From assembly GCA_010093815.1 (NCBI GenBank), contig ML996568.1: 64,000 nucleotides of DNA; one strand, written 5' to 3'. The stretch's first letter is position 1. Every line of letters starts with the position of its first letter. This DNA is from Pseudovirgaria hyperparasitica. Its lineage: Eukaryota. The notes under the pieces are model-generated. The model saw only the letters and a program-made list of their open reading frames with translations, ran no database searches and was not told where the DNA came from. Both the position numbers and the translations under genes were made by a program. Positions 1 to 64,000 of the stretch are shown in pieces.

Positions 1-2406
1 GCCTTAAGAAAACTAAGGCCCTACGGGAGGCTATATTCCCTCTCCCGGAACTAGTAGACCTATTAGACGTTCACGGCGCCGAATATCTATACGCGGTAGA
101 CATCCCCGAAGAAGTTACGGAGGAGGATATACTTAATATTATTAAGATACTTCTAAATGATAAAGTACTCGGACTAGATGGAATTCTAAATCGATACCTA
201 AAAAGTACTATAAAAGCGACCCTACTACTTATTACTCATATATTCCAAGCATACGTCACGTAGGGGTACTACCCCTAGAGCTTCCGAGTTACCTATACTA
301 TTATACTCCCGAAACTAGGAAAGAGCTCTAACTCCCTAAAGGGATAGAGACTAATCGCCCTTCTCTTCTACCTAGACAAGATACTAGAGGCTACGGTAGC
401 AAAGAAGATGAGTACCGCGGTATAGGAATATAATCTCCTCCCTCCGAACTAGAAGGCAAAGGTAGATAGCTCCCTAATAATAGCTATCTAATATATTATT
501 AAAGTCATCCAGGCCGTATAGAAACAGGGATAGGTAGTATCGCTCCTCTCCCTCGATATGGCCGGAGCGTTTAATAAGATAAACCATATAAGACTTATTT
601 ATAACCTCCGGATAAGACGAATACTAGAATAGATTACACGCTTTATATAGTTATTCCTTATAGGAAGAACAACTTAGATATATATCTCTAGGTACTAGAG
701 CGAATATAAAGAGACGGCATGCGGCATCCCATAAGGGAGTACCATCTCTCCGATTCTATTCCTCTTCTTTATAGTAGACCTTCTTTAAGGAATAAAGTAT
801 ATAGAGGTAGTCGGATACGCCGATAATATATACCTCCTAGCTATTAATAATAATACTAACCGAACGTATAGACGACTAGAATAGAACCACGAGAGGTGCC
901 TCTAGTAGGTAAAACGCCATAGAGTAAAGTTCGCCCTAGAGAAATACTAGCTTATACACTTCATTAACCGTTAAGGGAAATAGGTAACTAGGGAAGGCGA
1001 ACGACGCCCCCGAATCGACGTATTTAACGAACTACTAGTATAAAGCATGCGCGCGCTCGGAGTCATACTAGATAGCAAGCTTAAATGGGGACCATAAGTA
1101 GTATACGCCGTCTCTAGGGCCCTCTAGATAGAAGCCGCTATATAACGGATTATAGCCTCTACGTGGGGAACCGCCCGGGATAAGGCATGCTAGCTATATA
1201 TATCTATAGCACGACCCGCCTTCACGTACGGACACGAGTACTAGTATACGGCCCTTATATAGACTAGGCAAATAAAGCTCGAATCTATATAGAACCGTAT
1301 ACTCCGTCTTATATTAGGCGTATATAAAGCTACTAATATGGTACTACTACGACGCGAGATAGACGTCATAAGTATATATAACTTCTACTAGATATAGAGG
1401 GTAGTATACTTTACTAAATAATAAGTATAGGAACGTATAGAAAACGTAGAATATACTTTCGCCGCGCTACATGCACGAATTAGTATATATTACCACGTAC
1501 TCCTATATATAGGCCGGAATCGAATACGGTATAGGTGCTTAATAGAAGCTAACTCTAGCTAAGTAGTATAAGAAGTCCGAGATAACCCGGACGCTCTCCT
1601 AGACTAGTAGAGCCTTTAAGAACTCGTGAAAAATATATAGTCGTGGACTTAAGATAAGTAGAAAGAGGCACTCCGTGCCTACTAGACCTTCTAGTAGAAT
1701 AGATATCTAGAGTAGATTCGAGGGCCATAGAAGGAACTAGGTAAATAGATATATAAAGGGCTAACGAAAGCCTAAGTATCTATACTTATCTTAGCCCGAA
1801 CGGGCGCTATAGAACTCCTATACTACATCTATAAGAGAGGCGTTCCCAACACCTCCCTATAGTATAAGGCGTACGGCCGGAGAGGTATAATACGCCACTA
1901 TCTAGCTATATACCCTAACCTCTATATATAATGGTAATGGCTTATCCACGTTACGAAGACTTTAGATATCGTATAATAGCTTAATAAGTACTCTAAGGAC
2001 GTCTCCCGATAGATACTTATATATCTACTACTCCTCTAGTACTAGTAGACCCGGAAATATATACCGGAAGAGACCCGGTATACGCCGGTAGTAACCCGAT
2101 ATATACCGGAAGAACCCCGGGAGAACCCCGATTATTAGTTAAGGGCAGCCCTTAACTAATAACCTCTATATCTATACGTGCTATCTAAGGGCGAAATAAT
2201 AGTAATATAGGCTATAGGCTAATAGGCGTACCCTATAGCTATATACTTAAGACGAAATAGAGGTTTAACGAGATGTAGTTATAGATATAAGGAAGTTTTT
2301 CCCTATAGGGTTTCTTCTTATATAGTGGCTTAGACTAGAGGAGGCATAGGCCTATAGAGTACTACTCTACCTAGTTATATAATATTATTATTATTATTAT
2401 TATTAT
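1..2406 (+). mobile_element. RIP-degraded Tad-clade LINE (non-LTR retrotransposon): ORF2 RT and C-terminal zinc finger, cut by the window start
   Basis: De-RIPed motifs: PNDKAPGPDGIPN (~150-190), SLLSLDMAGAFD (~540-575), GIPQGSTISPILF (~723-765), GYADD (~812-826), and GLTKAQAS-LILARTGAIGL..C-x2-C..TIRHYL..CP (~1755-1915). No RNase H recognised. (TAT)8 at 2383-2406 may be the 3' tail, so the 3' boundary is uncertain. Confidence 0.85.
2132..2162. repeat. Perfect palindrome, 14-bp arms and 3-bp spacer (copy 1)
   Basis: TTATTAGTTAAGGG-CAG-CCCTTAACTAATAA. Confidence 0.95.
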
Positions 2407-2506
2407 ATAGTTACCCTTAGTAATGTCGCTATATAGCCTTTTCTATTATACCGGTAGGGGTATATCCGGTATATGCCGGGGTATATCGGTGCCTAAGGCC
2501 GCTATA

Positions 2507-2539
2507 TTTATTAGTTAAGGGCTACCCTTAACTAATAAA
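2507..2539. repeat. Perfect palindrome, 15-bp arms and 3-bp spacer (copy 2)
   Basis: TTTATTAGTTAAGGG-CTA-CCCTTAACTAATAAA; the spacer CTA is consistent with RIPed CTG, i.e. copy 1 inverted. Confidence 0.95.
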
Positions 2540-3722
2540 AGGGGGTCGGCGTATCGGCGTTCTAGTAGCGTGGTCCGTGCCTCTATCTCCGTGAGGATTT
2601 TAAGAGGGTATATATATATCTTTATACGGCGATAACGTCTTAGTTTCGACGCTATACGTACGTGCGTGTGGTAGTAGTTAGTATACTTAGTATACTCTAT
2701 CGATTGAGGTGTGTATCTCGCTATATCACCCCGAATGAACCAAGTTAGCCTCTTAGAGATGTAAAAGAAGTTTTACTACTATTCTATAATAACGATTACT
2801 ACTACTAGAGTAATAATTGAATCTACTATATCGGGAAGTAGTTCCTAGATAGATAGCTATCTATCTAGTACTAGAGAAATAGGTATAAAAGAACTACTAA
2901 TATAGGAATTAAACCGTCTTCTATAAATAACCTATAATAGATTTAATAGATAGATTCTTTTAATAGAAGGTGTACGCGCTATAATCTAATAATAGACGTT
3001 AAATCTAGTTACTAAGGCCTATATTAGGTAGTATTATATATAATAATAATTATTATTATAAGTTAATAGTAATTACTACTATAATAACTAGATATATAAG
3101 AGTAGCTTTATTAATAGTTTTCTAGAACGCTAGTAGGAATAGACTAGATAATACTTACTTATAAGTAGTCTATAGCTAGAGTAGACTCTAGTAATAAACG
3201 GGCGGAGGGAGGGAATAATATTAAGGGTAGACTCTAGGTATACTTAACGCTAGCGTACTATACCCGTACTACTACTCTCTCCTTTACTTAATAAAGCTAA
3301 GTAAACTCCTTTTTAATAGTATACTCCGTTCTATATCTTAAGGAAGCTAAGTAGACTCTAGCTTCCTCCCTTATTAAACTTACTATATCTTATAAATACT
3401 CTTATATCTATGTATACGTTATATTTCTATAATAATAGTCTATCCCTATACTAGTACTACGTATATCTATATTAGATATATAGCTATCTAAATAGACGTG
3501 CTAGTGAAGATATTACCTATCGCGTTTAGATTACGTAAGATATTCTACTATACTATATTAGTAATAGTAGTAAGTACTACCTCTTCTAGTATAACTTTAG
3601 TAGCTATAATATTTAACTATATTCTCTTCTATTTATTTATCTTATTTATAATTTCCTTTAGAGATACTTATTAGATCTATATAAGGGTATCCTTATTCTA
3701 GATTATAATATATATACTATAT

Positions 3723-4251
3723 TATAATAAACCTTTTCTACTAAGGATACAGCTTATCCCTAAAGTAGTCCGTTATATAGAGTATTCTAACTTTTCTAAA
3801 GGTAAAGGTACTTAGAAGGCTTAGAGAAGTATAAGTAGATTTATAGTAAGTATTAATAGGGTATAAATGGTAACTAGCTAGTAGGCGAGTAAAGTAGTAA
3901 TTATATTAGTATAAGTTTAAATTAATTACTATAGAACCATCTCTAGAGATCGGGTCTAAAGAGTCTATATAGTTCTACTAAGGTCCGCTAATTAGAATAC
4001 TTATTCTAAGCGTTTAGTACGTTACTTAGAATACTAATATTCTATTTCTAATTATCTAGTAGGCTACTTAGAATATCTATTCTAAGTATCTATAATTAGC
4101 TCTCCCTATAGATATCTACCTTAGCCTTAGATTATTATCTAAGGCTACCTATTAAATTATAGGCCTCTCTTCTATATATTATACTATCTCTTATACTACT
4201 CGTGCTAGAGTCTATATATCTTTCTATAGCTCTAGCTAGTAATTTATTATA
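3723..4251 (-). repeat. 3' LTR of Gypsy A (529 bp)
   Basis: Co-linear with 10232-10760; differences are mostly C/T and G/A transitions; TG..CA ends RIPed to TA..TA. Confidence 0.95.
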
Positions 4252-4360
4252 TAATACCTCTCCTAAGGTACTTCGTCCCAAAGTACTTCTATAGCTACTT
4301 ATAAGTAGAGGGTTATCCTAACTTCCTTCGGTAAGGAGCCCTTCTTTCTTTTCTTTTATT

Positions 4361-5003
4361 ATATCTAGAGTTATAAAATTAGTTAAGCCTTCTAAGTCTA
4401 ATCCGGCGAAATAGAGAGTTACTTTATCTATCTTAATTAATTATAAGGGTAATAAGATACCTTTCTCTTACTTATTTTATAAGAAGTACGGCTTAATCTA
4501 TAGGGCGGTATTTATAAAGTCCAATAAGTATTTAGAGTATATTTATTAAGGTTATTTAGTAAGTAAGTACGGGATTAAGACTTTAAGTAAATTATCTTAT
4601 AAGTTTTCTTTCTTTTCGTTAGAGCTAGTAAGTAATATTTCTAGATAAGAAGGTTTATATTAAAAAGGCTTATCTTAAGCTAGAGAAAGAATATATAGCC
4701 GCTACTTAGTAAAAAGCTTAGTAGAACGCTTAGACCGCCTTTACGCGTCTAGAGCGTTTAGAGAAATAGTAGAAGCTATTAGAGTATTATTAAAATAATA
4801 TACTTTATTAGAATCTATTAGTAATAGACCTTAAGGAGAAGAAGAAGTAACTTAAATAATAACGGAGAGTTACTATTAAGGAGGTTCTAAATTCTCCCTT
4901 AGGTTTTAATAATTCTTAGCTTAGTATAGAGAACTAGATAAGTCTAGGTTTATTTAATAGAACTTCTATAATAGTTACTAGTAGTTCGTTAAATATTCTC
5001 TAG
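4361..5003 (+). pseudogene. RIPed antisense accessory ORF of Gypsy A (6-Cys cluster plus coiled coil)
   Basis: De-RIPed: M-SGVVKSVKPSKSNPAK..MPFS-C-SF-C-EKHGLI-C-RAVFVKSNK-C-SE-C-VHQGHSVSK-C-G. Probable intron ~4587-4644, then AYLELEKEYMAAAQQKAQQNAQTAFARLERLEKQQKLLE..; stop TAG at 5001-5003. Confidence 0.7.
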
Positions 5004-8000
5004 GTTTCTAAGTATTTAATTTATATCTATAGCCCTTCTACTTAATTAGATATTCTAATATTTTATTACTAATTCTAGATTCTAGAATCTTTTTAACTTC
5101 GAATTCTTTATCTATAGCTTTAATATTAGTTTTAACTTTTATATCGTGTAGTACTAGTTCTAGTAATAAGATATAAAATACTAGGTATATTCTAATATTC
5201 TAAGGTAAAGATAGTTTATAATTAACTTCTAAAATTTTTTATTTTATTTAGAAAGGTTCGATCTTCTTAAAGTCTAGTTTACTATTTAGTTATTATATCT
5301 TAATACTTTTCTATATAAGAAATACTAGGTCTCCCCCCCTTAGAGATAGTCCCTTTATTCTCTTTTAATTTATATATCTTATTATTCTTTCATTTATAAA
5401 GGAAAGTTTAGTTTATAGCTCTAAGTATAGTTTATATAGTTATTCTATCTTAATCTTCGCTTTCGGTATAGACTATTCTAGTTTATAATTATAGCTAGCT
5501 ATAGGGTTAAATCTATAGTTCGCATAGAATAGTAAGGTTCTAGTTATCGAGGTTATCGCGCTATTATAGGCGAATTAAGCTAGTAGTAGTAGTTCTATCT
5601 AATTATCTTATTATTCGTTAATATAGTATTATAGGTATTATTCTAGTATTCTATTTAGAATCTCTATTTATCCGTCTATCTATAGATAATAGACTATTAA
5701 TAGTTAGTAGCTCGTTCTAAGCTATCGTACTAGGCTTTTCTAAAAGTTTAATATAAAGAGCTTATCTCTATTAGATATAATACTATTAGATAATCTATAG
5801 TTCGCTATTACTACTTATAGGAATATATAGACTATTTCTTCTATATCTATATTCTTTTAATAGGGTATAAAGTAGGCGTACTTTATAAGTTTATTAACTA
5901 CTACTAGTATAGTATTATACTATACTTATAAGACTAGTTCTCTTAAGAGTAGTAGATCTATTATAAAATCTATAGAGATTATTTTCTAAGCACGTAATAG
6001 TAGGGGAATTAGTTAGAGTTCTCCGTATAGTTTATATCTATTAGATTAGCTTTTATTATATAGAATATAGTTCTATATAACTTCCTTAATAACTTATCTT
6101 TTCTTATAAGTTATATAGTATCTCTTAAATCTCTTATAAGTTTTTATTTCTCCTTAGTATCTATATATTAGATCTTTATAGAATTCTTTAATAAAATAGT
6201 AGGCCTCGTCTCTAGGGATTATACTTCTTCCCTTAGGGTCCTTAAATATAAATTCTTTTTATATTACTATAATATATTACGTTAGTCTAAGGTTTCTATC
6301 TTTAGTAACCTCTAATATAGCCTATTCTATAGTAGGTTCTTTTTACTCGTATTCCGCTTATTAACTAAGAGTATTAGCTCTTCCGTTTTTAGATCCTTTA
6401 TAGTATATAATTTAGATATTAAATTCTATAAGAAGCTCGTGCTAACTAATTTATTTCTTTTAGAGTTCCTTTATTATAGTAAAGGTAGTTAGGTTCTTAT
6501 AGTTAGTATATATCTTTATTATATAGCCTAATCTATAGAGGTAGCTTCTCTATTCCTTAAGGTATTTAATAATAGTATAGAGTTCTTTTTTATAGATTAG
6601 CTAGTTTATTTCTAATCCTTAGAATTTTCGGAAGTAAAATACTATAGAGTATCTTTTCTCTTATTTATCTATCTAGGTTAACTACTCTCTAATAGCGAAT
6701 TCTAATACGTCTATCTCGACTTCGTAGAGTTTTCCTATTTAGTATATCTTTAATATAGATTTAGTTATAATAGACTCTTTTAACTATTAAAATACTTATT
6801 CTTACTTTAGTCCCTATTTAAATATTATATTTTTCTTTATAAGCTTATATAGTAGGGCCGTTTTTATAGAATAGTTATATATAAATTTTCTATAAAAGTT
6901 CGTGAATCCGGTAAATCCTTAGATTTCCTTAACTATCTTAGGTTACTTCTAGTTTTTAATAGCCTTAATTTTCTTTAGATCTATTTATATTTCTCTAGGT
7001 ATAATCTTAAATTCTAAAAATATAACTTTCTATATATAGAAGATACTCTTCTTTAATTCTACTAGTAGATTCGCTATTTATAATTTCTAAAGTACCTTAT
7101 ATATATATTTCCTATACTCTAATAGATTCTTTAAATAAATTAATATATTATCTAGGTAGACTATTATAAAGTAGTTAAGGTATTCTCTTAGTATATTATT
7201 AATTAGTACTTAAAATATAGCTAGTATATTAGTTAGTCTAAATAGTATTACTAGGTATTTATAGTAGCTATATCGAGTCTAAAAGGCTGTTTTCTATTTA
7301 TCTTCTTCTATTATATATACGAGGTTATAGGCTTCTTATAAGTCTATTATAGTAAAGTACTAAGCTTCTATAAGTTAGTTCTATAATTTATTAATTTAGG
7401 GTAAAGAGTATCTATTTTCAATAGTAATATTATTTAAGTATTAATAGTCTATATAGAGTTATTCGCTTCCGTCTTTCTTTAGTATAAAAAGTATTAGATA
7501 TTCTATAGGTAATTTAGAGGGTTAGATATATCCCTTTACTTCTATTTTCTTAATATATTATTACGTTATTTCTAGTTATTTTTTAGTAAGTTGATATATA
7601 CTTTTAAACGTAGATACTATTCCTAGTTAGAGTATTATTATATAACTATATAGGCTATACTTTAGTAGTCCCGTCTTAAGTTCTTCTTTAAAGATAATAT
7701 AATATTAGTAGTATTTCTTTAGTATAAGTATATTATTTATTTTTCGAATCTATTTATCCGTGGGCGTGCCTTATTATACTACGTGTTTCTTATATAAGGG
7801 TCCGCTCTCTATGTTACCTTACTTATTATTAAGCTTCTAAATATAGTAGATAGACTTCCCGGTCGTTAGCGCCTTTATAGATTTATTAATCTCTACTTCT
7901 TCTTTAATAGTTTCTAAGGGTCTTAATATTCCCTAGAGTATAATTTCTTTAGTTTTCTAGTTAATTATAGGGTTAACTTCTTTAAGCTATAGTATTTCTA

Positions 8001-10231
8001 GAATTAAGTCGTATTATTCTAGCTCCGCTATATCTAGTTATAATTATTAGTATTCTACTATTAAGACTAAATCTAGAGGTTCTATTTCTAAGTGTACTAT
8101 CCCGTTAGTATATTCTATATTAAGTCCTTTAAACGTAGATAATTTATATAGCTCTTCTTTACTACTATAGGGTATTTTTAGTTTATCTACTATAGTTAGA
8201 GAGATAAAGTTAGACTATACTCCGCTATTAATTAGTACTTTAATAGAGTATTTTTAATAGAGCTAAATTTTAAGAGATATTTATATTTTATTATCTAAGC
8301 TACTAATAGATATAAGAGAGTTTCTTTTTAGCTCGGCCGTTTCTCTTAGTATATCTAGTCTTTCTAGTTTTTTCGTAGCTTACTAAGTTCCCGTTCTATT
8401 TCCTATATAAGTTATATTATAGATTAAACTTATTTCTTAATTTCACTTAAGTCTACTTAAAGGTTATACTATATAATAGCCTTAGATATTAGGTAAGTTC
8501 GGTACGTAACATCTAGATATTAGGTATATTAGTTCTCTAGGTAATTCTTATTTTCTATCTATTTTAATATAAAGTAATTTTTATTAGCTTCCTTAGTAAT
8601 TATCTTATACTATTATATATCTTTATCTCTAAAGGCTTTTAGAATTATTTAATTCTAATACTATTATAGAAACTATTTCTAGATTCGCTTCTTATAAAGA
8701 TAGCGAAGATAGTTATTATAGAGATAGATAATCTAAGAGGTCTTATTATATTTCTCGTGGTAGAGTAAGATAAGTTAGTTATCTTCCGGTTAAATCTCTA
8801 TCTCTCTTAAAGATAGATCTCTATTATTCTTACTTATATATTTTCTACAATAGTAGATAATATAGTAAGTAGTAGGGTCTTAGTCTATTATTAACTTATT
8901 ATATAGTTCTTCTATAGTAAGGGTTTCTTCCTTACTATCTTTCTTAGTAGTACTTCCTTTAATTATTACTTCTTCGGGTATCGTTTCTTTAGTTAGTTTA
9001 GATCTTCTTATCGTATCTAAGTATTTCTATAGTTCTATTTTTTCGTGAAATAATAGGGGTTATTTACTAGCTATTAAAATATTTCTTTTCTTTAGATACT
9101 AATCTATACTATCTTTTTCTAACTTATATATAAAGTAGAGGTTGTTAGTATAACTAGTCTATAATATAGCTACGTAAGATACTTCTTCCTTTTCTATAGT
9201 AAAGTTTTCTTATCTTAATACTAGATTCTTAATCTAGTTTTTCTTATTTTTATTTTTTAGGCATTCGCGGGCGTAGTATCCCTTTTCTTTATAGTAGAGA
9301 TACTTACCTTCCTTCTTTAGTTACTCTCTTTCTTTACTAGATAGACGTTTTATCTATAAGATACTAAGTTCTATTAGTATAGGTCTATTATAGAATCCCT
9401 TATATAGATAGTTTAGGGCTTTATTAATATAACCCTTCCGAGTATCTTATTTAAGTATAGATTAAAAGATCTTTTTCCCTCTTTTCTTATAGTATCTCTT
9501 ATATAGTTAGTTATTAATCTAGACTATAAGCTTAATATACTCTTAGAGATTAGTAGGACGGTGTCTCTCTCTAGAGATTTCGTCCTTAATATTATTATAT
9601 AATCTAGTATAGAACTAGAGGATTAGGGGTTTATTATTCTATTCTAGCTAACTAGAGATTTATTAGAATTTAGAGGCGTAGTTAGACGCGGATTTTATCT
9701 AGACTATTTACTAGATTTATCTCTTAGCTATCCTTTATTTATCTATATCTCTAAAGGTTATTTTAATATATTTCTTAAATTCTTTAAAATGTTTAAAGAT
9801 CTTAGTAGTATTATTCTATTAATTCTACGGATTATTTTCTATAAAGTCCCTTAAGTAGGGTTTAAACTAAGTAAGTACGTCTCTCTTTAGTAGTCCGGTA
9901 GTAAATATAACTTATTCTTCTAGATTCTAAATTTAATAGGTCTAGAGATATATTCTAATCTATATTAGAAATCCTTAGAGTTCGCTTCGCTTACCTTTAA
10001 AAGGTTCTAGGATTTTTCTTTTAAAGCCCTCTTTAGCTTTTCTAAGTTTAATATTTTTTCTTTAGAGCTCCGTAACTTATTTCTCTAATTCTATAATAAG
10101 ATATTTAACTTATTCTATAGTTAGTACTTATAGAGTGGTTTATAAAGATAAGGACTATCTATTATTTACTATTTTACGTTTAAAGAGATAGTATAAATAC
10201 TTACTTTAGAGTCTAAGTAGAGTAATTAAAC

Positions 10232-10760
10232 TATAATAAACCTTTTCTACTAAGGATATAGCTTATCCCTAAAGTAGTCTATTATATAGAGTATTCTAGC
10301 TTTTCTAAAGGTAAAGGTACCTAGAAGGCTTAGAGGAGTATAAGTAGATTTATAGTAAGTATTAATAGAGTATAAATAGTAACTAGCTAGTAGGCGAGTA
10401 AAGTAGTAATTATATTAGTATAAGTTTAAATTAATTACTATAGAACTATCTTTAGAGATTAGGTCTAAAGGGTCTATATAGTTCTACTAAGGTCCGCTAA
10501 TTAGAATACTTATTCTAAGTATTTAGTACGTTACTTAGAATACTAATATTCTATTCCTAATTATCTAGTAGACTACTTAGAATATCTATTCTAAGTACCT
10601 ATAATTAGCTCTCCCTATAGGTGCCTACCTTAGCCTTAGATTATTATCTAAGGCTACCTATTATATTATAGGCCCCACTTCTACGTGTTATACTATCTCT
10701 TACACTACTCGTACTAGAGTCTATATATCTTTCTATGGCTCTAGCTAGTAATTCATTATA
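10232..10760 (-). repeat. 5' LTR of Gypsy A (529 bp)
   Basis: Pairs with 3723-4251. Confidence 0.95.
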
Positions 10761-10980
10761 TATATACCCTATTTATAATTCTAGCGGTTCTTAGGGTAGT
10801 AGCTCTAGATATAGCTATAATCTATATCTATGTATTAGGATACTTACCTTAGAATAGCTCTTTCTAAATCTATTATAAGCTAGTCTCTATTCTATTAAGT
10901 CTATTATCTAGTTCTCTTCATAGTAACTTCTATAGTAATCTTCTCTCTTTCTCTATAAGTTCTCTTAGATTCTAGATAAG

Positions 10981-11218
10981 TGTAAAGAGTAAAGACGTGG
11001 GATAGTAGTCTAATAGTTCATAGAGAGATATAGGAATGTATTTATAGAGTAATCTCACTCTTATACGAGGTTGATTCCTAATGAGTAGGAATCGGTTTAT
11101 ACGGTCTACTTATATAGTGACCTCGCTTAACTTAGCTGACTTAACCTAGCTCTAGCTACTACGTGGCTATATGGATTAGAATAGTCTATATAGGTCCGTT
11201 ATGGTTCCCGTCCTAATA
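10981..11218 (-). repeat. 3' LTR of Gypsy B (238 bp)
   Basis: TGTAAAGAG...GTCCTAATA, matches 19700-19937. Confidence 0.95.
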
Positions 11219-11697
11219 ATATCCTTCTTCTTTTTATGCTTCGCCCCGAAGTACTTAAGTATATATAATCCTAAGTCTCTATAATCTATCGTGTATCTAT
11301 ATATCCGTAACTAAGTTCCTATAACGTTATAACCATCCTTAATATAGGTGAACTCAAGATTCTAGTTCACTTTTACTAGTTCATACACGCGCTTATCCCT
11401 TACTTCATAGCTACTACCTAGAACACATAATCACTACTTTAGTCGAGTATATATTTAGCTTCGCTCGCCTTTGATTTTATTCTCTAGTATATCCACCTCG
11501 CTCTTAAGGTAAGTCGTTAATTTATATACTATCTTCCCTAGTTTAGGTCTAGAAGGGTCTATAGTAGTCTATTCTTATTAGAACCGGTCCAATATAACCT
11601 ATTCGCGTTATTATAGTTACTAATTTAGCTTCGTTAATCGCCGTTAAGGGTAGACAAATATTCCTTCCTTAGATCTCTAGCTAATATATATATATAG

Positions 11698-13010
11698 ATA
11701 TCTAATACTAGTCCTATCTCTAAGCCTACCTTCTCCTCTCGTAAGACTCGCTCTAAAGATATCGCCTCCTCCCCGGCTACGCCAGCTAAGAAGTCTACCT
11801 ATCGCGGTAGTACGAAGGCGCGCTCTAAGTCGGAGAAGAGAGTAGCTAGGGCTACTACTACTACTGCCTCTGCTACTAATATAGCTACTAGTCGCTCTAA
11901 TCTAGGTAATCCTAGTACTAAACTTATAGATAAAGTGGTTATAGGTTCTCCTCTCGCTCTAAAGCGCACGCCGTCTACTCTACCTCCTCTAGAGGATGAA
12001 GAAGATCTCGTTATAGATAATAATCGCGAGCTCTCGCGCTTACCTACGCCGCCGCCTTACCGCTCTTCCTTCCGGTCTAATATAGACCGATTTAGTTACT
12101 CTAGGTTCTTTTAGGACCTTAATATTCGCTCTAAACCCTAGCCTACTAATAATAAGGCCTAGGTCGCCGAGGATACTAAACGTGGTCGTGGTTTACGCCA
12201 TAGAAAAACGGCGAACTACGGTTCGATATACTATAAGTATATTAAGGGCTATACGGCCGGCTCTAAATATCTCTTTCACTCTAACTCTAGTATTAGCTAC
12301 TACTCTACTAACCGCGACGGGCCTATACGCCCTATCTTTACTCTATCTACCCGCTACCGCCGCTATACCGTAACTAGTAAGATTTATCTATAGGTAAGTA
12401 TAATAGGCTATCTTAATCTAGTATAATCTAAAGTGGTCCGCGCTAATATATTCTTAGGTTCCTATACATATATAAGATATATATAATAACCTTCGCGTCC
12501 GTGAGACCCTCGGGGGTCCTTATAGCCGTCTATCTACTATATAGAGGGAGTTTAGGGAGCGCTATAAGCTCTTCCTAGAGGTTATTAAAGTGTAAGTTAT
12601 AAGCACGTTAATTGTTTTTAACACCCGTTGATTTTTCTAGCCGCCGCAAGATCCCTAGCGCCTAGGCTACCTATTCTAGGGAGTCTATCCTAGCTATAGA
12701 GGCCGTAGAGAGGATTCACTCTATCCCCCCCCATCCGTCTCACGCTACTAACAGATCTCATAAGAGGTCTACTATTTCTCCCTCTAAGTCGCCTCATAAG
12801 AGGGTATATATTCCCTTCTAGATTATTCTAGATTATATTAGCTAACTTTAGATCTAGTCGCTACGCTCCGGCGCTTAAGGCTCTTCTCTCTAGGCTCTAA
12901 CGGATTGGGTTATTACTCTAGAGGCTAAGGTCGTCGTCCTCCGCCGCTATATCGTATAGTTAGAGAGAACTATACTAGAGATTAGGACGGATAATAAGAT
13001 AGAGGAGTAG
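11698..13010 (+). pseudogene. RIPed multi-exon antisense accessory gene of Gypsy B
   Basis: Long frame MSDASPVSKPTFSSRKTRSK...C-CK-C..C..SAR-C-RR-C-TVAGKI-C-LQ, then GTAAGT intron 12394-12457 (GCTAAT branch, TAG acceptor) rejoining as VP. Second intron 12592-12640, probable third ~12803-12857; acidic C-terminus ending TAG at 13008-13010. Confidence 0.72.
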
Positions 13011-13295
13011 CTCTATGGTTCTGGCTCTATATGTTATCTCTATGCCTGGCTCTATATATTCTAGATCTACTATAGGTAGTGCGCGCCGGCTCTATTTACC
13101 TAGCTTTTATCCATTTTAGTCCTTTTTAGACCGTTTAGATACCTATCGGCTAGTTTCTAGTAATTTAATTCTTAACTTAACGATATTATGTATGCGCTCG
13201 CTTAGCTTATAACTATTAGTTTCTATATTCTAATTTTCCTTAAGTTACCTAAGTGTAGGCACCATATATAAATTAGTTTATCTCTATAAATTCTA

Positions 13296-13345
13296 TTAGA
13301 GTACCCGAACTAGTGGCCTAGTAGTTATTAGTTCGGGTACTCTAA
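13296..13345. repeat. Hairpin with perfect 17-bp arms between the convergent pol and antisense gene of Gypsy B
   Basis: TTAGAGTACCCGAACTA-(16 nt)-TAGTTCGGGTACTCTAA. Confidence 0.9.
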
Positions 13346-16300
13346 CCTTTTATATTTCGTGTTAAGAGTTTAATTCTATAGTAGGGTACCTTTTTTTAGG
13401 TTCTTAGTCCTATGTTTTTCTCGTGTATAATGGTCTATATTAGTCTATTCTAGACTCTTCTATGTTATTCTATTATGGTATATCGCGTTACGTTCCTAAA
13501 ATGGTTATTTATACTTTCTTCGCGTCTAGTAACCGTACGACGCTTAAATTATAGGGCTGCTATATAGAGTTTTCCTAGTGCGCGTCTAGATTTCCTAGTT
13601 TAGTACTTCGTTCTCTACGGTATTCTTCTTCTTTTTATAACGACCGCGACGTCGCTATACTTATATTAATAATACGCTATTCTATATCTTTTACTTATAC
13701 GCAGCTATTATAGAACTTAAGATATATACCGCTAGTTCCTAGGTATCCTCGTCCTTAGTATAGTCCTTCTAACGGATTCTATATTTCTAAATACTATCTT
13801 TATCGATTCTATATTTAATAATATAGTCTACTTCGAACACGTCTAGTCTATCTTAGGGTATAATAGAGTATAACTACACGTTTATGCGGCCATACACGTT
13901 AGGTCGAAATCTTTCGAGTAGTAAGACGTGGAACACGTTATAGATTCTTATATCGCTTCCTAAGTCGAGCTCGTAGGCTCTTATACCGATACGACGTTTG
14001 ATTCGGAAGGGACTAGCCATTTTATAATCGAGCTTCTTATTTACTCGCGACGTTCGTATATTATAGACGTTAAGAAGGACCTTATCGCCCTCCTCGTACG
14101 TCTAATCCTTAGCTAATCTATTATAGTACTTCGTATACGAGTCGTTTACTTATTAGATTATAGCGCGATAGTTACGTGCGGTTTCGAAGATTTTAATTGC
14201 TAATTCCTAAGCGTGGACGTTCACGTCTATTATTCGATTAAATTAGACCGTCTAAGGCTTAAAACCTATCCTTAGACTGCGTCCGAGGTTCGCCTAGAAA
14301 GGTATAATATCTATTATACTATAACGACTATTATTATATACGAACTCTACTATACTTAGTAGGGAGGCCTAGTCGTCCTACTCGAAATTATAGAATACGC
14401 GTAGGTAGGCCTCGAGCGTCTAGTTCTATCGCTCTATCTAGCTATCCGTCTAAGGATAAAATACTATAGATATGTTTCTATTTATACTTACTATTTCGTA
14501 GAATAACGTCTAGAATTTAGACGTGAAGGTACTTCCTCGGTCCGTAACGATCCTTTTTAGTATACCATAGACCTTAATAATCTCGTTCTAGAATACCTGC
14601 GCTAGTTCTTTAGATGTAATCGTCTTCTATACTAGGATATACCTAGATATCTTTATAAGTCTATCCACGATAATAAGAATAGAATTATAACTTATTCTAA
14701 GTATCTCGCTTAGAGGTAAGTTAACTATAAAGTCTATAGTAATGTCTTCCTATATAAAGAGGGGGGCTGAAAGAGGCTATAAATTCCTATATGGCTTATG
14801 CCTAGGGGCCTTCGTTCTTTAATAAATCGGATAAGTAGCTATCTATTCTTCAACATACTTAGGTATATCTTCCTAAAAATAATACTAACGAATTAAGCTT
14901 AGGGTACGTATATATCTAAAGTATCCTACTAGGTTAGCGTTATAGTATCGGCTAACTACGTTAAATCGCGCGTTACCCGTCGGTATATAGTACTTTCTAT
15001 TATAGTAAAGTAAGCCGTCCACGAAGGTCTACTTATAGTCTACTTTAGTCCGTAATAACCTATCTTACTATATTTTATGTAACTTTAAAACTATCGGGTC
15101 TATCTTCTATAGATCTATAATTAACTAGGTAAGGTTAATTAGATATTTACGCTAGGTATTATCGCCCTTCCCGATAGCGCTAATAAACGGCCTACTAGGG
15201 ACTTCGGTACCGCGTCTTTAGTTACCGGCTTCGGTCTTAGAGATTCGATTACCGGTATCGACGTTAGCATCTCGCTAATCGCCTAATAACTTAAAATCTA
15301 ACCTCGTCCTTAAGAGTTGGGCCTATAGCTACTCTAGGACCCTATGGCTACTATGATCCTAGGCGCCTTCTTTATAGTTAGGTCTTCTTAATATTCTATT
15401 AGCTATATTTATACTTCTAGGTTAATAGTAGATTATAAAGTGAAAGTTCGTAAGCTACTTAGCCTATTAGACCTATTAACGGTTTAAAACTATCGTACTT
15501 ATAAACCCCTTTAAGTTATAGTAATTAGTTAGTAACTCGACGTTATATATAGTACCTTTAAGATAATATCGCTACTATTTAAACGACTCTACTATTACTA
15601 GTAGCTCTTAGTTATAGATAGTATATCTAGTCTTAATATCGACTATTTTACGTAAGAAGAACGTAACTAGATACTATTAGACCTTTTTAGACTTAGTTAG
15701 TCTAGGCTAGGAGAGAATATCTAAGATTATAAATTCTAACGCGTCGGTTTTAATATAGATAGGTTTAGTTAGATTAAAGTATACTAGTAATAGGGTAGTT
15801 ATAAATGCCTCTTTGATTTTCTCGAAGGAGGCCCTTTCGCCTTCTAATAATTCTATAGACTATAATTTAATATTATACTATTTCTATCTACCACGGACCG
15901 TAATAGATGAATCTATAGTAGTAGTACGCGCGTTAAGCGGTGCTACTAGCCGGGAGAAATGCTTAACGAATTTTCGGTAGTAATTAGCGAATCTAATAAA
16001 GATACGTATATCTTAAACCGATTTTAGTTTAGGCTAGTCCACGATAGTAGTAACCCTATCCCTTTCTATAGTTATACCTTAATTAGTAATAACGAAGCTA
16101 AGGAAGTTAACGTGGTCCTAGTGGAACTCGCATTTAGATAGCTTAATATATAGCTTATATTTTTCTAGCCTATCTAGAACTACGCGTACGTGCTAGATAT
16201 ATTCTTCTTCGTTATTAGAGAAGATAAGGATGTTATTAAGATATACGATGCACGTCGTGTCGAGTAGGCCTACTAGCGCGTTATTAATATACGCTTAGAA

Positions 16301-16854
16301 GGTTCCTAGCGCGTTAGTTAGTCTAAAAGGGACCACTATGTACTCGAAGTATCTATAACGGGTCCTAAACGCCGTTTTCCACTTATCGCCCTTCTTAATA
16401 TATAGGCGGTAGTAGGCGTCGCGTAGATTAAGCTTAGTAAAGATCTTCGCGCGCTCTAGTCTATTAATAGACTTGGAGATAAGAGGTAGTAGGTAACGAT
16501 TCTTTCGTATAATATTATTTAGGCTATAGTAGTCGATATATAGACGGAGACTCCTATCCTTCTTCTTTATAAAGAGGATTAGAGCTCCGGCTAGGGATAT
16601 ACTAGGCCTAATCTATTCTCGCGTAAGGTTCTTTTCGATATATTCTCGGAGGACCTATAGCTCGGGTTCTAATAGAGGGTAGATAGGTCCATATAGGGGT
16701 TATTAACCGTCTTCGAGGTTAATAGTAAGGTCGGTAGATTAGTATTAAGGTAATTCGGACGAGTCGATCGCTAACGCGATATATTAGTATATTTTATACT
16801 AATATAGTAGGTTTTCGTCTACTTTAATACTAAGCTCTCTATTTTAAGTAAGTA

Positions 16855-18672
16855 AGAGGATATAGATAGCGGAGATTACCTTTTTATAGTCCTTCTAGAA
16901 TTATTCGTCGTCGACTAGCTATACTAGGTTCTATTATAGTAGGTATATATGCTAGCCAGCTGTTTTCTAGATGAAGTCTAGTTTCGGGTTATATTTTTCG
17001 AGCTATAGTATACCGAGGATTATATTAAAGGGACTATCTACCACGATAAAGGTTAAGTAGTAGGGTTTCTACTTCCCCCCGCTATCCTAGATACTATATT
17101 TAATAGTATAGGTACCCTACGATTTAATAGGACCGTCGATACTATAGAAGGTAGTATCTATTAGTACTTAAATATTGACGTTAAGTTCTCGTGCTCGTTA
17201 AGTCGATATAACGTTAGTAGCTAAACCGCTATCGAGTATTACGGTCTAATATTATCTATAAGGGACCTTAATAGGCCTAGCCTATAGTTCGATATACTAG
17301 TTAGCTGGTTATCCCTCTATTTTAGTTACGCCTACGAGTCGCGAGGGTTCCTTATAGGTAGTTAGTTTTTTATATCGTGTACTAGATAGTTAGGCGCGAT
17401 GTATTCTAGCTACTAGTACTTATAGTATATAACTAACTTAGTATCTATATTAGTATTCGGTAGTTTCCCTAAGCGGCACTCGGGTGCTATATAGCCTATC
17501 CTACTATAGGTGTAGTAGGTGACTTTAGGTCGTTTATACGAGTCGTTTCTCGCGTCTTAATATATCGACTAGTAGAAAGATCCGTGGTACGGGCCTCGTC
17601 TTCTTAAGTTCGTAGAGTAGTAGCGCCCATAAGGTATTCCGCGCGATCTATTACTAAACCGGTCCTCTTTAGATGATTTTATATTAGATTAGATTAATAG
17701 GGATAGTTATACGCCTATACGACGTTGGTTATTTATTATACGCTAATATTATTCTACGNNNNNNNNNNAGAGGATATAGATAGCGGAGATTACCTTTTTA
17801 TAGTCCTTCTAGAATTATTCGTCGTCGACTAGCTATACTAGGTTCTATTATAGTAGGTATATATGCTAGCCAGCTGTTTTCTAGATGAAGTCTAGTTTCG
17901 GGTTATATTTTTCGAGCTATAGTATACCGAGGATTATATTAAAGGGACTATCTACCACGATAAAGGTTAAGTAGTAGGGTTTCTACTTCCCCCCGCTATC
18001 CTAGATACTATATTTAATAGTATAGGTACCCTACGATTTAATAGGACCGTCGATACTATAGAAGGTAGTATCTATTAGTACTTAAATATTGACGTTAAGT
18101 TCTCGTGCTCGTTAAGTCGATATAACGTTAGTAGCTAAACCGCTATCGAGTATTACGGTCTAATATTATCTATAAGGGACCTTAATAGGCCTAGCCTATA
18201 GTTCGATATACTAGTTAGCTGGTTATCCCTCTATTTTAGTTACGCCTACGAGTCGCGAGGGTTCCTTATAGGTAGTTAGTTTTTTATATCGTGTACTAGA
18301 TAGTTAGGCGCGATGTATTCTAGCTACTAGTACTTATAGTATATAACTAACTTAGTATCTATATTAGTATTCGGTAGTTTCCCTAAGCGGCACTCGGGTG
18401 CTATATAGCCTATCCTACTATAGGTGTAGTAGGTGACTTTAGGTCGTTTATACGAGTCGTTTCTCGCGTCTTAATATATCGACTAGTAGAAAGATCCGTG
18501 GTACGGGCCTCGTCTTCTTAAGTTCGTAGAGTAGTAGCGCCCATAAGGTATTCCGCGCGATCTATTACTAAACCGGTCCTCTTTAGATGATTTTATATTA
18601 GATTAGATTAATAGGGATAGTTATACGCCTATACGACGTTGGTTATTTATTATACGCTAATATTATTCTACG
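16855..18672. other. Assembly gap (10 N, 17759-17768) flanked by a 904-bp direct duplication
   Basis: 16855-17758 reappears at 17769-18672 and is identical wherever spot-checked, including RIP-mutated positions. Confidence 0.9.
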
Positions 18673-19699
18673 AGATTCGTAAGTACCTAAAGGTCGGTAG
18701 AGATAGACGTTATAAGGTTAATATATTCCTTTACGCTCGGGTTAAGAGACCTTTTAAAGTCGTCGTATTATCGAACTATATAATCTTTCTTAGCTTCTCT
18801 CTAAAGAGGTTAGAGGTATTTAAGAAGTTATAACGGGGATTATCTCTCTCGCTATTAAGTCTTAAAGATATGGCTCTAAGTCTATTCGCGTCGCTTGGCT
18901 CTATCGCCGAAGTATTAAAGAAGGAATTCGGTGAACGTGTTCTAGTTATACGTATCCTTAGGGTGTTTAATTTAATATACCATCTAACGTTTAGATGGCG
19001 TTAGGTCTAGGTAGTTCTATGCGAATCTAATCTTATTACTATTATTCGTGAATAGGTGGAAGAATCGGCTATACTAGTAAGCCTATTTATAAAAGCTCCT
19101 CCTGGTTTTACTATCGAAGTAAGGTGGTTTTTTAGGCTAAGGTAACTAGGATAGTAATAGACTTAGTTAGACTATTTCGGCTTAAGTTAGTCTATATTAG
19201 TATAGATTAGTTACTACTAGTACTAAAGCGCGTAGTACGGCTTTAAGTCTAGCGGTTCGTCCTTATACTTTATTAAGTTCGTAAAGTTACTACTTAAGCT
19301 AAGCCTAACGCTACCTCTCCGTGTATAGCTTAGTGTATATATTATCGTGAGGCGTGGTTAACGTTAGTCGGTTCTAACGAATTAATTCGTTAACGTTAAT
19401 AGGGTCTGGTCTTATAGTAAGGATGGGTCTAGTATGGTATAAACTAGACCGCGATGGAGTATAATAGACTCCTTCCTTATTATCTAGGTAATCTTCTACG
19501 GTTATACGGAATGCCGTACTAGTTATTAGTATAATAGCCTATAGGGTATACTTATTAGTGGAGGTGGTCGTAGGGAGACTATTCTCTTCGTTTAGATTTA
19601 GAGAGAGTCTCTCGTATAAGGTAGTACCACGGGTATTATAGCGCGTAGTAGGAGCTATCTCTATAAGCTACCGTCGTACTATATAGAGAGGAATTAAAA

Positions 19700-19937
19700 T
19701 ATAAAGAGTAAAGACGTAGGATAGTAGTCTAATAGTTTATAGAGAGACATAGGAATATATTTATAGAGTTATCTTACTCTTATATAAGGTTGATTCCTAA
19801 TAAGTAGGAATCGGTTTATGCGGTCCACTTATATAGTAACCTCGCTTAACTTAGCTAACTTAACCCAGCTCTGGCCACTACGTGGCTGCATGGATTAGAA
19901 TGATCCATATAGGTCTATTGTGGTTCCCGTCCTAATA
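19700..19937 (-). repeat. 5' LTR of Gypsy B (238 bp)
   Basis: Pairs with 10981-11218. Confidence 0.95.
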
Positions 19938-21518
19938 ACGCTATAAATTCTATATAGCGCGCCTTATAGCTATGAACTCCTCTATAGAAATCTATAGAGC
20001 GGTAGAACCTAGAATAGAGAGAGACGGACTAGCGCGGGTACGCTAAGAATTATATAAATTAGTAAAAAGATTTAACGATCGGTATAGAACCATATACCTT
20101 TAGTATAGAAACTTCTAGATTAGAGCTATCTTCCCTAAATTTACGGCTCTTTAGTATACGCGAGAAAGGAACCTTAGCCTTTTTACTAGAACCTTTTCTA
20201 GGAATTTTAATATCGCCGGTATATAGAAAGAAGTCCGAAGTAGTAGAGATTTTAGTACTATTATAGAGATTAATATATATTAGTAAGAATCTATAACGAT
20301 TTAAGAAAAACGATATTACCTAGTAACCGCGGTAATAATAGCTATAGTAGATTCCGATAAATCCTTACGGATCTTATTAGAATTATACTCCTAGGCGTAA
20401 CTCTTACCTTAGATATATAGCTTATAGAAAGCCTTCTCTAAGGCGTTATAATCGGTAGTACTACGCTCCTTATTAGTAGGGGTTACTAGAGGCCTAGTAG
20501 TAATCTATACTAATATAAGTAAATCTACGTAAAGTTCTTCGAACTTACTTAAATACCTATAAGTAATAACGCTTCTTAGTTATATAAGTACCGTATATTA
20601 TAGATTTAGTACTACCGTAAGTAATGTATAATAGAAAGCGATAACTATAATAATATATAGCTAGATTATTAGAGCCCGGCCTAGGTCGGGGTAGATCGAT
20701 AGCTTTTAACATGTTAGTAACGTATATAAGATAGGGATTATTCGAAGACGCCTATTTCCATACTAATTACTTTAGAGTATTAAGATTTCGGGAAACTATA
20801 TTATAATTATTATTAATTTATGCGGATTATTACGAATTATATTATTACTAGCTAAGGACGGTATAAAAATTAGTAAATTGCGTAAATCGTACTAAATTAT
20901 AGTAAATCTATATAAATCTATATCTATAAGGATCGGGTAATATACCTAATAATCTAAAAAACTCTATAAAGAGTTAAGAAGTTTTTTAAAGAAAGGAATA
21001 TTTCTAAGAAAAGATTTTAATATAGATAGTACCCGGGCTTACCTAATTATATTACGTGATACGCTAGGCCTAATTAGGTAATCTTACCTATATAAGAAGT
21101 TAAGATAGATAAAATCTAGTTTATTAGGAAAACGCTTATATAAATCTTAGATTAGTAAATATCGGTAAGTATCTAAGACGAAGCGTAGAGAACGACTAAG
21201 GTCTTACGAGACTTAGGATAGGGATATAGAGATAGATAATAATCTAGGTCGCTAAGGGTAGCTTCCTAGAGGGAAGGGATAATTATTAGGACTTAGCCTT
21301 AGGTAGGACCTAACCTATATATACCTTAGCTAATAGGGTTAGGAGGTGACGTGAAGGGCGGTAAATAGTTATATACTAGATAGATCGGCATCCCTTTATA
21401 TATATACTCTCGGATTCCTATTAAAAGGGTTCGGTAGTAATTCGTTCTATAATAGAATACACCCTATTATTCTATCTAACTATACTACTATCTAATAACC
21501 CTATTCTTACAATATCTA

Positions 21519-22112
21519 TATAAGAAGATAGACTCTATATACTAACTAACTATACTAAAAGGACTAAATCTTAAAGCTACTACTTTAAGGGTAGAGTATA
21601 CTACTTATATATAACTACTATATATATAAATTAACTAGTAGACTACGTACTTCTTACATACCTAATATTATCTCCCCTTTTTAAAGGCGTGTATCCTTAT
21701 ATATTATAGGTATACTACCTTATAAAAGATAAACTAAACTAGCCGTAACGGGCCTAGTATAAACCATGTATATACCTAATTAAAATACTTATAATACCGC
21801 CTCTAGTACTAGACATACTAACTTACCGTAGTAACGTTACTACTATATTATCTATTATATATAGAATATGTAATATAGTAAACTAAATAGAATCGTATGA
21901 AATTTAATAACGGTTAACTAGACTAAGAGTTAAACTAGTAACTCTATAGTAGCTTTAAGATTCTATAAGAAGGTAGACTCTATATACTAACTAACTATAC
22001 TAAAAGGACTAAATCTTAAAGCTACTACTTTAAGGGTAGAGTATACTACTTATATACAACTACTATATATATAAATTAACTAGTAGGCTACGTACTTCTT
22101 ACATACCTAACA
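21519..22112 (-). mobile_element. TRIM (terminal-repeat retrotransposon in miniature), 594 bp
   Basis: 149-bp LTRs at 21519-21667 and 21964-22112 (the second ends ...CCTAACA); 296-bp non-coding interior; 5-bp TSD ATCTA (21514-21518 / 22113-22117); minus-strand PPT AAAAAAGGGGAGATAA beside the left LTR. Confidence 0.9.
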
Positions 22113-22845
22113 ATCTATTTCTATACTAATTACTTTAGAGCGTTAAGGTTTTAGAAAACTATATTATAATTATTATAGATCTATATAGATTATAATAAAT
22201 TATTATTATTACTAGCTATATATATTATAAAAATTAGTAAACTATATAAATTATAGTAAATTATAGTAAATCTATATAAATCTATATCTATAAGAATTAG
22301 ATAATATATCTAATAATCTAAAAAACTCTATAATAAGTTATAAAGTTTTTTAAAGAAAGGAATATTTCTAAGAAAAGATTTTAATATAGATACTATCTAG
22401 ATTTATCTAATTATCTTACGTAATACGCTAGGCCTAATTAGATAATTCTACCTATATAAGAATTTAGAATAGATAAAATCTAGTTTATTAAAAAAATACT
22501 TATATACTTCTTAGATTAGCTAGTATCTATATATATCTAAGCTAAAGTATAATAAATAACTAAGATCTTATAGAACTTAGAATAGAGATTATAGAGATAG
22601 ATAATAATCTAGATTACTAAGAGTAGCTTTCTAAAGAAAGGGAATAATTATTAGAACTTAGCCTTAGATATAACTTAATCTATATATATCTTAGCTAACT
22701 TAGTTAGATAGTAGTATAATAGATAGTAAATAGTTATATACTAAATAGATCGGCGTCCCTTTATATATATACTCTTAGATTTCTACTAAAAGAGTTTAGT
22801 AGTAATTTATTCTATAATAGAATATACTCTATTATTCTATCTAGC

Positions 22846-23073
22846 TATTAGAACTTAGTCTTAGGTATAACCCGATCTACACGTACCTTAGCTAATAGGG
22901 TTAGAAGGTAGCGGGAAGGGCGGTAAATAGTTACGTGCTAGATAGATCGGCGTCCCTTTATATATATACTCTTAGATTTCTACTAAAAGGGTTCGGTAGT
23001 AATTTATTCTAGGATAGAATATACTATATTATTCTATCTAACTATACTACTATCCAATAACCCTATTCTTACA
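22846..23073 (+). mobile_element. Solo LTR of family C (228 bp) inserted in another family-C LTR
   Basis: TATTAG...CTTACA flanked by TSD CTAGC (22841-22845 / 23074-23078); the host LTR resumes at 23079. Confidence 0.88.
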
Positions 23074-23109
23074 CTAGCTATACTACTATCTAATTACCCT
23101 ATTCTTATA

Positions 23110-23998
23110 ATTAGTAGCTTATTAGCTCTATTAACTATCTTATAACTTATACTTATCTAGACCTTACGTTTACTATAAGTATACTTACTACTTTTAATAT
23201 AAATTCTTCTTATAAGTATCTATAAACTATATTTTAAGTTCTCTACTATATTTAGAAATTCTTATTTATCTATCTAGTTATATAACGTCGTACTAGAGGA
23301 GTATAAATTACTATATTCTCTAATATATTATAGGGTTCTAACTCTAATATATCTCGTTTATTTTTAGACTATATTTTCTAAGTTAATAGTAATATACTTA
23401 CCTAGACCGTAAAGAGATAGAATACTATTATAAAATTAATCTATAAATTAAAATATATAGCTTACTTAGCTACCGTCTCTTACCTAGTTTAGGTATTATA
23501 GATAATTAAGAAAATCTATAGTAATCTAAATCTTTATATCCCCTAGCTTAAGACTAATAACTAAGTAGCTCTCTCCCTTATTTAGAACTACTAGATTAAT
23601 ACTTAGTTAAAATATATTACTATCTACTTCTATTTCGTTTAAGAATAATACTCTAAAAAGAAGTTTAGTATTTACTACGTTCCCTCTATAGAGAACTTAG
23701 CTAATATATATACTAAAGCTCTTCTACTATAATTATTTAAGGTATTATATATATAGCTCGGATTAGATAGCCTCTACTAAGGGTAGTTATTTAAGTATAG
23801 GGGAGTATAGAAGGAACTACTTTTATATAGAATACTAGTACTTAGTACTTTATATTTAAACTATCTTCTAGAGACTTAACTCTTTCTCTAATATAATAAC
23901 TTTATTTAATAAGTAGATCTATCTAATAAATATAATAGAATAAAAGAATACTTAGAGAGTACTTAGAAGTACTTAGAAGTACTATATCTTTTCTAATA
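23110..23998 (+). mobile_element. RIPed Ty1/Copia 3' fragment (RT end, RNase H, PPT, probable 3' LTR 23806-23998)
   Basis: De-RIPed PDLAFAVS (~23157), W..KRQNTVAKS.CESEYMA (~23400-23465), YHVPSAENLADICTKAL (~23675-23725); PPT AGGGGAG before 23806. Confidence 0.8.
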
Positions 23999-23999
23999 T

Positions 24000-24671
24000 A
24001 GTAGATAATCTACTACTATTATATTAATATAAGGCTATTAGATAGTATAAATAATCTCTCTCTACTATATAATATACCCTAGATTATTAAGGCTAGTATA
24101 GTAATAGTACTTAGTATAAGATTATTTCTAGATAGTAATAGATAGTATAATATAAGTAATAGTAGACTACTAGCTTAGCGCCTAAGTTAAAGAAGTAGAG
24201 TTAGATATAGTACTATCTAATTTAGTAATATTCTAAGATTCTATAGTATTATAATTATAAGATTTAATAGATATAATAACTTCTAGTAGCTATCTATTAG
24301 CTAATTTAGTAATAGTAATATTACTAATAATAAGGTTAATAAGTTAAAGTATATTAGCTTTAATTTATAGAGTAGTATAAGATATCTTAATCTTTATATT
24401 AATAAGAATATACTAATATAGATAGATTTATAGTATAAAGAGATAAGAAAATAGTAAGATAGTAGTAAGATATAATAGAAGGAATAAAGATAATAAAGAT
24501 AAATAAGTATAGTATATACTTAGTAAGTCTCGGGTATCCCTTAATCTAAATACCCTATATAAAATTATATAGAGTATCTAGATCTACTAATCTACTTAGT
24601 CTATACGTTATATTCTATACGTAGATATTATATTCCGTCATATTTTATACGTATAAATACGTATTTATACG
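24000..24671. repeat. Unclassified RIPed relic ending in a 22-bp palindrome
   Basis: Extreme TpA excess; CGTATAAATACGTATTTATACG at 24650-24671 marks the abrupt AT-to-GC border. Confidence 0.55.
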
Positions 24672-24734
24672 CTGGAGGCTTGAGGAAATCTCAAATTGCT
24701 ATGCTCCATCCTTTGCATACGCAGGCGCTTTCAG

Positions 24735-26160
24735 ATGGCTTCCATTCTTCGAAGCGCTCGTAATTTTCTAAGATCTCCAGCACCACCTTGGAATTTTCCA
24801 ACCACTGGCTTTCCGATTCTTGACAATGGCTTAGTGGTCGAGGAGGAGCGAGAGTCATTGTACTCCCCGACAACATTCTACCCGGCAAAGATTAGTGAGG
24901 TCTTGAACACAAGGTATCAGATCGTGGGTAAGTTGGGTTACGGAGGATATTCTACAGTATGGCTATGCCGCGACTTTGCGTGAGTCTCCATCCCAGCCTA
25001 TGTTGATTTTAGCTAACTTCAGTCAGGGACCATGACTATGTTGTCTTGAAACTTTGTCGCAGTGACGCGCCTAATATTAAGAGGGAAATTGATATATACC
25101 GGCGGCTTGACAGTGTCAGAGCGAAACATGCCGGTGCCACGCTAGTCCGAAGGATGCTCGACAACTTCGAGCTCCGAAAACATGGACACCACTTCCTGTG
25201 CATCATCCACAAGCCCTTGGGGATGAGTTTAGGCAAACTCAGAAGCAGGGTTTCAGGGATGAAGCTTCCAGAGAATATCTTAAAGCTCACACTAATACAT
25301 ATTCTCATTGGCTTGGAGTTCCTCCACACTCATGCCAAAATTATTCATTGCGGTAAGCGTAGTTTTCGTAAACGTAGCTCCTAACTAACTTCTAAAGACC
25401 TTCAGGAGAAAAATATTCTCCTTGGCATAGAAAATAAATCTATTCTCGATGAGTTTGCGAAACACGAGCTGGAATATCCAACGCCGCGAAAGATTGATGG
25501 TGCCCGCGTCGTGTACGAGTCAAGGGATCTCGACAATACCACAAATCCAGGGCGCCCTGTTCTTACGGATTTCGGAGAGGCTCGACTAATGGAAGATTCT
25601 CACACTGGCCTTATTCAACCAACTCAGTACAGAGCCCCAGAGGTTCTCCTTGGGCTGCCATGGGACCATAAGGTGGATATTTGGAATGTTGGAGCAATGG
25701 TCAGCGTTACTTCTTCTCTTACTCGGAACCCCTTGCTGATATGCGTAGATATGGGACTTATTCGAGGGCCGCAATATGTTCAATGCCAGAAATCCGAAAG
25801 GCGAAGTGTCGATAGAACACCAGTTGGCACACATTGTCGCGCTGCTTGGCCCTCCCCCAGTCGATCTGATCCGAAAGGCCGATATCGCACCGAAGTATTT
25901 TAACCTAGACGGTGAGCATCTCAGTTCTGTAGCACCCAATGGACTTGACTGACTCATTGGAAGGGTCTTGGAAGGGAACGGTGAAAATACCCGAGGACAG
26001 CCTTGAAGAATCCGAGCGCAATCTAGAAGGTGAGAATAAAGCCTTGTTCCTGGCTTTTCTGAGGAAGATGATGAAGTGGAGGCCGGATGAGAGGAGTAGA
26101 GCCCAGGAGCTACTGGCAGATACTTGGCTTCGGGACGGAGACCAGTTTGCAGATCAATAA
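24735..26160 (+). CDS. SRPK-like (CMGC group) Ser/Thr protein kinase of the expanded fungal type, 5 exons
   Basis: FYPA..LNTRYQIVGKLGYGGYSTVWLCRD, VVLK, IHCDLQEKNILL, LTDFGEAR, IQPTQYRAPEV, KVDIWNVG, LLGPPP, MMKWRPDER. Introns start at 24980, 25353, 25700 and 25912; the frame looks intact after splicing. Confidence 0.88.
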
Positions 26161-26456
26161 CTGCAACCAAGCTCAACTGAAGCGACTTACATCTCTATGG
26201 CATGGTATTGAAATTCTAGGCTAGTTATTCTGACGCTTCGTACGTAATTGTTTACAGAACTGATCGATTGAAACCCGCATCCTGACCGCCTTGAAATCTC
26301 CACGCGGCTTCGAGCTCTTCGATGCGCAGAGTTCTCGCTACGTGCTGTATCTCCTTAGTGATCTTCAGCTCGAGAGACCGGCTGCATTGGTGCTTTGTCC
26401 ATAGTTACATGAGAAAGCTTAGCAGCCGGTGCACGCATGTCTCGCGCGCATACAAA

Positions 26457-27009
26457 CCATAGTATAAATGATATTTTTACCCTTACCGCCGTATTATCCC
26501 TTTATAATATATAAAACTATAATATATAATAGAATAAAGCTAGTATAACTAATATATAGTACTATAGATCTTTAATATTCTCTCTATATTCTTATAGAGT
26601 ACTACTATTCTTTAATCTTATATTTCTTAACTAATTTAATCTTTTTCTTAGCTTTTCTAATACTAAACCCTTTTAATAGAATATAATAATAGTAAAGATA
26701 ACTATTTAGTACTAAAATAAGCTTAGACTACTACTCTTATATAATATATTATCTAAAATAGTCTAGTATTAAAGAGATTTTATATATCTATAACTCTATA
26801 TTATATAATTTAATTCTATTAATTATCTTTAATATTCTTATAAAAGCTTATATAATAAAAAGAGAAAAGATATAGAATTTCTATTAAGTTATTCTTATTA
26901 CTTAGATCTTATTTAGTACTAGATTAGTATATATAGTATATAGATAGATTAGATATATATATTAATTAATTTACTATATTAAATTTAATCTAAGTTCCCA
27001 TAGTATAAA
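26457..27009. repeat. RIPed ~530-bp insertion bounded by a 12-bp direct repeat
   Basis: CCATAGTATAAA at 26457-26468 and 26998-27009 brackets an AT-rich, TpA-saturated block. Confidence 0.6.
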
Positions 27010-27317
27010 ACCAGCTATATCACATGGTAGCGTGCTATTCGCTTGTGAAGTACGTTGTGTCTACTAATAGTAGTTACCTATTTATATTCTGATACTAATG
27101 GTCCGCGTCCCTTTGCGCCACTTATATTTCGTGGCTCCGCATTAGTACCACTGTGACCCTGGATAACGCCTAGGATCATTTTCGTAGACTCTCTGTAACG
27201 ACCATCGCCCGCATAACTGGGAACAATTCTCACAATCACTTGAATACACACTCCATTCTATCTTTCCACATACGCTCCTTCCTCCGAGAAAACGCCAGCC
27301 GTAATCAGATACTTCCA

Positions 27318-28244
27318 ATGGTGGTTCAACGGAAATGGGGCGATAACCACATTAACAAATCCTTCAAACAAATCGATCGCAGTACTTGGCTCATCGGTAA
27401 ATTCGTCTTGCACCGATCTCCTTCTCCTAGTGATACCGCGACCTGGAACGACGATAGCGACAATTCGAGCTACACCTTGACGCGTGCGTCCTTACCCCTC
27501 CCTGTCGCAGCACACGCCGATAGTCCCTATATTAAACTCATTCACGAAGCTGGTGATGCCTCTGCCGTCTGGTCGATAGGAGGCAACGCGATTTGCAAAG
27601 TTCGGTACACCGAGGAGGGTGTCACGCCTGAATCAGTGACTTTAAATTTTGTAAAGGATAGACAACCTAGTTTTGAGACACCAAGGGTATTGCATCATGC
27701 ATTTGATAAAGACAGATCTTACCTATTTATTCAAAGACTTCAAGGACGAACGCTAGATACGGCGTGGCCAACCCTGAATGATTACTGGAAAACCCACTAC
27801 ATGTCTGCAGTAGTCGATGCCTGTCTAGAAATGACACAATGGCGAAGTTCAGCTTTGGGTGGCGTAGATAATCAGTACATACCTGAGTACTTTCTTGCTG
27901 GGCCAAAAGACGACTTCAGCGTGCTTCATTCAGGATTTGAATCAATCGGTATGGACTGCTCAAGCTTCGTCTTTTATCACGCCGATCTTGGACCTACCAA
28001 TATCATTGTGGAACATGAGCCAAATACTGGAAGGATTGGCATCATTGACTTTGAAATTTCTGGCTATTTTCCCTTAGGTTGGATCAGAACCAAATTTCGA
28101 CTTTCTAGTGGAATGAATTTTTCTGCTATGGCATCGGATAATGCTATAGCTTGGAGGGCAGGAATCCAGAAAATGCTAGAAGCTAAGGGTTTCGAGGATT
28201 ATTCACAGGCTTGGATAAAATGGCGAGGATATACAGAATCTTAG
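27318..28244 (+). CDS. Aminoglycoside/choline phosphotransferase (APH)-like kinase-fold protein, intronless
   Basis: DASAVWSIGGNAICKV, TPESVTL, PRVLHH, LQGRTLDTAWP, Brenner motif FYHADLGPTNII, GIIDFEISGYFP; first ATG at 27318. Confidence 0.85.
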   Translation: MVVQRKWGDNHINKSFKQIDRSTWLIGKFVLHRSPSPSDTATWNDDSDNSSYTLTRASLPLPVAAHADSPYIKLIHEAGDASAVWSIGGNAICKVRYTEEGVTPESVTLNFVKDRQPSFETPRVLHHAFDKDRSYLFIQRLQGRTLDTAWPTLNDYWKTHYMSAVVDACLEMTQWRSSALGGVDNQYIPEYFLAGPKDDFSVLHSGFESIGMDCSSFVFYHADLGPTNIIVEHEPNTGRIGIIDFEISGYFPLGWIRTKFRLSSGMNFSAMASDNAIAWRAGIQKMLEAKGFEDYSQAWIKWRGYTES

Positions 28245-28450
28245 TAGTAGTAGCGATTAGAGATATGATTCTACTATTACGCTAAACGTCTACGTAACAA
28301 CCTTACAGCCAAGCTACTAGAGAGACCTATGTAACTAATCTTTCTGGATCTCTGAAAACAATCTAAGCCCGATATGCTGTCTGTTGTCCTTCGGCAAAGC
28401 TATTCATTGTTACTACTACAAGTCTCGCAGCAAGCCTGTTGATATTCACC

Positions 28451-28597
28451 TTAAGCGGTAGTCACGGGAAGAGCAGCTCCGCAAGTAGATCCATCCTGTA
28501 GAGGGCCTTCACATTTTTCCTTTCCCGTCATGTTATTGTATCCGCATTTTGGACAATTTGCAGAGTTGACAAGCTCTAAAGAGTTGATGGTAGCCAT
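28451..28597 (-). CDS. 48-aa Cys4 zinc-ribbon-like microprotein
   Basis: MATINSLELVNSAN-CPKC-GYNN..KEK-C-EGPLQDGST-C-GAALP; ACAATGG start context. Confidence 0.5.
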   Translation of the reverse strand: MATINSLELVNSANCPKCGYNNMTGKEKCEGPLQDGSTCGAALPVTTA

Positions 28598-30192
28598 TGT
28601 AGAAAGATGATACCTATGATAGGCAAAAGCGAAGGGAGGCAACGCGACGCGACGCGGTAATGAGGGTTTGGTAGTAAAACTTGGTACTTCAAGATCAAGA
28701 GATAGCTACCTACTTATATCTAGGCCAATGTTAAAAGGAAAGGTTCTCCTCCTGGGGCACTGTTATCCATTATCAGGGGCTAAGGACTAGTCGTTTAGAG
28801 ACCGGTCGGCATATAAATATGCGTTAGCACGCGAGGCAGATTTTCGAATCGTCGCGAGTGACCGGTCAGTTTTCGTTGTCCTTTCAATAGTTCTATCCAA
28901 GTCTGTGTGTCAGTCATTCCTCCTGGGTTGATTGTAGTTGCATGATGCTGCATGCTAGCCGTCCGGAATCTTCCAATAGCGACGTGGGTAGGCAGCATTC
29001 CCAAGCGCCGTGCTGGATCTTTCGTATAATGTAGGGCCTGCAGGAGAGTATGCGAAAGCCTAGCCATGCATGGCCAGGCGCATTCGCCTCTGCCAATGCC
29101 CAACTCTCCTTTCTACATAGGATCCGTTCAGCCGATCACATCCTAGGCCGGACCTCGAAGGTTAACTGACCCATAGTCTGGCACGGGCTGTGAGATTCTA
29201 ACTTAGTAGTGCGCATCGAGGCTTCTTTCGCTACCTTGTTTCCACGTCCTGGTACACCCGCCACTGTGCTTGAAATCCAGCGATATGGACGACATAGAAG
29301 CATTGCTGGCTGAAACCGAACGCGAACTCGGCGAAATTCACGAAACCCCGATCGCACCATTGAACGACCCTCGCGACGAGAAATCTTTTAAGGAGTACGT
29401 ACACGAACATACGACGCGGTTGTTTCGAAGGCCTTGGAGCAGACTTCACGGAAGTTCTTACACCTGTATACAGGGTCAACTCATGCTCACCGGAAGGAGA
29501 AACGTCGGGATGTAGTTCCGTCGAGCGCCTCGCTGCTGCCTAAACCACGACGTGAGCGGCGCATGATGCTTAACGAGCATCGTATAGATAGCTAGTGCCA
29601 TCAGAGTGGGATTTGATGGTGGAACAACCGCGTCATCCGCGCAAGCTGCATGGACACCAGACTCCTAGTACCCCTGTGATGGCTTATCGTTTGGCACTTC
29701 AACAGGCTGCTCATCCATGCCAACATGTCTAGACGCTCGATTAGACTAAGAACTTGGTGATAAGTCGTAGGGGCGATGCACCACTAGCATCCGCGTGGCA
29801 CAGTCACTGCCTAGAGACCATGACTAGGTAGCTGCACGTTCATGCGAGCATGCTATGCTGGAGCCTAGGTATACGGTTCGCCTCCGAAGTACGTGTGATA
29901 TTCTAGCCTTAACAAATCTTTCTCGGCTTTGCTCCTGTTGCTATTATTCCGTTATCTCCGTCGGTTGTGTAGGCCTTTAAAAGTAGTGTGCTCCACCCTC
30001 GAAGCAGTAGCTTCGAAATTAGGTCTTGTGCATTCATCTCAATTCTATATCAAAGCCAGGCGTCGGGCAGTCACCAACTAAATAATCGTTATTTCGACGC
30101 ACTTCCTTCGAATTTGTTACGGCGCTACATGTAAGAGCATCAAGTAAGTCATGCGCCTTCTCATAAATTAATGTTCCAAGAGTGCCGACCAG

Positions 30193-30378
30193 ATGTGTAC
30201 TTAGCAGCAAACTACATACGCCTGTGGGCACTTTCATTCCGCCATCCGAACCGCCACTTGCAACAACAACGGAACTGTTTGCGTCATGTCCACATCCACA
30301 GTGGGATGGTTAGCTGATATCACATTGACTACAACATGTGGTTGCGATCTGGCTTATGGAACACCAGAATCAATGTGA
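30193..30378 (+). pseudogene. Small Cys-rich MC-x-Y-x-CGH type ORF with an in-frame TAG at codon 4
   Basis: MCT*QQTTYACGHFHSAIRTATCNNNGTVC...TCGCDL..; preceded by a GTAAGT..CAG intron (30144-30192) ending immediately before the ATG. Confidence 0.6.
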
Positions 30379-30404
30379 TACAGATTGAGTCAGGGTTCGG
30401 CTAG

Positions 30405-30470
30405 TCAAGGCATCAAGACATCAAGGCATCAAGGCATCAAGGCATCAAGGCATCAAGGCATCAAGACATC
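30405..30470. repeat. 8-bp tandem repeat (CATCAAGG), ~8 copies
   Basis: Seen directly; two units carry G>A. Confidence 0.95.
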
Positions 30471-30671
30471 GTACCATTTGCGGGGAGGAATGAAGTGGAA
30501 AAAGGCAATGCATTCACTTGACCTTTTGGACTCCTTGTGTGGGAACTCTGGTTGAATTTGACGTGGCAAAATTGATTGACGTATTTACTTAGTCTATTTG
30601 CATACTATATATACCAGCCTAGTGCTGAATAAGATCTGAGTAATGGGGATGACCCATAGCAATCCCACATT

Positions 30672-31945
30672 GTGCGCTCTCTGGGGCAGAACGCCTACCA
30701 CTATAATTGCAACTGCAAATATATGCCACGAACTTTTCTAGTTGTCTGGAACTTGTTGTATGATCTATGGCTTGCCAAGCAACGTCACCTGATCTTGCCC
30801 GTCCATCCAAGTCAGAAACTGCAAGTGGCACCGATCTTCCTACTGAAACACATCAACGTCGACTTCGTTCGCGACGATGGACGGCAGGCTTATCGCTAGA
30901 CACGCATCATCTAGTCCGCAGTCATCTTGGCTAGTCTATACTTTATCGTCCCATACCCTCGTCCGTATCGGCCCAGACATAGCCGTGGCCATCCAGAGAG
31001 TCGTGGCTGCTCTCGAGACCGTCCTCCACCTGGGGCCACAAGTCCATCACTTTGCAACGACATACAGCCTGAGTCACATCACAATCATACTCAGAACCGA
31101 CATTCCGGACGGTGGTGCTGGGGTCGTTGACATTACTCTTTTACGTCTACGACTAGTCCGAGGTGATTTGGTAGCGACTGAGTTTCATGACAGTTCGCTG
31201 TGTCGGCGCATTGCGGATCAACTCCAGAGCATCCAGAAGTATCAACCAGGCATTGAGGTGCCCTTCCGCTGTGTCGAGGATTGGATGGGCTATGGAATCA
31301 TGCAACATCAAATCTACGACAAAATGCTCTTGGCCAGCAAAACCCCAGCGGCATGGAGCGAATTCAAAAAAGGGTTCGTTAAATTTGAGAATAAAAGAGT
31401 TTCTTTAAAGTAGCATCGCATTGTGAGGTATTGGCCTTATACTACTTGAATTTATTCCAAAACATTCCATAGCTGTTTCCCTATCTGCCGTTAGATCTTT
31501 GTCCATCCGCTTCTCAGCTGAGTTTTTACATGAAACCATAAACTACTTTTCATCGGTGGAGCTTATGTGATGCATCGTCGGAAAGTACATTAATTCGAGC
31601 GACGTCCTAATTGGTATAAGCATAATTTGGACTTGGAGTGCGTTACGAGGCGACATGAGAAGCGACGCCGATATCATCAAGTATCGAGATATGTTGACGA
31701 ACATTGGCAAATACGCTATTTCCAGTCGACTGGACGATATCAAGGAGGCGTTAAATGCTATCAGCGTCAAGAACGCTATGCTCCGCTCTTCTATCCAGAC
31801 AGATACCCCTTCTCTAGAAGCTGGTAATACGCCGTCAGCTTCAGTCAGCGAGACTTTGGGTCAGCCCATGCACGACCTAGCACCACCCGTGGATGTCTCT
31901 GACGTTGACTCTGAATCTAAGAAGAGACGTGTCGGAGAGTTATAG
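30672..31945 (+). pseudogene. Degenerate coding remnant(s) of unknown family
   Basis: Overlapping protein-like ORF pieces (30672, 30877, 31655) broken by TAG stops and frame changes; no clean splice model found. Confidence 0.3.
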
Positions 31946-32013
31946 AGCTAGCTCTAGTAACGAAAAGATTATTAGATATCTCAGTCGCTTCTATCTCTAT
32001 ACAATGTATACAA

Positions 32014-32916
32014 CTAAAACAACTCCTCGAGCGACTCCGGAACACCTAGCTCAAACCATCCTCTGGTTTGATTCTCACTTAATTCGATGTATCCTTTTAC
32101 CAAAGCCGCCGTTTCTTCGCTTCCGGCCAAGTCTGAAAATTTCTTCAAATCGTCCTCATACTCGGCCTCATGAGGATACAGCCTCGGAAGTGCTCTTTTT
32201 GCTCCCTCCAGCGCTCCTGCCGGTCTCAGTGCAATTTTTCTAGCAACCTCATCTACACCCATCCTCAATGTCTCCTTGGAGTCAAAGTACCCGTTCACCC
32301 AACCCAGATCCGCGGCTTTAGCTCCACCCACTGCCTCGTTAGTCAAAGCGTATTGCAATGCACGCGCACGGGATATCTGGCTTGGTAAAGCCTTCATACC
32401 ACCCCCGCCGGGGAACACTCCGACAGCTGTCTCCAACTGACTCAGCCGTGCGCCAGGGCCGGCGAAGCGCAGGTCTGTCTGCAACAGGATCTCGTCACCT
32501 ATTCCACTAGCGCGGCCATCGATCTCTGTGATGAATACAGTAGTCGTAGTGTTGCGAAGGAGCGCGGTAACCTGGGTGCAGGAGTCGAGGAAGGCAGTTT
32601 TGGCCGCTGTCTGAGGTGGGAGTATAGAAAGAAGATCAATATGGGGGATGAAGAAATCTGCGTCCGCAGACGCGAGGATGACGACTTTTGGAGGACTCAG
32701 AGGCATGGTATTCGAAGGTTGAATGGAGAGGAGGAATTCAAGGAGATCTGAGGCAAGATTGGCGTCGAAGACATTGATTGGCGGATTCGAGATTGTGACG
32801 CGTGTGATGTTGGGAGAATATGTGAACGTCAGGGTGCCACGAGCGCTTTTCTGAGAAACAATAGATGCACCGATTGCACCGAGCGAGGCAGCGAGGGAGA
32901 ATAAATGTTTCATCAT
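32014..32916 (-). CDS. Enoyl-CoA hydratase/isomerase (crotonase fold) with a predicted signal peptide
   Basis: RVTISNPPINVFD, VVILASADADFFIPHID, EIDGRASGIGDEI..DLRFA, LE..VGVFPGGGG, LGWVN; hydrophobic N-terminus MKHLFSLAASLGAIGASIV. Confidence 0.88.
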   Translation of the reverse strand: MMKHLFSLAASLGAIGASIVSQKSARGTLTFTYSPNITRVTISNPPINVFDANLASDLLEFLLSIQPSNTMPLSPPKVVILASADADFFIPHIDLLSILPPQTAAKTAFLDSCTQVTALLRNTTTTVFITEIDGRASGIGDEILLQTDLRFAGPGARLSQLETAVGVFPGGGGMKALPSQISRARALQYALTNEAVGGAKAADLGWVNGYFDSKETLRMGVDEVARKIALRPAGALEGAKRALPRLYPHEAEYEDDLKKFSDLAGSEETAALVKGYIELSENQTRGWFELGVPESLEELF

Positions 32917-33693
32917 GTCGAATCAATTGTAAAGATACCAAAGCTTGAATTGAGATATAGGAATGCTTGCTTCTCGTTTGATGGGCTCTAATGTCCGAGA
33001 TACTGCTTCCTTTTATATTCAAGTGTTCGACTTAAGATCAATATTCGTAATCAAGACCTAGATACTGTGAAACCCACGCAGAGTATGAAAAAGAAGCATG
33101 GAAGAGATGTTCACTAATTGCGAAAAGTTATCTATAATCATTTGTGCAACGCTAACTTAGTATAGTCTCTCAGGGAGCATGGATAGACTTCGTACTCGCC
33201 TTGGTGTGCGTAATTCATCATTTGAGGCCTGTCACGTTGACGACGATTACTTATGACCCACCCACTTGGTATGAAGGTAATCACTCGATCTCACTGAAAT
33301 GACACTCTTCGATGATGGATTCGACGTTCGTACAGGCAAGGGTCGTAGTAACTTCCAGCAGTCCTCCAAGGCCCCGGTCATGTACCTTCAACTACGTCTT
33401 CTAGCGCTGCCAACTGCCACGCTTCGAAGTTCGAGAGATGCAACTCCTCGTCGTCGCAGGATTCGAATGAATTCATTTACCTTGTTAGGTTCATTCGCAG
33501 GCCTTAGTTAATACTATGTAGAGGAAGATAGACAGCTGTTAATTCTTCAGCTGCCAAGGAAGCCGCGATCATGGTCGGCCTTCAATGGCAAGACTATATA
33601 ATTAGTATTTGCATAGCGAGACATTCTAATAAAACGGAAAGAATATACACATCTCGTCTAAGTTTTTGAGTTCTACTTAGGAAAGAACCAATA

Positions 33694-34250
33694 AAGATAA
33701 GTGCGAATTGGTACTATCTTACCCCATATACGTGCTGATAATAGGACGTAGGTTTAGTAATCCAGCTAGAAACAAATTTCGACCTGAGTTTTAGATGACA
33801 GATCCATGCTCTTTCATCACGCAGTACACAAAGCTACTCGCTAAGATTCAGGAAGTATATTATGTATCATGTTCATCCATATCATTTCGCTATACTCCTA
33901 CTTGCCTTTCGCAGTGTAGTACAACGCGCAGGATTAGACAAGTGCGAGGCCTTAGTCGGCCCTCTAGGCTTCGACCAAAAAGAGAACGGAGTAGACGGAG
34001 CAGATGTGGACACGGCTAAGGATAACGGGAGTGAGTAAGATATATACTGCTATTCAGGTATTTGAGACGTACTAGTGTCGTATAGCTGGGTGGCTGCCTC
34101 GTGTAGATAAGATCTTGTTGGGTTACTCGACGACAAAGCGATAGGAAGGAATTGATGTTCGGCAAAGGCCCCCTTCAGTAGATAATCCTGCGTCTAACTA
34201 AATCTTTAATCGGACCGTTTAAACACAACACCAATAAACAATTGCCAATT
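33694..34250 (+). promoter_or_regulatory. Candidate iron-regulatory motifs upstream of the siderophore transporter
   Basis: HGATAR sites at ~33694, 33737, 34105, 34139 and 34180; CCAAT-N12-ATT at 34231-34250 matches the CBC/HapX bipartite consensus CSAAT-N12-RWT. These motifs are short and could occur by chance. Confidence 0.35.
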
Positions 34251-34665
34251 ACCGCCAGTGAGCGGCATGCTCATACGCCACTACGTATAACATGATGAGA
34301 TCCGTAGTTATGATTAGCTCGGTACTGCGACCGACTCCTTTCGCTTCTATAGTTGTGTATCAGCCTTTACACAAGGTCTATTTACCACTCTTACTCCTCA
34401 CTGTCTCGGCAATGCCGATGCAGCAATAGGTATCATCTTTCTAGCAGTATTAAGTGCTATCACAGCCCCTTGCCAAAACTTTCTCGCTGGCCATCAGCTG
34501 TTTCGGTCCAGTGTTTGTTGACATACACCGTGTGTAACGAGCAGAATCTCAAGCAGGCTAAACAAAAAGCGACGAAATCACTACTCTTGACTTTGTACAT
34601 GTACGCGAATGTTAGTTTTCTAGCTGTCGCGAGTTCAAAGAGAGAGAGGCTATCAGGGATTCACA

Positions 34666-36918
34666 ATGGCGGAAGAGAAAGGAACGGCGATGCCGGTGAA
34701 CAACGGTCGTGGCGAGCTGAAAGATGATCATGGTATAGCCATACAGGAACACGGAGCCTTGGATACTAACCCCCATGCTGATTCCCAGAGACCAACCGAT
34801 CCCAAAGATGTAAAACATCGTGGTGTTGAGAAAATGGAGCGCTTCAATGACGTTTTATATCATTCCGGCAGGTAGGTGCTGTGGACTAGAGCCTCATTAT
34901 GCATGTAATCACTGACGGAGATTCAACAGGACTGGAAAAGTCCTACTTTGGGTTCTTGCGGTGAGTATGATACCAGTACATGGACTCCATCCGGATACAG
35001 GGCTGATATGTTACCAGGCTTCGCTACTCGCAACCATGATTGGATACTCCTTAGATCAGGCAAGCACATCTCAATTCACTGTGATTGCCGCTTCATCCTT
35101 TGGCCGACACGCAGATATTGTAAGTTACGTGTTGCAGTCACACGAGCGCTGGTATCTCCACAAGTCGTTCTAATCGCTGCCAGGGCGCCATAGCAACTGC
35201 CAGCCAGATCATCCGTGCAATCGCCGAACCCTTCCTTGGGAGAATGTCCGACATCACTTCTCGACCAGACACATACATCGTTGTCCTCGTATTTTATGCT
35301 ATCGGCTATAGCGTAGCAGCTAGTTGCAACAACACGGCCACATATGCGATTGGCATCTGCTTCACGTCGTTTGGCGAGTCAGGTCTGGATTTATTATCGA
35401 ACGTTATTGTTGGCGACCTGACTCCGCTTCAATGGCGGGCGTTTGCTGGTGGGATGTTGAACGTCTCCAGTCTATTCACTACGTTTGCCGCAGGTGGGAT
35501 GGTCGACGCTCTGGTTCCAGATAAGTGGCGATGGGGACTTGGTATTTTTGCCATCATGATCCCAATCCTTATGCTACCTGCCATAGGCACATTATACGGC
35601 ATCCAACGAAAAGCTGATAAGATGAGTCTTGATGGCATCGCAGACAGCAGTATGGTGAGGAAAAATCGCGTAGACCACTCTTTAAAACGGTACATAGGTC
35701 TGGCTCGACAAGGTATTATTGACATAGACCTCCTGGGGCTTGTCCTGCTTGGGTTTGCATTCTCGCTTATCCTTCTATGTCTTACTCTTGCAGAGAATGC
35801 AGATGGAGGCTGGTCTAACCGAAGCATGATCGCTATGCTTGTTGTAGGCTTCGTTCTTCTCGGTGCGTTCATCGCGTACGAAGTGTGCTTGGCGCCCAAA
35901 CCAGTCATGAGGAAGACAATTCTTCTGAACAAAGCATGGATCTGCGCGACTGTAAGAACCACTCTTCTGTATCGTCTGCACCTTAGCTAAAGCTTCGGTT
36001 CCCCAGGTCGTTACAGTGGCTAGCCAAATGTCCACTGGTACCAGAGCCGGATATTTCTCCTCATACACATACGTTACTCAGTCCTTCAGTGACTTTGAGT
36101 GGAGTGTATTCAATAATGTAAGGTACCAATTGTATCAATCAGGCCAGAGACTGACATCCATAAGGCAAGTATGCTCACGTTGTATTTTACCAGTCCCCTA
36201 GGCGGCTTAATACACCGTATCACCCACAGATACAAGACACTGATGCTCATCGGAGCTGTTCTAAGGCTGATAGGAAACGGGATTGTCTTGACGGGAAACG
36301 GACGCGCAACCCAAAGTCTTGCGGCTTTAGCGGTCTCCCAGGTCCTCGTTGGATTTCGTGGGTTCATGACCATCGGGGCAAAAGTTGGCAGTCAAGGGTC
36401 CGTCGCCCACACTGATCTTGCTTCCGCGGTGTCTTTGTTGTTTCTCTGGGGTATATTGGCCAGTTCCGTGGGCTCTGCTATTGGCGCACTTATCTGGACA
36501 AACAAGATGCCGAAATTTCTTCGTGAAGAGCTGCCTGCAGGCACTTCTGAGGCAACTATCAAAAAGGTCTACGGATCCATCAAATTACTCAAGGAGTATG
36601 ACTTAGATGATCCCATCAGAGTTGGAGCAGTCCGTGCATATGATCGCACAATGGGGATTATATTCCTCACGAGTCTCTTGCTTTCCACTGTCTGTGTCGT
36701 CTTTACGTTGGCTATGCCGGACTATTATCTCGTAAGCCTACGAACCTGCTCAAGCTATGGTGACTGACTCGGCACAGGGGAAGCAACAGAATGCTATCGA
36801 TAACAAAGGTGTGGATGGGCATGAGGTCGTTGGCATTGAGGACCATACCAATCGGGAGCGATATACAGGACCTGGTCTGTGGAACCGAATCCGTCGTGCG
36901 TACTACAAAGACACTTAA
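34666..36918 (+). CDS. MFS siderophore-iron transporter (ARN/SIT family, MirB/Sit1-like), multi-exon
   Basis: GVEKME, MSDITSRP, VGDLTPLQWR, WRWGLGIFAIM, IDLLGLVLLGFAFSLILL, GWSNRSMIAMLVVG, APKPVM, QGSVAH, GSAIGALIWTNK, AMPDYYL; about 7 GT-AG introns; stop at 36916-36918. Confidence 0.9.
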
Positions 36919-37519
36919 CAGATGTGTATGACATGGGGAAAACTGCTAGGACAGTATGACCTACCGATTGTATGCTGCAACATAGCCAAGCTGTTTTCTA
37001 GGATGTACTATTTGAAAATAGCAGTTATCTTGACAGACAAATTACATCAAACTGTACTTTTCCATAATCTCGCAATACTTCAGATCTTGCAGTTCACTCT
37101 GCACGCCACGATACAACACACCAACGGCTGAGCAGACAGAACATTCTTCTTGACGGTGATGGCAGGGAACTTGTCATCTCCTATGCGGCAGATTGCCATT
37201 CAAGGAAACGGTGAAAGTGTAGAGACACGACCACTAATTGATTAGGATATAAGTCGTGCAACAGTTCTGCCACTTATTGTAGCAGTCGGGTTCTTTTGTT
37301 TAACTGTTGTGTATGTTGACGTCAACCTGATGACCGTGTCAAGCCTCGCATTGTTGGAAAGGCTCGATTTCTTCAAGCAGCCGATCCTCATCTATCACAT
37401 TTAGATATTGTCTCGCAATGTTTTATAGATCGGTGCCAGGCATACTCAGCGTAATTCAGGACCACCCAGCGTAATTCCGGGCCTGTATGTAAGTCTCCAT
37501 ATTTTCGTCGCGATCACGC

Positions 37520-39325
37520 TCATCCCTTTAATAAAAGCTTTTGCAGCACCAGTTTCGCACGATCGGCTTCAACCCGGCCTTCCTCGCCGTGCTTAATGAG
37601 TTGTCCCACGAGAAACATCAATTTTCCTTGATGTCCAGTCTCGCGCACCTCAACCGACACGTCCTCGTTCTTCGTGATGACATCTTGCGCCAAGGCTTCG
37701 TATTCTTCGTCGTTCATGGGCCGCAATAGTAGATCTTCCTCCCTTACAACATCCTCGACCTCTCTTTCAGGCTCATAAAACACCGTGCTCAGCAGCTGCT
37801 TCGCGACCTTGCCAGTCACCTTTCGTCGTAGAAGATATGCAATGATAGTTGCAACCTTTCCGGCTGGTACGCTGTTATGCACCCACTCCGTTGTCGAGGC
37901 CGCTAATAATCCGCCCAATTCGTGCAGGACCCAATTCGCCGCCATCTTGCCAACCTTCCCCTTCACACCAGCCGCCTCGGATTCCAGCGTCTCTTGTAGT
38001 ATATGCACAACATCAAAATAGTAATCCAACCTCTCTCCATCATCGAGTGCAAGCAACGTCTTCGCATCTTTCACCGTCACCCCATACGGCTCCCTAACAA
38101 GCATATCCAGCACCTCATCCGGTAGTTTAGGAAGCGTTTCCCTCAAATGCGCGACAAAGTCTTTGCCAATTATCACAGGCATGATATCAGCGTCGGGCAT
38201 GTACCTATAATCTACCTCGCCCTCCTTCCCGCGCAACCTCGTCGTGCTTGTCTGTCCAATCGTCCACCCCCGTGTTTCCCCCTCAATCATACCGCCGGCT
38301 TCTAACACACCGACCTGGCGGTCGCGTTCGGCGGTAACTGCATCCTCGACGGCGCGAAGGGATGAGAGATTTTTGATCTCAGTGCGCTGTGAGAGACCTG
38401 CAATACCGGCGTATGCGAGTGCGCCGGGGCCTGCAGAATTTTTCCGTACCGAGACGTTGACATCTGCACGGAGACCGCCTTGTTCCATGCCTCGGGTGGC
38501 GGCGTTGACAGCGCGTAGGAGGGCCTGGACTTTGCGGACGAATGCAGCTGCCGTCTGCGCGTGATGGATTTGTGGGAGCGATATGATCTCGATGAGAGGG
38601 TGCGAGACGCGGTTCAGATCGATCAGGTGGGTATGTGGTGGTTGGGCGAGAGTTTTTGCAGTGTCTTGCTCCATCTGAACTTGCGCGATACCAATTGTGA
38701 TACTAGGATAGTCTTGCTCTGCAATGCCGTCGTGAGGATACAGCGTGATGTGGCCACGCTTGGCAAAGGGTTCATAATATTGTGTTATTTGGTAGCCGTT
38801 GGGCTGGTCTTGGTAGAAATAGTGTTTACGGTCAAAGGTGCTACGCTTCTGTATGTCGCAATTGAGAGCTAAAGCTGCGCGGATTGCGGGGATTAGGGTG
38901 TCTTTCTGGAACTGTGGTTGAGAGCCGGGGAACGCGGCGTCGAAGAGGGCGACATGTGTGTTTGGAGTCTCATTCGTAGAGGTCAACGCTGAGGAAAATA
39001 ACTTTCGCGCGGTGTTCAATTCCGCGTGGATCTCGATGCCGACTGTAAGCTCCCAGTCTGTCAACTGGGAGCCTTTGCCATTGGATGATCCCTTCACGCC
39101 CTTGCTCTTCTTCTTGTTCTTCTGATCCTTAAGCAGTTTGCGATATGGTACGGCATCGTCTACACGGAGCTCGGTATGAAGGCTGCGCAGTCGAGTTGAT
39201 AGCTGGAAGCTCTTGGGTGCGGCTTGTGGGCGCAACTGAAGCCGACGGAAACACGCTTGACATACCCAAGGTGCATGTGAGGATATCAAGATCGAAGCTG
39301 CTCCCGTTGGGGCTGTTCGTACCAT
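37520..39325 (-). CDS. PET112: Mitochondrial glutamyl-tRNA(Gln) amidotransferase subunit B
   Basis: WELTVGIEIHAELNT, FDRKHYFYQDQPNGYQITQ, QMEQDTAK, IDLNR, LRADVNVSVR, RTEIKN, DYRYMPD; first ATG at 39325 with a basic presequence-like N-terminus. Confidence 0.96.
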   Translation of the reverse strand: MVRTAPTGAASILISSHAPWVCQACFRRLQLRPQAAPKSFQLSTRLRSLHTELRVDDAVPYRKLLKDQKNKKKSKGVKGSSNGKGSQLTDWELTVGIEIHAELNTARKLFSSALTSTNETPNTHVALFDAAFPGSQPQFQKDTLIPAIRAALALNCDIQKRSTFDRKHYFYQDQPNGYQITQYYEPFAKRGHITLYPHDGIAEQDYPSITIGIAQVQMEQDTAKTLAQPPHTHLIDLNRVSHPLIEIISLPQIHHAQTAAAFVRKVQALLRAVNAATRGMEQGGLRADVNVSVRKNSAGPGALAYAGIAGLSQRTEIKNLSSLRAVEDAVTAERDRQVGVLEAGGMIEGETRGWTIGQTSTTRLRGKEGEVDYRYMPDADIMPVIIGKDFVAHLRETLPKLPDEVLDMLVREPYGVTVKDAKTLLALDDGERLDYYFDVVHILQETLESEAAGVKGKVGKMAANWVLHELGGLLAASTTEWVHNSVPAGKVATIIAYLLRRKVTGKVAKQLLSTVFYEPEREVEDVVREEDLLLRPMNDEEYEALAQDVITKNEDVSVEVRETGHQGKLMFLVGQLIKHGEEGRVEADRAKLVLQKLLLKG

Positions 39326-39887
39326 TGCTGGGACGGGATCTTCTTGGTGATTGGCGGTTGGTGGTTGAATATGTGGTTGAGATCCGTGCGGAGGTCTTGC
39401 GAAGCCGTATGTGCTCGCTTGAGCCTTGTCCAAGCTCCTTCTCTACACCTATCAGTCAATGAAGCTTATTAAAGAAAGACTGATTTCCTCATAGACGTTC
39501 CACATTAAGTGAGAAAATGGCATGCCATGGAAGTAAACCCATGACGTTCTGCCGCCCAAGTCCTAAGGGAACCATGCATGCGTGAAGCATCCTACCCATA
39601 GAGCCATCTAATCTGCATGGTGGAGGACGAGCGATACGTGTATCTCTGGTGTTTGCCGAAGGCTTCCAATAATGTATTCCATTCTAACCAGAATATAGTG
39701 TCAGGATATAGAAAGACGCCCCTTCTAAAACTAGTCGCTAATTTTACATTTCTTCCGGCAGCTATGCCAACATAATGGACAATGATCTGGAATCTGGGGT
39801 ATCATCTGAAACTCATCTCATATCCGAACGCCAATGAAGCCCTCAACTCCACCAAAACACCGTTTACCAAACCTACTAAGGTGCACT

Positions 39888-40696
39888 TTACTTCTCCTCC
39901 AGGAACCTCACACTGCCTACTGCTCTCTCCAACTTTCCCACCGTACCGCCCAGGCCCTTATTCAGCCCCTCCAGATCTTCTCTCGCCTTCCTGTACGTCT
40001 CGACATACTCTTGCTCTCTCTTCGGTGCGTTCACTCCCAGTATCGCTTCTTTCTCAGCTCGTTCCATCACCGCGTTCTTCGCCATCAGCCACTGCATGTC
40101 TTCAGCGTCAACGTGTGCAGTGTATGCCTTTTCAAAGTTGCGCGCTGCTGAAGCGGCACCGTTCCGGCGTTCGAGAGCGACGGTTTTTTGAAGGGCGTCT
40201 TTGCGTGCTTCGAGATCGCGAATGCGGTCCGCTTGGGTGGTGTCGAAGGGTTCATACGCTAGATTGAACGTTAGCATGTCGGTGGAGGATTCATGGTGAG
40301 TTTGGGGGAGTAATGGCATAAGCAGTGTGTAATATAGGTGTGCTTACCTTCACCGGCGACAGCATCCGCGCTCGGAACCGGCATGCCATTGATGCTCATG
40401 TTTTTCCTTGCTTCGGCGAACGTTCTAGACAAATACTACCCGGAAGCAACATGTCAGCGACAAACTCGCAGAGCCCATTCAGCACAGGTTACGGCACATA
40501 TGAACGAGCGGGAGTGTGGTCAGTTTACCTGTCCAACCAGTTCTTCCACTTTTTTTCTCATCGCATCCTCGCCAACGGCGGCGGCGGGCGGGAAATTCAA
40601 ATCAATCTTGTCTCTCGCAACCCGTTTTGCGTATTCTTCAAGATATGTTAAATCTGAGGGAGTTTGGAGCTCGATACGTCGGTGTTGGGAATCCAT
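39888..40696 (-). CDS. Kinetochore Mis12-complex subunit, Mis14/Nsl1-like, 3 exons
   Basis: HRRIELQTPSDLTYL..ARDKIDLNFPP..MRKKVEELV, NMSING, YEPFD, GTVGKLERA. Confidence 0.82.
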
Positions 40697-41503
40697 TGTG
40701 TGCGTAATTGATTTAGAAAGCTGCGTAATGCACGATGTTGTTGTTTCTTTGTATCTGAATGCCGTTGCGGGTCCGGCATTTGCCAAGACTCTGATTGCGC
40801 TAGACCCGACGGGATTAGAGGGAGTCAAGGTGTGGCGAGTATGGGGCTGGACACTTGCTTGTGCTCAGAGGATTGTTTACTTTGAAGTGCGCGATTTGGT
40901 CACAGATCATGCTCCCTCTATTACTTCATCTAATACAACGTGTATACCATGCTCTATGTCTCAACATGTGATTTCATTGAAAGCGGTTCGCGAGTTATGC
41001 GCGTGTTCTATCCCGACACTAGTGATTACCATTCCTTCGAACAATAAACGCAATGCGCAAAGCTCCAATATCATCCGTCTCTTTTTTGCAAGCTCGCTCT
41101 TGCTGTATCCCCCGTCGTTACACATTCATTTGCGCATGGGTGTACTCCACCGGGTATCTCTCATTTCCTGTCTCATGGTTCTGCGCAACGTTCGATCAAT
41201 AATCGTTACAGATAACTTCTTCGACTACGAGGCTTTCACATCTGGAAATTGCAGATGTCGCGCAAAGTTTACATGCCACCAACAAATATGCCTCGCCAAG
41301 CACGATGTGTCTTTCGAGATCATGCGATCATCTATGCCGCACTCTCGGCACTATTCCCACGGCGCGCGGCGCGTTCCGAGCATGGATGTCACTTCACCTC
41401 ATTGGACCATTGTCCTTTAAATCGCGACGAGGTCATTTCGATCCCAGTACATGTCACATCCGAGGCACTCCGCATAAGCGCTCCTCCAGATGCAGATGTG
41501 CTG

Positions 41504-42655
41504 TTACGTGGTCGTGGCGCCTGGCACGCTGTCTAGTCGTCCAGGATACTGCAGCGCGATATCAGACATCTGCGATTCGCGTTTCGCCATTCTCGGCCTA
41601 TCCACAAGGCCATCCTCTTCGTGCAAAACGAGGGGTCCAGTATGTCCCAGATCGTCAGAATGGTTGCGGCGCCATTCGGCTGGTAAGTTGAAGTCGCGTG
41701 TCATATGTTCGATGTGCTTGATGGAGCCTTTGCGAGTGGAGACTGAACCTATACAACTCCTTGTGAACTGCTCCGTAGTCAGGACCTGTGGCGTTTCGCT
41801 CGGGCTGGCTGGGAATTGGCTGAGGTCCATAGCGGATTCTTGTGTTTTGGAGGGGATGCGGGCGTGCGAATCTTTTCGCTCGAGGACGACTTTGACAAGT
41901 TTGCTGAGGACACCGAATTCAAGCTTCAGCTTAATGCTGTAGACCATGCCTTTAAAGGTCGTTTCGACTTGGTACATGTTCATGAACTCGACGGCGAGTA
42001 GGGCGATGTCAAGGGCGATGATAAAGACATTGATGGCGACGAGTTCCCACATAATCTTTCTGGAGTTTCGCTCGAAAACGAAGGCTAGTACTTTGCGGAC
42101 CTCCCAAACGTAGATGCCGGAGATGTAGATTTCTTGTAATGAGAATGCGACCATTTGGATCTTCTCGTATACGGCGTAGCCAGTGACAAAAGGACCTTGG
42201 TGGGTATTGGAGCCCCATGTGAATACAGTTGTAGGAATACAGAATAAGAACCAGTTTACAATGATGAGCCAGAGTATGAAACGTAACTGTCGCCGATTGT
42301 GTATGATTAGGTGCAGACGAGACCACAGTACAATCGATTGGCCAGGTATCAGAATGAGCCAGCTGATGTTGAGAAACGCGACGGGTAACAGAGATGGCAC
42401 TGAATCCCGATATGGGGTGTAGACCTGTTTGATCCAGGCTCCAATCGAGTATGGCACGATTGAAAGAGTGCTGAGAAGTAGACTCCAAAAGTAAGTACCC
42501 TCATATCTCTTGAAGACCACAAAGATGAGGACAGTAAGTTCTATGGCATTAGCCCAAGCGATAGCCGTGAAAGCCATCATGGCCTGGTTGATGAGTTCGT
42601 TCCCCCCACGATAGCCTTTGGTGCTGCCATTTCCCGAATCCAATTGGTCCGGCAT
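41504..42655 (-). CDS. Fungal multi-pass (about 7 TM) integral membrane protein, GPCR-like
   Basis: NAIEL..FKRYEGTYFWSLL, GQSIVLWSRLHL, YEKIQMVAFSLQE..SGIY, KGMVYSIKLKLEFGVL. Confidence 0.85.
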   Translation of the reverse strand: MPDQLDSGNGSTKGYRGGNELINQAMMAFTAIAWANAIELTVLIFVVFKRYEGTYFWSLLLSTLSIVPYSIGAWIKQVYTPYRDSVPSLLPVAFLNISWLILIPGQSIVLWSRLHLIIHNRRQLRFILWLIIVNWFLFCIPTTVFTWGSNTHQGPFVTGYAVYEKIQMVAFSLQEIYISGIYVWEVRKVLAFVFERNSRKIMWELVAINVFIIALDIALLAVEFMNMYQVETTFKGMVYSIKLKLEFGVLSKLVKVVLERKDSHARIPSKTQESAMDLSQFPASPSETPQVLTTEQFTRSCIGSVSTRKGSIKHIEHMTRDFNLPAEWRRNHSDDLGHTGPLVLHEEDGLVDRPRMAKRESQMSDIALQYPGRLDSVPGATTT

Positions 42656-43538
42656 GGTGAAGGCTTAGTCGCGCCTGGATAGGCTCCTCATTTACACGTT
42701 AATATAGTCGAGATTTTCAGGGTCCAGATGTCCGGTTCCGGTGTGGTGGTAGTTGTCCATGAGAGACCAGAAACCAAGAATACAAAAAATCAGAAATCAG
42801 AGATCAGGAATAAAAACGTGGGGAAGAGCAGAGAGATGAAATGGTATCAGACGCACCTACCACGAGCTACCAGCAGGCAGCTGAAGAAGGATTTTACAGG
42901 AACGCCGCAAAGGATGATAAGCAATTGCACGGTCACGGTCACGGCCACGGCCACGGCGTCGGCCCGTTTCCAAGACAGCTCTAATTAGCCCCAACGATAA
43001 TCCCCCGCATAGCCATATTACCAGGTTAGGGATTAGTTGGCCTGTCAGAATAAATGCCGGTCTAGCCTTATTCGGGTGTGGTAAACGCTCAGTGACAACC
43101 TGGGCTAGAACGAGCTGTGTCTGTCATTCATGCGGGATAATTGACAGCCAAGCATTCTATCAAGACTTGATAATTAGGTAGACTCCCGAGCTTCAGCAGC
43201 AGCAGCGGCGAAAACAGTCCTTGGTGTAGGCCTTCGCTAGCCGCGACCTTTTCCGTCTTACGTGAGTCCGGTCCGGGACTGTTGCAGTCTAAGGGACTGT
43301 AGCTAATCCACATATCAGAATTCTCCAAATATTCATGTTTTGGTCCTTGTTTCCATATGCCATGGGTGTTTGTGACGGCGCGATTGGGAAAGGAAACGAT
43401 TGGGAGGATGCATGAGCATGACTGGCTAGCCGAATGACAGTAAATTTGCTTCGAGTGAACATTATACATGTCAAATTGCTAGCCTCTGCTGAGCATGTTG
43501 GTATAGAAGTACCACAGCTCGCTCAGCTTTCATCTCTT

Positions 43539-45519
43539 TCATGGCAAAGTCCACACCTTGACAGTCGCATCACTCCCTGTGCTCAACACGCGCCCGTCCA
43601 CCCATGCCACACCTGTTACCCCATCCTTATGAGCATTCGGTGCCTTGACTCTCTTCGCCGGCTCCCTCAAACTCCACGCAAATACATTGGTATCCAGACT
43701 TCCGCTGACCGCAGCATCACCATCTTTTGCCCACGCGATGCACGTCACGCGCCCTGAGTGAGCGCTCCAGCGGTCTGTGGCAACGGCCCAGTCGCCTGAA
43801 GCTGTGTACACGACGATCTTGCCGCTGCCGGTGCCTGCAGCGAGATTCGTGCCGGACTGGGAGAAAGATAGGGCTGTTACGGCTGCGGTTGCCGGGCGGA
43901 GTTCCTGGCCAGTGGGTTGCAAAGAGGACGGTGAGGAGAGGGTGTAGATATAGACTTTCTCGTCGCCACCAACTGCTACAGTGCTACCGCTTGCAGCTAT
44001 GCAGGTAGGTGTGTATGATGTTTTAGTCATGCTTGAGGGCTCGCCATCAATAAAGAGTTGAATGCCGTTGGAGGTTGCGACGAGGGTCGTTGCTCCTGAC
44101 ACTGCTACACTGCGAGGCTGGCCATCAGTGGGTATTGTTGTGCCCGTGAATGTCTTGGCTTCGAGTGACAGGCTACGGAGGGTATCGTCCCAGCCAATGC
44201 TCTGTAGTTGACTCTCACCATTGATGTCAGCTGCTGCGAATCCGGATACGTAGTTGCTGTGGCCATCTCCTTCAACTTTATGGGCAAGCCCAGTCTTGAC
44301 GTCCCATGCGCGAACCCTCCCTTCAAAGCTTCCTGTCACAAGTGTGCTTTTGTTGACTCCCGCCGCTGTAATATTCTTTTGATGACCATGTATGATCTTC
44401 TCCGGTTCTGGTTGGCCTTCCACTAGATAGTTCAAGTTTCCCTCGAGGTCGACCGATATGATCAGTGTATTTCCACGGGCTGCCGTCCACACGACACCCA
44501 GCTGTTGATGCGGAATGCTGACACCCTCACCACCCAAGCGCCATGTCTGCAAGACTTTTCCAGCTTCGGCATCCCAGATTCGAACAGTCTGATCCGCACT
44601 GGCAGTCACGAATCTCTTTGAGTCTTGTGCCCAGGACACACCAAAGATACTACCTGTGTGCACACCCTCTCCAATCTGGTTCTTCGGCTCCCCTGTCTTG
44701 CCGTCAAACAGCCAAATCTTCTTATCCGCACCTACACTCACGAACACAACTCCATCAGGACTGAACGCCGCGCCGAACACAAATCGATTATGTTGTGATC
44801 CCATACTAGTGTTGAACTTGAACGGCGCTCCATGATAGAATACCAAGCTCGTATCATCACCACCGGTGACAGCACGCAGTGGTCGTTGCTGCCGTATCGA
44901 AACCGTATTGATCTGCGCAGAGTGACCTGAGATCTGACCAACAGTATTCCCGCTATCCCAGGTAATGCAATGGCCGAAGCGCTCCTTTCCACTTCCCACA
45001 GCTATGATACGCTGGGAGTCTCCGTCCCAGGCGATGTCGTTGATTGGGCCATTGACGATGTGGTATTCGCCTTTTAAGATATTGTCAGCACAACTTTCTT
45101 ACATGGAGGTGCTTCGTAATTCGACCTTTTGTGACGCCTTCCCCTACACAGTCCCAGACTCGCACCGATCCAGACGCATCTCCACTTGCAATGTAGAATC
45201 CAGACGGCGCGAACCGTGCGACAGTGGTGGTAGCCGTGTGTTGCGTGTATTGGCGGCACTCGGCCGGATTTTCAATTGAGCGGACAAATATCGATTTTCC
45301 GGACTATGAAAAGGTCAGCCGTGTCTATTGTATGCGCGTTATGTCATTGGCGTACAGCGTATGCAATGCGCTCTCCTTTCTTGTCTGCGCTTAGAATTGT
45401 GGGCTGTCCGCGTGTGGTAGTGGGGGAGGGCGCCCAGATGGCTTCTACAAAATGTATGTAAGTAGGCAACGCAGGTACAATCTTCTTGAGCAGATTTTCC
45501 TACCAGACTTAAGCGACAT
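43539..45519 (-). CDS. AIP1: WD40 actin-interacting protein 1
   Basis: Spliced N-terminus WAPSPTTTRGQPT, HTTATTVARF, DIAWDGDSQRIIAVG, DSGNTVGQISGH, RQQRPLRAVTGGDD, HGAPFKF, RWSAH; ATG at 45519. Confidence 0.93.
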
Positions 45520-45918
45520 GGTATTTCCGTGTAGACAGTGGAGAGTTGTATTGTGCGGGTGAGGATGTGACAGGTGTGTCCATGGATCCGGATCCTAGGG
45601 CAACCGCCGGAGCTTATTTCTAACCCCGAGAAATGGTAGGCCAGGGATCTCTTACAATGTCATACATACTACAATATTTATTCCAACTGAATTAAAGCAT
45701 CTAAAACACAGCACAAGGGGTAAATGTGTCAGGACTTCCTTGTAGTTAACCACAGTCCGAAGTCCGAGTAAAGCATCGATCACGACTCGAAGCATCAAGA
45801 ATCGTCATACTTCAAAATAAAAGGACAGAATAGTTCTATCAACACCACTCCTTCTTTCTGCAAGTAATGAATCAGATCCATACTTGCTGCCAAATTCTTC
45901 CTCGTCTCTTGGTACAGC

Positions 45919-48900
45919 TCAAGCCGACGCTTCACCAGCGGCCTGTCTCTCAGCAATACTTCCGCCTTTCCACGAGTGCTTAGGATCATCTTTCCTCACA
46001 GCCTTGCGCTCGCCCCCTTTCTTCCCCCACCCACCACCGCCAGGCGTCATTACAATAATCCTCTCGCCAGGCTTCATGCTCGCCGTGTTCTTCCCGCCCA
46101 TGTTGATATACCTGAATTCCACACTCTCTCGGTCCGTCGTCTCCCCGTCCGTGCGAATATCCTCCTTGTGATCTGCCTCCGCATCGCCATCTCTATTCAC
46201 CCTCCGCACCCAAACATTCATCCCACACTGCGCATCCTCTCCTCCCTCCAACCCATACGGCCTATACACCCTCCTTTCGCTCAGTATGCTGACCTGGACC
46301 GGGATTCTGAACTCAATGTCTCGCACAACCCCATCTCCACCCTTGTGCAAGCCCTCGCCCCCACTGCCGTCTCTCAAGCTGAATTCTCGCAAGATGACTG
46401 GATATCGCCGCTCGAACACCTCGCTATCAGTTATTCGTGTGTTCGTCATATGCGTGTGCACCCCACTCGTGCCGTCCCACGTCTCGCCTGCGCCTGATCC
46501 GCCTGCGATCGTCTCGTAATATCCGAAGCCTTTGACCTCCGCGCTACCATCAGAGGGGTTCCCGCCAAAGCCAAAGGTCAGATTGTTGCAATCTCCTTGC
46601 GACGCGGCAGCAGCGTTGAAAGCGCGCAGCACGACGTCAGTGACGCGTTGGGATGTGAGCACATTGCCGCCGACGACAGCGGCGGAGCCGGAAGGTGCGA
46701 GGAATGAAGAGGGTGGAATGTGTATTGTGATTGGGGCGAGGCAGCCTTGGTTTAGGGGGATAGAATCGGAGATAAGTGTGCGGAGACAGTAGATTATGGC
46801 GGAGTAGGTGATGGCGCTGGGGGCGTTGGTGTTACCTAATTCATCCATCAGTACAACACGTTATAAAGGCAAGAACGCAAGGGCTGAGCGGTGGGTGAGT
46901 ACTGACCGTAGACTTCAGGGCCTGTTCCGGCGAAGTCGAAGACCGCCTCGCCTTTCTGGGCATCGATTTTGATATTGAGTTTGATGGGGCTTCCATCGTC
47001 CATGTAGTCGACGGCAGATAGATCTCGGCCTTGAAAGCGCTTGCTGACATCCTTAAGCAAGCTTCGCACAGTGAGTTCGGCATTGTGCTGGATACTACGC
47101 ATGTAGAATTGGACTACATCTTCGCCGTAGTCACCAATGAGACTTTCAATGAGGATAATTCCTTTCTTGTTGGCTGCGATTTGTGCCTTCAAATCATTCA
47201 AGTTATCCGGTAGACATCTCGTACCACTGCATCCGGGATATTGAGCTGGCTCCTTGTGCAATAGTTCGATAATCCGTTCTTCGTTAAAATGGCCTTCGGA
47301 TACTAACTTTTCGGACTTGATGGCGGCACCTTCTTGAAAGAGCTCCCGGCTATGTGGAGGCATCGATCCAGGTAAGATGCCACCGATATCCGCGTGATGG
47401 GCGCGGGACGCAACATAAAAAACGATATTGTCGCCATTGAAAGCTGGAGTAATCACAGTGATGTCTGGCAGATGCGTACCGCCATACAAGGGGTGATTTG
47501 ACACGAGTACGTCGCCTCTCTTCAACTTCCCTTTCCAGATCTCAGCTTGTTTGCGTACGCATGTTGACATACTACCAAGATGGACAGGCAGATGTGGTGC
47601 TGGATTCAGTCTTGTTAGCTCAAACACTCTCACGAAAGGTATCTAAGGTGCTCACCGTTTGCCACAAGCCCACCATCAGAATCAAACAATGCACAAGAAT
47701 AGTCCAGTCTCTCTTTGACATTCGTACTCACACTTGTTTTCTGCAACGCACGCCCCATCTGCTCCGCAATAGCCATGAAACGATGAGCAAAGATACTCAA
47801 CATGATCGGATCCACCTCCTTCGTGTCCAATTTTCTTTCCGACCGATCACTCTCACCAATATTGATAACAACGTGCGTTTCGATCATCAGCGCACTCGAG
47901 CCTGGGGTGACGACAATCGTCTGGGTCCCATCTGCCAGAATTGCAGGTCCTTGAACCCTATCACCAACTTCCAGATCTTCAAGTTTGTAGATCGGAGTCT
48001 CCTGCCTTCCGCCCTCGAAATACACTTTCCGAGATCCGTACTTCTTCCTGTCAGATCCAATATCCTTAGGCGTGACCTCTCTGAGTTGCTTGTCAACTGT
48101 CTTTTCCATGCCGGCGAAATTCTTGCCGATGCCACGGACGCGCACGTCGTCAATGATGATATCGCGGTCAGGAAGTGTGAAGCCGAATTCCTGTTCGTGC
48201 TGTTTAACGAACGCTTTACCAAAGGCCCAGTCATCGCCGTCGAACTCCCCCTCGACTTCTTCTTTGGTGGGCTTAATAATCATGAGTGCAGATTCGGTGC
48301 CTCGGTAACGGAGGTTCAGGTACTCCTCAAACTCGATCTGCTTCTCGGTGAAGCCTTGATCCTTCAGTGTTTCTGTCGATCTATTTTTGAGATCTTTCAT
48401 TTTCTTTTGCAAGTATTCACGGGTATCCCCTTCGTCAGACCAGATCTTCGATTCTGGCTCTTGTCGTTCATCCACCACGTCAGCTAACGCCATGCCGTAT
48501 GCGGACAACACGGACGAGTACTTGTGGATGAGGATCTGGGTTATGCCTAAGGCCTCAGCAATGGCCACGGCATGTTGGCCTCCAGCACCTCCGAATGTAG
48601 CAAGTCTGTGTCTCGATGTATCATGCCCCCGAGCTTCTGTCAGAGATCTAATAGGCCGAGTCATGGTCTCGTTTGCGATCTTGATGAAACCATACGCGAT
48701 TTCATCCATAGTCATCTCCTTGTCTTTGTTACCACCAGCATTTTCTTTATTGATTTGCTCGGCAAGTTCTTCGAAGAGCTTCACACTGGCTTCTGGGTCA
48801 AGCCCTTCGTCCTCGTTCTTTCCAAAAATCTTGGGGAAAAAATCCGGAAGAAGTCTTCCCAGGAATAAGTTGGCATCGGTAATTGTGAGAGGACCACCTT

Positions 48901-50205
48901 TCCGATAGCAGGCTGGACCTGGATGAGCACTGGCTGATTCGGGACCGACCACGAACAAGCCATTTTTCCAGAATAGACGTGAGCCTCCTCCAGCAGCGAC
49001 AGTGTTGATATCCAATTGCGGTGATTGTATAGTAACACCTGCTGTCGTCGTCTCGAAGACATGGTCATACTTTCCCGCGCCATATCTGCTCACATCGGTA
49101 CTCGTTCCACCCATATCAAACCCTATGACTGGCGTCTTTGTCTCCGGGTCATATGACGTGAGAGCATACCCAACAACGCCCCCAGCAGGCCCACTCAGGA
49201 TAGCTCTCAATCCAGAGAAGATATCAACATCCACCAGTCCACCGTCAGACTGCATAAATTCACACCTCGTCCCCTTATCCCCCTTTTCTTCCTTCACACT
49301 CTTCGATCCTAGACCTCCCTCAAACCCCTTCGAGAAGCCGTTGATATATTTTTTGATCGCCGGCGTCAAATACGCGTCCGCACACGCAGACGTTGCCCGT
49401 GGCACAAGTTTAATCATCGGCATGAGCTCATGACTCAGACTGATATGCTCGAACCCGATATCCCTGGCGATCTCGCCAATCAATGCCTCATGATGCGGAA
49501 ACGTATATCCATGCATCAAACACACCGCAATACTTCTCAGTCCCCCGTCATATACGTCCTGTAGCTGTTTCTTGATCTCTCCTCGCTCCGGTCTCTTCAA
49601 GATTCGCACCGCCTCCCCACTCAGCCCCCGCACCAACACCTCATCGTCACCTGCTTCCTCCAGGGCTTTCACCTCCGTCTTCTTCCTCTCCGGGTCCTCC
49701 GCGTAGTCCTCCAAAGTAACCCTCTCATCAATCTCGACAACCCTCTGATACAGTACATCCGGCTTGCGGATCGCCAGATCGAAGATATCGGGCCTACTCT
49801 GATTGCCAATTGCCAGACAGTCCTTGAAACCTTTGGTCACCACGAGTGCGATATCCTCGCCCTTGCGTTCTAGCAAAGCATTCGTCGCGACCGTGGTGCC
49901 CATGCGGATACTTTCGATTTTCGTTGTGTCGAGAGGTGTGCCGCGCGGGATTGATTGACCAGTGAAGCGCTCGAGGAGGCGCCGAATGCCCTCGAGTGGC
50001 GCATCGTCATAGTTGGACGGGTCTTCGGAGAGTAGTTTTATTAGCACATCATCCTCCATACGCCCGGAACCGGGGTTCCCGACGCAATCTGTGAATGTGC
50101 CGCCGCGCTGAATGATATCAGTGATGCTGGTGAGTATGAGGTTGGGGTCTGGCGAACGTCAATGGCAATGCGGATACCCCGCATAGAGCCTTCTTTGGAA
50201 CCCAT
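45919..50205 (-). CDS. OXP1: ATP-dependent 5-oxoprolinase
   Basis: [71 protein letters not shown] motif ([10 protein letters not shown]), [28 protein letters not shown]; 3 introns. Confidence 0.97.
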
Positions 50206-51560
50206 TGTCTTCTATAAAATCTTCCTTGCAGTAACGATGAGAGTGCAAGTTGGGGTGAGAGCGATTAATTGCCTTGTTGCAATCGAAAAACAAGTAAAAT
50301 CGAGTTGATGCACCATGCTCTTTCTGAATTACTAATAGATATCTCTTCGCTAAGTACGGATTCCAGTGCCGAGACGACGCTTAATCAACGTCGAGACAGA
50401 TATCTCAAAGCTCCACATATGCTCGGAAAATCGTTAAAGTATATAGCAGATTCAGCGTGTCGATAAACATGTGTCGGAATCCAATTAGCAAGGTTTATCA
50501 TGCGACGATATCGGCAGCCGTGAGCCGAGCTTTGAAAGTATCCGGCTAACTTTGATGCCTGAGGCTGAAACATCAATGATTATGGCTCATCCGAGTTCAT
50601 AGATTGCCACTTCTGTGTGTGGAGTGGATTACGAATCTATTACTTTCCTCAATTCTATATAGGAAGCGTAGATGTAAATCCAATTCAATAAGAGATTGAT
50701 AAATTTAATTTGGTAGATAAGATAATGATTACAATATACCACCTGCAATAATGTGAAATCTCGAAGAAGATCTGAATCTGTCATGTTGCCCTCCATTCTG
50801 AATTCGCCACCACTGGATAACCATACGTCGATATAGGGAATTTACCGTATTATTACTAGGTAGCGCTATCAAGTCAAGGCTATAAGGGGATTCAGAGGAG
50901 GTTATAAGGTTTGTAGTAGGTAAGCAGTTAGGCAAGCAAGTGTGAGGAGGCGAGTATACACAACGAATAGATTCAACAGTCGGTATGGTTTGAGGCGCTA
51001 CGAGACGATCGTGGTTTGGGGGATGTTGTTTCAAGCCATTTATATGTGCGCAGCATTGTATCCAGCTGTAAAGCCGGTCCTGCTGTGAAGGACACGTTCA
51101 TCTCATGTCCACAAGAAAACCAAAGAACCTCTGAGCCAATGAACGAAAGCAGAGCCGACCGTTCGGTCTTCATTACATGACATGCTAATCACATTCATTG
51201 ACCGTCCAAAACTCCAGTGACCCAAATGATCAAGACAGAACCAACTCGTAAACATGCAAATAGAAACGCGTGAAAATGCAAGAACCCAAAGAACCTGAGC
51301 CGTTCAGGAAAAGCTCGGTCCGCGACGGACAAAACCAATCGGTCCTCATTGGGTATCATGCTGAAAGTTGTTGCTTGTGAACATGAAAAATGGTGAACCA
51401 CCGCATAGATAGGAAATTCGTTTCAGATCTGAATAATTCGTAAATTCGTCACAGGCATCTCATCCGTATACAGAAATGATCGTTAGCATTTGATATTTGG
51501 TGGAGGAAAGTGAGCGATCGGTCAGGTTGAGGCATATAATGTATCGCAAGGTCTAGTCAG

Positions 51561-53861
51561 TCAATGCTGCCTCTTGATGGCTGTAGTGGATTGGTCCCCA
51601 GTAGCGACTGCCACTAGAGCCTCCAGTCGGCGCAAGTCGGTGGACGGATGCTGGTCGGGCTGTGCCATTCCCAAGCCAGTCTGCATTGGAGGTGCCTCAG
51701 ATCGTGATGGAAGCGGTGTAGAATGTGCAGTGGGTGGGTGATTGAATGCGGGGGCTAGAGTAGGCCGATCTGAGCCGTAAGAATGCATGCTTTTCCTCTG
51801 ATCCTCCAGGTGGGCTGCTTGGGGGTAAGACTCAATGTACCCGCTACTATGAACAATCGCCGGGTGATACTCAGCGAGGGTAGTTGTAGAAGGAGTAGGA
51901 ACACCTTCACTACTACTTGAGCCTTCTGGAGAGGGGCGCTGTGGAAGATATGCTGGTGGGGGTGCTTGAGATGGTATGGGTCCGTTGTACCAGCCTTGAC
52001 GCTTCAGCCGTTTAGGAGTCGCCGGAGGGTCACCTGGTCTTGATTCTGGTTCTCGATAGGTGTTATGAGGAGGCATTGGAGGAGGAGGCGCGGCATGGAT
52101 AGGATGTGGAACGAAGCCGGAATGAGGAGCAGTCGTCGGTCTTGGTCCAGCAGCTGGTCTCGGGTAAGAATTAGACTCATGCCAGCCATGAGATGTAGGT
52201 GCATTTGCTATATTCAGACCACGGATGCCTCGTTGTATTGAAAGATCGACGGAATGGTGATTCCGACGTTCCTCTGGACGGCGCCTCGATGGATCGAAGG
52301 GGGGCGCGAGACTGCGACCTGGTGCATCGACTTCCATTGGACTGGGTTGGCGACGCGGTATCAATGAAGGCGGTGCGTGGTCGAAGCTCTCAATGCCAGG
52401 CAGCCTTGTGGTCTGAACGGCACCACCAGGCTGGATAGGTCCAGACGATTGAGAAGCCTCTGGTGTTTGAGAATAGCTCAGGCCACTAGTGCCAGGTCTG
52501 GTTTGGGCTTGATTCATTGTACTTGGGTGCCAAGTACGTCTTCTCCAGTCTTGTTCGCTTGCATTTGAATCTCTACGGTCTGAGAAGACCGAGCTCGTAG
52601 GGCTTGTAACCTGGCTGGAAGTGTGTATGAATGACGATGACGTAGAAGATGGCAAAGGACTAATGTAGGGAGGTGGATATTGACTCCCCGCTGGTGGTCC
52701 CTGGAATGGATTCACACCGGTCGGAACAGAAAGGCGCCTGGCATGGTGACTCGGAGGAGTGCCAGCCCACGTCAGAGGTCTTGCATTCGTCACAGCAGGT
52801 GAAGCAGCACTCGACGAGAATCTTGGACTCTCATTCGAATATGTGGCCGAACTAGGCGTTCCCATCGTACTGGGAGACTGGTTGCCATAGGTCTGGAACG
52901 TCGGACCTGGGCTGCCCATAAGAGGTGGGTTAAACGTGTCCAAAGAAAGTCTCGCTCTCGCTGTCGCATCATTTGCCATGGCCAACGGCGGAGGTCTTCT
53001 TCGTCCAAAAGAGTCATCGCGGTTACTTATCGTACTTATGCTAGAAGCAGTCGATGCGATACTCGAAGTTGAGAGGTTCCTGATGTGTCCCCGGCTGTGA
53101 CCCCCTTGACTCCCCATGGTGGACGCGCGCGAGCGATTATGAGCAGGTCTCACTCGATCAGTCCTAACTTGACGTTGAAAGCGTGTACCAGTGGCAGCGA
53201 GAGAGTCGTTCGGGATATCTTCGTTGACGTGTACGGTTTGTGCATGCTGTCGTAGGTTGTCAAGCCGTGAAAATCGTCTCGAACAATGACATTGGAACGG
53301 TCGCTCCCCAGTATGTTTTCTGAGCGCTGTTAGTAATGTGTCAAGACATGCTTGCAAGAAAGGTGATTACCGGATGTGTCGAGCGAGGTGCTCACTCCTG
53401 GTGAAACTGAGCTGACACGGAGGGAAGTCTTTACAGTAGAACTTCTGGCTCTTCTTCTTTCGCGATGCCTTGTTTCCATCACTAGGGTCGCTTTCATCAT
53501 CTGACACCCCGTCCTCATCCTCGCCACCCATCTCAATATCTTCAGACTGCGCAGACTTTGCAGATTGGTGTGAGTTTGTGCGTTTCGGCTCGACTCTTCC
53601 TTTACTTGGACTCATGGAACGATCTTTCTGAGCGACAAGTGGTTCTGTAGGCAGTGGGCGTTGGCTAGCCAAACCACCAAAGCTATCGCGAGTCGGTGTC
53701 TTGACAGTCGATTCATCAGGTGTCATCTCCGAAACAGGCCTCTCCTTTGGAAAGAAGTGACCAGGACGAGGGGTAGTCGGAGTGGTTTCTCCGGCAGCAA
53801 TATGAAGCGGAGATTTGGGCACCGTATGTGTTGTGGTATTAACGGCCTGGAATGTAGACAT
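51561..53861 (-). CDS. nsdC: C2H2 zinc-finger transcription factor, NsdC/Usv1/Rgm1-like
   Basis: [69 protein letters not shown] and LEALVAVAT motifs; one intron at ~53323-53370. Confidence 0.88.
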
Positions 53862-55239
53862 GGTGGCCTATGTCTCCGTAGTAGAAGGGCGTGAGCGGTC
53901 GTCTATAGTTGGACAGTCTGGTTGGGTACCACCCTCTTTAAACAGAGAAAGCGGATCCAAGCGGGAAAGGTGTATAAGTTCAGTGTTCGGGGGTGTTGAG
54001 GAAGCCGCGAGCGGCCGGTGGATAGGAGTATGTAGCAGAGCAGTCGGAAGTAATTGTTATGATGTTGTCGGACATGGACGAGTGAAGGTCGAGAGAAGGG
54101 GCGAGGCTGAGACGGCGTAGTTGAAGGCGGGGAGAGGTGGCTGGCGAAACATGAGCGACGGGCGGATGGGATGGACCTGGTAGTTTTGGGATGGGACAGA
54201 GGGCAGGGCGGGATAGCGAGACAAGAATGTGCGGAAGAGTGGAATCTAGGAACAAGGAACGGGCGCGCAAAAGGAAGAGGAGAAGAAGAAGAAGAGACTG
54301 TAGTATGAATGAGTAGTAGGAGTAGGAGTGGTAGTATATGATGAGAATGAGGATGAGGATGGAAATGGATGAGGCTATTCGAGGGCCCACGGCCACTAAA
54401 GCCTCTAGAGGAACCTTGGAAGGGTGCTAGGGTGGGTGATGAATGGACGATAAGCACCCCCGCCACAGCGATCGTAAGGCCGATGGCGCCCCAAGAAAAG
54501 GTACGTGCTGCACGCCGGCTCTATACACCTGCAGATTCGGAGTGTTATGCGCGTTCTGAATAGTGTCCTGCATACGATGGATCCCTCATACAGTGAGTCC
54601 TACGATTGATTATATGTCCGAACTGATAGATCATATTATTGTAGTAGAGCATTAAAATGTATATAGGGCAGGAGGATAACTCTTTACCCCATGTCCCTGG
54701 AGAGCATTCTAGGCCTAGGCAGGAGGTAGAACGAATAGCTAGGCAGCAGAATGTAGAAAGCTAATAGATTGATAAAGTCAGATGGATGATATTATAGTCT
54801 ATGGTACAGTAGTAGCACTGTAATAATCATAAGGTAGGCAGTAAGGATAATTTTAGATACCCGCATGTCGTCTACTCCTACTAGTACACACCCTTCAATT
54901 GTTACCGTCGTCAATAATCAATGCCTACATACCTTATGATCATTCCGGCCGACGGGAATACAGTCCGGAGACGCTCTCACCCTACCTGAGACGACTCCTG
55001 TTGATGAGATTACCTCAGTTTGCCTCATCAGCAGACGATTACGAATGCATGCTTCACACGTCGCCCTATCGCTGCCTCGTGTGACGACACTCGGACAGTA
55101 ATGCGAGGCGGCAACGAGGCGGCAAAGACGCGCTGAATATGCCGGAGTGGGTGTGTGTGTGTGCCTTGTCTGTTCTGGGATCCTAGAACGGCACGCGATA
55201 GCCTTCCAGCGCGGAATGAATGGCAGCACTTCAACGTCC

Positions 55240-56197
55240 AGTCGCAGTCGCAGTCGCAGTCATAGTCGCAGTCGCACACACGCACAGCGGAAGTATAGCC
55301 CACTCCGGGTCAACGCGTAAGGTTGAAATACTCTGCTGGTCGGAGTGTGTGCCTGTAACTGTACCTGTGCCTGGTGAACGGGCCAACTACTTAGCAAGGA
55401 CGGCTGTTGTTTGCTTCTGTGGCCTGGCCTGCCTCTACATACATCCAAACCATGCACGTGGACTGAATTGGAACCAGGTGTAGGACGTATTAGCCGTAGC
55501 CTCGTTTCGTCAAAGACTTCCATTCATGCTTACTGCACCCCCTCTCCGGGCCGCAAGTCGCACTGTACTGGTTTAGATCTGTCACGCGGCTGATCCGTTG
55601 GCCATGTTTTTACATACATATATATATATATATATATAAGAACGGGATATGGCTGTGGTCATGAATGATCGATGGTGTTGCGAGTCGGCCGCAGAGGTAG
55701 AAGTCGATGATGACAAGGCGGTGAGCCACAAGCCACGACAAGCGACTAACAACGAGCGACGACGACGCGCCATGCCCAACATACGAGCATGAAGTTGGAG
55801 AGGTGAGCCTTGAGGTTCCGTCCATTCATCCATCCATCCATCCATCCATCCATACGTCCAACCCCCTTCGCCTGGACTCTGGGAGCAGGCTGCGCTACAT
55901 GTTGACGGGCTGCGGGCGCCCCACCAGCTGCTGCTATCGATAAAAAATCTTGACCCCGCCAGCGACGGGAAGTGGTGTAATTACAGTATGTTCCAAGTAA
56001 TACCTGGCTCCGGTACCTGGGATACCTGGGATACCGGGGCTCAGATACCTGGGTAATAGAGTGCGCCGACCCTTACTTTCCCCCCAGCCCCAGCAGCCCT
56101 CAGCCCCACAGTCAGTCCACACCCACTTTAGTCCACACACCACAACTCAGCCCACACACAAGTAACAGACAGGTAACAGACAGGTAACAGACAGGTA
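55240..56197. repeat. Cluster of microsatellites and short tandem repeats upstream of nsdC
   Basis: (GTCGCA)n ~55240-55276, (TA)n ~55617-55638, (CATC)n ~55822-55853, (TACCTGG..)n ~56000-56053, (GTAACAGACAG)3 ~56162-56197. Confidence 0.85.
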
Positions 56198-57182
56198 GCA
56201 CGTTGCAATAATCACAGGCCAGCAAGGCCATCAGACTTGTTCATAGTTATGAGTTATGAGGAAAGCTACTCGAATTAATCTTTACCAGTACCCTTCAACC
56301 AACGTCACCATCGCTCCAGGCAGGGCGTCAGTAATTACTAGGTCTACAGTCCAGTCTCCACCTCAGTCTCCAGTCCATTCTTTGGGCCCCGGCCCCTGAC
56401 CAACAAAAACGCCCACAGGCGGTGAGCACGGCGGGCCAGGCCATGATTGGCCAGGCTGCCCTGCTTACTCGCATCGTGACCAAGCTGTCCGCTGCAAGGA
56501 ACTGACAGTAAAGGTAGTAAGGTTAGAATTGTCCTAATTACGTCTTTTCCCGACTGCGCGTGCGCTTCCAATGACTGTAGATACGTACCTGACTAGTAAT
56601 CAATACCAACCATCCATAAGGTACATAATTACCATACACACACCGTACGCCGTGCTTCCGACTTTGCCGCCGGAACTTGAATGTCTCTCTCGCTCCCTTG
56701 TCATGCTCGATATCATATCATCTTCTTCACTTTCTACATGGCATGTATGCATGCACGCATACTGTTATTGTCCGGCTGGATGCGCGCCAACAGTCTAGTA
56801 AACGATATATAGCCAATAGCCCGTCTCCATGCCGGAGTGTTGGTGCAACTGTGCGCTACACACTACTGTAATACAGTGCCCGACCCGGAGGTTACTGGTT
56901 GCGTGCGCTCGCTAAAAGCCCTGTCTGTACCTGGTCCACTAGCCCTGCAGGTCGTCGTTGTTGCTTCTTCTTCTTCTTCCGCCTGTCTGTAAGTATGTCA
57001 GACAGTCGTGCGAGTGCTCCATATACAATAATATTATCGATAATTGCTCTCTCTTCTCTCTTTTCATTGGGCCGTCCTCATATTTATCTACTACACCACA
57101 ACACGGCCCTTCTCTATCTCCCCAAAATCACCCCTATCTGCCATCCTCTTTGAACTCCTTACTGGACAACCTGTGCACTGTA

Positions 57183-60032
57183 TCAGCTTTCTGGAAAACG
57201 TGACTCTACGCCCTAGTCTGGCCACGTTGATAGAATCAACGGTACAGGGACTTCTTCTTCACTAACCTTTTCACGCAACATTCCCATCCACTGTGCTAAA
57301 CTGACCCCTTGATCTGCCCGGTCCTCTACCAGCAGTGTTTGTGCCCAAAGCTTAAGACTCGGATCACCATCTTCACGAATCACATATAGTGATGGCACTG
57401 TAATGCTTCCAACACCTTTCGCCCGGTGGTCTCGGCTCTTCTCAATGATGGCTCTCACGCGTTCGTTCATCTCGTTGTCGACTACTGGCATCGTCGACTT
57501 GCCCTGTTTGATACCGTTCTTGTCCTCGATCCCGAATACGTCCAACAGTAGCGCAGGCACTGCATCACGGCCAACCCACAGGAATTGATTGACACCATCA
57601 TCGATCAGATATAGCCCATATGGTACAATGCGTTCCGACGACAGATTGCACGGTGGCGGGAGGATGATCTCTCCAGTTTGAGGGTCTGGATGTCCGGCGC
57701 TATCAGGAAGATCATGAAATGAGTATAATTTGGGGTAGATGTACTGCATCATCAACGGCAGAGGCAACGTGGAAAGGAGGCAGAGGGCCGCAGCACGGAG
57801 GTCCGACGGAATCTGTGCTGATTTTCGAAGGCCAACCTAAAACGGATCAGTAAAAACAGACGAACTTCACATTGTGACTCTGCGCTTACGTTCTTCATGA
57901 GACCAAGGAACAACACTGGAAGCCCTCTCAGATTGTAAGGCAGTTGCAATCCACCTCCGCCCATATTACCCCCTGCCAGCTCTTTCCTATACGTTTGCAG
58001 GATTTCAATTATCTTTGCCTGAAGTGCATCTCGTGCGGCATCAAGACCGCTGCCAAGTGCTCGTTCTACGGCTTTGTGGCTGTAGAACTCTGTAATTGCC
58101 TGCTGATCTGCGGAGGCATACACGTGAGATAGCGACTCTGTTGTTGGTAGAGCAAGGGTCAGAACACGGATGCGTCGTTCTCCATTGCAGGTCGTGTGAA
58201 GCACTGCGGCTTGCATACAGACAAACGGCTTCGTAACAGTCTCGTCGATTGCAACCTCGATAACGTAGCTTTGATCTCTTGGGAACGCGGGGAATGCACA
58301 CAGGTCTGAGCTGCGATTAAAGAAGTTCCCGTAGAAAGAACTCATCCGCAGCCCGGTGGTCGCACGTACTCGCAACACAGCCTCGAGACCAACTTCTGAT
58401 GAGAGGTAGTCGCTGAATTCGCGGGCAAATTTGATGGCATCTTCGCTCCTCGCAGCGTTCCATCCAGGATAGAAGTACGTCTGACCTCCAGTATATCTCG
58501 GTAGGTTGCTCAAACTTGCTACATCCTGGTATTGTGATGAGAATAAGAACATGTCAATCGAAACCTGGTTCTTCGAACACTCGACGGCGAAACTCTTATA
58601 GAAGCTGTTACCAGTCTGGAGAAGTTTGCCCTCATTACTTGTACCAAGCAGTTTCTTGTCTTCTCTCATTTCGAGCTTACCGAAACCTAGATTTGGCAGC
58701 ATAGAGGTGAGCACCGATATCTTCCCTCCAACTGGGGATATCAATTTATGGCCAGCGCGCAAGGCAGCGCCCATCGCAGAGGCGCCATTTTGGGTATCCT
58801 GGAACATGGATTGGAGCTTCTCCAGGAAGTTCTCAACATTTCTTCGGCTTTCTGAAAGATTTACGAGAAGGTCCTCCGGCGTGGGTAAGAAAGGCTCTTC
58901 TAGGTCGCTGACTACCAGCATGCTAGGTTCAATAATTTGGGGTTCTGCCCCCTCTTCCACTGGGATATCGCGTTGTATGGAAAAGTAGTGCAAAGCTGAG
59001 TCCACAGCGATGAAACCTAGACGTGTTCGACGGTCAGCGTTGGGTATCCGGTCCAAGCTTTCTAATATACACCTGGCAGCCGTCGCTAACAATCCATTCG
59101 TGACTGAGGCATAGCTGACATCTAAAAGGAACAAGTAGACTAGAGGCTGTGGAGGCCGGACCATATACTCAGAAGGAGCAATAAACTCAACTACCGAGTA
59201 ATTCAGTTCTGCTCGGTGCCATCGGTCCACGCTCTTGTTGTTCGTCGTGTCCCAGTCAAAGGCTTGTGGAACGTCATTGGTAAGGTTGCACATATTGCAG
59301 CGCCACCTGTGGCCATGGTCCAGGAATGTAACAAAGGTGTTGATGTACGATCGACAACGCCTACAACGCGAGATAACTTGGTCAGAAACAACGGGCACGG
59401 GATCCTCAATATCATGTAGAGAGCTGTAAGGTTGCACCACAAGCGCAAAGGGTAGCTTCGACTTTTTTAGGAGGGAATGTGTGGTCGGCACGGTGTTCAA
59501 AGTCGATCGAATATACTTTGGAGGGCAATTTGCGTGTGGCGATGGGGTAACGCTTGTCTAGGTTCGTTAGCATATTGTCCAGAATCCGATTTCACATTTC
59601 ACGCACATTGGGCGGTAGGTTGATTGCAGGAGGCGGTTGCTCCAATTCAAAAACATTTAGAGGTTGCCCTAGGAGGTCACTAGGTTGTAGTTGGTTCAGG
59701 TATGCAGACTGTTGCGGAGCTTGCTGTTGCTGATGCGCGGGCGGTGGGGGTTGTGGCATTCCTGGAGCAGTCATTCCTGGAGCAGGTTGCCCAGGCCCAA
59801 GGCCCATCTGACCAAACTGCGACGACAGTTGATCCGGTGCATTATAGCCTTGTTGAAATCCTTGCTGGAAGCCGGGCTGCGCATCAAGTCCTTGATAGCC
59901 CGCTGAGCCTGCTGGACCTGGAGGAGGTGGTGGAGCTGCGCCAACAGCATTTCCACCAAACTCGTAGGCTTGCTGTGCGTATCCTCTCTTCTTCTTCGGG
60001 GGCAATGCGGCACCCTGCTGATTGAACTCCAT
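57183..60032 (-). CDS. SEC24: COPII coat subunit Sec24
   Basis: [82 protein letters not shown]. The last exon and stop are approximate. Confidence 0.95.
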
Positions 60033-61820
60033 ATCTTAGATTATAAGAAGTTGAGGGTTGAAGGATGGTGACTTGTCGACAAGGGAGGATGTTGTGCGTG
60101 GGAAACGGCGCTAGATGCTGAGGTTGATCGTAAAGCAGAGCAGAAGTTGACGATCGCAAGGATGGGAGGGAATTGAGAGGAACACGAGGCGTAGGAATGC
60201 TATAATGTCAAAAGCGGTTGCCTGGGAGCATCCACTTGTCCTCAACGCGACTGATATCCAGATGATGCTGGAGCTACCTACTACGTACAGGTGTTCAAGT
60301 ATTGGGGCTCGAGCGTGGGCTCGGACGGCTTTTCTTCGGCACAGCTTAGTGTGAAAGTGATTCAACGCGCAGAATGCGGTCATGATCTCCATACATTCAC
60401 TCAACTATATCAGCTTGACTGCTTAATCCTCAGTCGGCTCGATGTTACCACACATGAATGTAGCCTTTGTCTCAACGACAAGCCCGCAACAGCTCTAGAC
60501 TACAGTAGATCCTCTCAAGGTGATCGAGTAATGGAGGCGAGATTCTCAAACGGGTACTGCCAAAAGTTCCGGAATATCCTGGCGTTACAACTAGGCTTGT
60601 GGCTCTGGTGCCGTTACAAGGATCGAGGTATCATCCTACAACTTGGTACCACATGGGCGTCTCGAGCAATTATATGCCACTGTAGTTGGGTGCAATATTG
60701 GGAGGCTGTATCATCATTAACAGTCAAGACTTGGGTTATAGGCAGACATATGATATGTCACGATATCACAGATAATGATTATGGACGGTACAAAAGGTTT
60801 TACTTGCAATCCAAAGTCTAAGCAGAACTTCCTCTGCTTTCCCTCAACCAGTCTCAGTACTTAAGTTATGCAACCTCACTGCCACTAATCCTTCACAATT
60901 CGTACACTTAGCCGCAGTTAATGTATCCCTTCCCGTGTCTGGCTCATTGCATTGCTCTCAATGTACTTATTACCTTGTTAGGACCATACTTTAATGTCAC
61001 GATATCTCCTAGGCATTCATTTTGATCAGAGTCCGAATATATCTCCGGCGAATCATAAATAGGCAAGACAGCTCTCCTCAACCCTGACAAGCTGATATTA
61101 CAATGATACGCTCACTTTCAAAACCCACAAGTATGAGAGATCATACCACACTTGCCATTCCTTTTGGTGCAAATGATCGTGCCCGGCTCTCACGGTATCA
61201 ATGTGTGCGCTCCAGCTGCCAAATACATATGTTATCTGCGGTCATCAACGCACGGTATTTTACACGAGCATGCCTGGTTGTCCACCTTTTTTACATGGAC
61301 AGTTAAGCGCCCAATCACGGTTTTGAGATATCTTATTAACATATCTGAACTATTTCTATATCGTATGGCTGAATCTCTCGAATTTAATACTTAACATAAG
61401 ACTTACATGGCTCTTAAAAACTTCTTATGTGACTAGATAACCTAGTATGTCTACTCGATAACAAGAGTATCAGTCAATAGGTAGGACACTCTGCTAAGCA
61501 TTTTCAGCACCTAGACTACAAGGACAGATAACGTCTCATCTATGTTCATGTCTGTCTGTCACCCAACACAAGCAGACGTCGCATAATAAGTGTCTGGTCC
61601 AGTCACATCGTGGAAGAGTCGCAGATCAGACGGGCAGAGTTGTATGTAGTGGCAGGCTGCTACGTGTGTGACAATTTTGAAGATGACAAGGGATTGTGTC
61701 TTTTGAACTCCCTACGGCACGCAACAAGAACTGGGACATATAATATACAGAAGTATGATGAGGATGGTGGAGGTACTCCGTTGACTGCCTTTTATTCGAT
61801 GTCTCTACACATATACACTA

Positions 61821-63134
61821 CTACTCGAAGATATGGTTCGATATAGTGTCCTTCGGTAATCGCCACAAGCATACCAATCGATCATAGAAGCTCGTCGACA
61901 CAACTAGGCCCTTTCCTCGCACAACATCGCACCCATAGTTCATACTTTTGTGCTCTTCGAATCTCCCAATCACTTCAAGCTCCCATTTCCCGTCCTGATC
62001 ACCCTCCGCATCAAATCCTTCACCTCCGATCCTCCGCAACCTAATCAGTCTTACACCAGCATACATACAACATACGAGGAGATCCATTTCAAAGCCCTTC
62101 TCACTCCTCCACTTGCCCAAAGTTTTCACCCGCCAGACACCCCCACCCAAATTCTCCTCTGCCAATACCCTTCGCCGTCCTACCTTCGGCACATACACGA
62201 CGCGTAGGTAATCATCATAGCTGCCTGTTATACACACTTTCCCACTGCTAGTCAGCGGCAGCACAGCCGTCACACCCGCGCCATGGATCTTTCTCTCCGC
62301 CCAATCCACTCTCGTATCCGCACCTTGCTGCAGCACACTGGAAATCGATTGCTCAACGCCCGTGTTGTCAAATTGGGGCAGTGAGACATATCGCAGCGCT
62401 GCGTCATCTGCGCCAGAAAACAGTCCGCTTCCGTCAGGTGCGAATGCCGTGATCCATGCTTCGAGATCGTGGGTAAGGACCTGTACAGTTTCGCTGCATA
62501 CCGGTGTGTCCGGTCTAGGGATATGCAAGAGATAGGTGGCGTTTGTGCTCAATGTGCATGCAAGAACAGATGGAGCGCTCGGGTGGAAGACAAAAGAGGT
62601 GATCAGGGATGATAGAGGGAAGAATTGAATTGTACGAGAGTGTGTGATGTACCCTTGGTCTAGGGATTGTGGATTTAGAGTGTAAAGAGCGACAGAGCCG
62701 GTTGATGTCGCGGCGACGAGGATGGAGCTGTTGAATGGGTCGAAGTGAATATCCAGGATTGCGAATGGCGTAGGAAGAGTTTGAAGCACCGTACTGGGAG
62801 ATTTGTTAGACGTTGTAAGTATAGGGGCGAAACTCAGGGGTAGAGACAGGCTTTAGGCAGAACTGAGAAGCTTCGCAGAGGCAGACTTGCAATGCGAAGA
62901 ACGAAGCAAAACTCACACCGATTCTGCCTCCACACTCAACAGCACCAGACTTCCATTCCTCTCTTGTGTCTTCTTACTATGCTCTGCTATTTCCTCTCCT
63001 TTGCAGTTTTCGTCTTCGCTCTTCTCCAATAGATACGTTCCAACAACCGCCCAGTCCTTCGATCCTGGCCAAAACTCAACACAGCACGGCGGGAAGTCCA
63101 GCACCAATGAGGAAATCGAGGCAATAGAGACCAT
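61821..63134 (-). CDS. DPH7: Diphthine methyl ester methylesterase (WD40)
   Basis: LDFPPCCVEF..VVGTYLL, RNGSL, HDLEAW, LFSGADD, HGAGVTAVLP, TGSYDD, LGGGVWR, CMYAG, EHKSMNYG, STSFYD; one intron. Confidence 0.9.
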
Positions 63135-63579
63135 TCTGATCCAGGTCCCAAGTCGATCAATGGCATATCTCCTTGTGCGAGAAAACCGAGTTATATGGAA
63201 AGCTTGTGGGTAAGAAATCTCCCTGTTTTTGCCTAGCGCGACCCACCAAAGCGCTTTGAAAGTGAACCCCACTGCTGCTCCCCATCTCAACGATGGTCAT
63301 CACAATTATATACACATTGGACACCCCTGGCATAGTTGTCACAAAACTCTTGAGAGCAATATTCTCATCACTGTTGCCCAGGTACCCAGTTGTCCTTGAT
63401 TGATTCCAGCTGCACAGTTTTCATTTGTAGTCCGCGGCCTAGATGTAGGAGTCTTTGGTTCTACGCCCAAGCAAGAGAGAAATTGCGCCCGTAATCAATT
63501 GAAAAACCCTATACGACCAAATCGTAGCGAATAGAGCACTGTAATCAGTAATTAAGCATATTTCAGCATCCACAAACGT

Positions 63580-64000
63580 TCAAACGCGCTCCACATAGAA
63601 GGCACCACCTGCGAAGATAAGTCGAATCGCGAAGGGTGCCATCAATAATAGCATGAGTCCCTGCTTATTAGACATTTCCTCCATTTTACCATGAACGGAG
63701 CGGTAGTAACGTATACGATATACAGGACTTCGACTCTGCGAGAGGTAATGGGACAGCAGGCTCCTTATGTGCCGAATTTCACCTAATGAACGTCGAAAGC
63801 CAATATATTTCGATGTATGCAGTACCCGCGCGATGCCTGTATCGATAGGCACACAATCTTGCTCTGTAAGGTTATCCACATATCTGGCAGTCTTCCACAT
63901 ACATGGCGAGATGTTAATGCCGTTGTTGTATTTGCAGCACTGCGCAGGATAGATCCAGTGCCAGAATTGACTTGGATCCAATATCTGGAAATTATCAAAG
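63580..64000 (-). CDS. Possible 3' end of a hypothetical gene running off the window
   Basis: Frame stays open from the window edge to 63580; no recognisable motif. Confidence 0.3.
   Translation of the reverse strand, partial: FDNFQILDPSQFWHWIYPAQCCKYNNGINISPCMWKTARYVDNLTEQDCVPIDTGIARVLHTSKYIGFRRSLGEIRHIRSLLSHYLSQSRSPVYRIRYYRSVHGKMEEMSNKQGLMLLLMAPFAIRLIFAGGAFYVERV

Follow-up and report, generated by a model that had tools for sequence, protein, structure and literature searches.

In Botrytis cinerea, the Gypsy element Boty carries an antisense gene named brtn (Zhao et al. 2011, PMID 21802103, as cited in the accessible parts of PMC8365987, PMC7264820 and PMC4227169). Excerpts of PMC7264820 list Boty with the elements whose pol-3' LTR interval contains an antisense ORF. 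Extra ORFs of Botrytis elements are drawn in Fig. S1 of PMC8365987, as far as excerpts of that paper indicate. The PMC7264820 excerpts also describe antisense 3' ORFs of plants, namely gene23 of maize Grande, rice RIRE2, Silene Retand and PvRetro13, whose function is unknown. In the case of Grande, they report an own upstream promoter and a nuclear product.

The locus studied here belongs to a family of retrotransposons, family B, that compares with these systems as follows. Like Boty, family B consists of fungal Ty3/Gypsy elements that have a chromodomain and carry an additional gene in antisense. The likeness to brtn is drawn from description and position, and the excerpts on brtn mention neither a Cys cluster nor a coiled coil. 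Unlike Boty with its brtn gene, family B is dead by RIP. With the plant ORFs, family B shares the antisense orientation, the pol-3' LTR interval and the family-wide occurrence. Those ORFs belong to plant lineages, however; they are likened by position only, and the excerpts of PMC7264820 mention neither a six-Cys cluster nor introns for them. Word and profile searches of protein databases returned no protein named BRTN. A literature search, with most subscription journals and Zhao et al. 2011 outside its scope, gave no description of an antisense six-Cys protein encoded by Gypsy elements of fungi. The family-B gene is best read as a brtn-like antisense gene whose six-Cys cluster has long spacers and lies outside the Gal4 family as defined.

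The window, i.e. the whole 64,000-nucleotide stretch that was analysed, is the start of a contig in a 35-Mb fungal genome. Its first 24.5 kb show a strong RIP signature (TA/AT 1.4-1.9). Element B, the carrier of the antisense gene, is a RIP-inactivated Ty3/Gypsy chromovirus of subfamily B1 located on the minus strand at 10981-19940 (TA/AT 1.6-1.9). It is bounded by a 5' LTR at 19700-19940 and by a 241-nt 3' LTR at 10981-11221 with a purine tract just inside. The two LTR copies (241 nt) differ by 26 transitions and 1 transversion. The pol region, from RT to chromodomain, was located by Pfam matches at 13693-16570 (approximate ends) and contains many stops. RT (RVT_1), RNase H, integrase, SH3_Tf2-1 and the chromodomain (Chromo) all match the minus strand, and element B is therefore a chromoviral Ty3/Gypsy element. 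Its two LTRs, the pol order RT-RNase H-integrase and the C-terminal position of the chromodomain are those of this group. Chromo and integrase scores are under the Pfam cut-off in the RIP-damaged window copy; pol relatives have PF00385. About 2.5 kb separates the end of the chromodomain, near 13693, from the 3' LTR. The antisense gene is located there, on the plus strand and opposite to gag-pol, as a preliminary description of this DNA had placed it.

Around element B, no matching 5 nt were seen between 10976-10980 and 19941-19945, as would be expected of a target-site duplication; the element may be a recombinant, or its flanks may have been altered by RIP. A 904-nt perfect direct duplication (16855-17758 and 17769-18672) lies on either side of a 10-N gap at 17759-17768 and is almost certainly an assembly overlap. 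The same pattern of duplication around a gap occurs twice at another locus, L138.

The gene model was built on 40 aligned family-B copies, to which 10 more were added after a search with pol. This search led us to fetch 18 loci, the other 8 of which belong to other families. Counts per site are given over these copies. The antisense gene is composed of four exons, with 1146 nt corresponding to 381 codons plus the stop. Exon 1 (11698-12393) has 232 codons in one frame and encodes a basic Ser/Lys/Thr/Ala-rich N-terminus, a Pro/acidic patch and the six-Cys cluster. This agrees with the preliminary description, which had read about 230 in-frame codons from 11698 with a basic Ser/Lys/Ala-rich beginning. 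The start codon at 11698 is ATA in the window copy and ATG in 17 of 49 copies. Exon 2 (12458-12591, 134 nt) opens with VP. Exon 3 (12641-12803, 163 nt) ends with a bipartite NLS-like motif, RKR-x9-RKR. Exon 4 (12858-13010) encodes a heptad-like helix and an acidic end; its stop, at 13008-13010, is TAG in 50/50 copies. In the list of open reading frames of at least 40 aa, the region is represented by a wrong-frame piece of 63 aa at 12182-12373, already pointed out in that description, and also by an in-frame piece of 59 aa.

Intron 1 (12394-12457, 64 nt, phase 0) opens two codons past the last Cys site. Its donor is GTRAGT in 42/50 copies and its acceptor YAG in 50/50, so that the clean intron rejoining as VP reported beforehand is found family-wide. 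The two further introns that had been proposed, along with the acidic terminus, were located at 12592-12640 and 12804-12857. Both are partly deduced from the frame, from AT-richness and from a 1-nt difference between subfamilies because their splice signals are incomplete. Intron 2, in phase 2, has 49 nt in B1 and 50 in B2, which accounts for this difference. It has a GC content of 0.23, a GT donor in 10/50 copies and YAG in 50/50; no canonical branch site was found in it among the 50 copies. Intron 3 (54 nt, phase 0, GC 0.29) has the donor GTATAT, non-canonical at +5, in 49/50 copies, and GCTAAC and YAG in 50/50. Overall, GC is 0.23-0.31 in the introns versus 0.41-0.50 in the exons. A candidate intron at 12705-12755 was rejected, the AG at 12753 being GG in 19/40 copies.

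Upstream of the coding region, a 5' UTR intron occupies 11509-11697. The donor GTAAGT at 11509, the branch site GCTAAY at 11680 and the acceptor TAG at 11695-97 are each found in 49/49 copies, and the acceptor directly abuts the start codon. A second possible acceptor is located at 11626-28. The preliminary description had an intron-like stretch from about 11650 up to the start codon. Its branch site and acceptor are indeed conserved. Subfamily B2, however, lacks the GT at 11650, and the intron most likely opens at 11509. A TATA-like sequence, TATATTTAG, lies at 11447-11456 on the plus strand, about 60 nt upstream of this donor, and is followed by a pyrimidine-rich leader. It is present in all 5 displayed copies, from both subfamilies, and is a candidate internal promoter.

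Several observations show that this frame is that of a selected gene. In the exons of the window copy, 9 of the 83 stop triplets of the plus strand fall in the model frame (p = 2e-6); this count leaves out the stop at the last codon of exon 1, with which the copy has 10 internal stops. Over 49 copies, which are not independent, the figure is 438 of 4127. In exon 1, at 11698-12393, the window copy has 4 in-frame stops. The mean over 40 copies in this interval is 3.6 in the model frame, versus 11.4 and 38.9 in the other plus-strand frames and 9.4-47.6 in the minus-strand frames. No frame with comparable stop depletion was found in the flanking non-coding stretches. The coding exons have almost no indels among 40 copies, unlike region 13020-13090. 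That region, just 3' of the stop codon, consists of length-variable short repeats with insertions of 14-78 nt and deletions of 12-29 nt in the 40 copies.

Similarity between subfamilies B1 and B2 is about 80%. The indels that distinguish them are -6 and -3 within exons, while 7/9 outside exons are not multiples of three. We calculated pN/pS from transversions, which RIP does not produce. The ratio between B1 and B2 is 0.44-0.47 in the model frame (Fisher p 0.001-0.0025) and 1.5-1.6 in the shifted plus-strand frames. One minus-strand frame also gives 0.43, yet it is rich in stops. The gene region is held by 50/50 aligned copies, one of which has an internal deletion, as is characteristic of a brtn-like gene carried family-wide. 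Thus the four-exon frame has been under purifying selection, family-wide, and is RIP-disabled in every copy examined.

With these results there is very little doubt that the antisense gene itself is real. They bear out the idea of an accessory gene of about 380 aa: the frame has 381 codons, is depleted of stops and has been under purifying selection, its indels are multiples of three, its splice signals are conserved and every aligned copy has it. Neither of the two outcomes named beforehand as fatal to it, unconserved splice sites or absence from other family members, was observed. Selection on the protein suggests that the gene was once expressed. Two sequencing runs from another sample under the same species label contained next to nothing of it, which is no proof of absence.

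As for its inactivation, the stops are nearly all TAG or TAA, the types that RIP creates. Each of the 49 copies counted has 4 to 12 internal stops, and none of them is therefore intact. RNA editing need not be invoked to explain the fixed stops: 3/14 internal stop columns are fixed, versus 1/6 in a pol-end control. A search with the Cys region gave 123 matches in the genome, 122 of which have no internal stop. We fetched 20 of these matches, mostly the most divergent. In all 20, the alignment to element DNA extends past the Cys region; an un-RIPed host paralogue was not found among them. The fetched matches at 48-61% could have formed a third subfamily but are B1/B2 copies mutated more heavily. 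Four loci (L139, L156, L157 and L158) are B1/B2 mosaics with switch points within the antisense gene, which suggests recombination between the two subfamilies.

The encoded protein would begin with a basic low-complexity arm of 177 residues ahead of the Cys region. The preliminary description had seen in the window a Cys cluster ending RC-RR-C-x6-C. All the Cys sites concerned are Tyr codons in the window copy, so this motif had been deduced by its reader. The cysteines themselves are found in other copies, at codons 178 (5/49), 181 (11/49), 201 and 202 (2/49 each), 220 (5/49), 223 (1/50) and 230 (8/50). The six are never together in any one copy. The pattern pieced together from the copies is C-x2-C-x19/20-C-x17/18-C-x2-C-x6-C. 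After the cluster come the NLS-like motif and the helix of exon 4, a probable coiled coil as judged by eye. From the NLS-like motif, the protein is possibly nuclear.

Across copies, the general six-cysteine layout of Zn(II)2Cys6 proteins, C-x2-C...C...C-x2-C-x6-8-C, is present. Zn2Cys6 domains are defined as CysX2CysX6CysX5-16CysX2CysX6-8Cys (excerpt of PMC2447501). As in Gal4-type domains (PF00172), there are two CxxC pairs, each with a further Cys, the second being exactly C-x2-C-x6-C, as well as basic flanks, an NLS-like motif and a downstream helix. In contrast, the family-B spacers of 19-20 and 17-18 residues stand against X6 and X5-16, and no Pfam match was obtained, so that membership in the Gal4-type Zn2Cys6 family as defined was rejected. 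The cluster also sits mid-protein, behind the low-complexity arm, and is encoded by a retrotransposon.

None of the exons matched a Pfam family, and Zn_clus was matched by 0/5 family-B pieces at E up to 5. None of the 603 candidates from a word search with exon 1 reached E 0.1, and searching 1.84 billion representatives with a profile built from 15 copies gave 0 matches at E 0.001. A mixed profile retrieved 17 proteins; the 13 that were read are relatives of the metagenomic genes L042 or L047 (see below) and none is a relative of the family-B gene. The best ESM Atlas rows, at a sub-threshold 0.86, are unnamed ascomycete clusters and a lead only. Membership in DUF3716 (PF12511) was rejected: family-B pieces have no match, none of the 6 matches in the genome falls at the listed family-B Cys sites, and one ESM Atlas row at 0.80, containing 28% DUF3716, does not exceed chance. 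Elsewhere in the genome, three loci (L120, L121 and L122) have DUF3716 matches above the Pfam cut-off. The structure model of the family-B Cys region shows three beta strands at low confidence (pLDDT 50), and a fold search with it gave no significant PDB match.

Pol homologs were used to fetch 79 metagenomic loci, from the best 80 of 593 matches. At least 1200 nt are available behind pol in 46/79 loci; an uninterrupted six-Cys pattern is found there in antisense in 8 and in sense in 2, counts that leave out intron-split clusters and include some misplaced pol ends. In a quick pol tree, without bootstrap and with composition skewed by RIP in the rows from this genome, family B falls together with P0001 and with family C, which belongs to the same genome (SH-aLRT 99). 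This group is sister to a clade of seven loci (98).

In 4/7 elements of the sister clade, an antisense six-Cys gene has an intron at the same place as in family B. In three of them (L042, L047 and L119), the antisense six-Cys exon is intact and closes with a GT donor placed, exactly as in family B, two codons past the last Cys. Among 190 half-sites of the form CxxC-x5-8-C in the 79 loci, 3 are followed by a GTR donor two codons on, and all three are in the sister clade. The fourth element, L083, has the same junction and also rejoins as VP; two of its Cys sites are Tyr. In L041 and L045, the 3' region is apparently missing, and no six-Cys gene was found in 1249 nt of L043. Comparison of the family-B profile with the Cys domains of L042, L047 and L119 was not significant (probability 0.1%), and homology to the sister-clade genes therefore rests on position, Cys pattern and intron site. 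An exon-wise HMM and tblastn search against the metagenomic loci gave no significant match either. In family C (L140, G000:C23), an antisense RIP-damaged gene with a shorter cluster of Cys type was noticed between the end of pol at 6552 and the LTR at 8464. It has an intron two codons past the last Cys and a C-terminal heptad helix.

Outside the sister clade, six loci (L054, L055, L088, L056, L096 and L106) have antisense clusters with canonical Gal4-type spacing, 2-6-8-2-6 or 2-6-11-2-6. In seven others (L073, L078, L080, L081, L092, L095 and L097) the cluster seems to be split by an intron. Weak Zn_clus matches were obtained for 5/10 metagenomic pieces, none over the cut-off, and the sister clade contributed none of them. 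In the model of L042, each CxxC is followed by a helix. Compared with 48,161 chains, this model gave Gal4 as single match (Z 2.1, rmsd 4.7, 40 residues aligned), short of significance and a lead only. The Cys-domain models have pLDDT values of 50 and 57, and the Gal4 match concerns the relative L042 only.

Element B carried, antisense to gag-pol, a third gene that codes for a protein and lies in the interval from the chromodomain to the 3' LTR. We propose that this gene had a TATA-like internal promoter of its own, close to the inner edge of the 3' LTR, from which its transcription would converge on the gag-pol RNA. The antisense pre-mRNA would be spliced by the host. The packaged genomic RNA of such an element is the opposite strand, so that introns of an antisense gene are copied back intact at each transposition. 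These introns would outlast retrotransposition because, on that strand, they are not splice substrates. The product would be a nuclear protein in which six Cys with long spacers form a zinc cluster and the C-terminal helix serves for dimerisation. Most likely, it would act in trans by binding the DNA or chromatin of the element that encodes it. Its effect would be to drive or protect transcription of the element, as an activator or an anti-silencing factor. We see an even chance that the gene encodes such a nuclear zinc protein, acting on DNA or chromatin of its own element and regulating it. Vandal anti-silencing proteins are named VANC. Like them, the family-B product is an extra element-encoded protein that could shield its own family from silencing. 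The analogy is functional only: VANC proteins belong to plant DNA transposons and are compared here by function, not by sequence or structure. The extra ORFs of Vandal are cited as anti-silencing factors in an excerpt of PMC11728184.

The protein might instead act after transcription, as a nuclear accessory factor for RNA export, packaging or integration targeting that would bind element RNA, Gag or integrase via its Cys domain and coiled coil. The long spacers, unlike those of Gal4-type DNA binders, and the beta-rich, low-confidence model of the Cys region would suit such a role. There are precedents in the CERV protein of Cer1, required for nuclear export of genomic RNA (excerpt of PMC10309623), and in the accessory-factor roles suggested for antisense ORFs (PMC7264820, in part). 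Distant relatives in the same position nevertheless fit the canonical Zn2Cys6 spacing, and we regard a post-transcriptional role as unlikely, though a serious contender. A distinctly smaller probability goes to a cargo gene that would alter host physiology or development and not the element's own cycle. The model for this is REP9-1 of Zymoseptoria tritici, a transposon-borne gene with a Cys domain (DUF3716) that alters pycnidia formation, according to an excerpt of PMC8232023. Yet REP9-1 is carried by a DNA transposon and the family-B protein has no DUF3716 match; the fixed position and retention across pol lineages better fit a cis-linked role in the life cycle.

The functional product could also be the antisense RNA, convergent transcription yielding dsRNA and small RNAs that restrain the element, with the protein secondary. 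This has been considered for antisense ORFs in PMC7264820, as its excerpts indicate. We find it improbable, given the selection on amino-acid sequence and frame, although both roles could coexist. The last alternative is a host fragment captured once and passively retained, or a frame that arose by chance from RIP bias. In its favour, no database homolog was found, and several Cys and donor sites are present in few copies. Against it stand the multiple genome matches, with no un-RIPed host paralogue as far as examined, the purifying selection inside the element, the lack of stop depletion in flanking non-coding DNA and the identical intron junction in sister elements. This possibility is largely refuted and very improbable.

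The usual picture of a fungal Gypsy element contains gag-pol and nothing else. The presence of a third gene, selected and spliced, whose product has a zinc-cluster-like domain suggests that these elements may have their own regulator. For the brtn class, which has no assigned function, this would offer a mechanism open to testing. In annotations of fungal genomes, genes of this sort are mistaken for host transcription factors or are lost to repeat masking and RIP. Because the window copy is dead and the class has a precedent from 2011, the value of the locus lies in the family-level pattern. A wider version of the proposal, doubtful in our view but worth stating, is that many fungal chromoviruses encode their own antisense zinc-cluster regulator. 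It would have been taken once from the host Zn2Cys6 repertoire, with its introns kept by the antisense position. It would then have diversified in each lineage (here with a beta insertion and long spacers), so as to recognise the element that carries it and oppose silencing by the host. If true, these genes would be a fungal retrotransposon counterpart of family-specific anti-silencing proteins.

Other repeats occupy the same end of the contig. Element A, a neighbouring chromovirus at 3689-10768, is more heavily damaged by RIP; it has about 700 nt from chromodomain to 3' LTR, with no Cys motif visible. A MITE-like stretch of 425 nt, at 2123-2547, lies between 40-nt inverted repeats. On the other side of element B, region 20752-23082 contains RIP-damaged direct repeats about 1.36 kb apart, with smaller repeats inside.
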